Shown here: one piece after another, positions 1 to 52,270 of the stretch
Position numbering within the stretch: the stretch's first letter is position 1
How the letters are laid out: every line of letters begins with the position of its first letter
Virus record (IMG/VR): IMGVR_UViG_3300032173_000009
Location: 1-52,270 of that record
DNA: 52,270 bases
Reading direction: 5' to 3' (one strand)
Origin: a virus
Lineage: Duplodnaviria > Caudoviricetes
The notes under the pieces: generated by a model
Seen by the model: only the letters and a program-made list of their open reading frames with translations
What the model was told of the DNA's origin: nothing
Database searches by the model: none
Position numbers and translations under genes: made by a program

Positions 1-360
1 AAGGTCGTGCGCTGCTTCAGCCCACTACAGTCTATGACCAAGGCGCAAGCCGTGAGGAAGTACCTGAAGTCTGGTGGTAGTCCTGAGCTACTTCTCTCTA
101 GCGTTAGCTGCTACGACGGCTCGGTTGTAACTCAGTGCGGTCGCTGCATGAGTTGCTTTCGTCGCTGGGTGGCGCTAGAGAGCAATGGCCTAGTTGACTC
201 CTTCGACTACCCACCCTGGCGGTGGATATGGAAGGGAAGGAGCTCCGTTGGCGAGCTAAGCAAGCTGCCCACGGCTGAGATACCTTCCTTCCTGAGAGCG
301 CAATTGGACGTGGTGAGGGCGTATGCCCACTTGCTGCGTAGAAGCACCCTCCGAAACTAA
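1..360 (+). CDS. queC: 7-cyano-7-deazaguanine synthase, C-terminal part (5' truncated)
   Basis: Frame open from base 1; PLxxxxK motif, then SCY...CGRCMSCFRR zinc-binding signature; queD/queE/folE present in the window. Confidence 0.85.
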   Translation, partial: KVVRCFSPLQSMTKAQAVRKYLKSGGSPELLLSSVSCYDGSVVTQCGRCMSCFRRWVALESNGLVDSFDYPPWRWIWKGRSSVGELSKLPTAEIPSFLRAQLDVVRAYAHLLRRSTLRN

Positions 361-1756
361 ACTCTTCCCCTACCAGCGAGAGGCTGTGACGAAGCTCCTC
401 AAACTTGGTGGTAGCGGTGGCATCTTTATGGAGATGGGCACGGGGAAGACCCGGGTGGCACTGGAAGTAGCCAGCCAACTGGGCTGTAAGCGTATCCTCG
501 TCGTAACTCCCCTCTCGGTCGTTAGCGTGTGGAAAAGGGAAGTTGCTTCATATTGGAGTGACCGGCCAAATCTCGTCTTAGACTGCACAGCAGGCAGCAT
601 CCCTGTCAGGAGTGCACTACTAAGAAAAAACGGTCAGAATCTAGTCGTAGGGGAAAGTGAGGGCAGTTGCGTCGCCATTGTGGGCTATGAGTCCTACTGG
701 AGAGAGCCCCTCAGGTCTGCGATACTATCCTATGCTCCCGACGTGGTCATCTTCGACGAAGCTCACCGCCTGAAGAGCGGGCGTACTCGGCAGTCTCGCT
801 TCGCTCACTTCCTCTCCACGAGGGTACCGTTTCGCCTGGCTCTGACGGGGACGCCAATGCCAAACGGGCCAGAGGACCTGTTCTCGCTGTACAAAGCCAT
901 CCGTCCAGAAGTCTTTGGCACACGTTGGCAGGACTTCGAGTGGCGCTATATCAACCGTGGTGGCTACCTTGGCTACCAGATAGTGGGCTACCGGAACATG
1001 GAGGAGCTGGAGGCCAAGGTCGCGGCGACGTCCTTCCGGGTCACGAAGGCTGAGGCTCTGGACCTGCCAGAGCAGGTTGACGTGGTAGTACCAGTGCAGT
1101 TGAGCGACCGTAGGGTCTATGAGGCCCTGCGCCGGCAGGCCATTGCCGAGGTGGAGGGAGTACTAGCTAGTGGGAAGCCCGCTTCGGGAGTAGCTCTGGC
1201 GCAGACTGCCCTCGTCAACATCCTCCGCCTCCAACAGGTGACCTCTGGCTTCGTTAGGACGACCGACGGTGAGCTAGTCAGCGTTGGCACTGAGAAGTAC
1301 GAGACCCTGAAAGACCTGCTGGAGGACATGCTCCCACAAGGGAGGGTCGTCGTCTTCTGTCGCTTCACCTACGACGTGGACCAAGCCGTCAAAGCTGCTG
1401 GAGCTGACGCCCTCGTTCTAGACGGGCGAGTCCCGCCGGCGGAGAGAGAGAAGGCTATAGCTAAGTTTATGGAGACCCCACACTCCGTACTGGTAGCCCA
1501 GGTCGCGGTAGGCTCGCTAGGCATCGACCTCTCCTGTGCCCACAATGCGGTCTTCTTCTCCCTGGACTACTCCTATGCCAATTACGTCCAGAGCCGAGAC
1601 CGCCTCCACCGACTGGGCCAGGGCAGCAAGGTCACTTACTACCACCTGGTGGCTGACCACACCATAGACGAGAAGGTTCTAAGGATACTTCAGCGCAAGC
1701 AGGACATCTCCAAGCAGGTGCTGGACGCGGCGAGGGTGCGGGAATTATTTTCTTGA
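323..1756 (+). CDS. SNF2-family (SF2) helicase
   Basis: MEMGTGKT Walker A, DEAH, LTGTP, GIDL and QSRDRLHRLGQ motifs. Confidence 0.92.
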   Translation: MPTCCVEAPSETKLFPYQREAVTKLLKLGGSGGIFMEMGTGKTRVALEVASQLGCKRILVVTPLSVVSVWKREVASYWSDRPNLVLDCTAGSIPVRSALLRKNGQNLVVGESEGSCVAIVGYESYWREPLRSAILSYAPDVVIFDEAHRLKSGRTRQSRFAHFLSTRVPFRLALTGTPMPNGPEDLFSLYKAIRPEVFGTRWQDFEWRYINRGGYLGYQIVGYRNMEELEAKVAATSFRVTKAEALDLPEQVDVVVPVQLSDRRVYEALRRQAIAEVEGVLASGKPASGVALAQTALVNILRLQQVTSGFVRTTDGELVSVGTEKYETLKDLLEDMLPQGRVVVFCRFTYDVDQAVKAAGADALVLDGRVPPAEREKAIAKFMETPHSVLVAQVAVGSLGIDLSCAHNAVFFSLDYSYANYVQSRDRLHRLGQGSKVTYYHLVADHTIDEKVLRILQRKQDISKQVLDAARVRELFS

Positions 1757-1773
1757 AGACTGCCTGAAAGGGC

Positions 1774-1802
1774 TTGACAAGTGATTAAACAACCCTTATG
1801 CT
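1774..1802 (+). promoter_or_regulatory. sigma70-type promoter with TGATTAAACA operator in the spacer
   Basis: TTGACA (1774-1779), 17 bp, TATGCT (1797-1802); TGATTAAACA at 1782-1791. Confidence 0.75.
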
Positions 1803-1845
1803 TGGGGTGTCGAAGAAGGAGTGGAGCCAAGAAAGGAGAACAAGG

Positions 1846-2832
1846 ATGGCCCACGAGATAGAGATCGTCGATGGAGTGGCCCGTATGTTCTACGCGGGTG
1901 AGGTCCCCTGGCATGGGCTAGGGACGAGAGTGGAGCACGCCCTCACCAGTGAGGAGGCCATCGTAGCGGCCGGCCTCGACTGGGAGGTTGAGCTCCGCCC
2001 CCTGTATAGCGGCCGGACCTTGAGGACAGCGAAGCGAGTGGACCGCTTCCTGGCCATCAGCCGGACGTCCGACAACAAGGTGCTCGGTGTTGCCACTGAG
2101 CGGTACACTCCCCTCCAGAACAAGGAGGCATTCACGTTCACTGATAGCTTGGTGAAGGACGGAGTCATGCGGTACGTGACCGCAGGCTCGCTCATGGGTG
2201 GGCGGAAGGTCTGGCTATTGGGCCAAATGGAGGGCGATTGGAGGATCAACGGCGAGCAGTACTGCCAGTACATTCTGCTTACGGCTGGGCACGACGCCAG
2301 TACGGTCGTTGACATACTGCCCACAAACGAGCGCGTAGTCTGCCACAATACGCTCCAGTGGGCTCTGGCAGCGGGACCTGCAGCAGCTAGGGAGTTCCGG
2401 ATTATCCACAATCCAGCACTCCCGACCAAGCTGGAGGCGGCGCGTAAGGCCCTGGAGATCACGACAGAGGCTTTCAGGAACTTGCAGGAGCTCCTAGAGG
2501 TAGCCCAGCAGCACACACTGGAGGCTGAGCAGGTGAAGGTGGTCACGGAGGGCCTGTTTGGAAGCCTGGACGAGGCCACTAAAGGCCAGCGTGCCAAGGC
2601 CATCGAGACCTTCCAAGCCATCTACGCAGCAGAGTCAGCACTGAACGGAGAGACGGCCTACGCGATGGTGAACGCCATCGCGGGCTATGCCGACCACTCG
2701 AAGCGCTACCATGGAGACTCAGAGCAGCGGGCCGAGAGCCGCCTGCTAAGCACCATAGTGTCAACTGGTGGTGCCTACCGCTTCAAGGCCAAGGGCATCG
2801 ACCTGGTCAAGAAGGTAGCACAGATCTCCTAG
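1846..2832 (+). CDS. DUF932/LGT_TIGR03299-family phage protein
   Basis: MAHEIE...VPWHGLG, AGLDWEV, Y-PLQN-EAF, RVVCHNT; ATG 1846 follows AAAGGAG. Confidence 0.88.
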   Translation: MAHEIEIVDGVARMFYAGEVPWHGLGTRVEHALTSEEAIVAAGLDWEVELRPLYSGRTLRTAKRVDRFLAISRTSDNKVLGVATERYTPLQNKEAFTFTDSLVKDGVMRYVTAGSLMGGRKVWLLGQMEGDWRINGEQYCQYILLTAGHDASTVVDILPTNERVVCHNTLQWALAAGPAAAREFRIIHNPALPTKLEAARKALEITTEAFRNLQELLEVAQQHTLEAEQVKVVTEGLFGSLDEATKGQRAKAIETFQAIYAAESALNGETAYAMVNAIAGYADHSKRYHGDSEQRAESRLLSTIVSTGGAYRFKAKGIDLVKKVAQIS

Positions 2833-2841
2833 GGCTTTCCA

Positions 2842-2892
2842 GCCCCCGCGCTACGCCCCCACTCTCCCCGCCAGAGTGTGGGGGCGCGGGGC
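2842..2892 (+). other. long GC-rich hairpin (terminator or processing site)
   Basis: CGCCCCC-ACTCT pairs with AGAGT-GT-GGGGGCG, extended by CCCCG/CGGGG; no U-tract. Confidence 0.5.
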
Positions 2893-2905
2893 GGAGGTTC
2901 GAGAA

Positions 2906-3160
2906 ATGAGCAAAGCACCTTGGGACCCCTACTCAGAGCAAATGGAGTCCCTTGAGCGGGCTGAGGACGCAGAGATGCTCAAGCATGCTCACGGGGTCGT
3001 CAGGGGCATCCTAGCCAGGGACGGAGACAGGCGCAAGGCAGCCAAGGCCCTACTTGAGCTAGTGCACTCTGAGCGTCTGCATGGAAACCTAGCAGTCCAG
3101 GTGGCGATGTACTACGGTCTAGCGGACGAGCTACAAGCCATCTCGTTGCGTGGAGGGTAA
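2906..3160 (+). CDS. hypothetical protein (84 aa) upstream of the first array
   Basis: ATG 2906 after GGAGG; stop codon lies inside the first degenerate array repeat. Confidence 0.7.
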   Translation: MSKAPWDPYSEQMESLERAEDAEMLKHAHGVVRGILARDGDRRKAAKALLELVHSERLHGNLAVQVAMYYGLADELQAISLRGG

Positions 3161-3452
3161 GTGGGATTCTTGTGGAGAACGGGTGGTCGATGGCGAGCGG
3201 CGATTGCATGGAGATCGGCACAATGATGACGAGCCGCTACTAACTGGAGAACGGACACGCTGTGGCGAGTGGCTAGCGTTTGAAGAATGGCAATGAGTTG
3301 GCGAGCGGCCGTAGGCTGGAGAACGGTCTTCGAGTGGCGAGCGGTCTTCTCTTGGAGAATGGGGCGAATGTGGTGAGCGAGTCAAGGGTGGAGAACGGTT
3401 TCATACTGGCGAGCGGTGAACGATTGTAGAATGGCGGCTAAGTGGCGACCTT
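3155..3452 (+). repeat. TIGR-like dual-repeat guide array 1 (8 units of 36 nt)
   Basis: TGGAGAACGG-like repeats at 3173, 3209, 3245, 3281, 3317, 3353, 3389, 3425 alternate with TGGCGAGCGG-like repeats at 3191 to 3443, each separated by 8 variable nt. Confidence 0.9.
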
Positions 3453-3488
3453 CGTTAAGAAGGCGCGAAGAAAGGAGTCCAGAAAGTT

Positions 3489-4313
3489 ATGGTCACGGAC
3501 GTAAAGGTCAGGGAAGTCTCACCTTTGAGGCACCTGCACGACACGCAGGTCTCCCTGGAGAAGTTCCGAATAGCCCTTGGCAATAGGTGCTCAGCTCTGA
3601 GTCGTGGAGTAGATGAAGCTGCTAGGCCGGTGCCAGAAGTCTACGAGCGCCTTCACCAAATGGCGACAGACATGGAGAAGGAAATCGACGTAGCTATAGC
3701 CGCTGAGCTGGACAAGTGGCCAGTCTACCGCTCCTGGCTTTCACACGTCAAAGGCATAGGGCCTTCTCTCGCAGGCCAGATGCTGGCCCTCCTCCTCCCG
3801 CCTATCCCCAGCAAAGGACCGTCCTCCTGGTATAAGGCAGCAGGACTTGCTCCCGAGTTGCGGCCCGACGGTCTGACTAGGCTGCCTCGGCCTTCTCGGG
3901 TCCGCTGTCCAGAGTGCTCTAGTACTACCTTCCAGCAGAAGCAGGGAGAGAAGACCTGTACCGAATGTGGGCGCCCCTTAGCCAAAGGCGAGGGCAAAGT
4001 CTCCTACCACCCCTGGCTCCGGCGCTGCCTCTACAATGTGGGCACGTCCTTTGTCCGCAACGGTGGCTACTACAGAGTCATCTATGAGCAGACAAAGGAG
4101 CGGCTACAGCATCTCCACGAAGGTGACAAGGACTGGCCACCAATACGAGTAGACCGGACGGCCCGTTGGAAAATGGTCAAGGTCTTCCTAGCTCACCTAT
4201 GGGAGGCTTGGAGCGAAGTCGAGGGCATTCCTGCTCGTCTGCCCTATGTCGTAGAGACGTATGGGCACCAGTACATTCCACGGCCTCTGCCCACGGGAGA
4301 CGGCAAGATATAG
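3489..4313 (+). CDS. Nop/IS110-domain RNA-binding protein, TasA-like, with C4 zinc-ribbon insertion
   Basis: N-terminal helical hairpin; LSHVKGIGPSLAG, KAAGLAP and PWLRRCLY motifs of the IS110 C-terminal/Nop fold; no N-terminal RuvC; CPEC...CTEC insert; flanked by 36-nt arrays. Confidence 0.82.
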   Translation: MVTDVKVREVSPLRHLHDTQVSLEKFRIALGNRCSALSRGVDEAARPVPEVYERLHQMATDMEKEIDVAIAAELDKWPVYRSWLSHVKGIGPSLAGQMLALLLPPIPSKGPSSWYKAAGLAPELRPDGLTRLPRPSRVRCPECSSTTFQQKQGEKTCTECGRPLAKGEGKVSYHPWLRRCLYNVGTSFVRNGGYYRVIYEQTKERLQHLHEGDKDWPPIRVDRTARWKMVKVFLAHLWEAWSEVEGIPARLPYVVETYGHQYIPRPLPTGDGKI

Positions 4314-4748
4314 CGGTCCGTCATTGGAGAACGGGAGCTAAGTGACGAGCGGTTTGCTGGTGGAGAACGGGTGGTCGATGGCGAGTGGCGTCATGGTGGA
4401 GAATGGTCTAGCCTTGGCGAGCGGCGACTTCATGGAGGACAGCGGATTGGTGGCGAGTGGATGAATGCTGGAGAACGAGGCGCCGGTGGCGAGCGGTGAG
4501 AAAATGGAGAACGGTGTCAAGCTGGCGAGCGGTCGCTGAGTGGAGAACCAGATAATATTGGCAAGCGGAAGCGCGCTGAAGAATGGAATGAATGTGGCGA
4601 GCGGTGAATAGTTGGAGAACGGGCGGGGTCTGGTGAGCGACGAAGCGGTGGAGAACGGGAGCTTCATGGCGAGCGGTGGCCGTTTGGAGAACGGTACAGA
4701 GATGGTGAGCGGAGGCTCTCTGAAGAATGGCAAACGGTTGGTGAGTTA
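4307..4748 (+). repeat. TIGR-like dual-repeat guide array 2 (12 units of 36 nt)
   Basis: TGGAGAACGG-like repeats every 36 nt from 4325 to 4721, alternating with TGGCGAGCGG-like repeats from 4343 to 4739; 8-nt variable spacers. Confidence 0.9.
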
Positions 4749-4749
4749 G

Positions 4750-7188
4750 ATGATCTGCTCCCGCTGTCTCCTAGGCAAAACGACCACTCCTGTCCCTGGT
4801 GAGGGACCTGTGCCCTGCGACCTGCTGCTTGTGGGTGAGGCACCAGGTGCGGTGGAGGAAAGAGAGCTGAGGCCGTTCGTAGGGGACGCAGGGCGTGTTC
4901 TCAACGGCCTGCTCAAGGACGTGGGCCTCAGTCGGGAGCAGGTCCGCATTACCAATATCGTCCACTGCCGACCACCTGGGAACAGGAAGCCGGAGGACGA
5001 GGAGCTGCTAGCCTGCGCTGTCCACATGGCAGCCGAGCTAGGTCAGGTCAAGCCCAAGCTCGTCGTGGCACTAGGGGGCACGGCAGCTAAGGCTCTGACG
5101 GGGAAGGAGAAGATCGGGGCGGGTCGAGGGCGCGTCCTTGCGCTCAAACCTGAGTACCGTAGCTCTATCCCAGTAGTCGTCACCTACCACCCAGCCTACT
5201 ACCTACACCGGAACGGTGACAAGAGCATCCTGGACGGCATAGCTACGGACTTCAGGTTTGCGCTGAAGGTAGCCGATGCTCTTGTCACCGTTCCGGTGAA
5301 GGGCGCTGCAGCCAAGCAAGACATCCTAGTGACTGAGAATGAGGTAGAGATCGCCTCCGCTCTCCGTCAGCTTGCGTCCTGCGACCTGCTGGCCTGCGAC
5401 TGCGAGTGGGAAGTCCTGCCCAACGGCCGCTTCCAGCCCTGGAGTAGGTGTGAGGGCAAGGCGCCCAGGTTAGTCAGCATCGCCTTGGCTGGTAGGCTAG
5501 CAGACGGTCCACTAGCTGTAGCCGTCAAAGCCGATAGCAAGGCATTCCCGGTCGTCGTCAAGATACTGAGCAAAGTACCGACGATCTACCACAATGCGCC
5601 GGCGGACTTGGCCTGGCTCCTGTCCTTGGGTGCCAAGCCTATACTAGCTGGCGACACCTTGCTCCTAGCCTCGCTGCTAAACTTGCAGCACTCACTTGGC
5701 CTTAAGGTCCTAGCCGCCGTGCTCACGGAAGTACCAGCAGGCTGGGACACTGAGGTGCAGGAGGGCATCCTGGGCACGCTCCCCGCCACCAAAGCTGCTT
5801 GGGATGCCCTCCTCAAGTATAACGGGCAGGATGCCCTCGCCACCCTCTTACTCAACGAGCGCCTACTGCAGATGGTGAGGGAGCAGCAGCGTGAGGCGGT
5901 TCTTCCCCTCTACCGGAAGCTCCTGGGAGCGAGCTATGCCTTGGTCAAAGCCGCCCTAAGAGGTGCGCCCCTTGATGGGAAGATGCTCTCTGAGCTGAAA
6001 GAGCAAGCAGACTACCGGATCGTCTCACTACGAAAAGCAGTTGCAGCGGAGTTTGGCATGCCTGGGTTCGTCAAGAAGGAGGCACACTCCTCCGACCTCG
6101 TGGCTGCTGAGCTTGAGCATCGTGGAGTGAAGCTGCCCAAGACGCCAAAGCTGCAGCGCGCCTCGCTCAACGCCGCCGCTCTCCTGCCTTATGCTAGCCG
6201 GCCCGACGTAAAGCCACTCATAGCGCTAGCCAAGGTAGTGAAGCTGGAGAACACCTACCTTGGCCCCTGGACGGAGCTGCTCAAGGAGCAGGGAGAGGCA
6301 CGGCTCCATACTGGGTATAAGTTGTGGGTTGCTAGGACGGGGCGCTCTTCGACGGAGGGCGAGGCAGGAGGCACTATCCAGCAGTTCCCACGTGACTCCC
6401 AAATGCGCCGCCTCGTTCGCGCACCCGACGGCTACGTTATAGTCTCTGCTGACCAGTCGCAGGTTGAGCTACGAATCGCTGCCTGGCTAGCTGACGAGAC
6501 GACGATGAAGCGCTTCTTCCGGGAAGGCATCGACATTCACACTGCTACTGCCGCCTGGCTGAAGGCCAGCTCTAGAGGCATCCCCCTAATCTCCTACCTG
6601 GCTCACCAGCGGGAGTATATGGAGGAGGTGACGAAAGAGGAGAGGCAGGGAGCTAAGCCTATCAACTTCGGCCTACTCTACGGTGGGCAAGAGGAGGTGC
6701 TAGTTGGTGTGGCTCTGAGGGACTATGGTATTACTCTGACCAAAGAGCAGGCTACGGTGGCAAAGAGCGGCTTCTTCGAGCTCTACCCGAAGCTAGTGGA
6801 CTGGCACAAGTCGGCCTGGCACTGGGTCAACAAGGGAGCTGTGCCTACCCCACTGGGGCGCTGGCGCAACCTGCCCTCAGAGGACGGAGAGGACGGGCTG
6901 GCTAAGCAGAGGAAGGCGATCAACACTCCAGTCCAGGCTACGGCCTCAGACCTCTGCCTCATTTCTCTGGCTGAGATCGACAGGCTGCTGGACGGGCTGG
7001 ACTCGTATATTATAGGGTTCGTCCACGACTCAGTACTGTTGGAAGCCAGCGAGAGGCACTTGGCCCAGGTCGTCGAAGTAGTCAGGCGCTGCATGGAGAA
7101 CCCAGACCTCAGCGAGTTTGGGCTCACCCTTCCAGTGCCCTTGGTAGCGGACATAAAGGTCGGGAAAACATGGGGAGATTGTGCCTGA
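4750..7188 (+). CDS. family A DNA polymerase with N-terminal family-4 uracil-DNA-glycosylase-like domain and 3'-5' exonuclease
   Basis: CxxC, GEAPG, PFVGDAG, CRPPGNRKP, TYHP (UDG); DCE, HNAPAD, YNGQDA (exo); DQSQVELR, RQGAKPINFGLLYG, VHDS (pol motifs A, B, C). Confidence 0.93.
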   Translation: MICSRCLLGKTTTPVPGEGPVPCDLLLVGEAPGAVEERELRPFVGDAGRVLNGLLKDVGLSREQVRITNIVHCRPPGNRKPEDEELLACAVHMAAELGQVKPKLVVALGGTAAKALTGKEKIGAGRGRVLALKPEYRSSIPVVVTYHPAYYLHRNGDKSILDGIATDFRFALKVADALVTVPVKGAAAKQDILVTENEVEIASALRQLASCDLLACDCEWEVLPNGRFQPWSRCEGKAPRLVSIALAGRLADGPLAVAVKADSKAFPVVVKILSKVPTIYHNAPADLAWLLSLGAKPILAGDTLLLASLLNLQHSLGLKVLAAVLTEVPAGWDTEVQEGILGTLPATKAAWDALLKYNGQDALATLLLNERLLQMVREQQREAVLPLYRKLLGASYALVKAALRGAPLDGKMLSELKEQADYRIVSLRKAVAAEFGMPGFVKKEAHSSDLVAAELEHRGVKLPKTPKLQRASLNAAALLPYASRPDVKPLIALAKVVKLENTYLGPWTELLKEQGEARLHTGYKLWVARTGRSSTEGEAGGTIQQFPRDSQMRRLVRAPDGYVIVSADQSQVELRIAAWLADETTMKRFFREGIDIHTATAAWLKASSRGIPLISYLAHQREYMEEVTKEERQGAKPINFGLLYGGQEEVLVGVALRDYGITLTKEQATVAKSGFFELYPKLVDWHKSAWHWVNKGAVPTPLGRWRNLPSEDGEDGLAKQRKAINTPVQATASDLCLISLAEIDRLLDGLDSYIIGFVHDSVLLEASERHLAQVVEVVRRCMENPDLSEFGLTLPVPLVADIKVGKTWGDCA

Positions 7189-7194
7189 AACCCC

Positions 7195-7223
7195 TTGACA
7201 TAGCCAGCGAGGATGATTAATAT
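7195..7223 (+). promoter_or_regulatory. sigma70-type promoter
   Basis: TTGACA-17 bp-TAATAT; same upstream TGCCTGAAA as the 1774 promoter; partial operator TGATTAA over the -10. Confidence 0.6.
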
Positions 7224-7260
7224 CTCCATGTCAGAAGTTTGGGAAAGGACCCCTTCATAA

Positions 7261-8304
7261 TTGAATACATCCCTCTCAGCAATAGGCTCGTGGCGTGAGT
7301 GCCAGCAGAAGTACTGGTACCGGTATGTCGAAGGGCTAAAGCCCAAGCTAGAGCGCCCAGCCCCCCTCCTAGGCTCCATCCTACACCGACTCCTAGAGCG
7401 CTTCTACCTATTCATTCCTGGTGACCCAGACGACGCTCTGAGGCAAGCTATCGAGTTCACCTGCGGAGAGTTCCAGCCAAAGATAGACGGCCTCGTCTTT
7501 GCTGCCCAGACTGCTGGGGAGGATCAGCTCGGCCTGGACTTGCAGGACCTCCTGCCAAGAGCACTGCGCATCTTCGAGCGCTACTTCCTCGTCAGAGGCA
7601 GACCCGACTTCGAGCAGCTCTGGCCAGTACTGGTTGAGTACCGCTACACGCTGGAACTCGACCGAGGACTCCAGCTAGTTGGCATTGCCGACCTGGTAGC
7701 TGAGCAGGACGGACAGCGTCTCTTGTGGGAGCACAAGACGACTGGGTCCGTGCCTGGGCAAGGCAGAAGGCTCCGAGACTTGCAGACCACGCTAATGAGT
7801 GCAGCTCTGGAAGAGCTCGGTCATGGGCCGATCAACGGTGTGGTCTGGAACTACATAAGGACGAAGGAGCCAACGGTCCCGGCCTTGCTCAAGAACGGCA
7901 TGCTCACTACTCGGGCAGACCTAGACTCTACTTGGGCGGTCTACCAAGCGGAGATACAGAAGCACGGCCTGAGGGAAGAAGACTACCTGCCGGTCAAGGA
8001 GAGACTGGAAGGCAGGGAGGAGGCAGTCTTCTTCCCTCGGGTCGTCCTTCCGCTCATGCAGGCTGAGCATATCCTACTAAGGGACTTTATTGCCACGGCT
8101 CGCACCGTCCAAGCGATCCGTGAGTCTGGTGGGAACTACATTCCGGTTAGGAGCGTGGGCTTCGGCTGTGACTTCTGCGAGTATAACAAGCTGTGCGAAG
8201 CAGTGATCTTGGGAGGAGACGAGGAGGAAGTGGTTCAGCGTCTATTCGTCAGGAAGGAAAGCAAGGAGGTGGCAAGTGACAACGGCGACACGAGTAGCCC
8301 CTAG
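7261..8304 (+). CDS. PD-(D/E)XK exonuclease (RecB/Cas4-like)
   Basis: S-S-I--W--C--KYWY-Y, GSILH, GIADLV...WEHKT, C-terminal CDFCEYNKLC. Confidence 0.88.
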   Translation: MNTSLSAIGSWRECQQKYWYRYVEGLKPKLERPAPLLGSILHRLLERFYLFIPGDPDDALRQAIEFTCGEFQPKIDGLVFAAQTAGEDQLGLDLQDLLPRALRIFERYFLVRGRPDFEQLWPVLVEYRYTLELDRGLQLVGIADLVAEQDGQRLLWEHKTTGSVPGQGRRLRDLQTTLMSAALEELGHGPINGVVWNYIRTKEPTVPALLKNGMLTTRADLDSTWAVYQAEIQKHGLREEDYLPVKERLEGREEAVFFPRVVLPLMQAEHILLRDFIATARTVQAIRESGGNYIPVRSVGFGCDFCEYNKLCEAVILGGDEEEVVQRLFVRKESKEVASDNGDTSSP

Positions 8305-9085
8305 CATAGCAGCCCGAATTAGGAAGCCGAGTACCAAGGTCGTCCGGCTGGCCTCCTGCATCTATGGTCGAGGCGGTGTCGGTAAGACGACTCTCTTAGC
8401 CACCATGCCTGGGAAGGGCTTAGTCATCGACGTGCCAGTTATCGAAGGTGGCACGATGGTTCTGTCGGACCATGCCGACCGGATCGACGTCCTCCCAGTC
8501 ACGCGGTGGGAGGAGCTGGACGAGGTCTGGCACTACCTTATGGAGGACAAGCATGAGTACAAGTGGGTCGGTCTGGACACGATCTCCGCCATCCAGGAGC
8601 TAGCCAAGAGGAAGGCTGTCAAGGAGCGAGACCTAGCTGCCGACCCGCATAGCTTGTCCATGCAGGACTGGGGCAAGATTGGTATGCTTGGCGCTGAGCT
8701 CTACTACCGCTTCAAGCAGCTCCCTCTCCACGTTATCTACCTAGCCCAGGAGCAACTCAGGGGCGGTGGTGAGGACGGGACGCTTGAGTATCAGCCTGGG
8801 GTCTCCCCTGCCTCCCTCTCCGCTCTGCTACCAGCCATGTTCCTCGTGGGCAGGCTCTTCACTAGGGAGGTCGAGGACCCAGAGACGAAAGCCATGGTTG
8901 TTGAGCGCTGGCTACGGGTCGGGCCGCATGCTAGTACGGTCACCAAGGTGCGAGCGCTGCCTAGCAGGCCACTACCTCCCATCATCAAAAACCCGAACCT
9001 AGGTGGGATCTTCGCCTGGCTCCTGGGTGTGGACGTTCCGGCACCAGATGCCGCACAAGAAGAGGCTTTAGTAGCAATAGGCTAA
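8276..9085 (+). CDS. AAA_24 / Sak4-like recombination ATPase
   Basis: YGRGGVGKTT Walker A, VGLDTIS Walker B, QDWG; lies between exonuclease and SSB. Confidence 0.85.
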   Translation: MTTATRVAPSIAARIRKPSTKVVRLASCIYGRGGVGKTTLLATMPGKGLVIDVPVIEGGTMVLSDHADRIDVLPVTRWEELDEVWHYLMEDKHEYKWVGLDTISAIQELAKRKAVKERDLAADPHSLSMQDWGKIGMLGAELYYRFKQLPLHVIYLAQEQLRGGGEDGTLEYQPGVSPASLSALLPAMFLVGRLFTREVEDPETKAMVVERWLRVGPHASTVTKVRALPSRPLPPIIKNPNLGGIFAWLLGVDVPAPDAAQEEALVAIG

Positions 9086-9097
9086 GGAGGACAAGGA

Positions 9098-9682
9098 ATG
9101 CCCAACTACATCGTCCTGGACTTCGCTCAGGCCCCGCCGGCACAAGGCGGATTAGCATCAGACCACATACCGCCAGCTACCTATGCCCTTGTCGTTGACA
9201 AGGCTGAGGCGCAGACTGCTAGGACTGGCCGGCAGATGGTCGTCGTTACGCTGAAGGTAGCTGAAGGCGAGTACGCCGGTAAGCGCCTCGTTGAGCGGTT
9301 TGTCGTGCCCGGGCAGCCAGAGGATAGCCACTTCGGCTTGCAGCGCTTCCATGCGTTCCTCGTTGGCGTTGGCTTCTCAGAGCAGAAAGGAAAGGCCAAG
9401 GTCAACCTGGACGGGCTCCGTGGGAAGAAACTGCTAGCTGACGTTGACGACGAGGAGGTTCCAGCCACGGGCAGCTACCCAGCTAGGGTGGCTAGCCGAC
9501 CGTTCTCATTCTACCCACTGCAACCTAAGGCTGAGCAACCCACTCCCGCGCAGGCCCCAACTCCCATTCGTAAGGTTGAGCAGCCACCACTACCTGAGCC
9601 TGACGTTGAGGCAATGGAGCCAGTTGAGGCTCTAGAGGAGCAAGCCACGGCAGCCCTCGACGAGCTCATGGAGGAGCTCTAG
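9098..9682 (+). CDS. DUF669-like single-stranded DNA-binding protein
   Basis: IPPATY...GRQMVVVTLKVAEGEYAGKRL pattern, acidic C-terminal tail, module position. Confidence 0.75.
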   Translation: MPNYIVLDFAQAPPAQGGLASDHIPPATYALVVDKAEAQTARTGRQMVVVTLKVAEGEYAGKRLVERFVVPGQPEDSHFGLQRFHAFLVGVGFSEQKGKAKVNLDGLRGKKLLADVDDEEVPATGSYPARVASRPFSFYPLQPKAEQPTPAQAPTPIRKVEQPPLPEPDVEAMEPVEALEEQATAALDELMEEL

Positions 9683-10036
9683 ATGCTAGAGTCTGCTCTC
9701 GTCGCGCAGATGCAGCAAGAGCTGCGGATATATGGTGCGTACGTCCAGAAGAACCACGGCTCTCCATTCCAGCGTGTTGGTCGTCCAGACCTAGAGGGCT
9801 GCCTTTGGGGCATGTTCTTTGCCATCGAGGTCAAGCTACCAGGTAAGAAGCCCACGGCAGCGCAAAAGCGCATGCTGGAGGAGGTCTACCAAGCGGGAGG
9901 ATACTCGGGAGTGCTAAGGAGCATCGAGGAGCTCAAGGCCTTCCTCAGACTCTTCCCGACTAGGAGCTGCCGGCGCTGTCTTAAGAGAGTGGCCAAGCCA
10001 CTGGCGGCCCTCTGTGAAGAGTGTGAGCCAAAGTAG
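9683..10036 (+). CDS. VRR-NUC / Holliday junction resolvase-like nuclease with C-terminal Zn finger
   Basis: MLES, GRPDL...AIEVKLPGKKPTAAQ; CxxC...CxxC tail. Confidence 0.85.
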   Translation: MLESALVAQMQQELRIYGAYVQKNHGSPFQRVGRPDLEGCLWGMFFAIEVKLPGKKPTAAQKRMLEEVYQAGGYSGVLRSIEELKAFLRLFPTRSCRRCLKRVAKPLAALCEECEPK

Positions 10037-10049
10037 CCGGTTCGTGTCT

Positions 10050-10120
10050 GCGCTCGCGCCGGGCGCGGGCTGGAGGTTCTCACCTCCTTCTTCCCTCCAG
10101 CCCGTCGCCGGAATGAGCGC
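10050..10120 (+). promoter_or_regulatory. long hairpin with an anti-Shine-Dalgarno sequence in its loop
   Basis: GCGGGCTGGAGG/CCTCCAGCCCGT stem and outer GCGCTC/GAGCGC; loop TCACCTCCTTCT (10080-10091) is complementary to 10199-10210. Confidence 0.55.
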
Positions 10121-10126
10121 CGGCCT

Positions 10127-10199
10127 GCGGGGAGTCGTCTAAGGGAGGACAGGCAGCACGGGCTGCAAGACGTAGGTCAGAACCCTACCACCCGCGCCA
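10127..10199 (+). tRNA. tRNA-like element / pseudo-tRNA with aberrant anticodon loop
   Basis: GCGGG/CCCGC acceptor stem plus G-CCA end; D arm GTCT-AAGGGA-GGAC; GCAGC-ACGG-GCTGC arm; T arm GTAGG-TCAGAAC-CCTAC. Confidence 0.6.
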
Positions 10200-10214
10200 G
10201 AAGGAGGTGAAGAC

Positions 10215-10466
10215 GTGGAAGGCGAGGACGAGGAGATCCAGATCAAGCCCGAGCGCAGAGAGCGGGCTGAGCACGTCTGCTCAGCCTATATAGCGAAGCT
10301 CACCGAGGACGAGTACTTCCAAGTCGTTAATAACCTCGGCTGGGTAGACCAAGTCCAGTACTCAGAGGAGGGTAGGCTACAAATAGGACTTACTGACCTT
10401 CAGACGGTTGCACTAGCTGCTGCCCTCCTCGCTTATGAGGAGGCGAAGCTTGCGGGTGTGGCATGA
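10215..10466 (+). CDS. hypothetical protein
   Basis: Perfect SD AAGGAGGTGA; ATGA overlap with the primase gene. Confidence 0.7.
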   Translation: MEGEDEEIQIKPERRERAEHVCSAYIAKLTEDEYFQVVNNLGWVDQVQYSEEGRLQIGLTDLQTVALAAALLAYEEAKLAGVA

Positions 10467-13240
10467 CTGTCGAAGCCGCCCTCACTTACGCTGCGGCAGG
10501 CTGGCCCGTCCTAGCTCTCTACACGGTAGAGAATGGCTGCTGCACCTGCGGCAAGCCGGACTGTAAGAGCCCTGGTAAGCACCCACGACCTGACCTCTGT
10601 CCTCACGGCGTCAAGGACGCCACCACTGACGCTCATAGGATTTCTAGCTGGCCTCAGGGAATAAATATTGGTGTGGCCTTAGGAGCTGCTGCTGGCAGTG
10701 CTCTCGCCTTCGACGTTGACGACCGCGAGATTGCTGCCCGACTCGTACACCCTAACTTGGGCCTCTCTGACCACACCGGCGTTGTCTTCACTGGCAGAGC
10801 TGGTGCTCACATTTGGTTCAGGACGACGGGAGGGACAAAGACCTTCCACGTCAAGGACGTGAACGGTCACCGCATAGGTGAAGTCAGGGGCGACGATACT
10901 TATGTGGTCGTACCGCCGTCCACGTCGATTACGGGGCGGCTCTACAAGTGGTTGGGGCGCAGGCGTGAGGACCCGCCGCCACAGCTAGGAATGGTCTCAG
11001 ACCCAGTTGAGTACGTCCGCTCCCTCCTCGGAGCAGTTGACGTGGTAATGGGAGACGTCGCTCCAGCGTCAGAAGTGCAAGGAGAGCCCAGCGAGAAGAT
11101 TAAGGCCTGCAGCATTCCAACGGAGATAGCCGCAGACGCTGCTCTCACTCAGTACCGACAAGTGCTGGCTTCTGGTCTGAAAGTCGTAGAACCTGACCGG
11201 TCTAAGCGCTTAATGGCTTTGGCCCACGACTTAGTTGAGGCTGCTGAGCGTAAGCAGTATGACCTGTCGCCTGAGACCCTAGCTGGAGTCCTGCGGGACT
11301 TCGACGAGAAGGCCTTTGCCATTCCTAAGTACGCTGGCCGCGAGGACTCAGACCGGCGGTACTGGGAGCTAGCTCAGAAGGTCCTTGCTGACGTGCAGGC
11401 AGCCCAACCCGTCCAGCTACACCCTGACTATACGTGGGACGAGGCAGACGGTGCTTTATACTACCACCCGACGCCCAAGGTAGTCAGGAAGGTCTGCAAC
11501 TTCCGGCCACAAATCCTGGAAGACTTACTCATCGACGACGGAGGGCAGCGTGAGCATAAGAGGAGGTGTTGGCCAGTACGCTGCACCTTGAAGGGTGGGA
11601 CCTCCGAGACTATCGTCCTAGACAGCGACGACGTGGGCTCCACCACTGCTTTCCAAGCAGCTATCAACCGAGAGCTCCCTGTCAGGTACCACGTCTGCCC
11701 AGGTATGTACGAGACGCTGAGAACAGCCATGCGCGCCCTCTCAGGAGATGCTCCCCAAGGGCGCATCTTCGAGACAACTGGCTGGGTTGAGTATGGTGGT
11801 GAGTGGTTATACCTGCTGCCCTCGGCGGCGGGTGCTATTGGCAGTCATGGGCTGGACACGAGCGTCAGAATTGAGAAGGAGCGGCTCCCTCGTGAGTCGC
11901 CCGTCACCTTCGAGGCGCTAGAGCCCTACGGTCGAGGAGTACGACCTGCCACTAATGCAGCGGAGCTAGAGAGGGCCTGGTTGGCGTTCCAAAAGCTGCT
12001 GGAAGTGGGACCGGCAGCGTCCCTCGTCCCTATCGTCCTACAAGTCCTGGCTGGGCCGCTAACGACGGCTGGAGTTGGTGCCGTCCCTCCACTGATTCAC
12101 GTCATGGGCAGGACGGGCACACTAAAGACTGCCTACTGCCTTGCCGCCCTCAGCTTATTTGGGACCTTCACTGACCAGAGCCCCGTGCCAGCCAACTGGG
12201 GCTCAACACCCACGTCCCTGCGAATAATGATGTACGTCACTAAGGACTTGACGCTGCTCGTAGACGACTACAAGCGCTCCACGGTTGGCAGGAAGAGTGA
12301 GATGCTCTCCCTGATCCAGAGCTATGCTGAGAAGTCCTTCCGCGGCCGTGGCTCTCCCTCTCAGAAGCTCCAGGTGGCGCAGCCCTCACGAGGACTCTTG
12401 CTAAGTAACGGAGAGGACCGCTGGGAGAGAGAAGCTAGTGCTGAGGCCAGGACGATAACGGTAACCTTCCGCAAGGGTGACCTAGACCTCCACAAGCTGT
12501 CCCAGGTGCAGGCTGCCATTGCTGACGGCACGCTCCAGGTCTTCGGAGGCACCTACCTTAGCTGGCTAGCGCGCCAGCAGGCCCTCCTTGACGGCCTCAC
12601 CTTCGCTGAGCACAAGGCCCGCATTTACCGCATTCTGCTCAAGGCGAAGGAGAAGGAGGTCGTGCACCTGCGGGTGCTGGCCTCGCTGGCCTCGCTGTTC
12701 TCCGTGTCGAGCATAGTAGGCACGTTCCTAGAGGAGATGGTGAGCAAGGAGGCTCACTTGTGGTTCAAGGGGAAGGTGAAGCAGGGACTGGACGCACAGC
12801 TAGCAGGAGTGACTGAGAAGGCCCTAGAAGTGGAGGAGTCCGCTGCCTTCCGCCTACTCATTACCGCCCTGGCCGAGCAGCTTTCGGCCAGAGAAGTCTG
12901 CCTCTACCCAGCGAAAGGCATTTCCGAGGAGGCCAGGACTATTCCACAGAAGCCAGGAGCGAAGGTCGTCGCCTACTACTGGCTAAAGGACGGCCAGCCT
13001 GACTGGGTCCTTCTCACCCACGACACGACCTTCGCCTGGTACGAGGGCGAGCTGCGCTCCAGAGGGCAGGAAGCGTCCTTCTCCTGGTCACAGTTCCTCA
13101 AGGACGCAGAGGACCGAGGCTGTCCACGGGTGGCAAAAGTGCGGGTGAAGGCGGAAGGAGAGCGGGTCACTCAGCTCTCGGGTGTGAGTATACCAGCAGC
13201 TCTGCTTATTGCTGACGGGGGGTGTGAGACAAGTGTGTGA
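10463..13240 (+). CDS. bifunctional primase-polymerase fused to a DUF927-like/P-loop helicase region
   Basis: ALTYAAAGWPVLAL, CTCGKPDC..PGKHP, NIGV, FDVD, TGRAGAHIWF, YVVVPPS; C-terminal GRTGTLKT and LLVDD. Confidence 0.88.
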   Translation: MTVEAALTYAAAGWPVLALYTVENGCCTCGKPDCKSPGKHPRPDLCPHGVKDATTDAHRISSWPQGINIGVALGAAAGSALAFDVDDREIAARLVHPNLGLSDHTGVVFTGRAGAHIWFRTTGGTKTFHVKDVNGHRIGEVRGDDTYVVVPPSTSITGRLYKWLGRRREDPPPQLGMVSDPVEYVRSLLGAVDVVMGDVAPASEVQGEPSEKIKACSIPTEIAADAALTQYRQVLASGLKVVEPDRSKRLMALAHDLVEAAERKQYDLSPETLAGVLRDFDEKAFAIPKYAGREDSDRRYWELAQKVLADVQAAQPVQLHPDYTWDEADGALYYHPTPKVVRKVCNFRPQILEDLLIDDGGQREHKRRCWPVRCTLKGGTSETIVLDSDDVGSTTAFQAAINRELPVRYHVCPGMYETLRTAMRALSGDAPQGRIFETTGWVEYGGEWLYLLPSAAGAIGSHGLDTSVRIEKERLPRESPVTFEALEPYGRGVRPATNAAELERAWLAFQKLLEVGPAASLVPIVLQVLAGPLTTAGVGAVPPLIHVMGRTGTLKTAYCLAALSLFGTFTDQSPVPANWGSTPTSLRIMMYVTKDLTLLVDDYKRSTVGRKSEMLSLIQSYAEKSFRGRGSPSQKLQVAQPSRGLLLSNGEDRWEREASAEARTITVTFRKGDLDLHKLSQVQAAIADGTLQVFGGTYLSWLARQQALLDGLTFAEHKARIYRILLKAKEKEVVHLRVLASLASLFSVSSIVGTFLEEMVSKEAHLWFKGKVKQGLDAQLAGVTEKALEVEESAAFRLLITALAEQLSAREVCLYPAKGISEEARTIPQKPGAKVVAYYWLKDGQPDWVLLTHDTTFAWYEGELRSRGQEASFSWSQFLKDAEDRGCPRVAKVRVKAEGERVTQLSGVSIPAALLIADGGCETSV

Positions 13241-13450
13241 GCATGTGAGTGTCACATTTGTGTTTCACAACATGGCGGACCGCCTCTCTTTGTGAATGAT
13301 GTGAATGTAACTTGTATTTGATGTGAGATGTGAGTGTCTGTGTTAGGTACTAATGTAAGAGAAGAGAGAGGGGGAAATTGTATAAGCAAATTAGAAAACC
13401 CATTATATATGCCTATGTAACACAAGGGTCTCACACTCACAATCTCACAG
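13220..13450. other. putative replication origin
   Basis: AT-rich intergenic segment after the primase with many TGTGA direct repeats and TCACA inverted copies. Confidence 0.6.
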
Positions 13451-13468
13451 GCTAGGAAAGGAAACATT

Positions 13469-14518
13469 ATGACAAGTAGTGACCTCGTTCCGCTAGAGGG
13501 TATAGTTGTCGAAGTCCGAAGCCCGGAAGAGTGGGCAGGCATCATCCGCGCCGACCTCAGCCAGGCTGTCCTGGGCTTCATCATGGCAGGCCAGCACCTA
13601 CGGGATGCCCGACAGCAGATAGAGTATGGAAAGTGGGAGATCTGGCTGCGCGAGGATGTGGGCATTAGCCGGTCAACAGCATACAGCCTGATGGCTATCT
13701 CAGAGCATCCTATGTTGGCAGATGTTCAATGCATTGAACATCTGCCTCCCTCCTGGGGCACCCTCTACGAGCTTTCCCGCCTTGAGCCGCCGCTACTGGA
13801 GGCAGCCATCGATGCTGGCGACGTGCACCCTGATCTTGAGCGTGAGCAAGCAAGAAAAGTGGTCGCTGAGTATAAGATGCGGGCTGCTGGCGTACACTTT
13901 GACCTGCGGCACGGCGACTTTCAAACCGTCTTAGAGGACTTAGAGCCAGGCACGGTAGATGTCATAATCACAGACCCTCCCTACTCGGAGGAGTATCTTC
14001 CTCTCTATGAGGCGCTGTCTGCTAAAGCAGCGATCTGGCTGAAGCCTGGTGGCCTGTGCGCTGTAATGAGTGGGCAGACGTACCTTCCACAGGTCTTCCA
14101 AGCGCTCGTAAGCCACCTTGACTACCACTGGACGATGGCCTACCTGACACCCGGTGGTCAGGCTGTACAGGTATTCCCACGTAAGGTTATCACATTCTGG
14201 AAGCCTATCATCCTCTGTCGGAATGGAGAGGGAGCAAGTCCAGAGTGGTTTGGTGATGTGCCTAAGAGCGATGTGAACGACAACGACAAGCGCTTCCACG
14301 AGTGGGGGCAGAGCGAGTCCGGTATGGCAGATGTCGTAAGTAGGCTAACCCAGGTTGGTGAGCTCGTCCTCGATCCCTTTATGGGAGCGGGCACTACAGG
14401 AGTCGCAGCCCTGGCTCGGGGGCGGTCCTTTATTGGCTGCGACTTAGATGCTGAGAATGTAGAAACGGCGCGAACACGTTTGGAGGCGATTGCTATTGAG
14501 AGGCTCCGACTACCGTAG
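13469..14518 (+). CDS. N4C/N6A DNA methyltransferase (beta order) with N-terminal DUF3102-like domain
   Basis: ITDPPY precedes LDPFMGAGTT; N-terminal G--L..YGKWEIWL...ISRSTAYSLM. Confidence 0.88.
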   Translation: MTSSDLVPLEGIVVEVRSPEEWAGIIRADLSQAVLGFIMAGQHLRDARQQIEYGKWEIWLREDVGISRSTAYSLMAISEHPMLADVQCIEHLPPSWGTLYELSRLEPPLLEAAIDAGDVHPDLEREQARKVVAEYKMRAAGVHFDLRHGDFQTVLEDLEPGTVDVIITDPPYSEEYLPLYEALSAKAAIWLKPGGLCAVMSGQTYLPQVFQALVSHLDYHWTMAYLTPGGQAVQVFPRKVITFWKPIILCRNGEGASPEWFGDVPKSDVNDNDKRFHEWGQSESGMADVVSRLTQVGELVLDPFMGAGTTGVAALARGRSFIGCDLDAENVETARTRLEAIAIERLRLP

Positions 14519-14981
14519 ACCTGATGGCGTTTTAGGTGAGCGCTCTGGCTGGCGGGACAGGCGGCCTAGTGAGTGGCATAGGGCCTGGGGGTTTGACTGT
14601 CCTTATACGGACATAGACGGCCTCGAGTACGACGAGGGCATTCCTGTCTGCCTTATCGACTTTAAGTATTGGCAGGGCTTCCTGCCTCCACTTGATGATG
14701 CCAATCGTAGTGCCCTTACTGCTCTAGCAGACAACTACGCACCTCCTAGTGGTGACAGAGGCCTTCCATTCTTCTATGTTTTCTACTGGGATAACAAGGC
14801 CTTCCGAGTATATCCCGCCAACGATAAGGCTAGGGAGTGGCTTCTTCCTAAGGCGAATGACTTCAGCGAGCAAGAGTATGTTAGGTTCCTGTATAAACTG
14901 CGCGGGCGCGAGATCCCTCGTGATATCTGGAATAGGCTCAACCACGAAAAGCCACCGCCAGCACCCGCTGGTTGGCCATAG
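14490..14981 (+). CDS. hypothetical protein, possible PD-(D/E)XK nuclease fold
   Basis: DIDGLEY...LIDFK resembles a PD...DxK active site; overlaps the MTase end. Confidence 0.55.
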   Translation: MLLRGSDYRRPDGVLGERSGWRDRRPSEWHRAWGFDCPYTDIDGLEYDEGIPVCLIDFKYWQGFLPPLDDANRSALTALADNYAPPSGDRGLPFFYVFYWDNKAFRVYPANDKAREWLLPKANDFSEQEYVRFLYKLRGREIPRDIWNRLNHEKPPPAPAGWP

Positions 14982-15358
14982 TCAAGCAAGGAGGTGCTGC
15001 TACGTACAGAGTAGGAAAAGTCTTCAGCTTCGAGGCAGGGCACCAGCTCGTGGGGCACGACGGCAAGTGTGCTAGGGAGCATGGGCACAGCTACAAGGTC
15101 GAGGTCGTCCTGGAGCGGAACAGCCTCATTATGCAAGGCCCGAAGACGGGCATGGTGCTCGACTTCGGCGACCTCTCAGTCATCGTCAAGTCACTCATCG
15201 ACGAGCAGCTTGACCACCACAAGCTGAAGTGTACGGCTGAGCAGCTAGCCAGCTACATCTTCGACCGCGTGCAGGCTGAGCTACACCAGTCCCGCGCCGT
15301 CGTGGGCCGGGTGAGAGTCTGGGAGACGGCCGACTCCTGGGCAGAGTACGAGCTATGA
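14972..15358 (+). CDS. queD: 6-carboxy-5,6,7,8-tetrahydropterin synthase
   Basis: FEAGH, KCAREHGHSY, GMVLDFGDL, LDH, TAEQLA, VRVWET. Confidence 0.93.
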   Translation: MAIVKQGGAATYRVGKVFSFEAGHQLVGHDGKCAREHGHSYKVEVVLERNSLIMQGPKTGMVLDFGDLSVIVKSLIDEQLDHHKLKCTAEQLASYIFDRVQAELHQSRAVVGRVRVWETADSWAEYEL

Positions 15359-15543
15359 GGAGGAGAAAAGTGAGCCCGCTACGTCGCTACAAGCCAGTGC
15401 TTTGCGAGGAGTGTGAGCAACCACTATCACACCACCAGCCTAGCAAGGAGTGTCCCACAATCTACGACATCATCAAGCAATTCTGTGGGAAGGAGTATGC
15501 CGACCAAGTCGTTGAGAAAGGGCTGCTAAGGGTGTCATGCTAG
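15355..15543 (+). CDS. small Cys/His-rich hypothetical protein
   Basis: ATGA overlap with queD; CEEC...H...C. Confidence 0.55.
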   Translation: MRRRKVSPLRRYKPVLCEECEQPLSHHQPSKECPTIYDIIKQFCGKEYADQVVEKGLLRVSC

Positions 15544-16298
15544 AAGTGGTGGAATACTACATAGCGCCCCAGGGGGAAGGCCCTAACCTTGGCCGCTCCT
15601 CCCTGTTCCTGCGACTTGCCCTCTGCAACCTGCGTTGCTCCTGGTGCGACTCTAAGTTCACCTGGAGCAAGAATAACCCAGGCTATAACCAGTTTCAGTT
15701 CTACGAGCCGGACGAGCTAGTAGGCGTGCTCGTACAGTACGTCAGGGAGCAGCCCGTTGTCCCTCGTGGTTTAGTCGTGACAGGTGGTGAGCCCTTGCTA
15801 TACCAGCGGGAGCTGCCCTACGTGATTGGCAAGTACTGGAGCACCCTGGACCAGCTCAGTTTGGTTGAGCTTGTGGCAGACGCTGAGGTCGAGACAAACG
15901 GCACAATAGTGCCGTCCCAGGGTATGCTAGAGCTTTGCGACTTCAACGTCTCGCCTAAGCTGGCTACAGCAGGAAACGCCAAAGTGCCTCTGAAGGTACT
16001 CTGGAACGAAGCGGCAACCAAGGCCTTCTTGAAGAACGGTGCGACCTTTAAGCTTGTAGTCCGCCCTGACGATGAAGTAGTCCTAATGGCCTACCTCAAG
16101 TTCCTCCGGGAAGTCGCAAATGAGCTTGAGCTGAAGTGGGCGTCAGTCCTAGACAGCATTTACCTCATGCCTGAGGCCACGACTCAGGACGAGCTCGTGG
16201 CTAGACAGGGCTACGTTATTGAGCTAGCTCAGAAACTGGGCGTCAGAGTGACGACGAGGCTGCAAGTCCTAGCCTTTGGAAAGGAGCGCCGACGGTGA
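15537..16298 (+). CDS. queE: 7-carboxy-7-deazaguanine synthase (radical SAM)
   Basis: [36 protein letters not shown]. Confidence 0.93.
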
Positions 16299-17221
16299 GA
16301 AAGTTAAGCATGGAGGAAGTTCAGCACCTGGCCGTGCTCTGCGCTAGACAGATCGCGGACGAGGTAGCTCCGCACCCGTTGCTAGTTGCTATCCCACGGG
16401 GTGGTATACCTGCGGCAGCACTCATTGCTGCCGCATCGTCTCCCTCGCCAGTTATCGTCTCTTCTACTGAGCCTGTCCGGTTGAGAGCGCCACGGGTCTT
16501 GGTAGACGACATTAGGGTGACGGGCCGTACGGTTGAGCTAGCTCGTGAGAAGTGGGACCCAGACATGGTGGTGACGCTAGTCGCCAAGGGTACAGGTGCA
16601 AGAGACGATGCCTACGCCGCGCTGGAGGTACCAGAGGGAGAATGGGTGCAGTTTCCCTGGGAGGTCGCCGACCAGGACGCTGGCACACCCGAGGACGCAG
16701 TGCGCCGGCTGATAGAGTGGCTAGGTGACGACCCAAACCGCGAAGACCTCCTGGACACTCCTGCCCGGGTGCTGCGCTTCCTGTCGGAGTTCCAGGCTCA
16801 GGCTGGAGCTGCAGTCAACGTTAGGTGCTTCCGCGCTGACGGCATAGACGACCTAATGGTCGTCTCAGACATTCCCCTCTACTCCTTATGCGAGCACCAC
16901 CTCATGCCCTACCTTGGCACCTGCCACGTTGGCTACTTGCCCTCAGGCCAAGTACTAGGCCTTTCCAAGGTTGCTCGCCTCGTCGTGCAGCAAGCGTCGA
17001 GGCTCACCATTCAGGAGCGGCTGACAAGGCAGATAGCAGCGGCAGTGTCTGAGGCCTGCGGCTCACCAAGCGTCGCAGTCGTAGTCAAGGCCGTCCATAC
17101 CTGCATGGTTATGCGTGGGGTCAAGGCAGTGGGCTCAGAGACTGTGACTTCAGCCATGCTCGGCTACTTCCGTGAGCAGGCAAGCCTCCGAGCGGAGTTT
17201 CTACGGCTAGTGGGGGCTTGA
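16295..17221 (+). CDS. folE: phosphoribosyltransferase-GTP cyclohydrolase I fusion
   Basis: N-terminal [25 protein letters not shown] (type I PRTase); C-terminal [33 protein letters not shown] (FolE). Confidence 0.92.
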
Positions 17222-17222
17222 C

Positions 17223-17252
17223 TTGACAATGATTAAACATTCATGTTACCAT
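17223..17252 (+). promoter_or_regulatory. sigma70-type promoter with TGATTAAACA operator
   Basis: TTGACA-18 bp-TACCAT with extended -10 TG; operator at 17230-17239. Confidence 0.72.
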
Positions 17253-17271
17253 AGGCCGAAAGGAGGATCCA

Positions 17272-17712
17272 ATGGCGAAAGCACCAGTGAGGGACTTTGA
17301 GGCGGAGAGGATTTGCTCCCAGTGTCTAGGACCACTGGAGGCGGCCGACGGGCACTACCACGAGAAAATGGATGCAAAGTGGTCGGACGTCGTCTGCTGC
17401 ACGTGTGCAGGCTGTGGCGATACTCCCGTAGCAAAAGAGCCCAAGGCCACCAAGGAGCCAGCTAGGGTTGAGGAGGAGGCCGTCAAGGAGAGCAAGCCCG
17501 CCATTCAGCAGTACACTGGTGGAGTGGACAATGGGGAAGCTCTCGAAGCTATCGTGGCGGCAGCGAAGACCCTGAGGAAGGAGAAGTTCTCGGCAGCGGA
17601 TGTCACAGGGCAGCTTCATGGAAGGCTAGAGTGGCAGGACGTCCTTCGCACTATGAAGGAGTCCAGCAGGTTCGAGAGGATCTCCTCCCGGTCTTGGAGG
17701 TTGGTTGATTGA
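17272..17712 (+). CDS. hypothetical protein, Cys-rich N-terminus and possible winged-helix C-terminus
   Basis: AAGGAGG SD; CxxC, H, CCxCxxC. Confidence 0.7.
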   Translation: MAKAPVRDFEAERICSQCLGPLEAADGHYHEKMDAKWSDVVCCTCAGCGDTPVAKEPKATKEPARVEEEAVKESKPAIQQYTGGVDNGEALEAIVAAAKTLRKEKFSAADVTGQLHGRLEWQDVLRTMKESSRFERISSRSWRLVD

Positions 17713-18242
17713 AGCAAGCATTGGTGGGCGCTAGGATCATGGTTGACGTGGGCGCTCCTCCTGACCGAGTACGGCAGCAGTATAGCTTGTCACCTCGTCA
17801 GATGGCTGGCCTCCTCGCGTCGATGCCACGCAGTGACGCCTCACCGGCAGACCTGGCTCGCTGGCGACAGGAGCTAGGCTTCTCCCAGCAGGACCTTGCG
17901 GTAGAGTTGGGAGTAGGTCTTATGACGGTCTCCCGCTGGGAGCGGGGCCTAACTAGGCCACCAGCTTGGGCTGTTGGCAGGATCCTGGCTATGCGAGGAG
18001 TGCAGAATGAGTCTGACGAGATGGAAATCGGATCGGTAGTTAGGGTTGTTCGCTCGCCCTATTTCCAAGGCAAGCGAAGCGACGTGGGCTACGTTGTGGC
18101 GCGGATAAGGCAGAAGACGCCGCGCGAAATCCTTGTAGTTCAGTTCAAGGATGGGAAGACGTGGGAGTTTTATCCGAGCGAACTGGCCGTGCTCGGCGAG
18201 CAGAATGTGCCCGCTGAAGGCAGGCAGGAGGAGGAGGAGTGA
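17709..18242 (+). CDS. XRE-family HTH regulator with C-terminal SH3-like domain
   Basis: LARWRQELGFSQQDLAVELGVGLMTVSRWERG. Confidence 0.8.
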   Translation: MKQALVGARIMVDVGAPPDRVRQQYSLSPRQMAGLLASMPRSDASPADLARWRQELGFSQQDLAVELGVGLMTVSRWERGLTRPPAWAVGRILAMRGVQNESDEMEIGSVVRVVRSPYFQGKRSDVGYVVARIRQKTPREILVVQFKDGKTWEFYPSELAVLGEQNVPAEGRQEEEE

Positions 18243-18243
18243 T

Positions 18244-18393
18244 GTGGAGTGGCAGGGGGTCCACGTGCAGCTGGTGCGCCATCTCGTCTGCTCTCATTGT
18301 GGCCGTGACTGGGAGGCGGACAGGGGTCATCCGGAGACCTGTGCCTACTGCGGGGAGATCGATGAGAAGGTTGTTGATCCAACTGGTGTTTAA
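18244..18393 (+). CDS. small zinc-ribbon protein
   Basis: GTG after GAGGAGGAG; CSHC...CAYC. Confidence 0.6.
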   Translation: MEWQGVHVQLVRHLVCSHCGRDWEADRGHPETCAYCGEIDEKVVDPTGV

Positions 18394-18561
18394 TGGCCCA
18401 AGACTGCCAGGGCCTATAACACCGTGGCTTGTAGGTCTGGCGCTATGGCGCAAACCACATCGTCAGACGCCCGCTGAGGGCGGGCGGAAGGAGGTCCCGA
18501 TGGGCGGAATTAGCAGGACTGAGAGCCGCTGAGGTGGCTAGGCCCAGGTCTGGCTCAAGGC

Positions 18562-19458
18562 GTGATCCTGTTCATACTGGCGACCAGCCTGGGCATTGTA
18601 TTGACGAAAGGAATTGCCTATGACGGTTTACATTCTGGCAAGCCTAGTCGGAGCGAGTACGGCCTGGCTGATAGCGAAAGCCTGGCAGCGGTTGAGGAAC
18701 GGTTGCAGCCCACGGAACCCATACCCAAAGTTCAAAAGGAGGTAGGCGATGGATTCTTTTACCAGGGAAGGGCTAACTGTGCTGATCAAGGATATTTACC
18801 GGAGGGTGTACCGGTTACTGGACCAGCTGGACTCTCTTGCGCCGTCCTCGGCAGGCGAGGAGATGGAATCGAGCCCATTAGAGGTACGGCTGTACAACTT
18901 GGAGCACCAGATCGAGGACTTATACAATCGGATGGGCAACCTGGAGCTCAGGGTGACGGCATTGGAGGCTGGTCCGCAATCGCGACCCACTATGGCAGCG
19001 CCTATGAGGGACAGTTACTCGGATGCGGTGCCATGCGTGTACCCAGCGCCCTGCGACTGCCCGAGATGTATCAGCTTGGGCAGGGAAGTGCCACCGATCT
19101 CTGTCCCGGTGCCGGACTCGCGGCCGGAGTCTACCGAAGCTGTGACCCTCTCATCGTCGCCGTCGGGCCAGCCCACTACGCCGACGTTCCATGTGGAACC
19201 GAGGTGCGGGTGTGTGCCCGTGGACGATCCCCATCAACCGAACATTCATCCGCACGTAATCCCGACAATAGTGCCGTTCGGCTTCGAGATTCACTGCCCG
19301 TTCAACTGCGGTGCGTTGTGGGCTATCGTGCAGATAGCTGCCCCGGCTGCTCCAGCCAGCCCCTCGGAGAGTACATCGACCTAAGTGAGGCTGGGCTGTA
19401 CTACCTGTGCGGGGGCGAATGCTCGGTGCTGGAGGCGACGGTGGAGGTGCTGCCTTGA
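18562..19458 (+). CDS. secreted/membrane protein with RlpA/expansin-like double-psi beta-barrel domain
   Basis: Hydrophobic N-terminus; ATHYG...GCG...IVAV...PCGTEVRV...DSCPGC...IDLSEAG. Confidence 0.65.
   Translation: MILFILATSLGIVLTKGIAYDGLHSGKPSRSEYGLADSESLAAVEERLQPTEPIPKVQKEVGDGFFYQGRANCADQGYLPEGVPVTGPAGLSCAVLGRRGDGIEPIRGTAVQLGAPDRGLIQSDGQPGAQGDGIGGWSAIATHYGSAYEGQLLGCGAMRVPSALRLPEMYQLGQGSATDLCPGAGLAAGVYRSCDPLIVAVGPAHYADVPCGTEVRVCARGRSPSTEHSSARNPDNSAVRLRDSLPVQLRCVVGYRADSCPGCSSQPLGEYIDLSEAGLYYLCGGECSVLEATVEVLP
18620..18745 (+). CDS. small membrane peptide (41 aa), nested in +1 frame
   Basis: GAAAGGA SD; MTVYILASLVGASTAWLIAKAWQRLRNG... with basic tail. Confidence 0.4.
   Translation: MTVYILASLVGASTAWLIAKAWQRLRNGCSPRNPYPKFKRR
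18749..19384 (+). CDS. coiled-coil and Cys-rich protein, nested in +1 frame
   Basis: AAGGAGGT SD; heptad LEVRLYNLEHQIEDLYNRMGNLELRVTALE; CDCPRC and CPFNCG. Confidence 0.55.
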   Translation: MDSFTREGLTVLIKDIYRRVYRLLDQLDSLAPSSAGEEMESSPLEVRLYNLEHQIEDLYNRMGNLELRVTALEAGPQSRPTMAAPMRDSYSDAVPCVYPAPCDCPRCISLGREVPPISVPVPDSRPESTEAVTLSSSPSGQPTTPTFHVEPRCGCVPVDDPHQPNIHPHVIPTIVPFGFEIHCPFNCGALWAIVQIAAPAAPASPSESTST

Positions 19459-19518
19459 GCTGGGGCGAGCCGTGACCAACAATTTTTAAAAACTTTTTGA
19501 AAATTCCTCGAAAACCAC

Positions 19519-19547
19519 TTGACAAGTGTTTAATCACCCCTTATTAT
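19519..19547 (+). promoter_or_regulatory. strong sigma70-type promoter with inverted operator and AT-rich upstream element
   Basis: TTGACA-17 bp-TATTAT; TGTTTAATCA at 19527-19536; A/T tracts upstream. Confidence 0.8.
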
Positions 19548-19567
19548 GAATGTAGGAGGTGACCGAA

Positions 19568-19765
19568 ATGGAGACAGCAACGGGCAGCAAGTGCGAGGCA
19601 AGCCACGAGTATAACGGCTGGCGGGGCCTGGGTCGCTGGACTGTCTACCAAATAGGGGAGCGGCGCTATACGGTCTGCGCCCACCAGGAGGAGCATGGTT
19701 ATTGCGGGGCACTCATCGACGTGACCGATCTGCCGCAAGTGGTCATCTGCTGCGGCCAACACTAA
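19568..19765 (+). CDS. small Cys/His-rich hypothetical protein
   Basis: AGGAGGT SD then ATG 19568. Confidence 0.65.
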   Translation: METATGSKCEASHEYNGWRGLGRWTVYQIGERRYTVCAHQEEHGYCGALIDVTDLPQVVICCGQH

Positions 19766-19810
19766 TGACGAGTCCCAGCGAGGACGAAACCCGAAAGAAG
19801 GAGGAGGACA

Positions 19811-19972
19811 ATGGAGACGACCAGTGAGCTGAATGCGCAGCAGATAAGCAGGATCAACAAGCTGCTGGCCCGGATCGCCCGGCTAGAGAAGCTTGGAGAT
19901 GACAAGACCGCTGCTCAGTGGCAGCAGCTTGACGACGCCAGGGTACAACTGAGAGTCGTGCGCGGGTACTAG
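19811..19972 (+). CDS. small helical hypothetical protein (53 aa)
   Basis: GGAGGAGG SD; METTSELNAQQISRINKLLARIARLE... Confidence 0.65.
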   Translation: METTSELNAQQISRINKLLARIARLEKLGDDKTAAQWQQLDDARVQLRVVRGY

Positions 19973-19976
19973 GAAG

Positions 19977-20039
19977 GTCGAAACGAGCCTTCGGGCTCGT
20001 CCAGCGAGAATGGCTGCTCGCTGCTGATGAGACAGGCCA
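19977..20039 (+). ncRNA. type II hammerhead ribozyme
   Basis: GTC-GAAA, stem III CGAGCC-TTCG-GGCTCG, TC cleavage site (after 20001), stem I CAGCGAG-AATGGCTG-CTCGCTG, CTGATGA, GAC; loop I TGGCT can pair with 3' GGCCA. Confidence 0.9.
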
Positions 20040-20063
20040 CAAGGAAGAAGGAGGAGCCAGGAA

Positions 20064-20372
20064 ATGAAGCGGGAAGAGTTGAAGGATGTGTCTAAGGTTG
20101 AGCGAGACCTAGCAAGCTTCCGTGAGTGGAGGCTCAAGGCCGATGCTCAGCAGGTCGCGGACCGGTTGGTGAAAGACGCCGAGTCGTTGGCACAGCACCT
20201 GCTGCAAGTAGCAGAGACTGTCAGGCGTGGCAGGATGCCGAACGGGTTGGGTGAGGTTCAGAGCATGGGCAGCCGCATCGATGTGCTCTGTGCTCAGCTC
20301 GTCCAGGCGCGGGAGACCCTTATTGAGTTCGACGCTGTGACAGAGGGCAAGTACATTCTAGAGGAGTCCTAG
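20064..20372 (+). CDS. hypothetical protein
   Basis: AAGGAGGAG SD, helical 102-aa ORF. Confidence 0.7.
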   Translation: MKREELKDVSKVERDLASFREWRLKADAQQVADRLVKDAESLAQHLLQVAETVRRGRMPNGLGEVQSMGSRIDVLCAQLVQARETLIEFDAVTEGKYILEES

Positions 20373-20394
20373 GCAGCAAGAAGGAGGAAGCTTT

Positions 20395-21060
20395 ATGAGG
20401 AGAGAAAGGTATTGGGTCTGCTGGACGTGCAAGCAGATCTGGCATCGGCACAAGGGTGAGCCTAGGAAGTCTTGCCACAAGTGCCACGAGCCTATGGTGG
20501 CGGCCCGCAAGTACCCAATGGCCCTCCGGAAGCAGGTCCAGCGTGAGCGGGAGAGGCAAAGCAAAGAGCGAGCACGGCTGGAGAAGAAGCACAGCGTCTG
20601 CCGGACGGCCTTTGGGAGTCGGCTGGTAGTCTCCAAAGAGACCAAGGCTGCCTGGAAGGCGTTGGTGCAGGCCAAGCAGCACCGGTCGTTTCTCAAGAGG
20701 GCCAACGCCTTCGTAGAGGCTCTGCGGGAGGACATCTGGTCCTGCCCCCACTACCACGGCCGCACCGCAGAGCCTCGGGACTGCAAGTGCTCCGGCGGTG
20801 GTGTGGTCGAAGCCCCAGTAGTCGTGCTCACGGAGGGAGGGTCGCATATCCTTGGCACCTACAATAGGACAATCATGCGAGGCAAGTACATCGAGATCGC
20901 CTGGGGCCAGGGGGACCGCCTAGCGACGCTGATCCACGAGTGTGTCCACTACATCGACGACATGAGCAAAGCCGAGGGTGTCAAAGGTTGTGGCAGCCAC
21001 ACGAGGTCGTTCCTGGCCAGGGAGAAAGACCTGAGCCACCAGTTGCGGTACAGGCTGTAG
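20395..21060 (+). CDS. zinc-finger plus SprT-like HExxH metalloprotease-domain protein
   Basis: CWTC...CHKC; TLIHECVH...HTRSF. Confidence 0.7.
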   Translation: MRRERYWVCWTCKQIWHRHKGEPRKSCHKCHEPMVAARKYPMALRKQVQRERERQSKERARLEKKHSVCRTAFGSRLVVSKETKAAWKALVQAKQHRSFLKRANAFVEALREDIWSCPHYHGRTAEPRDCKCSGGGVVEAPVVVLTEGGSHILGTYNRTIMRGKYIEIAWGQGDRLATLIHECVHYIDDMSKAEGVKGCGSHTRSFLAREKDLSHQLRYRL

Positions 21061-21078
21061 AGGGGAGGAGATGACCTA

Positions 21079-21168
21079 GTGCGCTGGGATACGGTCCTGA
21101 TTATCCTGATCCTGGGCTACTTCGCAGCCATGATCCTGGACGCTTTCGTCGAGGGGAGGCTACCTTAG
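21079..21168 (+). CDS. 29-aa single-TM peptide
   Basis: GGAGGAG SD; MRWDTVLIILILGYFAAMILDAFVEGRLP. Confidence 0.45.
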   Translation: MRWDTVLIILILGYFAAMILDAFVEGRLP

Positions 21169-21204
21169 AGCCCAGTGACCCGGTATTGCGGCAGCAAGCC
21201 CAAC

Positions 21205-21233
21205 TTGACAGGGCTAGTTTTTTGCTATATGTT
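21205..21233 (+). promoter_or_regulatory. candidate promoter of the structural operon
   Basis: TTGACA-17 bp-TATGTT upstream of the first structural gene. Confidence 0.5.
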
Positions 21234-21251
21234 GCTGTACGAGGATGGCAA

Positions 21252-21755
21252 GTGCCTGAGACCCTGTCGGTGAAGCTTGAAGGCATCCCTGACCTCTTGA
21301 AGCGTCTGGACGTAGCGAAGTATAAGCGCGAGATCGCACGGGGACTCCTCAGAGGTGGCACCCACCTCGAAGCAGCCATCAAGCGGCGCACTCCCGTCGT
21401 TACTGGTCGCCTCCGCTCCTCCTGGACCACCAGGGCCTCCGCTAGTGGGCTGACAGTCACTGTTGGCACCAACGTCGTCTATGCTCCGATGGTGGAGTAT
21501 GGCACCAAGGCCCACGACATCTACCCCAAGGTCAAGCAGGCTCTAGCCTGGCCCATTGCCGGGAAGTCTGCTGCTGGCCTGGGACGTGGACCTCAGGGTA
21601 CGCTAAAGGGTCAAGGCGCTCTCATCGTCAGGAAGTATGTCCATCACCCAGGTACCAAGGGGCGGCATATGGCTGAGCGGGCTATTCAGGAAGAAAGCTC
21701 AACTGTCGTGGGAATGATTAGGGAGAGACTGGAGGCACTCCTTGCCGGACGGTGA
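21252..21755 (+). CDS. HK97 gp10-like neck/tail completion protein
   Basis: TPVVTGRLRSSW, VGTNVVYAPMVEYGT, VHHPGTKG; GTG 21252 after GAGGA. Confidence 0.82.
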   Translation: MPETLSVKLEGIPDLLKRLDVAKYKREIARGLLRGGTHLEAAIKRRTPVVTGRLRSSWTTRASASGLTVTVGTNVVYAPMVEYGTKAHDIYPKVKQALAWPIAGKSAAGLGRGPQGTLKGQGALIVRKYVHHPGTKGRHMAERAIQEESSTVVGMIRERLEALLAGR

Positions 21756-22251
21756 CGGGCACTCGCCCTATCTGCCTCGACCGCCAGTGGCCTCGAAAGT
21801 CATCAAGCAGAGGTTGACTAGGCAGCACATTACCGCCCTCCTAATGATGGCCGACGGTAGGCCTGACGCTGAGGTGGCGGCCGCAACTGGCTTTACCACG
21901 ACTACCATCACTACCTTCCGCCGGCGGCCAGACGTCCAGGAGTTCCTGTGGCAGATGGGGCAGTTCTACTTGGCTGCTGGCGAGTATGACCTCAAGCGGG
22001 GCTTGAAGTCAGTTATTGAGTCCTTCCGGAAGGTGGCCACTGGCGAGGCCCGCCCACTCGAGGGACAGGTAGCTGCTATCCTCCACTACCTCAACCGAGC
22101 GGGGCTCCTAGACAAGAGCCACGAAGGTGAGGCACCAAGCAGGCCCGCAGTCTTCGTCGATGCCCGTAGTGTACAGGTGACGGATGCCGAGCTCGACGTC
22201 CTCCGGGACATTCTCATTAGCTCAGAGAAGGCTCTTCCGAGGGGCAGCTAG
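21742..22251 (+). CDS. terminase small subunit (putative)
   Basis: N-terminal HTH-like segment; immediately upstream of the large subunit. Confidence 0.6.
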   Translation: MPDGDGHSPYLPRPPVASKVIKQRLTRQHITALLMMADGRPDAEVAAATGFTTTTITTFRRRPDVQEFLWQMGQFYLAAGEYDLKRGLKSVIESFRKVATGEARPLEGQVAAILHYLNRAGLLDKSHEGEAPSRPAVFVDARSVQVTDAELDVLRDILISSEKALPRGS

Positions 22252-23812
22252 GATAGGTACGGACCTGTTCCAGCTTGAGTACCGAGGCATCCGCCCCTAT
22301 GCCTGTCAGTCCCGGTGGGCGAAGCGATTGGACAACCCCAACATCCTCTACCAAGCCGACTTTGAGCCCCGCGACCATGGCAAGACTGAGCTCTTCTGCA
22401 TCTCCTACCCCCTGAGGCGCATCTGCGAGGACCCTAACGTCCGCATCCTCATCGTCCAGAAGACGGCCTCTGAAGCTGAGAAGACCGTGGGCGTTATCAG
22501 GACGGAGATCGAGTCCAACTTAGATATGCGGGCCTGGTACCGCCAGCACTGGCTAGCTACCGTGGGCTACGACGACATCTGCAACTCGAGTGGCTACTAT
22601 GAGGGGCAGAGCGCCTGGCGGTCAGACTTGTTCTACTGCAAGCGTACCCGGGTGGGCAAGGACCCGACGGTCGAAGGCGTTGGTGTGCTAGGCGCTATCA
22701 CGGGAGGTCACTACGACGTCATCATCTTGGACGACATCGAAGACGACGAGAATACTAGGACGGAGGCGCGCCGGCAGCACATTATCGACTGGTTCACTGG
22801 CACCATCCTCCAGCTGCGGGAGCCTCATACCAAGGTCATCGTCGTGGGTACGTTCAAGTGCGCTTCGGGCGACCTTTACGAGTACGTCCGCAGCAACCCA
22901 CTCTTCTCAACGAACATCGAGTCAGCTATCGTCTCTCCAGCGCTGGAAGACATTAGTTTTGAACCTGTCTATAACGAGGACGGCCTCGTCGTTGATGTCA
23001 AGAACGTCCAACCTGAGGTTGAGGTGCTGTGCCCTAAGAAGTGGAGCATAGAGCAGCTCATCATGGACTACCTGGTGTCGGGCTCAGTGATGTTCCGCCG
23101 TGAGAAGATGAATGACATTGGCGCTTTCAAGGAGGCCATCTTCCGGCGCAACTGGCTCCAGTTCTACGACTACTTGCCGGAGGTGAACTACAAGGTACAG
23201 GTCTGGGACACAGCGGCCAAAGAGGGTGAGCAGCACAGCTACTCAGTAGGTGCTACCTGGGGGCTGGGCAGGCGTGGCCTCTACGTTATCGACGTCTGGC
23301 GTCAGCAGGTTGAGTATACTGACCTCAGGGCTGCTGTCATTGGTCAGTTCAACCTCCACAAGCCAGACTTGATACTCGTGGAGGATGCCTCCTCAGGACA
23401 GGTCTTGGTGCAAGAGCTGAGGCGGGGCACTAACCTGCCCATTGTGCCCGTGCAGACTAAGGGCAGAGACAAGCTAGCCAGGGCGCAGGTCGTGACACCA
23501 CTCATGGAGTCGGGGCTCATCTACCTTCCCCAAGGAGCAGCCTGGGTCGAAGCTTGGATACTGGAGCATGTGGACTTTCCCAATGGTGCCCACGATGACC
23601 AAGTTGACACGACCAGCATGGCTGTCGCACACCTGAAGCCAATGCTTGGCGAGGGAGTGGCTAGGGGGGTGGGGCTGCCGGAGCAGGTGATGCAGCCGAG
23701 CCGGTTGGCTGCATTAGGCCCGTCGTCAGTTAGGGCGACTAGGAGCGTTGTAGCAGGGTTGAGGACTGGCCCTACTTGGGAGGGTGACGATGGTTCTAGA
23801 GACAGATTCTAA
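22184..23812 (+). CDS. terminase large subunit
   Basis: PRDHGKT Walker A, ITGGHYDVIILDD Walker B, WDTA, VEDASSG, DKLARA, FPNGAHDDQVD; start uncertain. Confidence 0.93.
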   Translation: MPSSTSSGTFSLAQRRLFRGAARIGTDLFQLEYRGIRPYACQSRWAKRLDNPNILYQADFEPRDHGKTELFCISYPLRRICEDPNVRILIVQKTASEAEKTVGVIRTEIESNLDMRAWYRQHWLATVGYDDICNSSGYYEGQSAWRSDLFYCKRTRVGKDPTVEGVGVLGAITGGHYDVIILDDIEDDENTRTEARRQHIIDWFTGTILQLREPHTKVIVVGTFKCASGDLYEYVRSNPLFSTNIESAIVSPALEDISFEPVYNEDGLVVDVKNVQPEVEVLCPKKWSIEQLIMDYLVSGSVMFRREKMNDIGAFKEAIFRRNWLQFYDYLPEVNYKVQVWDTAAKEGEQHSYSVGATWGLGRRGLYVIDVWRQQVEYTDLRAAVIGQFNLHKPDLILVEDASSGQVLVQELRRGTNLPIVPVQTKGRDKLARAQVVTPLMESGLIYLPQGAAWVEAWILEHVDFPNGAHDDQVDTTSMAVAHLKPMLGEGVARGVGLPEQVMQPSRLAALGPSSVRATRSVVAGLRTGPTWEGDDGSRDRF

Positions 23813-25208
23813 GCGAGCTGCCGAAGGTCTCAGGCAGTCCTCCGCTGAGCTGGGCAGCTCGGGCCTTAGGCGCTTCGGTGGACAGATACAGGAGGAGTAT
23901 GAGCCTCAACTGAGGGGAGAGCGCGGTGTTCGAGTCTTCGATGAGATGCGGCGCGTTGACCCTGACGTGGGGGCTATCCTTACCGCTATCACCATGGTCA
24001 TCCTGTCGGCTACCTGGAACGTTCGACCTGGGGGAGAGACACCACAGGACGAGGAGGCAGCTCAGTTCCTTAAGAGCTGCATGGGTGACATGAGCCACTC
24101 CTGGTCTGACTTCATCACTGAGGTCTGCACCATGTTCCCCTTTGGCTGGGCCTACTTCGAGGTCATCTTCAAACAGCGCCTCGGCCCAGACAAAGACCCG
24201 CCCAGCATCTACGACGACGGCCGTATTGGCTGGCGGAAGATCGCCCTCAGAGGTCAGCAGTCCCTCTACCGCTGGGACTTAGACGAGAACGGAGGTATCA
24301 GGGGGATGGTGCAGCGGGCACCTCCTGACTTCCAGGAGCGAGTCATCCCCATAGAGAAGGCAGTGCTCTTCCGCACGAGGCGTGAGAAGAACAACCCAGA
24401 GGGCTACTCCATTCTCCGCAACGCCTACCGTTCCTACTACATTAGGAAGAACCTCGAAGAGATCGAAGTCATCGGCGCTGAGCGCGACCTCACTGGCACG
24501 CTCGTCTTGTATGAGCCTGCTGGTGCTTCTCAGGACGACCACGAGGCGGCTCTAGACATCCTCAGGAAGTATAAGCAGGACGACCAGGCAGGCTTGTTGC
24601 TCAAGCGGCTAGGTGCTACTCCAGAGATGCAGTGGGAGGCCAAGCTTCTCCAGGCAGCCGGTGCCGGCAAGGTAGACATGGACAAGGCCATCCAGCGCTA
24701 CTCTATCAATATCGCTCGCTCCGTCCTGGCTCAGTTCTTGACGCTTGGCCAAGGGCGTGTGGGTTCTTGGGCGCTCTCCAGGGACCAGAAGGACCTCTTC
24801 CACCTAGCTGTCAAGGGCCACATGGACACCATCGAGGACACCGTCAACCGCTTCCTCGTGCGCAAGCTGTTCTCGCTCAACGACTTCGGCCAACTGACTG
24901 AGCTGCCACGGATAGAACACTCCGACATTGGTGACGTTGACCTCAAGACGCTGGGCAGCTACATCCTGGCTCTCAGTCAGGCTGGCGTCATGGTCACAGA
25001 CAAGGATGCTACTGACTGGCTCAGGGACAAAGCAGGGCTGCCGGAGCTCCCAGAGGAGGCTATACCACCAGAGGAAGCACCACCAAAGACTCCGCCAGCA
25101 CCTGTGCCTGGGGAGACACCTCCTTCTGGGGCTGTTGAAAGGAGCGATGGGTGGACCGCGCAGCAGTGGGCACAGTGGTACTTGTCCGGGTCAGACGAGC
25201 TGGAGTAG
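23784..25208 (+). CDS. portal protein (DUF935/Mu gp29-like)
   Basis: ELGSSGL, NNPEGYSILRNAYR, LAQFLTLG..GSWALS; follows terminase. Confidence 0.88.
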   Translation: MTMVLETDSKRAAEGLRQSSAELGSSGLRRFGGQIQEEYEPQLRGERGVRVFDEMRRVDPDVGAILTAITMVILSATWNVRPGGETPQDEEAAQFLKSCMGDMSHSWSDFITEVCTMFPFGWAYFEVIFKQRLGPDKDPPSIYDDGRIGWRKIALRGQQSLYRWDLDENGGIRGMVQRAPPDFQERVIPIEKAVLFRTRREKNNPEGYSILRNAYRSYYIRKNLEEIEVIGAERDLTGTLVLYEPAGASQDDHEAALDILRKYKQDDQAGLLLKRLGATPEMQWEAKLLQAAGAGKVDMDKAIQRYSINIARSVLAQFLTLGQGRVGSWALSRDQKDLFHLAVKGHMDTIEDTVNRFLVRKLFSLNDFGQLTELPRIEHSDIGDVDLKTLGSYILALSQAGVMVTDKDATDWLRDKAGLPELPEEAIPPEEAPPKTPPAPVPGETPPSGAVERSDGWTAQQWAQWYLSGSDELE

Positions 25209-25375
25209 GAGACTGTCCGAAGTGTGGTGGGCAGCTATTCCCTAGCGACTTCGCAGGAGAGGCTGCCTCGTGTTTGCAGTGTGGACTTATCCGCTGGAGG
25301 TCTGAGCCAATGGGCTTGAGCAAAGAGGTAAAGCGCAAGAGTAAGGTCTACGACTGTTGGAGAAAGGAGTCATAG
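25151..25375 (+). CDS. small zinc-ribbon protein (start uncertain)
   Basis: CPKCGG...CLQCG. Confidence 0.45.
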   Translation: MDRAAVGTVVLVRVRRAGVGDCPKCGGQLFPSDFAGEAASCLQCGLIRWRSEPMGLSKEVKRKSKVYDCWRKES

Positions 25376-25575
25376 TGATGAAGCAAGAGGTAGTGGAGTA
25401 CAAAGGTCAGCGGGCGCTCAATAAGGGCATGGCACGGCGAAAAAAGGCCGGCTGGCGGGTCACTGGTGTCTCCGAAGTCAAGCAGCCAGTAGGGCTGGCA
25501 AGGATTGCTACCATAGGCATCGGTGCCCTTTTTATCAAGCCGAAGCCTCATTTCTACGTCACGTATGAGAGGTAA
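25357..25575 (+). CDS. small hypothetical protein
   Basis: AAAGGAG SD suggests a start near 25375-25378; GWRVTGV pattern. Confidence 0.55.
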   Translation: MEKGVIVMKQEVVEYKGQRALNKGMARRKKAGWRVTGVSEVKQPVGLARIATIGIGALFIKPKPHFYVTYER

Positions 25576-26355
25576 ATGGCTGAGCCCTGGCACCCGAACG
25601 TAACAGCCCGACCACGAGTCTTGGCCAAACTCAAGGCTGCGGAGCGCTCCCTCCAGCGGGCAATCTCAGCATACTTCGCTCACCAGCGGGCTTGGGTCAA
25701 ACAGGTGTGGCCAGCCATGCTGCCAGCAGACCAGGTACCACCAGACGCCATCACCGACCTGGGCCGGCAGCTTGAGGAGCATAGCCAGGCCTTAGCTCAG
25801 GTGATGGCCAAAGGTAGGAAGGCAGCACTCCTGCTGGGAGGAGAGACAGCCAAGAGGGAGCTGGCAGCCAAGCGAGCCAGTGAGTTCGCTGACCCTGAGC
25901 TTGGGGTGGACTGGTCCCTCGACTCGCCGGAGGCGCAGGAGTTCATCGACCAATACGGCCTCGACTTGGCTAGGGGGCTCAACCGCACTACCGTGACCAA
26001 TGTTCGTGGGGCATTGGTTGGTGGACTCAAAGAGGGACTGGCCAGGGACGACCTGGCTACGCTAGTCTCCGATGCTGCTGGTGGTATGCCTGAGTGGCGA
26101 GCAGGGCTCATCGCCCAGACAGAGACTATCAGGGCCTATACCCAAGGCAGCTTGCAAGTCTACGACCGGGCAGGCGTGGAGGCTAAGCAGTGGCTCGATG
26201 GGCAGGCAGGTGCTTGTGACGAGTGCGAGGCACTTGACGGAGAAGTGGTGCCTCTGGGCGAGACCTTCTCCTCGGGTGACGACGGTCCACCCCTACACCC
26301 AGGCTGCCGCTGCACTGTGGCAGCGGCTGAGGCCGGGGAGGGAGGAGTGAAGTGA
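25576..26355 (+). CDS. Mu gpF/SPP1 gp7-like minor head protein
   Basis: RAGLIAQTETIRAY, KQW, CDECEALDG, PPLHPGCRC. Confidence 0.9.
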   Translation: MAEPWHPNVTARPRVLAKLKAAERSLQRAISAYFAHQRAWVKQVWPAMLPADQVPPDAITDLGRQLEEHSQALAQVMAKGRKAALLLGGETAKRELAAKRASEFADPELGVDWSLDSPEAQEFIDQYGLDLARGLNRTTVTNVRGALVGGLKEGLARDDLATLVSDAAGGMPEWRAGLIAQTETIRAYTQGSLQVYDRAGVEAKQWLDGQAGACDECEALDGEVVPLGETFSSGDDGPPLHPGCRCTVAAAEAGEGGVK

Positions 26356-26567
26356 CCTGCGTCCACCGCTGGCTGATAGACAACCACAACTATGGCAGGT
26401 GCAAGCTCTGTGGAGCTGAGCGCCAGTTTGAGTCTACCTACGGGCATGATCAGGAGCTTGCCCTGCTCTTGACAAAGTGTCCATATCCTGTTACAAGTGA
26501 AGCAAGGTCAGGCAGCAACAAGGAGGGACTGGACCTGGCTACGAGGCAGTCATGGCCTCGGGTCTAG
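26352..26567 (+). CDS. small Zn-finger-like protein
   Basis: CVHRWLI...GRCKLCG; GTGA overlap. Confidence 0.55.
   Translation: MTCVHRWLIDNHNYGRCKLCGAERQFESTYGHDQELALLLTKCPYPVTSEARSGSNKEGLDLATRQSWPRV
26469..26497 (+). promoter_or_regulatory. candidate internal promoter for capsid genes
   Basis: TTGACA-17 bp-TACAAG with TG extension. Confidence 0.45.
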
Positions 26568-26866
26568 CATACCTCCAGAAGCTGAGAGACCTCCTCAGAG
26601 GCCTACCCTTCCTTTCCTCTACACAGATAGAAAAGATGACCCAGATGGCTCGTGGCCACGCTGGTGGCGTCGCTCGTGGGGCAAAGCTGCGGGAGTTTGA
26701 CTCGAGCTTGACGCCGATAGACGTGCGCCGGCTGTCAGATGCTAGGCTCAGGGCGCTACACTGGAGACTGCACCGCGACGGGAGGGTGGCGTCCGCCGCT
26801 CACCGCTACGCTTTGGCTGAGGTTAAGCGGCGAGGGCTCAAGGTCGCCTGCGAGGAGGAGGCCTAG
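26552..26866 (+). CDS. hypothetical protein
   Basis: GAGG SD; basic helical ORF. Confidence 0.5.
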   Translation: MASGLAYLQKLRDLLRGLPFLSSTQIEKMTQMARGHAGGVARGAKLREFDSSLTPIDVRRLSDARLRALHWRLHRDGRVASAAHRYALAEVKRRGLKVACEEEA

Positions 26867-28724
26867 TAGTGGATCAGAAGCAGGGCTAGACGACGAGGAG
26901 ATCTTGGACTTGCTGGCTTTGTCCGAGGCGAGGCAGTTTGCTTGGGAAGAGACTGAGAATGAGATCCGCAACCGCATCAAGGACCCAGGAGACTTTCAGC
27001 CGGACTCGTTCAGGCGTATTCAGCTACAGCATACGGGCAAGCCTGTTTTTGCCATCATCGGCAGGCTGAAGGGTGAGACTACGACCACCATCCAAGCCCT
27101 CCGATTCCCCAAAGATCAGTGGTCAGTGGGCGATGCTAAAGCCTGGGCAGCCGCTCATCCTATGAGCGAGCTGCTACCTGGGGAGGTTAGTGGTATGGAG
27201 TTTGCTGCCAAGACGGACAACGGCGAGGAGTACACCAGCGACGACTACCTGGTCGTGCCCGACCCCGACCTGCCGTCAACTTGGAAGCTGCGGATCAGGG
27301 AATATGTAGGAGGCACAAAGCAGATCACTCAGGCACAGTTAGGTAGGGCGGCCGCTGCCTTAAGTCCAGGTGGATTTCGTGGGCAGCCAGTACAGCTTAC
27401 TCCTGAGCAGCGACGCTCAGCTATCTCAAAACTGCGTGGCATGTATGCTGCACAGGGAGTTAAGCCAGAAGACATGCCGGCCCAGATAAGGGCCAGAGAG
27501 GAGGGTCTTATGGGCCTTGCTTCCGCCGCAGGCGAATGCCGCTTGCTGCTTGATCTCGCGCCTTACAAGGCGTCTGAGCCACCCGACTGGATTCAGGTTG
27601 TGCCAGCGCCTGGTACCTGGCAGCATCCGCGCTACGGCGAGATCAAGATCACTTCGCAGATACTAAAGGAGTTCAAGGCAAACTTCGACCGGACGGTTTA
27701 CCAGGAGCACATCCCCATCGACGCTGAGCACGAAACCAAAGCCTCCGGTGCTCTTGGGTACTACAAAGAGGTCAAGGTTGGTGGCCCAGATGGCGAGGGG
27801 GGGCTCTGGGCTCGGGTGGACTGGACGGACCGGGGCGAGGAACTGCTCAAGACCGAGCGCTTCAAGTACTTCTCGCCTGAGTGGTTCGACGAGTGGAAGG
27901 ACCCAGCGACAGGGCAGGTTTTCAAGAACGTCCTTATCGGAGGTGCACTGACAACGCGGCCTTTCTTCAAGGACCAGGCCCTTAAGCCCCTCGTGGCTTC
28001 TGATGGCTTCTTATGGGAGGTGAGCCTAGACGATGGTGGTAATGAAGACTGGGTAGAACTTAAGCAGGGCAGCCTAGACCCTGCTGACGTTCACGAGGAC
28101 AAACTGGTAGTTATTCACCGAAAGCGAGGCAGTCTATTGAGCACTAAGTACACAGAGGACCAGCTCACTGAGTTGGTCGATGAGCGGGTGGCTGAGGCCA
28201 CAAAGACCTTCAAGGATGAGCTGGAGAAAGCCAAGACAGCGGCTGAGACCTATAAGGCTGCGGCTGAAGAGAGCAAGAAGGGGCTAGAGACTGCGACTGG
28301 ACGTATCGCCGAGCTTGAGTCCCAGGCTCTGCACCGTGCCTTCACGGACCTCATCCTGGGCCGCGACCCGTCTGCCGACGGCGCTCCGCCCTTTGTCGGA
28401 GAGCCGAAGTCCCATATGGACATGATGCTCCTTATCGCTGAGGCAAAGGGCATCGGTCCTGAGCTGAAGGCCTACGTGGATCAGCAGCGGGCTCACGCCA
28501 AGCAGCTCAAGGAGGCTGGTCTCTTCAAGGAGATCGGCACGAGTGGCGGCGAGACACCAGCCTCGGTCAAGGAAGAGTTTGAGCAGGCTGCAAAGGCGGC
28601 GATGGAGGCCAACGCGAAGTTGACCTATGCGGAAGCCGTCCAGAAGATCGCAACTGAGCAGCCAGGCCTGTATGACCGGTACGACCGGGAGATCACAGGC
28701 CGCAAGTTTTCGTTTAGCGGCTAG
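26739..28724 (+). CDS. Mu-like prohead protease/scaffold with two extra N-terminal domains
   Basis: WIQVVP-PGTWQHPRYG, IPIDAEH, GLWARVDWT, YFSPEW, GGALTTRPF; C-terminal coiled coil; true start probably TTG near 26910. Confidence 0.85.
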   Translation: MLGSGRYTGDCTATGGWRPPLTATLWLRLSGEGSRSPARRRPSSGSEAGLDDEEILDLLALSEARQFAWEETENEIRNRIKDPGDFQPDSFRRIQLQHTGKPVFAIIGRLKGETTTTIQALRFPKDQWSVGDAKAWAAAHPMSELLPGEVSGMEFAAKTDNGEEYTSDDYLVVPDPDLPSTWKLRIREYVGGTKQITQAQLGRAAAALSPGGFRGQPVQLTPEQRRSAISKLRGMYAAQGVKPEDMPAQIRAREEGLMGLASAAGECRLLLDLAPYKASEPPDWIQVVPAPGTWQHPRYGEIKITSQILKEFKANFDRTVYQEHIPIDAEHETKASGALGYYKEVKVGGPDGEGGLWARVDWTDRGEELLKTERFKYFSPEWFDEWKDPATGQVFKNVLIGGALTTRPFFKDQALKPLVASDGFLWEVSLDDGGNEDWVELKQGSLDPADVHEDKLVVIHRKRGSLLSTKYTEDQLTELVDERVAEATKTFKDELEKAKTAAETYKAAAEESKKGLETATGRIAELESQALHRAFTDLILGRDPSADGAPPFVGEPKSHMDMMLLIAEAKGIGPELKAYVDQQRAHAKQLKEAGLFKEIGTSGGETPASVKEEFEQAAKAAMEANAKLTYAEAVQKIATEQPGLYDRYDREITGRKFSFSG

Positions 28725-28777
28725 ACCCTCATAGTGGGGAAGGCACCCAGCAATGGGCTGCCAGGAGGTAAAAGACA

Positions 28778-29182
28778 TTGGCGGTTGAGAAGAAAATCAA
28801 CAGTATCACGTTCCCTGCGGCAGGGGACCTGAGCTCCTACCAGTTCCACATCGTCGGAGTCGAGAGCGATGGCCAGATCAACGTCATGGGTTCGGCTACG
28901 GGCTATGGCACTCCTATCCTGGGGGTGCTGCTCAACAAGCCTGCTGCCGCAGACAGGGCAGCCGAGGTGGCCATCGTCGGCAGTCACACCAAGGTCCACG
29001 CTAACTCGGCCATCGACGAGGGCCAGTTGATCACCGTTGGGGTGGTCGGCGCTGTTGGCTGGGGCTCAACCTTCACCGGTGCCGGCACGCAGTGGGTGCT
29101 TGGCATCTGCACCGAGGCCGCTTCCGGCTCCGGTGGCTACGCAGGGGTCGTGGTCAACCCATACTGGCACTGCCAGGCGTAA
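28778..29182 (+). CDS. capsid cement/decoration protein (DUF2190-like)
   Basis: AAGDLSSYQFHIV, ILGVLLNKP; between scaffold and capsid. Confidence 0.75.
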   Translation: MAVEKKINSITFPAAGDLSSYQFHIVGVESDGQINVMGSATGYGTPILGVLLNKPAAADRAAEVAIVGSHTKVHANSAIDEGQLITVGVVGAVGWGSTFTGAGTQWVLGICTEAASGSGGYAGVVVNPYWHCQA

Positions 29183-29211
29183 GAGCCTGAGTAAGTAAAG
29201 GAGGTAGCGAT

Positions 29212-30213
29212 TTGCCGAATCAGCCTGACGTGGGCGATGTGCACGCCAACGCGCTGTTGACACAGATCAGCATCGCCCATATTCAACAGCCCAACGCCTT
29301 TGTGGCGGACAAGGTCTTCCCTCTTGTGGGGGTGGACAAGCAGTCGGACATCTACCTGAAGTACACTCGTGGTGACTTCATGGTAGACCCTGGCGAGCAG
29401 ATGACGCGTGCTCCCAATACCCGCGCAGCCCTCGTGGGCTACGGGGTAGACAAGACCAACACGTACTACTGCCGCAACCAGGCCATCGGTATGGAGATCA
29501 GCGACGAGCTTCGGGGCAACGCCGATGCAGTGTTCCAGCTTGACCAGGAAGTGACAACGCTCCTCAGCCAGATTCACTTGATCCGGCGGGAGCGCCTGCT
29601 CGCTGCTGCGGCCTTCGCTGGTAGCCAGTGGCTTGGTGGGACAGGTGGCACGGATGTGGACGTGACAGATGGGAGTCATGGTGGTGCTCGCTGGCAGGAC
29701 TACGGTGCCTCGGACCCCATCGGCGACATTGAGCTGGAGAAGGACACAGTAGAGCTGGCTTCTGGTGTGCTTTGCAACAAGCTCATCATGGGAGCCATCG
29801 TGTGGCGTCGGCTAAAGCACCACCCGGACTTCATCGACCTGATCAAGTATGGGGCTGCAGCAGCCAACCCGGCCATGATAACGCCGAACCTCCTGGCCCA
29901 GATTCTGGAGCTTGACGAGGTCCTGGTCTCCAGGGCCATCTACAAGACCTCCGTCGAAGGTGTGACTTTGACGCTGGGCCGGGTCATCGACGACGATGCT
30001 CTCCTGTGCTACGTACCCACGGCACCTGGACTCCTCGTGCCGGCGGCAGGGTACACCTTCTTCTGGAGGCCGCTGACAGGAGGCGCTATCCAGTTTGCAC
30101 GAAAGGGCCGGCAGGAGCGAGAGCGCTACGATTGGATCGAGGTCCACAGCTACCTGACCCACGTGCTGACGGAGGCTTACGCCGGAGCGTTCTTCGCCGA
30201 CTGCGTGAACTAG
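29212..30213 (+). CDS. major capsid protein
   Basis: DVHANALLTQISIA..Q..FVADKVFPLVGVDKQSD; size and position. Confidence 0.9.
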   Translation: MPNQPDVGDVHANALLTQISIAHIQQPNAFVADKVFPLVGVDKQSDIYLKYTRGDFMVDPGEQMTRAPNTRAALVGYGVDKTNTYYCRNQAIGMEISDELRGNADAVFQLDQEVTTLLSQIHLIRRERLLAAAAFAGSQWLGGTGGTDVDVTDGSHGGARWQDYGASDPIGDIELEKDTVELASGVLCNKLIMGAIVWRRLKHHPDFIDLIKYGAAAANPAMITPNLLAQILELDEVLVSRAIYKTSVEGVTLTLGRVIDDDALLCYVPTAPGLLVPAAGYTFFWRPLTGGAIQFARKGRQERERYDWIEVHSYLTHVLTEAYAGAFFADCVN

Positions 30214-30232
30214 GCAAGGAGGTAAGGCAGGG

Positions 30233-30697
30233 ATGGGTAAGAAGGTCTGGGCGAGTGACCCGAACCTAAGGGAGTATGGTGGCAAACTGCTGGAGCGCGG
30301 ACAGGTCTTTGAGCTGATAGGCCTCCGCAACGACCAAAAGCTCCTAGGCCAGAATGCGCTCCAGCGGGTGTACTGCGGCCCGGTAGATAAGAGCACGCCC
30401 TTATGGGAGTGTCCGAAGTGCGGGGAGAGCTTCTACGGAGCCGATGTGACGTCTCCATTCCCCTCGCAGCACCTGAAGCGCTCGCACGCTGAGGACGCCG
30501 CTGCCAACTTAACCGGGCCGCAGCTTAAGCAACGCAGGTCCACCAAGGCACTCTCAGATGAGGAGATAGAGAAGAGCGAGGTGGCACCAGACGTCAATCC
30601 CGAAGGGAATCCGCTGGACACCTCACCACTACCAACTCGGATGAGGATGTCGAAGCAGGGCCTAGAAGTACTGGAGCGGGAGAAGACCCCGACTTAG
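30233..30697 (+). CDS. hypothetical protein with C2H2-like zinc finger
   Basis: CPKCG...HLKRSH. Confidence 0.65.
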   Translation: MGKKVWASDPNLREYGGKLLERGQVFELIGLRNDQKLLGQNALQRVYCGPVDKSTPLWECPKCGESFYGADVTSPFPSQHLKRSHAEDAAANLTGPQLKQRRSTKALSDEEIEKSEVAPDVNPEGNPLDTSPLPTRMRMSKQGLEVLEREKTPT

Positions 30698-30739
30698 CCT
30701 AGCATGGAGGTGACGAGGCGAGAAAGGTAGGTACAAGGA

Positions 30740-31024
30740 ATGGGTCTTGAGAAAGAACGGCGAGCGTTCCGGGTCAAGGGCAACCTCACCTGCGGCAAGA
30801 CCATTAGCGCCGCTGGCACGGTTGACCAGCACTCCTACGCACTGCGCGTGCCAGTCTCGACGGGCACAGCGAAGCTGACCGCTGCTCAGCTTGGCACTGA
30901 CAGTGGGAAAGTGATGCTTGGGTACCAGCTCGGCACGGTCTATCTGGGTTTCGTGGTCAACGGCACACCATTCTATCTGCAGGCTGTTAATGGAGGCAGT
31001 GCAACCCTTGGTATAGCGACATAG
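30740..31024 (+). CDS. hypothetical virion protein
   Basis: Beta-rich ORF in head module. Confidence 0.6.
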   Translation: MGLEKERRAFRVKGNLTCGKTISAAGTVDQHSYALRVPVSTGTAKLTAAQLGTDSGKVMLGYQLGTVYLGFVVNGTPFYLQAVNGGSATLGIAT

Positions 31025-31034
31025 GGGAGAGCCG

Positions 31035-31361
31035 ATGCTGGACACGTTCGGGACGAATACATTCTCTCAGTCTGTCGTCCAGATTGGGTCCGCTGGCGGC
31101 ACCATTGTCGCTGCCAACGCGAATCGACGCTACCTTGCGATCCAGCACGTGGGTGCCGCTGGGAGTTTGTGGTTGCAGTTTGGTACAGCCTTACCTACAG
31201 CTTTGGAGTCGGTGATAGTAACACCAAGCAACAGCTTCCAGATGACGATGGGAGCAGGAAATGTCTACACTGGGCCGGTGACTGGTAAGGCTACCAACCA
31301 GGGTGCTGGCTCCATCCCCGTGGCTGTAGTGCAAGGTACTGTAAGGATTATGGGCACATGA
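31035..31361 (+). CDS. hypothetical virion (decoration-like) protein
   Basis: IVAANANRRYLAIQ beta-rich pattern. Confidence 0.65.
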   Translation: MLDTFGTNTFSQSVVQIGSAGGTIVAANANRRYLAIQHVGAAGSLWLQFGTALPTALESVIVTPSNSFQMTMGAGNVYTGPVTGKATNQGAGSIPVAVVQGTVRIMGT

Positions 31362-31379
31362 GAAAGGAGTCAAACGAGG

Positions 31380-32213
31380 ATGCCCAAGATAGGATTCATT
31401 CAGGACTTTAGGCTGGCTGCGAGGCCTGGGGGGGCGCAGGAAGTTGCTGAAGAGATATTGCGTCGCTCTCCTTCGGCCACCAGCACGGTCGTTTACTGCC
31501 CGCCAGGGCAGGTGAAAGGGGCGACCTGCGACGGGTATCTTGTAGGCAACTTCCTGCGCTATACTCCTGAGGAGATGGAGGAGGTCCTCTCCAAGCCCTT
31601 TGCCGTTTACGTCTTCGGCTGGTGGGCGGATAGCCACCCACTGCAGGACCGCTACCGGCAGCGCCTCATCGAGGAGGCCGGGCTAGTCGTCTGGGATTCG
31701 CCCTTCCACAAGGACTACTTTCTGAAACTCTGGCCACTGGAGCCCAAGGGCCGGGTGGAGGTCGTTCCCTGTCCAATGGACTACCGGGGTCTGCTTGAGG
31801 TGAATCCTCCACCCCTTGACGTTAGGCCGACGGACTGTCTGTGGTGGGGCGAGTTGCACCCGTTCCAAGGCTTCGATGTCTCGTGCAGATGGGCTGAGAA
31901 CAATGAGCGGCACCTGAACCTTTTCGGTATCGGGCAGTTTCCAGCACCCACTCAGTTTGTCCATCCACAAGGCACGTTTGCCTCTGACCAGCGGACGCGG
32001 ATACTCTACGACCACAGGTGCTTCCCTTACTTCCCACGCCGGCCGAGTGGCTTCTCGCTGGCGATGCTGGAGGCTTACCTAGCAGGGCTGGAGCTGGTCT
32101 ACTCAGGCCGCATTGGTATCTTCTCATTCAAGAAACCGCTGGAAGCGGTGGCTGAGGATTGCTGCCAAGCTGGCGAGCGCCTGTGGCAGCTAGTGGAAGG
32201 AGCCTTATCGTGA
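31380..32213 (+). CDS. glycosyltransferase-like protein (GT-B)
   Basis: GGAQ N-terminal loop; FSLAMLEAYLAGL GT4-like motif. Confidence 0.65.
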   Translation: MPKIGFIQDFRLAARPGGAQEVAEEILRRSPSATSTVVYCPPGQVKGATCDGYLVGNFLRYTPEEMEEVLSKPFAVYVFGWWADSHPLQDRYRQRLIEEAGLVVWDSPFHKDYFLKLWPLEPKGRVEVVPCPMDYRGLLEVNPPPLDVRPTDCLWWGELHPFQGFDVSCRWAENNERHLNLFGIGQFPAPTQFVHPQGTFASDQRTRILYDHRCFPYFPRRPSGFSLAMLEAYLAGLELVYSGRIGIFSFKKPLEAVAEDCCQAGERLWQLVEGALS

Positions 32214-33541
32214 GAGTCCTTCTCGTTAATCCCTACACACCTTACCTCTGGGCGCCGAGGATGATGCCGATGCTGGGTATTCTTCATATTGCCTCTGCTC
32301 TCAGAACCTGGGCCGGTGTTGAGCCTGAGTTTTGGGACTGTAACTACCACAAAGGCGACCCCCCTGCCTGTGACATTCTCATGGTGACGGCCAACTCAGG
32401 CACCTATGCTGAGGCTGAGCGCCTTGCTCGGAGAATCCCTGCCAGACTCACGGTGGTGGGCGGTCCCCACCCAACGAGTATGCCGGAGCAGTGCCTCACA
32501 AGCAAGTCTCCGTTCGGCGTGGCGGTGATGGGAGAGGGGGAAGAGACAGCCGCTGCCATCGTCAACCGCTGGCGAGTCCACCAAAGCAGGTACGACTTAG
32601 CAGACATAGGGGGACTAGCCCTGCGCTTACCTGACGGACGGGTTAAGCGCAACCCACTCCGCCCCCTGCTAGATATCAACCGCATTCCCTGGCCAGCCTA
32701 CGACCTCTGGCCGGAGCTGGGTGACGTGTCTGTTGTGGATTCTAAGGGGCACCCTGCTGGTCCTGGCTGCTCCTTCTTTACCAGCCGAGGATGTCCGTTC
32801 GACTGCAATTTCTGCGACCTTGAGATGTGGCGGCGGACAGTTAGGTTCCGGGAAGTGAAGGACTGTCTGGCTGAGATTGACTACCTGAGGGAACGTTTTG
32901 GCATAACTCACCTGCGTATCCAGGACGATACCTGCAACTTGAGGAAGGACCGCTGGGCTGAGTTGTGCCAGGGCTTCAAGGAGAGGGGCCTCACCTGGCG
33001 GGCGCACACCCGGACAGACCATGTCAGCCTTGAAGAGTTCAAGATGATAGCCGACTGCGGCTGCGTCGAGATTGGGCTTGGTATCGAGTCAGGTAGCCAG
33101 AAGATGCTCGACCTAATGAACAAGCGTAACACGGTTGAGAATCATGCCAATGCCATTGCTTGGGCCAAGGAGGCAGGGCTACACCCCAGGGCCTACATCA
33201 TCATCGGCTTTCCTGGCGAGACCTGGGAGACCTGTCGAGAGACAGTCGCCTTCCTGAAAGAAACGCGTCCTCACCAAGTGACTTTCTCAACCTTTGTTCC
33301 CTACCCCGGCTGCGCGGTTTGGCGTAGTCCAGAGAAGTTCGGGGTCACTATCCGCAGCCAGGACTGGGACAAGTACTGGTTGATAGGGCTGGAGGAGACA
33401 GAGGAGGGCTTCATCGCTGAGTATCCAGAGATGCCGAGGGAGGAGCTGGTAAAGGCTCGCCGCTGGATGCTGAACGAGTTTGAGAAGGAGTTCGGCTCAC
33501 GTGACCGCAGGTCAGAAATGGAGTGTGCCTGCAGTGAATGA
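32210..33541 (+). CDS. cobalamin-binding (class B) radical SAM enzyme
   Basis: VLLVNP, PMLGILHIAS, VVGGPHPT, GEGE, TSRGCPFDCNFC, GIESGSQ, IIGFPGET, PYPG. Confidence 0.92.
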   Translation: MRVLLVNPYTPYLWAPRMMPMLGILHIASALRTWAGVEPEFWDCNYHKGDPPACDILMVTANSGTYAEAERLARRIPARLTVVGGPHPTSMPEQCLTSKSPFGVAVMGEGEETAAAIVNRWRVHQSRYDLADIGGLALRLPDGRVKRNPLRPLLDINRIPWPAYDLWPELGDVSVVDSKGHPAGPGCSFFTSRGCPFDCNFCDLEMWRRTVRFREVKDCLAEIDYLRERFGITHLRIQDDTCNLRKDRWAELCQGFKERGLTWRAHTRTDHVSLEEFKMIADCGCVEIGLGIESGSQKMLDLMNKRNTVENHANAIAWAKEAGLHPRAYIIIGFPGETWETCRETVAFLKETRPHQVTFSTFVPYPGCAVWRSPEKFGVTIRSQDWDKYWLIGLEETEEGFIAEYPEMPREELVKARRWMLNEFEKEFGSRDRRSEMECACSE

Positions 33542-34250
33542 CCGCCTGACTAAGCTGCCGGCTTTGGAGATGCCGGTGCCAATGTGGAATAAGCCGTACG
33601 ACCCTAAAGAGATGCGCTACTTGTGGGAGGAGACCGCACTGCTGCTCTCGGAGACCGAGCTTATGCCAGTGGACGGCAATCGTTTCTGGGAATATGGCCG
33701 GGTACTCAACTTCTGTAGCCACCATTTGGCTTGCCCCTGCCAGGTCTTAGATGTCGGCGGTGCAGGGTCAACGCTGCCTGCTGCCATTACTTGTTTGGGC
33801 CACACTGTCATTGTGCTCGACATCAATCCCGAAGGGGCCAGCAAGGTGGCCGATCTTCGCTCTGCGGGGTACGACCGGGTCTTCTGGCGTTATGGTCGTG
33901 CCGAGGACCTTCCCTTCCCTGACGGGGTCTTCGATTGCGTGGCCTGTATCTCAGTGCTTGAGCACCTATCAGATGACAGGCCAGCGCTCAAGGAGATGGT
34001 GCGAGTGCTAAAGCCGAAAGGCTACCTTGTCCTGAGCTTTGACTTCGTAAAAGAGGCCCGTGCGCCCAGCCGTCACCAGCTCCATCTCTATTCTGAGGCC
34101 GAGGTGCTAGACCTCATCGGGTGGCTGGATATGCAAGGACTGGAGCCGGTCGAGCCCTATGACTACAGCTATGCTGGCGAGCACATCCACTGTTATGGCG
34201 ACCATGATAGCGTCTGCAACGGAGCAATGCTGATATGTCAGAAGAGCTAA
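33534..34250 (+). CDS. class I SAM-dependent methyltransferase
   Basis: RFWEY, VLDVGGAGS, LPFPDGVFD, SVLEHL, EMVRVLKPKG; start uncertain. Confidence 0.88.
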   Translation: MNDRLTKLPALEMPVPMWNKPYDPKEMRYLWEETALLLSETELMPVDGNRFWEYGRVLNFCSHHLACPCQVLDVGGAGSTLPAAITCLGHTVIVLDINPEGASKVADLRSAGYDRVFWRYGRAEDLPFPDGVFDCVACISVLEHLSDDRPALKEMVRVLKPKGYLVLSFDFVKEARAPSRHQLHLYSEAEVLDLIGWLDMQGLEPVEPYDYSYAGEHIHCYGDHDSVCNGAMLICQKS

Positions 34251-35203
34251 GGGTCACCATAGTCAGCTCTTGGGACGAGCGCTGCGGCAATGCGGTCTAT
34301 GCGGAGAACCTCGCCAAGTCGCTCACTCCCTACCCAGTCAAGGTCATAGTCGTGCCAGCCAGCGCCTCTCCTTATGGCTTTGAGGGGCTAGGCATGGACG
34401 TGGCCATCTTCAACTATGCCAGCGGCATGACCATGAACCCGTTGTGGGTTGATGCCTTCCCTCGGTTTTCTGTGAAGAAGGTGCTAATCAAGCAGGAGAC
34501 GACCATCGACAGAAACCGCTCGTCCTTCACGGACGCCTTCAACGCCGTTGTGGTGCACCACAAGGAGGTAGTGCACGAGGCGTCTAACTTCCACTACATC
34601 CCGCATGGCATTCTTGAGGTTGAGGACCTCGCTCCACCGCCAGTTGGACTAGTGGTTGGCACGGCTGGCATTCCTCACCCATGGAAGGGTCACGTTGGTA
34701 TCTGCAAAGCCGTCGCCCTGATCCCTGAGGCCAAGGCCTTCTTCCTCATGCCTGAGAGTCGTCATGGCGACGCTAAGGGAATCGCCGCTGCCTGCCGAGA
34801 AGTTCTACCACCAGAGCGCCTCACCATCGTTCACGACTGGCTGCCGAACACTGAGGTTGTGAGGGTGCTAGCCAGGGAGACGTCAGTCTGCGCTTTCGGT
34901 GACACTTCCTGGTATTGGGCAGCCGGTGTATCAGGCTGCGTTCGGCTGGCTACTGCTGCCCACCGACCTGTCGTAGTGCCTGACATCTGGCACTTCCGAG
35001 ACATCAAGGAGCATGCCTACGTATGTGACACAAGAAACAGCAGTGAGTTAGCTGAGACGCTCAAGCGGGCATACTCCTGGGCGGTGACCACGCAGTTGGA
35101 TACCTGGACTCCGCTGCTACAGGAGATGGGCTGGTCGGTGGTAGGTAGGGAATTCTATGAGCTACTGCTAAGAGTAGCAGAGAAGAAAGGAGTCACAGTT
35201 TGA
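34235..35203 (+). CDS. glycosyltransferase (GT-B/GT4-like)
   Basis: CGNAVYAENL, YIPHG, PWKG, SGCVRLA..AHRPVV, GWSVVGREF. Confidence 0.78.
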   Translation: MSEELRVTIVSSWDERCGNAVYAENLAKSLTPYPVKVIVVPASASPYGFEGLGMDVAIFNYASGMTMNPLWVDAFPRFSVKKVLIKQETTIDRNRSSFTDAFNAVVVHHKEVVHEASNFHYIPHGILEVEDLAPPPVGLVVGTAGIPHPWKGHVGICKAVALIPEAKAFFLMPESRHGDAKGIAAACREVLPPERLTIVHDWLPNTEVVRVLARETSVCAFGDTSWYWAAGVSGCVRLATAAHRPVVVPDIWHFRDIKEHAYVCDTRNSSELAETLKRAYSWAVTTQLDTWTPLLQEMGWSVVGREFYELLLRVAEKKGVTV

Positions 35204-36459
35204 AGCCTCTGAGAATACTGTACATGGCCAACGCACCCTGGTGCGGGACTGGCTATGGTACGCAGTCGAACAGCCTCTTGCCCCGCCTTAGCCGCCTGGA
35301 CTCCGTGGATGATGCTGCCATGTTCGCTTTCTACGGAGTCCAGGGTGGCATCACGAGGCAGCATATCGGCAACGAGCAGGCTGGGTATATGGACCTGACC
35401 TGCTACCCGCTCAAGGCCGATATGTGGGGCAACGACATCGTGACGACCTGGGCGCATGACTTCAAGGCCGACCTGATTGTGACGCTGGTGGACATCTGGG
35501 TCCTTGATGTGGTTCAGTATGGAGCCAGTGGCTTCTACTGGCTGCCTTGGATGCCTATCGACCATGACCCAGTCCCTCCCGATGTGCTAGAGCACTGCAA
35601 GGCAGCTTACCTACCCCTCACCTACACTCGCTTTGCTGAGAAGGAGCTCTGGCGCAATGGGGTAGAGAATGCTTACATTCCTCACGGTATTGAGAGCCAA
35701 GTCTTCGAGCCTCTGCCACAGGACGAGAGGGAGAAGTGTAAGGAGATGCTGGGCTTTCCTCCTGACTGCTTCCTTGTAGGCTGCGTGGGAGCGAACAAGG
35801 GCTGGCCTGACCGCAAGGGCTTCCAGTGGCTCTTTGAAGCCTTCCAGCGATTCTCCAGCCGTCACGAGAAGGCTCGCCTCTATGTCCATAGCATAGTCGA
35901 GCGCATTTATGGCGGCCCAGACCTTGTGGGCATGGCAAGGGTCTCTGGCATAGCTGAGCAGACGCGCTTCCCTATGCCAAACAAGGTACTCCTCAACTGT
36001 CCGACCGAGTGGATGGTGAGGATGTATAACGCTTTCGACGTGTTCTGCTTGCCGACGATGGGTGAAGGCTTTGGCATCCCCCTCCTGGAAGCACAGGCCT
36101 GCGGCTGTCCGGTTATCACCACTGACTTCGCTGGGGGTGCTGAGTTGGCTCGTGAGACTGGCTGGCTTGTTCCACTAGCAGCGAAGTTTATGACTCCCTT
36201 GCTGAGCTGGCAAGCTGTTCCTTCGGTAGAGGGGCTGGAGATATGCCTGGATGCTGCCTATGACGATGCCAAGAACCCGCTACGCCGGCAGCGAGCACGC
36301 GAGTTCTCCCTACAGTACGACTGGGATGAAGTAGCCCAGAAACAGTGGACACCGCTTCTGGCGGAACTAGCAGAACGTATCGAGCCTAAGACGATTCGGA
36401 GAGAGCCGTGTCTTACTCAGCCTATGAGCTTACAGCCGGAACTAGTTGCCTCAACCTAG
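35200..36459 (+). CDS. glycosyltransferase family 4
   Basis: TGYGTQ, YIPHG, DRKG, MYNAFD..PTMGEGFGIPLLEAQACGCPVI. Confidence 0.92.
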   Translation: MKPLRILYMANAPWCGTGYGTQSNSLLPRLSRLDSVDDAAMFAFYGVQGGITRQHIGNEQAGYMDLTCYPLKADMWGNDIVTTWAHDFKADLIVTLVDIWVLDVVQYGASGFYWLPWMPIDHDPVPPDVLEHCKAAYLPLTYTRFAEKELWRNGVENAYIPHGIESQVFEPLPQDEREKCKEMLGFPPDCFLVGCVGANKGWPDRKGFQWLFEAFQRFSSRHEKARLYVHSIVERIYGGPDLVGMARVSGIAEQTRFPMPNKVLLNCPTEWMVRMYNAFDVFCLPTMGEGFGIPLLEAQACGCPVITTDFAGGAELARETGWLVPLAAKFMTPLLSWQAVPSVEGLEICLDAAYDDAKNPLRRQRAREFSLQYDWDEVAQKQWTPLLAELAERIEPKTIRREPCLTQPMSLQPELVAST

Positions 36460-36971
36460 TTGAAGCCTACTGCCGTCACTTGACTGAGGGTGGGAAGTTC
36501 TCAGATACCTCCTCTCCCTCGCTCAGTCAGGTGGAGAGCGTGCTGACGCAAGTCTACTACCGGCTCCAGGCTCACCTTGCCCAGTCCGGCTACGGCACAG
36601 CGCAAACGCTGAGCCCTGTGGTTTCCTACCTTGAGCACCTTAACGCTATTGGTGCTGTTGTCCAGATTGAGCTTATGCACCCGATCTCCAGCGGTGAGCG
36701 AGAGGCCAACCTGCGTTACCGAGAGTTCAAGGCTCAGTGGGAGGCTGACACGGCCTTCCTGGCAACGAGTGGCTTCGCTGACCTTGGAGCTGCCCGTGCT
36801 GGGCAGGCTTCTGGTGATGCCCTTGTGCTTACGGGTGTGAGCTTGGCTGATAAGCAGGGCATCGAGTCCGATAGCGACTACCTTTTGCCTCGGTTCAGAC
36901 GGGGCTTTGGGATGCGGCAGGACCTCGGTGAGGGCCAGGTGGACACGGACAGAGATAGGCCAGGTACTTGA
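36408..36971 (+). CDS. head-tail adaptor protein (putative)
   Basis: Helical N-terminus and position after the capsid module. Confidence 0.6.
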   Translation: MSYSAYELTAGTSCLNLVEAYCRHLTEGGKFSDTSSPSLSQVESVLTQVYYRLQAHLAQSGYGTAQTLSPVVSYLEHLNAIGAVVQIELMHPISSGEREANLRYREFKAQWEADTAFLATSGFADLGAARAGQASGDALVLTGVSLADKQGIESDSDYLLPRFRRGFGMRQDLGEGQVDTDRDRPGT

Positions 36972-36972
36972 G

Positions 36973-37164
36973 ATGCTAGTCTTGACGAGGCACATAGACG
37001 AGTCAATTATCGCCAGTTTTGGCACTGTGGACCTTGAGATCACAGTCTTGGGTGTTTCTGACGGCTGGACCGGCCCGAAAGTGAAGATTGGCCTAGCGGC
37101 TCCAAGTGAAGTGGTCCTGCTGAGGCGGGAGGTGAGGGACAGGCAGTGTCCTACTCCGCAGTAG
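36973..37164 (+). CDS. csrA: carbon storage regulator CsrA/RsmA homolog
   Basis: MLVLTRHIDESII...EITVLGV...VKIGLAAPSEVVLLRREV matches the CsrA pattern. Confidence 0.85.
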   Translation: MLVLTRHIDESIIASFGTVDLEITVLGVSDGWTGPKVKIGLAAPSEVVLLRREVRDRQCPTPQ

Positions 37165-37592
37165 AAGCTGCACTCAAGGGCCAGATCGAGGCTATCACTA
37201 GCCCCAACCTGGCTGGGTGGGTAACCCAGGGTGACTTCCGCGTTCTCAATAAGGGAGCTACTTGGGCCGTGGTTTTAGTCTACGACAGCTTTGAGCATAG
37301 CCGTCTTGACTTCGGTGGCGACCACCAGTACCTTTGGCGGGTTCGCATCTTGCTCTTCGTCAGGTACCAGGACGATGTCCAGGTTCAGACTGACACGGAG
37401 ACAGCTCGGCAGGCTATCTTGGACCGGCTAGCTGAGTACCCGAAGCTGGGAGGAGTCTCAGGAGTTCTGGATGCTCTCGTCGTCTCTGGTACTTCGGAAC
37501 CTGACCGGTTCACAGTCGGGGAGATTAGTTTCTTTGCCGAAAGCCTGGTCTGTGAAGTCACGGAGGACGTAGAAGTGGCTGAGGCAGAGTAG
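37146..37592 (+). CDS. tail terminator/completion protein (putative)
   Basis: Size, position and acidic composition. Confidence 0.6.
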   Translation: MSYSAVEAALKGQIEAITSPNLAGWVTQGDFRVLNKGATWAVVLVYDSFEHSRLDFGGDHQYLWRVRILLFVRYQDDVQVQTDTETARQAILDRLAEYPKLGGVSGVLDALVVSGTSEPDRFTVGEISFFAESLVCEVTEDVEVAEAE

Positions 37593-37601
37593 GAGGGGTC
37601 T

Positions 37602-38303
37602 ATGGCGAAAAAGCACGGCAAGGAAACAGTCGTCCTGGTGGACGGCTACGATGTGACAGGGCAGAGCAGTGCTCTTGACGTGACCAATGCAATGGACACG
37701 CAGGAGGTCACGGCCTTTGGCGACCAGCAGAAGAGTTACGTCGTTGGGGCTGTGGATGGGAAGATCAGTCAGAAGGGCTTCCTGACGGATGGCACTGCGG
37801 AAGCTCACGATGTCCTAAGGCAGCGTATTGGAAGCGCCGTGGTCTTCTTAGCTCACTATGGGACAGTCACCGGTGCCTATGGCTGGGGAGGCAGTGCTGA
37901 GCTGAATACGGCCTATGGAGTCTCAGGCGGGGCTGGTGCTCCAGTGACCTTCTCGGCGGACTACAACTTTGGCCTCTATGGAGGCCAGCCCATCAAGATG
38001 ATGCGCTGCCACGCCGAAGGTGCTGGGACGAGAGGAGCGGGTACAGCCAACGAGACGCCCAGCAACGCCGGTGCCCGAGCCTTTCTCCACATTCTGAGTA
38101 TCAGCTCAGGGACTCCAACGGTAGCTCTCCAGCACGGAACGGCAAGCACTGAGGCAGCCTTCTCGAACCTCGCTTCCTTTGGGGCGGTGGCCGCTGCTCC
38201 TTATGCAGCGGGGACGGAAGTGACCGGAACGGTTAGGCAGTATCTCAGGGCGGTAGTAACAGGCGGGACCTGTACCTACGCCCTGGGTTACAGGAGGTTA
38301 TAA
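37602..38303 (+). CDS. tail tube-like protein 1 with C-terminal extension
   Basis: DTQEVTAFGDQQKSYVVG; paralog of the next gene. Confidence 0.65.
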   Translation: MAKKHGKETVVLVDGYDVTGQSSALDVTNAMDTQEVTAFGDQQKSYVVGAVDGKISQKGFLTDGTAEAHDVLRQRIGSAVVFLAHYGTVTGAYGWGGSAELNTAYGVSGGAGAPVTFSADYNFGLYGGQPIKMMRCHAEGAGTRGAGTANETPSNAGARAFLHILSISSGTPTVALQHGTASTEAAFSNLASFGAVAAAPYAAGTEVTGTVRQYLRAVVTGGTCTYALGYRRL

Positions 38304-38732
38304 GTGGCAAAGTATCATGGCAGAAGCGTAGTCTTTACCATCGACGACAGTGGTGGGACGGTCAGGAACATCTCCAGCGATGTCGATAGCACCGATGCTC
38401 CCAGCACCATCGATACGGCTGAAGTGACAGGGTTTGGCGACGCGCAGAAGAGCTATGTCACTGGTCAGCAGGACCAGAAGGTGTCTATAAAAGGCAACTT
38501 CAATGACACGGCGCTTACCGGAGCGCACGCCGTCCTGTCGAGCCTTATCGGGGGCACAGCTGGCTATACCTTGCAGTTCATGCCAGCGGGCTCAGTGAGT
38601 GGCAAGCCCAAGCTCTATGGGGAGGTGCTGCTCACCAACTATAGCCTCTCGGCTGGAGTTGGTGGGGCTGTAACCTTCGCGGCTGACTTTGTACCAGTAG
38701 CTGGCGGAAGCATCGTCTGGGGCACGATCTAG
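38304..38732 (+). CDS. major tail tube protein
   Basis: DTAEVTGFGDAQKSYVTG, VTFAADF; precedes the chaperone. Confidence 0.75.
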   Translation: MAKYHGRSVVFTIDDSGGTVRNISSDVDSTDAPSTIDTAEVTGFGDAQKSYVTGQQDQKVSIKGNFNDTALTGAHAVLSSLIGGTAGYTLQFMPAGSVSGKPKLYGEVLLTNYSLSAGVGGAVTFAADFVPVAGGSIVWGTI

Positions 38733-38763
38733 CAGGAGCTAGACTGAGGAAAGGAGTCACAAG

Positions 38764-39096
38764 ATGAGTCATGCTGAGCGGCGGATGCCGGTCAAGCAGG
38801 CCAAGGTAGAGCTTGACGGCGAGTTCGGGGGCTGGTGGGCAGTAGTCCGCACCAATCCTCCATTCAAGGTCTGGGAGCAACTTCAGAGTGTAGAGGCGGT
38901 TCAGATCAAGGAGGCGCTGTATGAGCTGATCCTGGACTGGAACTTTGTCGATGAGGAGGGTAAGAAGCTCTCTGCTAAGCGGACCGACACCTACGATCCC
39001 ATTGGCGAAGTTCCCCTGGACCTCCTAACAGCGTTGATCGTGAAGGCAGGTGAGGCAATCTCACAGCCCCCTTTAGGGACCGAGATGACTTCATAG
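38764..39096 (+). CDS. tail assembly chaperone (gpG-like)
   Basis: LILDWNFVDEEG; ends in a slippery heptamer. Confidence 0.8.
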   Translation: MSHAERRMPVKQAKVELDGEFGGWWAVVRTNPPFKVWEQLQSVEAVQIKEALYELILDWNFVDEEGKKLSAKRTDTYDPIGEVPLDLLTALIVKAGEAISQPPLGTEMTS

Positions 39097-39287
39097 AGGC
39101 CTTCTGGACTGGAGAGGCCAGTGTGCCACACGGATACCTACGCTACAGGTTGTGCAAGCTCTTCGGACTAGCACCCAGTCAGCTAGACGATGAGCCAGCC
39201 GATGAGCTCTTGCAAGGCTTGTGGTTTGAGTCTGAACTCGACAGGCTGACAGCGGAGAAGTTGAAGGATGGCTCTGGGAACCTCTGA
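39069..39287 (+). CDS. tail assembly chaperone -1 frameshift extension (gpT-like)
   Basis: C CCT TTA at 39069-39075; -1 frame open to TGA 39287, encoding LCKLFGLAPSQLDDEP. Confidence 0.75.
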   Translation, partial: PFRDRDDFIEAFWTGEASVPHGYLRYRLCKLFGLAPSQLDDEPADELLQGLWFESELDRLTAEKLKDGSGNL

Positions 39288-39378
39288 AGCTAAGCTGGAG
39301 GTCCTCCTCACTCTGGACGACAAGGCGTCGGCTGGTCTCCAGAAAGTAGTAGCACGTCAGGTCAAGGGGAGCACCTGA
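39268..39378 (+). pseudogene. relic tape-measure N-terminus (36 aa)
   Basis: MALGTSEAKLEVLLTLDDKASAGLQKV resembles MADTAKLTILIQAKDEASKVLGQV of the next gene. Confidence 0.45.
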
Positions 39379-41489
39379 TGGCCGATACCGCTAAACTCAC
39401 AATCCTCATTCAGGCCAAAGATGAGGCCTCGAAGGTTCTGGGCCAGGTCTCCAAGGAGAGCGGCGGCCTCTCCTCGCAATTGAAGACGCTGGCAGTTGCT
39501 GCCGCCGGTGCCGTCGCTGCCTTCGCCAGTTTCAAAACATTGGAGAGTAGCATCAGCGCTACTCAGGAACTGGGTCTGGCTGTTGCCAAGCTCAGCCGTG
39601 AGACTGGTCTTACGACTGAGGCATCTTCGGAACTACTCTTTGCCTTCAAGCATTTCGGCCTTAGTGCCGACGATGCCAGCCGCTCGATAGGTATCTTCGC
39701 CAAGAAACTCAAGGGCGTCTCGGACGAGGAGACGGGCGTCACGACTGGCGGCAAGAGTATGGCGCAAATCCTTGCCGACATCGGGGTCCAGGCCACGGAT
39801 GCCAACGGCAACATCCTGCCTCTTGACCAGATTCTCGGCCCCCTGGCCGATAAGTTCAAGGCCATGCCCGACGGCATGGAGAAGACCGGCCTTGCCATGC
39901 AGCTCTTTGGCCGTTCTGGCAAGGACATGATTCCGCTACTGAATGCGGGTAGCGCGGGGCTGGAGGAACTGTCCGCCGAAGCCGACAAGCTAGGAGTGAC
40001 CCTGAGCGCTGAAAACGTCGGAGCCATCAAACAGTTCACCTTCGCCCAGCGCGATATGAACGAGGCCATCGCCGGTGTCAAGATTCAGATCGGCATGGCG
40101 CTGATGCCTGTGCTGACGAGGTTCGCCGAGTGGTTTGTCAGCGTCCAGCCGCAGATTCGGGAGTTCGTGAGGGAGGGCATCGAAAAGGTCAAGGCAGCCA
40201 TCGAGGCCTTGAAGCCAGTAATCGAAAAGGCCGGCGAAGCGCTCGATTTTGTCAGTGAGCACAAGGAAATGATCATTGGGGCGCTGGCCGCCATTGGCGT
40301 CGTCGTGGCCGCAACTGTCGTACCTGCCTTTCTTGCCTGGGCCGCTGCCACCATCGCCGCGACCTGGCCGATCATCGCCCTGATTGCGGCCGGCGCCGCC
40401 CTCGGGTTGGCCATCAAAGCACTCATCGACCACTGGGACGAGATCAAAGCCAAGACCTTAGAAGTCTGGGGCACGATCAGCGACTTCCTAAACGAGAAGT
40501 TTGGGTTCCTGCGCGGCCTCTTTGAGACTGCCTTCGGCGCCATCAAGCGGTATGTGGAGTTTGTCTGGACTGACATCAAGGCCATCTTCCAAGCCGCGCT
40601 CGACACCATCAAAAACGCCTTCGGCTTCTGGAAAGATGTCTTCTCCGGGGACTGGGAGGGTGCCTGGGGCCATATCAAGGAGCAGTTCGGCATCATCTGG
40701 GACCTGATCGAGGGTCTCTTTGAGAACCGGCTTGGCCTCATCCGCGATATCGCCGTGTATGCTCTCGGAGTTCTGCAGAACGTATTCAGCGAGGGATTCG
40801 GCAAGGCCAAGGACCTGGTGCTTGGCATCATGGACACGCTGCGCGACCTCCTGGCCGAGCACTGGCAGACGATTGTCCAGGTGGCCCTTGCCGTCCTCTT
40901 CCCGCCCGGTGCTGGCCTGTGGTGGATCGTGACCCACTTCGGCGAGGTCAAAGATGCCGTGCTGGGCTTCATTGGCAACATAGTCGATGCGATAACCGGC
41001 CTCCCGGGCACCGTGGCTGGGTTGGTAGGGAGCTGGTTCGGTGCGGCCCGCGACCTCGGCGATGCCATGTTCCGGGGGTTAATGGAAGGTTTGAGGCAGG
41101 CGCCCGGTATGGTTGAGGCCTTCCTGAGCGGCATTTGGGAGGCTATCAGGGGCCTCATTAACCAGGCCATCGACGCAGTGAACAATGCGATCCCCAACAG
41201 CATCGGCGCCTTCGGGATCGGCATCGATCTGCCCGACAACCCGATTCCTCATCTGGCCGCTGGCATCCGTGACTTCGCAGGCGGCCTAGCCTGGATCGGC
41301 GAGCGCGGCCCGGAATTGCTGGCCCTGCCTCGGGGGAGCAGCGTCTATTCTGCCCGTGAATCCCGCCAGATGGCGGCTGGCGCCACCTACCACTTCCACG
41401 GTGACATCATCCTGCCCGGCGTCCGCGAGCCCGCTGACTTTGCGCAGGGCCTCTACCGCGCTCTCCGCCTCCGAGGTCACATTCCATGA
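39378..41489 (+). CDS. tail tape measure protein
   Basis: AMQLFGRSGKDMIPLLN, W/F-periodic amphipathic repeats, IGERGPE C-terminus. Confidence 0.92.
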   Translation: MADTAKLTILIQAKDEASKVLGQVSKESGGLSSQLKTLAVAAAGAVAAFASFKTLESSISATQELGLAVAKLSRETGLTTEASSELLFAFKHFGLSADDASRSIGIFAKKLKGVSDEETGVTTGGKSMAQILADIGVQATDANGNILPLDQILGPLADKFKAMPDGMEKTGLAMQLFGRSGKDMIPLLNAGSAGLEELSAEADKLGVTLSAENVGAIKQFTFAQRDMNEAIAGVKIQIGMALMPVLTRFAEWFVSVQPQIREFVREGIEKVKAAIEALKPVIEKAGEALDFVSEHKEMIIGALAAIGVVVAATVVPAFLAWAAATIAATWPIIALIAAGAALGLAIKALIDHWDEIKAKTLEVWGTISDFLNEKFGFLRGLFETAFGAIKRYVEFVWTDIKAIFQAALDTIKNAFGFWKDVFSGDWEGAWGHIKEQFGIIWDLIEGLFENRLGLIRDIAVYALGVLQNVFSEGFGKAKDLVLGIMDTLRDLLAEHWQTIVQVALAVLFPPGAGLWWIVTHFGEVKDAVLGFIGNIVDAITGLPGTVAGLVGSWFGAARDLGDAMFRGLMEGLRQAPGMVEAFLSGIWEAIRGLINQAIDAVNNAIPNSIGAFGIGIDLPDNPIPHLAAGIRDFAGGLAWIGERGPELLALPRGSSVYSARESRQMAAGATYHFHGDIILPGVREPADFAQGLYRALRLRGHIP

Positions 41490-42415
41490 GGTCGTTCTAT
41501 CAACTTTCGGACCTGGACGGCAGCAATCCTTATACTCTGTCCTTGGCAGCCTATCGCGAGGACTTCCAAACGCCGAACCGCCTTGCCATGCCGAACCCCA
41601 TCGGTGCGGATGGGGCCTACGATCTGCATGGCGACCGCCGAGCGCCTAAAGATAGGGCCAGTGCCGACCTTGAGTTTTCGCTTATCGCCGCCAGCACCAC
41701 CGCTCTGCAAACGGCCATCAACAGCCTCATGGCGGCCGTGGAGGGCACGACCCGCGATCTAGGCCGGCGCAAGCTATGGCGCCGCGAGGTCTCGGACAGT
41801 AGCGCCGCTCGCTGGACGTATGCGAAGGCAGCGGCGCGGCCAGCCCTCAACTTCGCCGGCCCCTTGTTGGCCAGGGCAACAGTCAGGTTGGAGTTGCCTG
41901 AACCCTTCCTGTATGACTCACTAACGACGGCCTGGCTCACCGCCAACGGCTACACGGCGGAAACGCTGGCCAGCACTGTCGTGGGTGAGCCCATCGCGCC
42001 GGACTACACCTTCGCCGTCTTCACAGTCACCACCACGCCCTTTGCCTTCAACCTCATCAACAACGGCGACTTGGAGTGTCACCGCTGCGTCTTCCGCTTC
42101 GCCAGTCAAGCCGTGAATGGCTTCACGAACCCGAAGATCGAGAACCTGACGAACGGGCAACAGTTCTCAAGCACCACCGATGGCGCGACGGCGGCTACCG
42201 TGCTCTCAGTCAATAGCGCCCCAGGCCTGGGCCGCGCCCGCTTGAGCACAGATGGCGGTGGCACCTGGACCGATGATACGCCGAACGTGACGCCGGGCTC
42301 CTTGCAGGCGGTCTTGATGGAACTCCAGCCAGGCAGCAACTCAATGCGGTACACGGACGGCGGCACGCCCAACCTGAAACTGTATATCTGGTGGCTTCAT
42401 TCGTGGAGGGACTGA
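41486..42415 (+). CDS. distal tail protein (putative)
   Basis: Follows TMP; NNGD, NPKIENLTNG, LQPGSNSM. Confidence 0.7.
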   Translation: MRSFYQLSDLDGSNPYTLSLAAYREDFQTPNRLAMPNPIGADGAYDLHGDRRAPKDRASADLEFSLIAASTTALQTAINSLMAAVEGTTRDLGRRKLWRREVSDSSAARWTYAKAAARPALNFAGPLLARATVRLELPEPFLYDSLTTAWLTANGYTAETLASTVVGEPIAPDYTFAVFTVTTTPFAFNLINNGDLECHRCVFRFASQAVNGFTNPKIENLTNGQQFSSTTDGATAATVLSVNSAPGLGRARLSTDGGGTWTDDTPNVTPGSLQAVLMELQPGSNSMRYTDGGTPNLKLYIWWLHSWRD

Positions 42416-42416
42416 G

Positions 42417-42977
42417 GTGCGACAGGCAGGCCCGAACAGCCCGAGCACCGTCGTTGACGATGCGTCCATAGGCACCGTCGCCTGGTCAAACCCGGCGAAC
42501 GCCCGGGTCAGCGACGACTCCTACGCGCAGGCGATCTTGCCCGTTGGAACGGTTAGCCACTACCTGAAGGCGACGGACTTTGGGCTCCTGCTGCCACCAG
42601 GAGCTACGCCGTTGGGCATCCTCGTAGAGATAGAGCGCCGTAGGATTTACCCCGTCGTCGACTACCGGGTGCGGATCGTGAAGGGCGGCAACATCGGTAG
42701 CGCCGAGAGAGCCAGGGCTGAGATTTGGCCCACCAGCGATGCCTACGCCGTCTATGGCGGGGACTCTGACCTCTGGGATGAGACCTGGACCCCAGGAGAC
42801 ATCGAGACGCTCGGCGTTGCCCTCAGTGCCACGCCGAGCGGCACTGGCGCGAGCCGCTTTGCCCAGGTGGATCACATCCGCATGACCCTCTACTACCGGC
42901 CGCCTAGCGCCCCGCTGCGCCATCGGGCCGTCGTGGCTGACAGCGCGGGGGTTGTGAAGGCACAGATCATAGGATGA
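42417..42977 (+). CDS. minor tail protein
   Basis: WSNPANA, YLKATDFG, YGGDSDLW, VDHIRMTLYY. Confidence 0.65.
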   Translation: MRQAGPNSPSTVVDDASIGTVAWSNPANARVSDDSYAQAILPVGTVSHYLKATDFGLLLPPGATPLGILVEIERRRIYPVVDYRVRIVKGGNIGSAERARAEIWPTSDAYAVYGGDSDLWDETWTPGDIETLGVALSATPSGTGASRFAQVDHIRMTLYYRPPSAPLRHRAVVADSAGVVKAQIIG

Positions 42978-45565
42978 GCATCCTAGGAGCCGAGGTCACG
43001 CAGAAGCTGGATCAGGCGGGCTCTTTCAGGGTTCGGCTCCCGCTCACTGACCCCCGCACGGCCGAGTGCCAGGTCGGGCGCGTCTGGCGTCACTACCGCG
43101 AGGGCGAGGGGTTGGTCTTCGCGGGCCTCATCGAGACCGTCAACAAGCAACCCGAGGATACGCTGGAGATATCCGGCCCGACGCTGCTGGAAGAGCTGCT
43201 CTACAAGAATACGCTCCTGAACCGCCAGTACACGAACCGAGACGTGCGCGACGTGGTCGATGACCTCCTGTCAGGCACGGGCTGGACGCGCTATGAGGCC
43301 GTGCCCACCAGCCGGACCCTTGCTTGGACGCTCTCGGCCGTCAAGAACTGGGCGTTGGCAGGGGTTGGTATCGCCCAGGCCGCCGGCGCTCATTTGTCCC
43401 TGCGCGACGCTTCGACCGCCGCCTGGTGGGGCCAGACCTGGACGCTCTCGCACAACTCATCCGGCACCAACCGCTGCCTCTACGCGGCGGTAGCCATCAA
43501 CCCCTCGACGGCGACGGTTTCTTCCCTGACGTACAACGGCGTGGCCCTCACCTTCTTGGCGGCCATCAGTCAGAGCCCCATGCGAATCGAACTCTGGCGC
43601 ATGGTGAACCCGCCGGCCGGTCTCTACAACCTGTACGTGCAGGTGAGCGGCACCGCCGATGTTGCTGTCGGGGCCATGACGTGGGAGGGCGTGGACCAGA
43701 CCACACCCGAGAGCACACCGAGCACGGCGGGCGGCAACAGCACGAGCCCTTTCCTGGCGGTATCGACACCGAATGCCAGCGACATCGCCCTAGCCTGCCT
43801 TGCTCACGAGAGCGCCGCGACCTATGTCGCCGACAGGGAACAGACCGAGGAGGTACACGACTCGACCGGGGGGACCCGCCTGAGCATCTGCGTGGAGCCC
43901 GTTACCATATCGGCCCGCTTCGATGGCGAGAGCAGGCTCAAGGCCATCCTCTTGGCGGCCCAGCAACAGTCTCAGCACCTACGGGAGAAGGTGACTGAGA
44001 GCGGCGGTGTCCTGAGCAAGCAACTGGAGATCGGCCTGTTTGGGGCAGCGTCAGGGGTCACCCTGATGGGCGGCCAGCCGGATGAGCTTCTGTTCGACGA
44101 TGAGTATCTGGCGGCCGTGGACAGCCTCAGCGTCGAGGACGCGGTGACCGAGGTTTGGAACTGGGTGCTGCCCCTTGGCGGCGGCTCCGGCGTCGACCAG
44201 ATGACGCTTCGCTGGTGTACCCGCAACAGCCCCTACGTCGTCCAGAGTACGACGGGGCCGGATGGTGAACCCGTCTACTACATCGCCGACGCCGCCTCTA
44301 TCGCCGCCTACGGGCAGCGGGAGCGCGCCTTCGTCGCCAAGGACATCGCGCCGTTGTCGAACAGCAGGGCGGCTCTCGAAGTCGGTGCCAACGCCCTGTA
44401 CGACCTGGCCGCGACCCAACTCTCGCGCTGGTGGAAAGATAAGCAGACGGCCTACCGGCTGACCGTGCGCGGCCTAGACCCAGCCGTGAGGCCAGGCGAC
44501 ACCGTGCGCCTTCGCTGGCGCGGCTATGCCCTGCAATCGGGGGTGGGCTACGTCTACCTGGACGTCAACACCGACCTCTATGTCCTGGAGCGGACCCGGC
44601 GCTTCCCGGCAGATGGGACTGAGGTTTCGGACCTCGTGGTGAGTAACCTAGATCGCGCCCTTCAGACGGCCGATGACATCCTGATCGGCAAATTGGAGGA
44701 TACGGCCCGCGCCTTCCGCACCCACGTCCAGACGAATGTCAGCAACTACACGAGCGGGCCGATCTTGGAGGAATTGAACTCGTCGAAGCCGATGCAATTC
44801 GACCTGCTTATCGATGACAACGTGACGCAGCTTCTGCGCTGCCGCTTGCGGCTGAAGCCACGGGCGATTAGGAGCACGGCGACAGGGGCGGCATCAGGCG
44901 GCGGCCAGACCAGTTCGGGCGGCGGCTCCCACAGTCACACTGTGAGTGGCCAGTCAGCCGAAGCGGGTGGTGGGCAGACGAGTTCCTCTGAGTCTTCGCA
45001 CACGCATACCTGCCCTAGTCACCGTCATCATGTGATGGCAATAGGTAACGCTGCCACGTGGGCTGACCCGCCATACCAATGTAATGCGTCCATCTATGAT
45101 CTGTACGGCAACCTGTTTACCTACACACTTGGCAAACCCTTCTCCGAGGGCGGGACTGACCTCTATACGTGGCCGGGTGGCGACGGCCAGACCAGCAGTG
45201 GGGGCGGTGCTGCCCACTCACATACCGTCGCCAACCACACGCACACTGTCTCGGGAGCCACTTCAAGCACCCAGACTGATCATACTCACACCGTGAGCGA
45301 CCACACACACGGCCAAGTTTATGGCATCTACGAAGGGACCTCGGCTGCCGGTCTGACGCTGAAGATTGATGGTGTGGATCGGACCGCCGCGCTGGGTGGT
45401 CCCTGGAATAGCGCTGCCACGCTGGACATCACGCAGTACCTCCAGGACAGCGATGGGGTCGTGGTCCAGGGCATCCACGCTATCGAGATCGGGAGCACGC
45501 AACTGGGCCGCGTCGAGGCCTGGGTGGACTGGACAGTGGCGGTCCAGGCAATCATCGCAGCATAG
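42974..45565 (+). CDS. tail hub/spike protein with inserted beta domain and HxH needle repeats
   Basis: Hub-like N-terminus; C-terminal SHSHTV/HTHT repeats. Confidence 0.75.
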   Translation: MSILGAEVTQKLDQAGSFRVRLPLTDPRTAECQVGRVWRHYREGEGLVFAGLIETVNKQPEDTLEISGPTLLEELLYKNTLLNRQYTNRDVRDVVDDLLSGTGWTRYEAVPTSRTLAWTLSAVKNWALAGVGIAQAAGAHLSLRDASTAAWWGQTWTLSHNSSGTNRCLYAAVAINPSTATVSSLTYNGVALTFLAAISQSPMRIELWRMVNPPAGLYNLYVQVSGTADVAVGAMTWEGVDQTTPESTPSTAGGNSTSPFLAVSTPNASDIALACLAHESAATYVADREQTEEVHDSTGGTRLSICVEPVTISARFDGESRLKAILLAAQQQSQHLREKVTESGGVLSKQLEIGLFGAASGVTLMGGQPDELLFDDEYLAAVDSLSVEDAVTEVWNWVLPLGGGSGVDQMTLRWCTRNSPYVVQSTTGPDGEPVYYIADAASIAAYGQRERAFVAKDIAPLSNSRAALEVGANALYDLAATQLSRWWKDKQTAYRLTVRGLDPAVRPGDTVRLRWRGYALQSGVGYVYLDVNTDLYVLERTRRFPADGTEVSDLVVSNLDRALQTADDILIGKLEDTARAFRTHVQTNVSNYTSGPILEELNSSKPMQFDLLIDDNVTQLLRCRLRLKPRAIRSTATGAASGGGQTSSGGGSHSHTVSGQSAEAGGGQTSSSESSHTHTCPSHRHHVMAIGNAATWADPPYQCNASIYDLYGNLFTYTLGKPFSEGGTDLYTWPGGDGQTSSGGGAAHSHTVANHTHTVSGATSSTQTDHTHTVSDHTHGQVYGIYEGTSAAGLTLKIDGVDRTAALGGPWNSAATLDITQYLQDSDGVVVQGIHAIEIGSTQLGRVEAWVDWTVAVQAIIAA

Positions 45566-45575
45566 GGAGTGGGCG

Positions 45576-45854
45576 ATGAAGTGGGAAATCACAAACGTCG
45601 TGAGCCAAGATGACGGCCAGACACTATGCCACATTCTGATTAGCGAAGAAATGGAGGAGAAAGGCGTAGTCGTCACGACGCCACTCCTCGTCACGCAGGT
45701 GTTGGTGGCCAGCGACAGCGATGAGACGGCCGTTGTCGCTGCCGTGGAGACAAGGGTGCGCGAGTTTGCCGAGAGCCGGGCGCGGGCCGAAGATAGCCGG
45801 CTTCGGGTTCTGGTGGGAAGGAAGGGGCAGATAGATGACTCTAGGAAGCGGTGA
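45576..45854 (+). CDS. hypothetical tail-associated protein
   Basis: GGGAG SD, ATG 45576. Confidence 0.6.
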   Translation: MKWEITNVVSQDDGQTLCHILISEEMEEKGVVVTTPLLVTQVLVASDSDETAVVAAVETRVREFAESRARAEDSRLRVLVGRKGQIDDSRKR

Positions 45855-46023
45855 TAAGCCTGAGACGCAACCCGTGGGCCTGATAGTGGTTCGGGTCTGG
45901 CCGGGTGGTTGGGGGGCTAATTGGCTCGACGTGGATCTCCATGTGACCGAGGCCGTGCTCACTGAGGTGCTAGCGAAGGTCAAGGCACTGCATGAGCACG
46001 AGCACGAGGAGATGAAGGTCTAA
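45835..46023 (+). CDS. hypothetical protein
   Basis: Overlaps the upstream stop, SD-like AAGGGG. Confidence 0.45.
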   Translation: MTLGSGDKPETQPVGLIVVRVWPGGWGANWLDVDLHVTEAVLTEVLAKVKALHEHEHEEMKV

Positions 46024-46032
46024 TCGGCAATC

Positions 46033-46185
46033 GTGCCGACTCTTGATGAGGAGACAGTAGCAGAGGCTTTGAGGAATGAGTTAGTAAGGCTGAACGAGGT
46101 GACGAGGGATGGGCTCACTCAGCGCACAGTCCAGACCCAGGTTCAGTTATTCCCGCTCTTGCAGGGCTGGACATACCGGAGGTAA
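46033..46185 (+). CDS. small hypothetical protein (50 aa)
   Basis: Open frame filling the gap: MPTLDEETVAEALRNELVRL... Confidence 0.35.
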   Translation: MPTLDEETVAEALRNELVRLNEVTRDGLTQRTVQTQVQLFPLLQGWTYRR

Positions 46186-46188
46186 TCT

Positions 46189-46605
46189 ATGGCAGACAAC
46201 CTGAGCGACTACCTGGAGAACAAGCTCCTAGAGCACACGGTAGGCAAGACATCCTACACGATGCCGGGGACAGTCTACGTTGGCCTGGCCACAGCCAGTC
46301 CAGCAGACGACTACAGTGGGTCAGCCTACGAGCTCGGCACGACCGGGAGTGGCTATAGCCGTAAGGCTGCGGTAGGCACCGCCTGGAATAGTGCCTCTGG
46401 CGGGACTATAACGACTGCTGCTGCTATTGATTTTGGCACGGCGACGGCTGACTGGGGCACTGTCACGCATGGCCTGATCTCCGACAGCCCCACGAGAGCT
46501 GCTGGCAACCTGCTGTGGCATGGGGCGCTGGGTACACCTAAGATCGTACAGAGCGGTGACACCTTCCAGATTCCAGCGGGGAGCCTCAAGCTGAGTATGG
46601 CGTAG
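46189..46605 (+). CDS. minor tail/fiber-associated protein
   Basis: LSDYLENKLL, YVGL, GYSR, FGTATADWGTVTH, GNLLWHGAL, GDTFQI. Confidence 0.8.
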   Translation: MADNLSDYLENKLLEHTVGKTSYTMPGTVYVGLATASPADDYSGSAYELGTTGSGYSRKAAVGTAWNSASGGTITTAAAIDFGTATADWGTVTHGLISDSPTRAAGNLLWHGALGTPKIVQSGDTFQIPAGSLKLSMA

Positions 46606-46613
46606 GAGGTAAG

Positions 46614-47033
46614 ATGGCTGCACGGGTTTGCCGCACGGACGCTGACCTTGATCTCGCCCGCTGGCGTTTGCAGGCGCGGCAGATTGACGTGAGCATTGCT
46701 GACCTGAAGGTAGATCATGCCGTCGTGACGATTGACGACGAGAGCGGCGTCTTCTGGGCGAGGCTGGACGATAACCCCGCCGACGGGTCGCCATGCTGGT
46801 GGGTTCTCTGGCACTTTGAGCAACAGTGGGGGCCTCTCGTTGTGGCCGCCTGCGAGGAGGCTGTGCGGCTGGGCCTAGGTGACATACCGGCGCGCTGGAT
46901 CGTCCCCGCCGGCAACCCCATCGAGGACTGGTACAAGGGGACGCTCAAGGCCAGGGTCTCCACAACGGCCGAGAAGCAGCACAAGTACGAGATCACACCT
47001 GCAAAGGTCATAGCAGCTCTGAAGGTAGCATAA
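46614..47033 (+). CDS. hypothetical protein
   Basis: AGGAGGT SD; TAATG overlap with the next gene. Confidence 0.65.
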   Translation: MAARVCRTDADLDLARWRLQARQIDVSIADLKVDHAVVTIDDESGVFWARLDDNPADGSPCWWVLWHFEQQWGPLVVAACEEAVRLGLGDIPARWIVPAGNPIEDWYKGTLKARVSTTAEKQHKYEITPAKVIAALKVA

Positions 47034-49579
47034 TGGCGTGGCAGCAGTGGCAGTCCTGCGGCGGAGAGTTCCGAGAGAAGATTGCCTACGTAAACACGAG
47101 CTACACGTCCAATCTTGTGTGGGATGCTACCCGCGTCCAGACTGGCATAGGCGCCATCAAGCTCCCGACGAACACGGCGGGCAACAACTACCTCTATGCA
47201 TTCGCTAATCCTGCCACCTGGGGAACGGCTGCCCTGTGGATGCTCCAGGCTTATGTTGGGCTTAGCGGCACGCCGACCAGCGAAATAGGTCTACTCAGTG
47301 AAAACCCGGCTACAACGGCCGCCCGCTATCTACGTATCGGTACCGACAGGAAGCTGCGGCTTTATGACGACAGTGGCAACCTTATTCTCGGCCCCACAAC
47401 CGGCACGATTCCTACGACAGGGCTGACACACGTAGCCCTTTTCCTCGTTAAAGAAGCCTTCCCTGGGGGCTGGGGCTCGAAGCACGCCTATATCTTCCTA
47501 GGTGGTGTTCAGGACGTGCATGGCGCGGCGGCCTGGGTAGCTTCTTTCCTGTGGTGGGGCGAGGTAACATCTGCCGCACGCGGCGCTGACCTCTATCTCG
47601 ACGACTGTGTCGCGGCCTACACAACGACCGCCGGTGATGCCCCCTGGGTAACCCAGGCCCCGCAGTGTCACGAGTTAGCCCAGTTTCCCGTATCGGCCGG
47701 TTCCTACTCTGAGTGGACCGGCACACCCGAGGCGACGAACAAATACCTAAACTGGGACGGGGACGAACTGCCGGAGGACGATGAGGATACGTCCTACAAC
47801 TACTGCTCGGCGGTGGCGGCCGAGACGCATCATGGGCAGAACAGACTTACGGTTGGTATGCCTTCCAATGCCCTGATTGACAGCTGCATGTTGCTCGGTG
47901 CCCATCGCCTTTCCAGTGGTGGAAAGGGCGTATACACTGGAAGGGTTAGGCGCGTATCTACCGATGGAGACGTTCAGATTCCCGGTCCAGAAAGCACCTA
48001 CACATGGAACCGCAGCCCTGATCGATGCGTGGTTTCCCGACCTGGCGGCGGTTCTTGGATGCCCGCAGACTTGGACGACTTGGAAATGGGCTTCTACTCC
48101 TCGCTGTCCGGCGGGTATTTCTCATCGGTATGGTGCGTGACAGTCGTGGCCCTGACGTGGGTCTATCACACGACGTACCTGGGCCTAGCGACAAGCCCGC
48201 CAGCAGGCAGCTCTATTCAGATGTCGGCGGCTAGCAATTTGTCTGTATTATCTCAGAGGGGGACACAGGTCTCTGAAATACTCACTGCCTCCAGCGTCCA
48301 AACTGCTCTGGCGGAAAAGAGGGCACAGGGTTTCGCAGACTTTGCAAGTTTGGGTGCCCAAGTCGTTGCCACCCAACGGTTGGCACAAGCCAGTGGGACT
48401 TTGTCAGCAGAAGGGGCGCAGTCCATATCAGCTTTGCGTGGTGCTGAGAATAGTCTTAGTCTAGCAGCTTCAAGCGAAGAGATCACTACGGCTCAAATAG
48501 CTCGGTTTGCAACTCTTGGCCAGCAGAGCGAGTCAGACTTCCTTATCGATGCTCTGGTGCAGGCAGCAGGAGGTGCTTCCTACCTCGATACTCTTATTCT
48601 CTCAGCAGAGAGTGCTTTCCAGCTACTGGCCCAAGCGGGGCGGTTATCTTCCTTGTTAGCCTCTAGCCAGTCAGACTTTGCTGCCGGATCACAACGAGGT
48701 CGCTTCTCACAGGTGGCGCTCTCATCGCAGTCCGCTCTCTCTACACTTGCGCTCCGAAGCCTCCTAGAAGGGCTAGACCTAGGAGCTGCTAGCGATTCCA
48801 TGACTGTAACACGGGTCGGGCGGATCTCCCCACTGGCCCTCTCTGGAGACGGCAGCCTCGCAGTAAACGGGATGCGGAGTCTCTTTGTTACCCTTGGCCC
48901 ACAGAGTGAGTCTGACTTCCTCGTCGATGGCCTTGTTGGTGTTCCGGGTGGAGTTTCTCACCTTGATAGCCTTATTCTTTCGGCAGAAAGCACCCTGCTA
49001 CTCTTGGCCTGTGCGGGGCGACTGAGTACTCTCCCGGTCTCTGGACAGTCAATCTTCTCCATTGGAACACAGCGGGGTCGGTTGTCTCAGATTGTGCTGG
49101 GGGGTGAAGGGACGGTAGTCACCCTTAGTGCTACACGAGTGGCTGCTTCTGTCTTTGACCTCCTAGGTCAAAGCGCTATCTCCGTAGCGACCTCTCGCAG
49201 GATTGCTGACGGGCTGGCGCTGGAAGTGGCTAGCGACTTCCTAGCTGCCCTCCAAGTAGGGAGGCTCTCAGCTCTAACTCTTTCGACAGAAAGCAGCTTC
49301 TCAGCGAGCGGAGTACGGGGTCTCCTGGCTCTCCTTGCTCTACTAGCTGAGGCTTTGGTGTCCGTGGAGGCGCTTCGCGGGGCTGCTGCTGTGCTGACCA
49401 TAGAGGGCGAGGGAACACTCCTCATGCTTCCACGGGCAGGCCTCTCCGCTATGCTGCTGTTTGATACCGAGGGAATCTTCTCTCTTGATGCTCTCTTTGC
49501 CCGGAGACCGTTTGTCGGCAAGATTTACCTGCCGGCCTCCTACAAGCCAAGGATAGAAATCGATGCCAGCTACGATTAG
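47033..49579 (+). CDS. large tail fiber / receptor-binding protein
   Basis: N-terminal lectin-like beta domains; Ser/Ala/Leu-rich repetitive stalk with a ~120-aa internal duplication (QSESDFLxD...LDxLILSAES twice). Confidence 0.7.
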   Translation: MAWQQWQSCGGEFREKIAYVNTSYTSNLVWDATRVQTGIGAIKLPTNTAGNNYLYAFANPATWGTAALWMLQAYVGLSGTPTSEIGLLSENPATTAARYLRIGTDRKLRLYDDSGNLILGPTTGTIPTTGLTHVALFLVKEAFPGGWGSKHAYIFLGGVQDVHGAAAWVASFLWWGEVTSAARGADLYLDDCVAAYTTTAGDAPWVTQAPQCHELAQFPVSAGSYSEWTGTPEATNKYLNWDGDELPEDDEDTSYNYCSAVAAETHHGQNRLTVGMPSNALIDSCMLLGAHRLSSGGKGVYTGRVRRVSTDGDVQIPGPESTYTWNRSPDRCVVSRPGGGSWMPADLDDLEMGFYSSLSGGYFSSVWCVTVVALTWVYHTTYLGLATSPPAGSSIQMSAASNLSVLSQRGTQVSEILTASSVQTALAEKRAQGFADFASLGAQVVATQRLAQASGTLSAEGAQSISALRGAENSLSLAASSEEITTAQIARFATLGQQSESDFLIDALVQAAGGASYLDTLILSAESAFQLLAQAGRLSSLLASSQSDFAAGSQRGRFSQVALSSQSALSTLALRSLLEGLDLGAASDSMTVTRVGRISPLALSGDGSLAVNGMRSLFVTLGPQSESDFLVDGLVGVPGGVSHLDSLILSAESTLLLLACAGRLSTLPVSGQSIFSIGTQRGRLSQIVLGGEGTVVTLSATRVAASVFDLLGQSAISVATSRRIADGLALEVASDFLAALQVGRLSALTLSTESSFSASGVRGLLALLALLAEALVSVEALRGAAAVLTIEGEGTLLMLPRAGLSAMLLFDTEGIFSLDALFARRPFVGKIYLPASYKPRIEIDASYD

Positions 49580-49721
49580 CCTGCCCGCGTCCTACAAGGT
49601 CTTACTGAGTCTGCCTGCCTCGTCTATTGTCCGGCTAAGTTTTCCAGCCTCTTACCTGACGCGAGTGGCTCTTCCAGCATCCTATAAGCCAACTTTGAAC
49701 TTAGGAGCATCAGCCGTATGA
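49563..49721 (+). CDS. 52-aa LPASY decapeptide-repeat ORF
   Basis: MPATIS LPASYKVLLS LPASSIVRLS FPASYLTRVA LPASYKPTLN LGASAV. Confidence 0.5.
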   Translation: MPATISLPASYKVLLSLPASSIVRLSFPASYLTRVALPASYKPTLNLGASAV

Positions 49722-50077
49722 GTGAAGAAGCAACCATCTCAGCAGCAGACAACTGGTTCATTGGCGAGGATAAGACCCTACGCTTTACCGTGCTCGACTC
49801 GACGGGAACGGCAGCTCAGAACATCACCGGCTGGGCTCTTGAGTGGATACTGCGGACTCGACCCGACGCTGAAGGCACAGCTATCTACAAGGCAGGAACA
49901 GCAGCCATTACCATCACGGACGGGTCGGCTGGGATTTGTGACGTGGCCATCGCGGATACCGATACTGGAACACTAAGTCCTGGCGAGTACTACCACACAC
50001 TACGGCGGACCGATGAGGGTTCGGAGACCGTGCTCTCCTTTGGTAAGGTCTCGCTCCGACAGGCAGCGAGCAGATAG
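49718..50077 (+). CDS. BppU-N-like baseplate/tail protein
   Basis: GEDKTLRFTV, NITGW, DTGTLSPGEYY. Confidence 0.7.
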   Translation: MSEEATISAADNWFIGEDKTLRFTVLDSTGTAAQNITGWALEWILRTRPDAEGTAIYKAGTAAITITDGSAGICDVAIADTDTGTLSPGEYYHTLRRTDEGSETVLSFGKVSLRQAASR

Positions 50078-50086
50078 GAGGTAGAG

Positions 50087-50284
50087 GTGAACCAAGTCAT
50101 CCTACGAGTCTGCTTTGCCGGTGTCTTTGCATTGCTGGCACTCGGCGGTGCGATCCTTCTCGAAGCGATCAATGCGGATAGGGGTGGGGCACCAGAGTGG
50201 CTGACCGCCATCGCTGCCCTGGCCGCTGGTTATGCCTTTGGTCACATGCAGGCCAACGGCTTTGGCAATAAGAAGGGCAAGTAG
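50087..50284 (+). CDS. holin-like membrane protein
   Basis: Two TM segments, basic C-terminus, upstream of lysin. Confidence 0.6.
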   Translation: MNQVILRVCFAGVFALLALGGAILLEAINADRGGAPEWLTAIAALAAGYAFGHMQANGFGNKKGK

Positions 50285-50535
50285 TGCCATCCGTCAGCGA
50301 CTTCAAGCATATCTACCTGCTTGCGGGAGGTCTCATCCTGGCCGGCATCATCATAGCTCTGACCGCCGAGGTCATCGCCGCCTGGTTCAATAGGCAGCCA
50401 GGGGACACGATTAGCGAGATCGTCTGGAGCTCCCACGTGCCCGGCTTCCTCCTTATCATAGCGACGGGCATCTGGGTTTCTGTCGGTATCGGCTTGGGAA
50501 TACACTTTATAGCACGAGGAAGAGGAGACCTGTGA
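50284..50535 (+). CDS. two-TM membrane protein (lysis cassette)
   Basis: Two hydrophobic helices around PGDTISE. Confidence 0.6.
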   Translation: MPSVSDFKHIYLLAGGLILAGIIIALTAEVIAAWFNRQPGDTISEIVWSSHVPGFLLIIATGIWVSVGIGLGIHFIARGRGDL

Positions 50536-50783
50536 CGTGGTGTCCTCCGCACCGGAGCACGTCACTAAATGGGGCATTCAGCCCGAAAGGATGGGATGGA
50601 CTAATGAGAGGCAGAGGGTTACCCAGGTACATTCTCAATAGGACGTGGTTTGGCTTGAGAGTCGTCGTCCACGACCGCGAGAACCTGACTGAGCGGTGCA
50701 ACACTGACCAGATCAAGCGGCGGAGCGAGGCTCGTGAGCTCGACCCAAGCTGGAAGAAGTGCAGGTGGTGCTTTGGTTCCTAA
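50532..50783 (+). CDS. hypothetical protein
   Basis: H...ERCNTD...CRWC; GTGA overlap. Confidence 0.55.
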   Translation: MTWCPPHRSTSLNGAFSPKGWDGLMRGRGLPRYILNRTWFGLRVVVHDRENLTERCNTDQIKRRSEARELDPSWKKCRWCFGS

Positions 50784-51597
50784 GCTTGCAGGCCGCTGGG
50801 CCTGGTGGAACCAGAACTCCAGCCAGTCTTTCGACCTAGCCAAAATGGTGCAGCGGGCAAAGGACGCTCGGCTGAACGGAGTCATCATCAAGTACGGCTG
50901 GCCCGACGTGGAGCGGGCGTTCACAGCAGCAGGTTTTCCTTTCGCTGTTGAGCGCTATGTTTACCCCACACAGCCTGAGAAGGAAGCCACAATGCTAGCA
51001 AACGCTGTGGATGCTGGTGCTATCGCTGCCGTGATTAATGCGGAGGTAGAGTGGGAGCCACTGGGGCCGGAGCCGATGGAGCGCTTGATAGCCGCCTTCC
51101 GCGCTCGGCACCCGACGGTTGAGCTCTATGCCTCAGTGGACACGAGAGGCAACCGGCTGTCTCTGCCATATCAGAGAGTGCTAGCCCAACACATCGCTGG
51201 CTGGCTCCCGATGGTCTACCCGCTAGCATTCAGGCCGTCCCGTCCAGCAGGCTATGTCGCTAGTGCGTTTGCTGACTGCCTGGACGGTAAGGGCTTCGGC
51301 GGCATCCCCGTGCTGCCTACGATCCAGACTTATGATGGCATCGGTTCCTCTGCGGTGCGCGAGGAGCTGGCTGAGGTCAAGCAGCGGAACCTTCTTGGCT
51401 GTCAGGCCTACACGATCTGCCATGCCACAGACGAGGAGTGGGCCGAGTTCGCTCGGCAGGAGGCGGAGATGAGTGACGCGGACAAAGCAGAGCTGTACGT
51501 CCTGCGCGTGCTGAGGGGTGTGAGTGAAGCTCTCGCTCAGGGTAGGCTCCAGGACGCGGTGAATGCTCTGAAGGTTTACCTAGGCGTGACGGCCTGA
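50773..51597 (+). CDS. endolysin, TIM-barrel glycoside hydrolase-like (putative)
   Basis: GVIIK, YVYP...EA, VINAEVEW, WLPMVY; follows membrane genes; start uncertain. Confidence 0.65.
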   Translation: MVPKLAGRWAWWNQNSSQSFDLAKMVQRAKDARLNGVIIKYGWPDVERAFTAAGFPFAVERYVYPTQPEKEATMLANAVDAGAIAAVINAEVEWEPLGPEPMERLIAAFRARHPTVELYASVDTRGNRLSLPYQRVLAQHIAGWLPMVYPLAFRPSRPAGYVASAFADCLDGKGFGGIPVLPTIQTYDGIGSSAVREELAEVKQRNLLGCQAYTICHATDEEWAEFARQEAEMSDADKAELYVLRVLRGVSEALAQGRLQDAVNALKVYLGVTA

Positions 51598-51629
51598 GAA
51601 AATTCCTCCAAAATATCTCCTGATAGGTA

Positions 51630-51659
51630 TTGACATATTACTGTCACCTCCTATATCAT
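51630..51659 (+). promoter_or_regulatory. promoter with TGACA-N6-TGTCA palindrome
   Basis: TTGACA-18 bp-TATCAT; inverted repeat 51631-51646; ATG 7 nt after the -10. Confidence 0.65.
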
Positions 51660-51666
51660 TGGGGGC

Positions 51667-51867
51667 ATGGACGACCGGTTCACTTTCACTCCGTACCGAG
51701 TCAAACGCCTTAGGCTAGCGCTGAAGCTTACTCAGGAGCAGTTCGCTGCGAAGCTAGGCTGCACCCTGTTTACCATCACTCGCTGGGAGTCCGGCCACAC
51801 AGCTCCACGTGCTGGTCCACTAGTGGGTAGGCTTCTAGAGTTGGAGCGAGAGGTAAAAATAGAGTGA
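51667..51867 (+). CDS. Cro/cI-like XRE HTH regulator
   Basis: VKRLRLALKLTQEQFAAKLGCTLFTITRWESG. Confidence 0.88.
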   Translation: MDDRFTFTPYRVKRLRLALKLTQEQFAAKLGCTLFTITRWESGHTAPRAGPLVGRLLELEREVKIE

Positions 51868-52270
51868 CTCGCTCCCTACCTGGCCCACCTCTCCCTGACA
51901 GGAGGCTAATAGTCTTCGCTGGTGCTGACTGCGGAAGTGAGGCCCGGAAAGCTCTGCGTGAGTGCCGCGTCGATGCGGTAATGTGTAGTTTTCAGAACTT
52001 CAAAGGTAAACTGCCATCACCCGGGTGGGAGAGTGCACGGAGTGAGTTTGACACTTGGCCACAGTACCGCTACCTGGACTCAGGGGCCTTCAGTTTGCTC
52101 AAGGAGTACGAAGGCTCCCGTATCAAGGTCGCTAACCAACCCAAGGCTCAGGCACGGGCAGGCCTTGCTAGGCAGGCCGCGCGAGGACCTGGCAAGAAGT
52201 TCGTCGCGGTAGAGCTCATCAAAGGACACTTAATGGCCTACATAGCCTTCCTGAAGCACTATCTGGACGA
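51864..52270 (+). CDS. DpdA/TGT-like deazaguanine transglycosylase, N-terminal part (3' truncated)
   Basis: Not in the ORF track; GTGA overlap; translates to ...IVFAGAD...VMCSF...YLDSGAFS...YIAFLKHYLD. Confidence 0.7.
   Translation, partial: MTRSLPGPPLPDRRLIVFAGADCGSEARKALRECRVDAVMCSFQNFKGKLPSPGWESARSEFDTWPQYRYLDSGAFSLLKEYEGSRIKVANQPKAQARAGLARQAARGPGKKFVAVELIKGHLMAYIAFLKHYLD

Follow-up and report, generated by a model that had tools for sequence, protein, structure and literature searches.

What kind of element is formed by two blocks of short repeats flanking a single gene in a tailed phage, and to what use might the phage put it? A sequence-only reading of the window, which is the whole stretch of 52,270 nt analysed here, had described about 20 repeat units of strict 36-nt period, eight upstream and twelve downstream of a 274-aa gene, as a TIGR-Tas-type guide system without a nuclease. 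Our analysis indicates that the locus is very probably an intact dual-repeat TIGR-TasA system of a phage replication module, working by the mechanism proposed below; it belongs to an already known kind of TIGR-Tas and is not a new kind. Its features are collected in Table 1.

Table 1. Features of the TIGR-TasA locus, in window coordinates.
Feature	Position	Strand	Basis or detail
Upstream TIGR array, 8 units	3155..3452	+	5'-truncated edge, 7 full edges, 8 loops, 3'-truncated edge
Shine-Dalgarno-like GAAAGGAGT	3469..3477	+	Read from sequence; about 12 nt 5' of the tasA ATG
tasA, 274-aa solo-Nop TIGR-associated protein	3489..4313	+	NF052498.1; Foldseek TasH/TasR; 87 homologues
N-terminal coiled-coil hairpin, residues about 10-69, predicted homodimer interface	3516..3695	+	AF2 helices 12-39 and 49-74
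Zinc-ribbon insertion, residues about 137-166 (C140, C143, C157, C160)	3897..3986	+	Sub-threshold Pfam Zn-ribbon matches, 137-168
C-terminal processing loop, Y253 (TAT 4245-4247), H260 (CAC 4266-4268)	4245..4268	+	Aligned to SpTasH Y289/H296
Downstream TIGR array, 12 units	4307..4748	+	5'-truncated edge, 11 full edges, 12 loops, 3'-truncated edge

Each unit comprises an edge repeat TGGCGAGCGG and then a loop repeat TGGAGAACGG, each followed by an 8-nt spacer. The repeats are 10 nt each and recur every 18 nt without an indel, giving an exact 36-nt period across the 20 units; repeat mapping and pattern statistics both bear out the unit counts first proposed. Searched for across the window with up to three mismatches, the pattern edge+N8+loop gave 18 matches, all on the + strand and within the two arrays, against a chance expectation of 0.00 from 100 dinucleotide shuffles. 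In 16 of 18 edges and in 18 of 20 loops position 10 is G; this base is thus part of the repeat and leaves 8 variable nt, as had been read, and not 9. The upstream array opens at 3155 with a 5'-truncated edge GGGTAAGTGG that overlaps the TAA stop of ORF 2876-3160, runs through full edges from 3191 to 3407 and loops from 3173 to 3425, and closes with a 3'-truncated edge at 3443. The downstream array opens at 4307 with a 5'-truncated edge, the AGCGG half of which shares bases with the TAG stop of tasA; it contains full edges from 4343 to 4703 and loops from 4325 to 4721, and closes with a 3'-truncated edge at 4739 (TGGTGAG), 2 nt before the polA ATG (4750). At its start, either array thus shares bases with the stop codon of the gene on its 5' side; the truncated edges at both ends match those of published arrays.

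Within this register the repeats vary. Exact consensus copies make up 9 of the 18 full edges and 10 of the 20 loops; the bases that never vary are edge positions 1, 2, 6 and 7 and loop positions 1, 2, 4 and 5. Repeats at 3227, 4433 and 4541 are degenerate, so the 20 units need not all be functional; in either array the first unit has a truncated edge in place of the full edge that minimal arrays required in published work. An A-C pairing is expected in two tigRNAs at the pair of edge positions 3 and 8. All three loops with A at position 3 carry T at position 8 in place of the G3:C8 pair, a covariation not used as evidence, the pair being broken in relatives with the consensus TGAAGAACGG. All edge repeats of both arrays share one position modulo 36 (offset 1152 = 32 x 36), which we read as coincidence because this common phase is absent in loci L004 and L037. 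Spacer similarity is at chance level, except that spacer B of unit 1 is identical to spacer B of unit 10 (P about 0.01-0.05).

This anatomy matches the published definition of a TIGR array (two alternating repeats of 8-12 nt, spacers of about 9 nt, a 36-nt unit, a position beside the gene), as the sequence-only reading had held, and the dual-repeat TIGR-TasA form, in which edge and loop repeats alternate in 36-nt units and the array ends are truncated edges (Faure et al. 2025, PMC12045711). It likewise matches the array of Salicola phage CGphi29, whose tigRNAs have been sequenced: there the edge AAGCGAGCCA and loop AAGACAACCA, each 10 nt long and separated by 8-nt spacers, are read on the tasH strand, and they have GCGAGC and GAnAAC cores in common with the window repeats on the tas-coding strand. 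The Salicola phage array differs in lying downstream only and ending in a terminator, whereas the window has arrays on both sides. A CRISPR array was rejected on anatomy, since it has a single repeat of 25-36 nt and spacers of similar size, not two alternating 10-nt repeats with 8-nt spacers. An Rfam search of 2800-5000, at E up to 1, returned zero matches.

The gene between the arrays is as first described, and a curated profile, a PDB sequence search and the predicted fold agree that it encodes a Tas-type Nop protein. TasA scores 123.2 bits (cut-off 100; E 1.5e-35) against NCBIfam NF052498.1, TIGR_Tas_endo, with residues 13-241 aligned to positions 1-214 of the 215-position profile. The best match in the PDB sequence search is TasR 9mty (E 9.1e-14), with TasH at E 4e-5; a direct BLASTP alignment to SpTasH spans only 109 columns, at 33% identity. 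The AF2 model (pLDDT 89.1, pTM 0.83) has TasH 9w04 (E 2.2e-9) and TasR 9mty (E 3e-9) as its best two Foldseek matches in the PDB, and only chains of TasH and TasR appear among the best 10 (E 2e-9 to 1e-7, TM 0.58-0.67). The comparison with IS110 and Nop5 proteins proposed in the earlier reading places these further off: IS621 and ISCro4 form a second tier at E about 1e-3, and Nop5 appears at E 0.8 over 88 columns (1nt2_B), which is no close match, and identity with a Nop5/Nop56 box C/D snoRNP protein was rejected. Pfam, NCBIfam and the AF2 model revealed no RuvC, HNH or other nuclease family, in agreement with the reading that RuvC is missing; just 11 residues precede the coiled coil in the model.

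TasA is predicted to homodimerise through this N-terminal coiled coil. The modelled dimer has an ipSAE of 0.49 (best control 0.00), with the interface at residues 10-69, run agreement of at least 71% and a partner pLDDT of at least 77. Among proteins of solved structure, 20 of 30 pairs and 1 of 23 single chains reach this mark; complexes similar to the modelled dimer have already been solved, so its score shows likeness and not binding. At the C-terminus, the Tyr/His dyad with which SpTasH cuts pre-tigRNA is conserved and is invariant in 33 of 33 aligned sequences; of the 31 columns that are invariant in the family alignment, the dyad among them, TasA keeps every one. A CxxC...CxxC insertion like that of TasA occurs in 9 of the 33 aligned homologues. 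The zinc ribbon probably falls in the wedge segment, because it lies between TasR-aligned blocks and in view of the wedge coordinates.

The relatives place the locus within its family, which numbers about 20,000 catalogued loci. Of 90 distinct loci, 50 have a 36-nt array adjoining the tas homologue; as published, such arrays lie on either side of the gene or on both. The split array noted at the outset is present and is not special, since it has been described for the family and is found in relatives. The ends of edge and loop, taken as two bases at the start of the repeat and two or three at its finish, covary across relatives (TG..GG, AA..CA, GA..CG, TT..CA, GC..CA), in line with the family description of box C and box D ends common to edge and loop and covarying between loci. 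Both repeats of the window locus read TG......GG; its box C is CGG, where the TasR and TasH complexes solved so far have CCA, so it is the edge/loop covariation only that points to recognition of these repeats.

Among characterised systems, Flavonifractor plautii FpTasA is alike in being a solo Nop protein without a nuclease, with arrays of 36-nt dual-repeat units beside its gene; judged by its description, the window differs in its 8-nt rather than 9-nt variable segments, its TG...CGG boxes, its zinc-ribbon insertion and the lack of a post-array terminator. SpTasH (PDB 9w04, 21kl) is the best fold match and is phage-borne, but bears an HNH nuclease at its N-terminus and cleaves DNA, whereas the window TasA has no nuclease. 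TaTasR (PDB 9mty) has the same Nop fold and coiled-coil dimer, but differs in its active RuvC domain, its 9-nt spacers and its UG...CCA boxes. MbTasA and the dead TasRs are nuclease-less proteins with guide-dependent DNA binding and reversible transcriptional repression (Xu et al. 2026, preprint, 10.64898/2026.09.09.750476), and the MbTasA activity described there is the one suggested for the window TasA. The dead TasRs (CsTasR, PateTasR) differ in their stem-loop tigRNAs and in having no Y/H loop, whereas the window system is dual-repeat and has the dyad. IS110/IS621 recombinases and archaeal Nop5 box C/D snoRNPs have a Nop-type RNA-binding domain as well; unlike them, the window TasA has neither a DEDD/RuvC nor a fibrillarin-binding domain, and its locus has tandem arrays, not a single bridge RNA or snoRNA.

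The locus lies between an SNF2 helicase gene and polA (UDG-PolA polymerase), within the replication module of a tailed phage that is uncultured, and the real genes of the window all lie on the + strand. No terminator-like site was found in 2700-5000, so there is none after either array or before polA, and no promoter of their own was detected for the arrays or tasA; a rho-independent terminator is typical after published arrays and not obligatory (Faure et al. 2025, PMC12045711). Over 4209-4508 and 5149-5366, the window sequence recurs without a difference in contigs of a second sediment study. None of the RNA runs was listed as containing the locus. In run X1, a possible source run, no contig spanned the arrays, a gap that proves nothing. 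None of the six neighbouring proteins of the window turned up beside close relatives within 3-kb flanks; the same synteny check gave weak Sak4 matches beside four distant relative loci.

By analogy with homologues, we infer pre-tigRNA processing, 36-nt products, DNA binding and repression by TasA. The + strand would be transcribed through orf94, the first array, tasA, the second array and polA. TasA would dimerise via its coiled coil, and the Nop domain of each protomer would bind one repeat per unit, edge or loop, through the common TG...CGG boxes. The Tyr253/His260 loop would then cleave the precursor within each edge, releasing up to twenty 36-nt tigRNAs of the form 5' half-edge, spacer A, loop, spacer B, 3' half-edge; TasA is known from published work to bind 36-nt RNAs. 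Such a tigRNA would guide the dimer to a DNA site of roughly 16 bp, spacer A pairing on one strand and spacer B next to it on the opposite strand. Because TasA has no nuclease domain, the complex would bind and bend DNA uncut, blocking transcription or replication. The programmable DNA binding or repression suggested in the earlier reading would be the activity published for another TasA. The targets would most likely belong to the host or to mobile elements in competition with the phage, and not to the phage itself.

Turning to the targets, the composites sA+rc(sB) and rc(sA)+sB were searched with gaps of 0-2 on both strands against mispaired-guide controls. The 20 own guides gave 0 exact, 1 one-mismatch and 6 two-mismatch matches in the window (controls 0, 0.3 and 4.3). 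For 118 guides of 10 phage contigs searched against their own genomes, the figures were 0 exact, 3 one-mismatch and 32 two-mismatch matches, with controls at 2.2 one-mismatch and 31.1 two-mismatch; these are the 10 of 14 contigs from which units could be extracted (G002, G009, G011 and G013 gave none), in a set without G014 and G015, and the unit extractor retained 18 of the 20 window units. Guides of relatives (223, omitting the near-duplicate arrays of L032, L036 and L048) gave 0 exact and 1 one-mismatch match in the window, with control means of 0.1 and 2.3, and 243 guides gave 0 exact matches across all 14 contigs (677 kb; control mean 0.46). In the comparison of window guides with 24 related loci (254 units), the closest pair differed at 4 of 16 positions, a level at which about 0.2 pairs are expected by chance on our own arithmetic; single-spacer near-matches to related loci numbered 4, 2, 1 and 1 by type, where chance would give about 1.9 for each. 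By eye, the first spacer after the stop differs at 1 of 8 bases from its counterpart in L002, a locus outside the 24-locus comparison, and this likeness is not general, being absent among the first spacers of the other relatives shown.

These searches bear on the idea that the guides target the phage's own promoters or origins and so time expression or replication. The position between SNF2 helicase and PolA within a replication module would suit such a role, as would the capacity of a TasA to repress transcription (Xu et al. 2026, 10.64898/2026.09.09.750476), and lifecycle regulation is among the options named in the literature. Yet own-guide matches in the window are not above the mispaired controls, the sole one-mismatch match (17614) lies inside an ORF, and the 118 guides show no self-target excess; with a viral record only about 80% complete, a target could sit in the missing part. 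We consider this reading improbable. That 118 guides on 10 phage contigs showed no self-targeting above the controls is a weak argument that such phage systems are directed at DNA beyond their own genome.

That the locus is a decaying relic, with drifting arrays and a non-functional protein, is less probable still. Some repeats are degenerate, the searches yielded no targets, and there is no own promoter or terminator; against this, the tasA ORF is intact with every invariant family column kept, the 36-nt register runs over 20 units without an indel, and the same sequence is present in a second study.

An IS110-type transposase fragment with a bridge-RNA-like element is scarcely credible. It could draw on phrog_4285 'transposase' (E 3.4e-19), on a weak match to the IS110 model NCBIfam NF033542.1 (E 0.023) and on the second-tier IS621 and ISCro4 folds, but the NF033542.1 score of 13.9 bits is far under its cut-off of 140 and covers residues 25-102 only, whereas the TIGR-Tas model passes its own. 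The protein begins directly with the coiled coil and has no DEDD/RuvC domain, and 20 tandem 36-nt units are not one bridge RNA. Profile scores, the AF2 model and the Foldseek matches effectively refute this reading, and the comparison shows that the 'transposase' label of phrog_4285 mislabels Tas proteins. Equally hard to credit, the proposal that the repeats encode a 12-residue tandem-repeat protein, such as the 131-aa minus-strand ORF 4338-4733, appeals to long minus-strand open frames across both arrays, but it is refuted by shuffling letters within each spacer, which yields equally long frames (downstream array, 135 codons against a null mean of 134.5, P = 0.71; upstream array, 82 against 92.9, P = 0.89), and by the + strand placement of all real genes.

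The intact TIGR-TasA system has three local features, namely the zinc-ribbon insertion, the arrays starting on stop codons and the absence of a terminator before polA. It is conceivable, though we think it doubtful, that they mark a subclade of TasA with a zinc-ribbon wedge and terminator-less arrays, in which Y/H cleavage at the edges would split the replication-module mRNA and couple guide maturation to expression of tasA and UDG-PolA, while the ribbon would alter strand separation at the target. Compact at 274 aa, intact and carried by a phage together with 20 native guides, this TasA may offer the TIGR-Tas field a test case for the natural targets of such guides, the expression of operon-embedded arrays and the effect of insertions in the wedge region.

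The locus is a dual-repeat TIGR-TasA system, a member of the family described in 2025 (Faure et al., PMC12045711) and broadened by a 2026 preprint (Xu et al., 10.64898/2026.09.09.750476). The sequence-only reading had identified it as such, correctly in the light of a curated HMM, PDB matches, fold and array anatomy. The 274-aa protein matches the NCBIfam equivalog NF052498.1, 'TIGR-Tas system RNA-guided endonuclease', along almost the full length of the profile (E 1.5e-35; 123.2 bits, cut-off 100), and scores 13.9 against the NCBIfam IS110 model (cut-off 140). Pfam gives only sub-threshold zinc-ribbon matches (residues 137–168). The PHROGs family and best PHROG match of the protein, phrog_4285, is annotated 'transposase' under integration and excision, a label that is misleading for Tas proteins. 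A PDB sequence search returned the RuvC-containing TaTasR (9mty, E 9.1e-14) and SpTasH, the HNH-containing protein of Salicola phage CGphi29 (E 4e-5).

An AlphaFold2 model built with 33 homologues (pLDDT 89.1, pTM 0.83) places an N-terminal helical hairpin (helices 12–39 and 49–74) after only 11 residues. A profile and structure comparison with Tas, Nop and IS110 proteins, suggested from the sequence, ranked Tas first: TasH or TasR chains fill the first ten places among PDB fold matches (E 2e-9 to 1e-7), followed more weakly by the recombinases IS621 and ISCro4 (~1e-3) and then Nop5 (0.8). Neither an HNH nor a RuvC domain was found in the protein, in agreement with the claimed absence of RuvC, and it is therefore of the TasA type. 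A homodimer is predicted through residues 10–69, with an ipSAE of 0.49 (best control 0.00), at least 71% of contacts agreeing between runs and a partner pLDDT of no less than 77. Among proteins of solved structure, that score was attained by 20 of 30 determined as pairs and by 1 of 23 determined as single chains; since similar complexes have already been solved, the prediction is a sign of likeness and not of binding.

Turning to RNA processing, Y289 and H296 of SpTasH have been reported as the catalytic residues of metal-independent pre-tigRNA cleavage (NAR 2026, PMC13421893), and this Y/H dyad is described as marking dual-repeat systems and as absent from stem-loop systems (Xu et al.). BLASTP against the annotated SpTasH pairs Y253 with Y289 and H260 with H296, as well as R250 with R286 and E256 with E292; Y253 and H260 are invariant in all 33 aligned homologues. 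Additionally, the protein carries a CxxC...CxxC ribbon (C140, C143, C157, C160). In a phmmer alignment, residues 103–174 lie opposite TaTasR 194–230, and the methods of Xu et al. define the wedge loop as TasR G210–K230. From this gap placement in a sequence alignment, rather than a structural one, the zinc ribbon probably expands the wedge. The ribbon occupies the same site in 9 of the 33 homologues, and there are others with different insertions nearby. Neither Faure et al. nor Xu et al. use the word 'zinc' in their main text, and the listed literature matches to 'tigRNA' and 'zinc' (four of five) are, judged by title and abstract, reviews or methods on other subjects. Several lineage-specific insertions are visible in the TasA clade (alignment columns about 190–300 and 360–440), including a Cys/His-containing insertion preceding the RLPR motif in some homologues and a helical insertion of roughly 45–65 columns after a conserved H in 7 of 33.

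The two arrays (3155–4748, + strand) advance in 18-nt steps throughout, with no indel. Each 36-nt unit consists of the edge consensus TGGCGAGCGG, 8 variable nt, the loop consensus TGGAGAACGG and 8 variable nt; the consensus is matched exactly by 9 of the 18 full edges and by 10 of the 20 loops. The 36-nt period and the 8 and 12 units proposed around the gene were borne out: edge+N8+loop with at most three mismatches gave 18 matches, all inside the arrays, versus 0.00 in 100 shuffles. Tandem Repeats Finder detected array fragments only, which is unsurprising given that 44% of each unit varies. The repeats account for the long minus-strand open frames that cross the arrays, since shuffling letters inside the spacers yields equally long ones.

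Features of the TIGR-tasA locus and its neighbours
Feature	Position	Strand	Remarks
DUF932 / phrog_1221 protein	1798–2832	+	Upstream of first array
94-aa ORF	2876–3160	+	Directly upstream of first array; no family match
Upstream array	Truncated edge 3155 to last truncated edge 3443	+	8 units
Shine-Dalgarno-like GAAAGGAGT	Upstream of tasA (ORF 3489–4313, 274 aa)	+	Read from sequence
Downstream array	Truncated edge 4307 to last truncated edge 4739	+	12 units
DNA polymerase, three-part fusion	4750–7188	+	UDG domain, then 3'-5' exonuclease, family-A polymerase

The arrays are fused to neighbouring coding sequences. The first truncated edge upstream shares bases with the TAA stop of the 94-aa ORF, the AGCGG half-edge at 4307 overlaps the tasA TAG stop, and the last truncated edge ends 2 nt ahead of the next gene's ATG. 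Stop codons (3158–3160 and 4311–4313) thus open both arrays as TAA-GTGG and TAG-CGG, supplying part of the truncated edge; in the relatives shown, the array also begins at the tas stop (ATAGCGG or TTAGCGG). Spacer B of unit 1 in the upstream array (3183–3190) and of unit 10 in the downstream array (4371–4378) are identical (GTGGTCGA), flanking repeats included; this sole pair more alike than chance (P about 0.01–0.05) may reflect duplication of a unit or exchange between arrays. Both arrays are exactly in phase (3173 to 4325, 1152 nt = 32 x 36), probably by coincidence because two related loci with arrays on both sides, L004 and L037, are not.

Strand and repeat identity were assigned by comparison with Salicola phage CGphi29, whose tigRNAs have been sequenced. 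Its array follows tasH, on the same strand, has edge AAGCGAGCCA, loop AAGACAACCA and 8-nt spacers, and closes with an edge-type repeat that precedes a terminator. Both repeat sets contain the cores GCGAGC and GAnAAC, which identifies the + strand as the RNA strand, TGGCGAGCGG as the edge and TGGAGAACGG as the loop. Whether C or T, edge position 4 is always able to pair with the G at position 7, and in the loop G3 and C8 enclose an A-rich AGAA, mirroring the description of TasR repeats (a tetraloop-like, A-rich loop and an edge with one extra pair). Across relatives the outer bases covary in edge and loop (TG..GG, AA..CA, GA..CG, TT..CA, GC..CA), the covariation required by the family description.

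Searches at E up to 1e-3 returned 87 homologues, none with a functional name and the closest 71% identical. Cultured-phage relatives (Microcystis Mvi-JY20, Ralstonia phiRSL1, Acidianus tailed spindle virus, Sulfolobales virus YNP1, Salicola CGphi29) are distant, at 33% identity or less, and genome collections contributed five tas loci, all from MAGs. Scoring period 36 only (a few loci show 34–35), an array adjoins the tas gene in 50 of 90 distinct loci, the window included: it is solely upstream in 14, solely downstream in 28 and present on both sides in 8. Where both flanks reach 1 kb or more (43 loci), the counts are 9, 14 and 5. The split array claimed earlier is therefore a minority arrangement, already stated in Faure et al. 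and Xu et al.

The window spans an entire 52,270-bp IMG/VR virus record, which is linear and about 80% complete, with all gene-like ORFs of at least 150 aa on the + strand. TIGR-tasA lies among genes for an SNF2 helicase, the DUF932 protein, the 94-aa ORF, the UDG-exonuclease-PolA fusion, a PD-(D/E)XK-type exonuclease, a Sak4-like annealing protein, SSB and primase, with terminase and portal genes farther along. The N-terminal domain of the polymerase belongs to the uracil-DNA glycosylase superfamily (PF03167, E 5.4e-29, residues 16–158), and the best cultured-phage matches of the polymerase are actinophage PolI proteins at only about 30–34% identity. The flanks of relatives show no synteny with the window, and neither the DUF932 protein nor the 94-aa ORF is conserved beside their tas genes. 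Neither a + strand sigma-70-like promoter nor a terminator was found in 2700–5000, and the locus was found in no RNA run. Positions 4209–4359, 4358–4508 and 5149–5366 recur identically in short contigs of another sediment study, so the tasA 3' end and the first ~five downstream units are not a one-sample assembly artefact.

In the published target geometry, spacer A and spacer B correspond to adjoining stretches on opposite strands, with 1–2 bp gaps tolerated; by our own derivation, the published 8-nt 3' overhangs fit sA+rc(sB). Searches covering both geometries gave no excess over mispaired-guide controls in any of four cases. The 20 window guides against the window gave 0 exact, 1 one-mismatch and 6 two-mismatch hits (controls 0, 0.3 and 4.3), and 223 guides of relatives gave 0 exact and 1 one-mismatch hit there (controls 0.1 and 2.3). 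Against their own contigs (10 phage contigs), 118 guides gave 0 exact, 3 one-mismatch and 32 two-mismatch hits (controls 2.2 one-mismatch and 31.1 two-mismatch), and all 243 guides together against 14 contigs (677 kb) gave 0 exact (control 0.46). No guides shared between related loci were found. These results agree with literature describing natural TIGR-Tas targets as mostly unknown, and argue weakly against the alternative that the phage regulates itself with its own guides.

Building on the anatomy, family membership, fold, dyad and predicted dimer of this locus, and by analogy with homologues for RNA processing, two-strand binding without cutting and blocking, we propose as the most likely working that a coiled-coil TasA dimer uses Y253/H260 to cleave a read-through transcript at its edge repeats. 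This would yield up to twenty 36-nt tigRNAs, with which TasA would bind 16-bp two-strand targets without cutting them and keep foreign or host DNA from being transcribed or replicated. The locus adds a member, modest in import, to the already described TIGR-TasA family, with local variants in its probable zinc-ribbon wedge, its arrays fused to neighbouring stop and start codons, and its missing terminator.

Follow-up and report, generated by a model that had tools for sequence, protein, structure and literature searches.

Genomic context of the ribozyme locus

The sequence analyzed here, called the window throughout, is an IMG/VR phage record (IMGVR_UViG_3300032173_000009) covered over its full 52,270 nt; it is linear and is estimated to be 80% complete. 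All annotated genes of the window lie on the + strand, the GC content of the genome is 59%, and the base composition around the site of interest is flat. This site, at positions 19977 to 20039, holds a predicted type II hammerhead ribozyme, and its surroundings are as follows.

Upstream of the ribozyme, + strand: SNF2-type helicase, DUF932, primase-polymerase, and DNA methyltransferase genes (from family searches)
Upstream of the ribozyme, + strand: family A DNA polymerase fused to a UDG domain; HTH regulator
Upstream of the ribozyme, + strand: 7-deazaguanine-type module (QueE-like gene and GTP cyclohydrolase I)
19519–19547, + strand: the window's best sigma70-like promoter match, TTGACA-17-TATTAT (11 of 12 positions; consensus match only)
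19811–19972, + strand: upstream 53-aa ORF, with stop codon TAG at 19970–19972
19977–20039, + strand: predicted ribozyme
20064–20372, + strand: downstream 102-aa ORF, with ATG at 20064 and Shine-Dalgarno (SD) sequence GGAGGAG at 20050–20056
Downstream of the ribozyme, + strand, in order: 102-aa ORF, 221-aa ORF, HK97 gp10-like neck protein
Further downstream, + strand, in order: weak small-terminase match, large terminase (22184–23812), Mu-type portal

Even at E ≤ 1, the ORFs on either side of the ribozyme were assigned to no family in Pfam or PHROG. The sole match of the 102-aa protein among 5.8 billion proteins is the protein itself, no relatives of it were found in a search of viral contigs, and comparison of positions 18500 to 22500 with GenBank phages (blastn) returned no match; the host phage lineage is one without close sampled relatives. 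The initial annotation had placed the ribozyme between "small early genes": both neighbors are indeed small, but the word "early" is not supported, since these ORFs are without family and the same-strand run goes on to include genes for neck, terminase, and portal proteins, with the large terminase gene situated 2.1 kb downstream of the ribozyme. A tRNA search found none, and a search for sequencing runs containing positions 19400 to 20700 listed a single run, of DNA and perhaps the sample from which the window derives, and no RNA run.

Several genes and repeats in other parts of the window have features of their own. The QueE-like radical SAM gene and the GTP cyclohydrolase I gene are adjacent (15537–17221), the product of the latter bearing an extra N-terminal region of ~125 aa, and their adjacency points to synthesis of a 7-deazaguanine DNA modification by the phage. 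The family A DNA polymerase (4750–7188) has its UDG-superfamily domain at the N terminus. Within the PD-(D/E)XK nuclease gene (7261–8304) lies a 30-nt inverted repeat (7959–8050; 87% complementary, arms 32 nt apart) with sub-threshold matches to Rfam miRNA families on both strands. Two genes downstream of the ribozyme, the 221-aa ORF (20395–21060) matches nothing in Pfam or PHROG; its product is rich in Cys and His at the N terminus and carries, near the C terminus, an HECVH motif that we take to resemble a metalloprotease signature.

The promoter-like site lies in an AT-rich intergenic gap (19459–19568), ~430 to 450 nt upstream of the ribozyme, and on the strength of its agreement with the consensus it is the probable start of the ribozyme-carrying transcript. 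Just after it, an AGGAGG (19554–19559) is followed by an ATG at 19568, so the 68-aa ORF listed from the GTG at 19559 more likely starts at 19568. Between 17000 and 23000, the + strand has no predicted intrinsic terminator, which, in conjunction with the promoter match, puts the ribozyme close to the start of a probable transcription unit running toward the packaging and head genes. From the + strand orientation of the genes and the upstream promoter-like site, we infer that the ribozyme is transcribed in the sense direction.

Anatomy of the ribozyme

The elements of the ribozyme are listed below in order of their first nucleotide; hammerhead positions (C3 through H17) are numbered according to the established convention.

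19977–19979, + strand: 5′ strand of stem II, G11.3 U11.2 C11.1 (GUC), pairing with 20031–20033
19980–19982, + strand: core G12 A13 A14 (from direct reading and the Rfam alignment)
19983–20000, + strand: stem III hairpin, 19983–19989 with 19994–20000 (7 Watson-Crick pairs, UUCG loop)
20001, + strand: C17, with predicted cleavage at 20001/20002 (from its position in the Rfam alignment and hammerhead chemistry)
20002–20023, + strand: stem I hairpin of 22 nt, 20002–20008 with 20017–20023 (7 Watson-Crick pairs, 8-nt loop)
20011–20015, + strand: pseudoknot, loop I strand (UGGCU)
20024–20030, + strand: core C3 U4 G5 A6 U7 G8 A9 (CUGAUGA)
20031–20033, + strand: 3′ strand of stem II, G10.1 A10.2 C10.3 (GAC), including the G10.1–C11.1 pair
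20035–20039, + strand: pseudoknot, 3′ tail strand (GGCCA), after a 1-nt linker (A20034)

[quoted passage not shown] Stem III begins with the A15.1–U16.1 pair (A19983–U20000), and folded alone, the two hairpins have predicted energies of −11.6 kcal/mol (stem III) and −10.3 kcal/mol (stem I). The pseudoknot comprises 5 bp: four Watson-Crick pairs and one U-G wobble. In all three stems, the pairs adjacent to the core are canonical (G20031–C19979, C20002–G20023, and A19983–U20000), in keeping with the rule given in PMC3088659 (this paper, PMC6155905, PMC6765202, and PMC8782182 are cited here and below from excerpts of their text).

The initial annotation had described a complete type II hammerhead with a full core, perfect stems I and III, and pairing between loop I and the 3′ tail, all of which we recover at the positions that it gave. 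It had also noted that the element starts just past a stop codon and ends just short of an SD sequence, and the distances agree: the TAG of the 53-aa ORF ends 4 nt 5′ of the ribozyme, and 10 nt separate the end of the pseudoknot from the SD sequence of the 102-aa ORF (30 nt from stem II to its start codon). We considered stem III as an intrinsic terminator and rejected this role, as the hairpin is followed by UCC and not by a run of U.

Family assignment and tests against chance

The Rfam search for Hammerhead_II (RF02276) that the initial annotation had recommended returned a match to positions 19976–20041 with a score of 53.2 bits, where the gathering score is 37, and an E value of 3.2e-8 (calculated for the whole 52-kb window, both strands, and 4,227 families). 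The match is on the + strand only and covers model positions 1 to 66 of 66. At E ≤ 1, the Rfam scan of the whole window found no second ribozyme, its other matches being miRNA-like ones on the hairpin near position 8000.

For comparison, a narrow pattern (the GUC/GAC stem II plus the core) was found in at least 134 stretches of IMG/VR viral contigs, which yield at least 130 distinct ribozyme sequences. When 20 of these loci were scanned with Rfam, they gave 30 Hammerhead_II matches above the cut-off, alongside which the score of our ribozyme would rank 4th of 31; 6 of the 20 loci had no such match, and pattern and model therefore overlap only in part.

With a score 16 bits over the curated cut-off and the E value given above, the element is hard to view as a chance look-alike or as a decayed, inactive relic, and we consider such an origin highly improbable. 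Shuffling puts the expected number of bare core patterns at 0.02 per window (a match appeared in 2 of 100 shuffles), there are no substitutions in the core and no mispairs adjoining it, and the pseudoknot is in the register of the family. The case for a look-alike or relic would draw on those 6 pattern-matching loci without a match of Rfam grade, which demonstrate that the pattern alone is no proof, as well as on the plain minimum free energy (MFE) fold of positions 19970–20045, which is unremarkable (z score of −1.37). When the ribozyme's own loop and tail are shuffled, a pseudoknot of 5 bp or more arises in 244 of 10,000 cases (2.4%).

Folding predictions were compared for the element by itself and in its wider context. 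For the 63-nt element, the catalytic fold has an energy of −24.4 kcal/mol versus −24.6 kcal/mol for the MFE fold, with stems I and III common to both. The pseudoknot, which falls outside the scoring of the folding program, would add approximately −5.8 kcal/mol, and with this contribution counted, the catalytic fold is predicted to be at least as good as the MFE fold. In 130 to 200 nt of context, a competing fold reaches −40.4 kcal/mol versus −34.3 kcal/mol with the hammerhead pairs enforced, a comparison made before the pseudoknot (again approximately −5.8 kcal/mol) is added; with it included, the two folds are predicted to be about equal.

Covariation with other phage hammerheads

Among the pattern matches listed, pseudoknots of at least 5 bp occur in 72% of 116 well-formed members, versus 24% when loops and tails are randomly re-paired, and the length of stem-loop I is 22 to 24 nt in 114 of 130 members (22 nt in this ribozyme). 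From the same matches, 18 phage hammerheads of identical geometry could be aligned without gaps with the ribozyme of the window. In this alignment, 95.7% of pair cells are paired, versus 32 to 40% when the partners are slid by 1 to 3 columns, and the observed covariation score was reached in none of 500 shuffles. In stem III, both partners vary at 5 of the 7 pairs. For the pseudoknot helix, which keeps the same register in all sequences, the paired fraction is 94.7%, and both partners vary at 4 of the 5 pairs. A minimum of 5 bp in stems I and III was a condition for inclusion of the 18 members, such that the pairing of these two stems in the alignment is partly selected for; the pseudoknot was not a criterion of selection. 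Covariation of this kind, in the stems as well as in the pseudoknot, implies that selection has acted on the folded RNA and not on the DNA sequence alone.

Every Hammerhead_II feature that lends itself to testing in silico is present in this ribozyme. At the level of sequence, the Rfam score, the intact core and stems, and the in-register covariation with the 18 phage hammerheads all support its identity as a type II hammerhead as well as the predicted site of cleavage after C20001.

The survey also revealed dense arrays of type II hammerheads of Rfam grade: locus L023 has 5 copies in ~2.2 kb and locus L068 has 6 in ~2.4 kb, with 4 copies in L021 and 3 in L006. The copies in all four of these arrays each sit between short ORFs.

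Distribution among terminase relatives

Relatives of the large terminase (TerL) were obtained from 20 loci (2 viral contigs, 16 metagenome contigs, and 2 genome contigs); they are distant, one showing 23% identity and the others 45 to 64%. No hammerhead reaches the Rfam gathering score in any of the 20 loci (4 of which have little or no upstream DNA), and the whole records behind loci L002 and L003 contain none at E ≤ 1. The genes within positions 15.5 to 25.2 kb of the window were compared by tblastn with 18 of the 20 loci (L154 and L155 being left out), and TerL was the only one to match. The position of the ribozyme is not conserved among the TerL relatives, and this patchiness agrees with the excerpted accounts of PMC3088659, according to which the identities of genes flanking type II hammerheads are not constant, and of PMC6155905.

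In one of these loci, L155, a RAGATH-28 RNA (RF03052) was detected at 4334–4415 with 50.6 bits against a cut-off of 45.3. It is located ~600 nt upstream of the TerL homologue with 23% identity, on a contig whose title names an uncultured Fusobacterium MAG.

Such a distribution raises the alternative that the hammerhead marks the edge of an acquired cassette (composed of ribozyme, SD sequence, and ORFan), with its core serving as a recombination joint and its cleavage mattering little. We regard this as quite unlikely: the covariation in the stems and the pseudoknot is strong, and the flat base composition around the site likewise speaks against an acquired segment, even though the element is absent from the TerL relatives, the 102-aa protein has no relative in the protein search, and the flanking ORFs are without family. 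Further observations that would suit a cassette are that, among the matches listed, no gene of the 15.5- to 25.2-kb interval recurs within 2 kb of other hammerheads; that other phage contigs have arrays between short genes (those of L023 and L068); and that small, nonconserved flanking ORFs are noted in the excerpted text of a review (PMC6155905).

Packing of hammerheads against stop codons

We examined the position of stop codons at 136 hammerhead sites among the matches listed (L004 to L137), considering upstream open frames of at least 50 codons. At 99 of the 136 sites (73%), the upstream stop falls −1 to +4 nt from the first base of the ribozyme, versus 3% for positions drawn at random from these loci. 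Of the 99 abutting stops, 55 are TAG, compared with 58 of 329 stops (18%) elsewhere in the same loci, a threefold enrichment, and the G of TAG doubles as the first base (G) of stem II at 47 sites. On the 3′ side, the median distance from stem II to the next start codon is 24 nt; for gaps of the same loci that lack a hammerhead, crude ORF calling gives a median length of 15 nt. The ribozyme of the window, with its TAG at +4, falls in the abutting group without overlapping the stop, and its placement 4 nt past a stop and 30 nt before a start matches the pattern of the family.

Genome compaction explains the abutment, in that the ribozyme fills all but a normal SD-bearing gap, and the bias toward TAG is left unaccounted for. 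A requirement of the ribozyme for an A 5′ of stem II was tried as the cause of this bias and rejected: among the matches listed, an A occupies this position at only 33 to 46% of sites whose stop lies elsewhere than −1 or 0. The excerpted text of the cited hammerhead literature holds no statement of a stop-codon abutment with TAG bias, which may already be in print.

A functional fusion to the stop codon would make the ribozyme conditional, in that a terminating or queued ribosome on the stop of the upstream ORF would block stem II and the core and so gate folding, with cleavage occurring only when the ORF is unoccupied; the element would then be a translation-sensing switch and not a constitutive cutter. 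Given the footprint of a ribosome at a terminating stop codon, one stalled at the TAG at 19970–19972 would cover approximately 12 nt beyond it, a stretch that includes the 5′ strand of stem II along with G12 through A14. We consider this unlikely. The start of the ribozyme 4 nt past the stop, the excess of abutting stops over random positions, and the TAG bias with its common G, which a need for A before stem II does not explain, are all in line with gating; yet the abutment is accounted for by compaction, hammerhead-free gaps among the matches listed being about as long as what is left 3′ of the pseudoknot, and the site in the window is at +4, lacking the overlap with the stop. Were a functional stop fusion to prove true, hammerheads would be translation-sensing switches of mRNA processing, of which this +4 site would be one instance.

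Proposed processing of a polycistronic mRNA

Hammerhead ribozymes undergo Mg2+-assisted self-cleavage 3′ of position 17, leaving a 2′,3′-cyclic phosphate on one product and a 5′-OH on the other. The reading that we favor, with a probability of about 80%, is that an uncultivated tailed phage carries here, on its coding strand, a genuine type II self-cleaving hammerhead that processes a polycistronic mRNA. The sequence of events would be as follows. An mRNA that probably begins at the promoter-like site, near position 19550, would carry the ribozyme; once its ~63 nt have been made, stems III and I would form, and the pseudoknot would dock stem I against the 3-bp stem II, whereupon the RNA would cut itself between C20001 and C20002.

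The predicted upstream product comprises two small ORFs and would have the stem III hairpin and a 2′,3′-cyclic phosphate at its 3′ terminus; it keeps its stop codon and so would not be a non-stop mRNA. The downstream product would include the 102-aa ORF and probably the genes that follow toward the terminase, with a 5′-OH on the first base of stem I and the stem I hairpin and pseudoknot at its 5′ end, 10 nt before the SD sequence. The 3-bp stem II is the sole bridge between the two products, and their separation is expected, which would render cleavage effectively irreversible. Each capped by a hairpin, the two parts of the mRNA would then decay and be translated independently of each other, and the likely effect of this intercistronic processing is to let the fate of the two small leader ORFs diverge from that of the long message downstream. 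Unmasking of the SD sequence by cleavage was examined as a further effect and rejected, the predicted unpaired probability over positions 20047–20066 being 0.56 in the uncleaved RNA and 0.61 in the 3′ product.

The locus, with a lone ribozyme ~450 nt past the start of a probable operon running to packaging and structural genes, may offer a clean test case: a point mutation in the core could therefore reveal the role of a phage hammerhead in gene expression.

Comparison with known systems

Type II hammerheads, their pseudoknot, and their phage and prophage context were published in 2011, in a paper (PMC3088659) whose excerpted text reports that pseudoknotted members are active, with an activity that depends on the pseudoknot, and proposes that hammerheads process long phage transcripts. 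According to the excerpts of a 2017 review (PMC6155905), prokaryotic hammerheads flank small, nonconserved ORFs and their role is still open; those of a 2019 review (PMC6765202) likewise treat what hammerheads do in bacteria and phages as an open matter and processing as unproven. More recently, in vivo cleavage in Desulfovibrio vulgaris was detected by cyPhyRNA-seq for three type II hammerheads, of which at least one adjoins phage genes (2021; PMC8782182, excerpted text), showing that predicted type II motifs do cleave in cells. A search of the literature for papers joining hammerhead or self-cleaving ribozymes with Caudoviricetes found none. The sole hammerhead in the Racr paper (PMC10651486) is an engineered one, and the divergent hammerhead candidates in a 2026 preprint on noncoding clusters are different from the type II class.

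The ribozyme of the window resembles RF02276 and the hammerheads of Perreault et al. (2011; PMC3088659, as excerpted) in its topology, core, short stem II, and intergenic phage setting, as well as in having a pseudoknot of at least 4 bp directly after stem II, as do most type II members, but not all. It is unlike the cases described in the excerpted text of Perreault et al. in being present as a single copy, and not as one of several flanking a gene. Two differences are of smaller scale: stem II has 3 bp (GUC/GAC) here, whereas the Rfam consensus of RF02276 has 2 annotated pairs, and the U-G wobble in the pseudoknot is the only one at that column among the 19 sequences. No family-defining feature of RF02276 differs in this ribozyme.

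With the D. vulgaris hammerheads, as presented in the excerpts of PMC8782182, it shares the Rfam class and, for at least one locus, the setting among phage genes; those hammerheads, however, reside on the chromosome of a cultivated bacterium and come with evidence from RNA ends, whereas the present one belongs to an uncultivated phage contig known from its sequence. There is likeness in detail to the array members of L023, L068, and L021, with which it has in common the GUC/GAC stem II, the stop–ribozyme–SD packing, and the constraint on the length of stem-loop I, although those loci bear 4 to 6 copies of Rfam grade within a few kilobases, versus one in this 52-kb contig, and no flanking genes are held in common. 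Overall, the ribozyme is an ordinary new example of a class that is very common in phages and has thousands of members.
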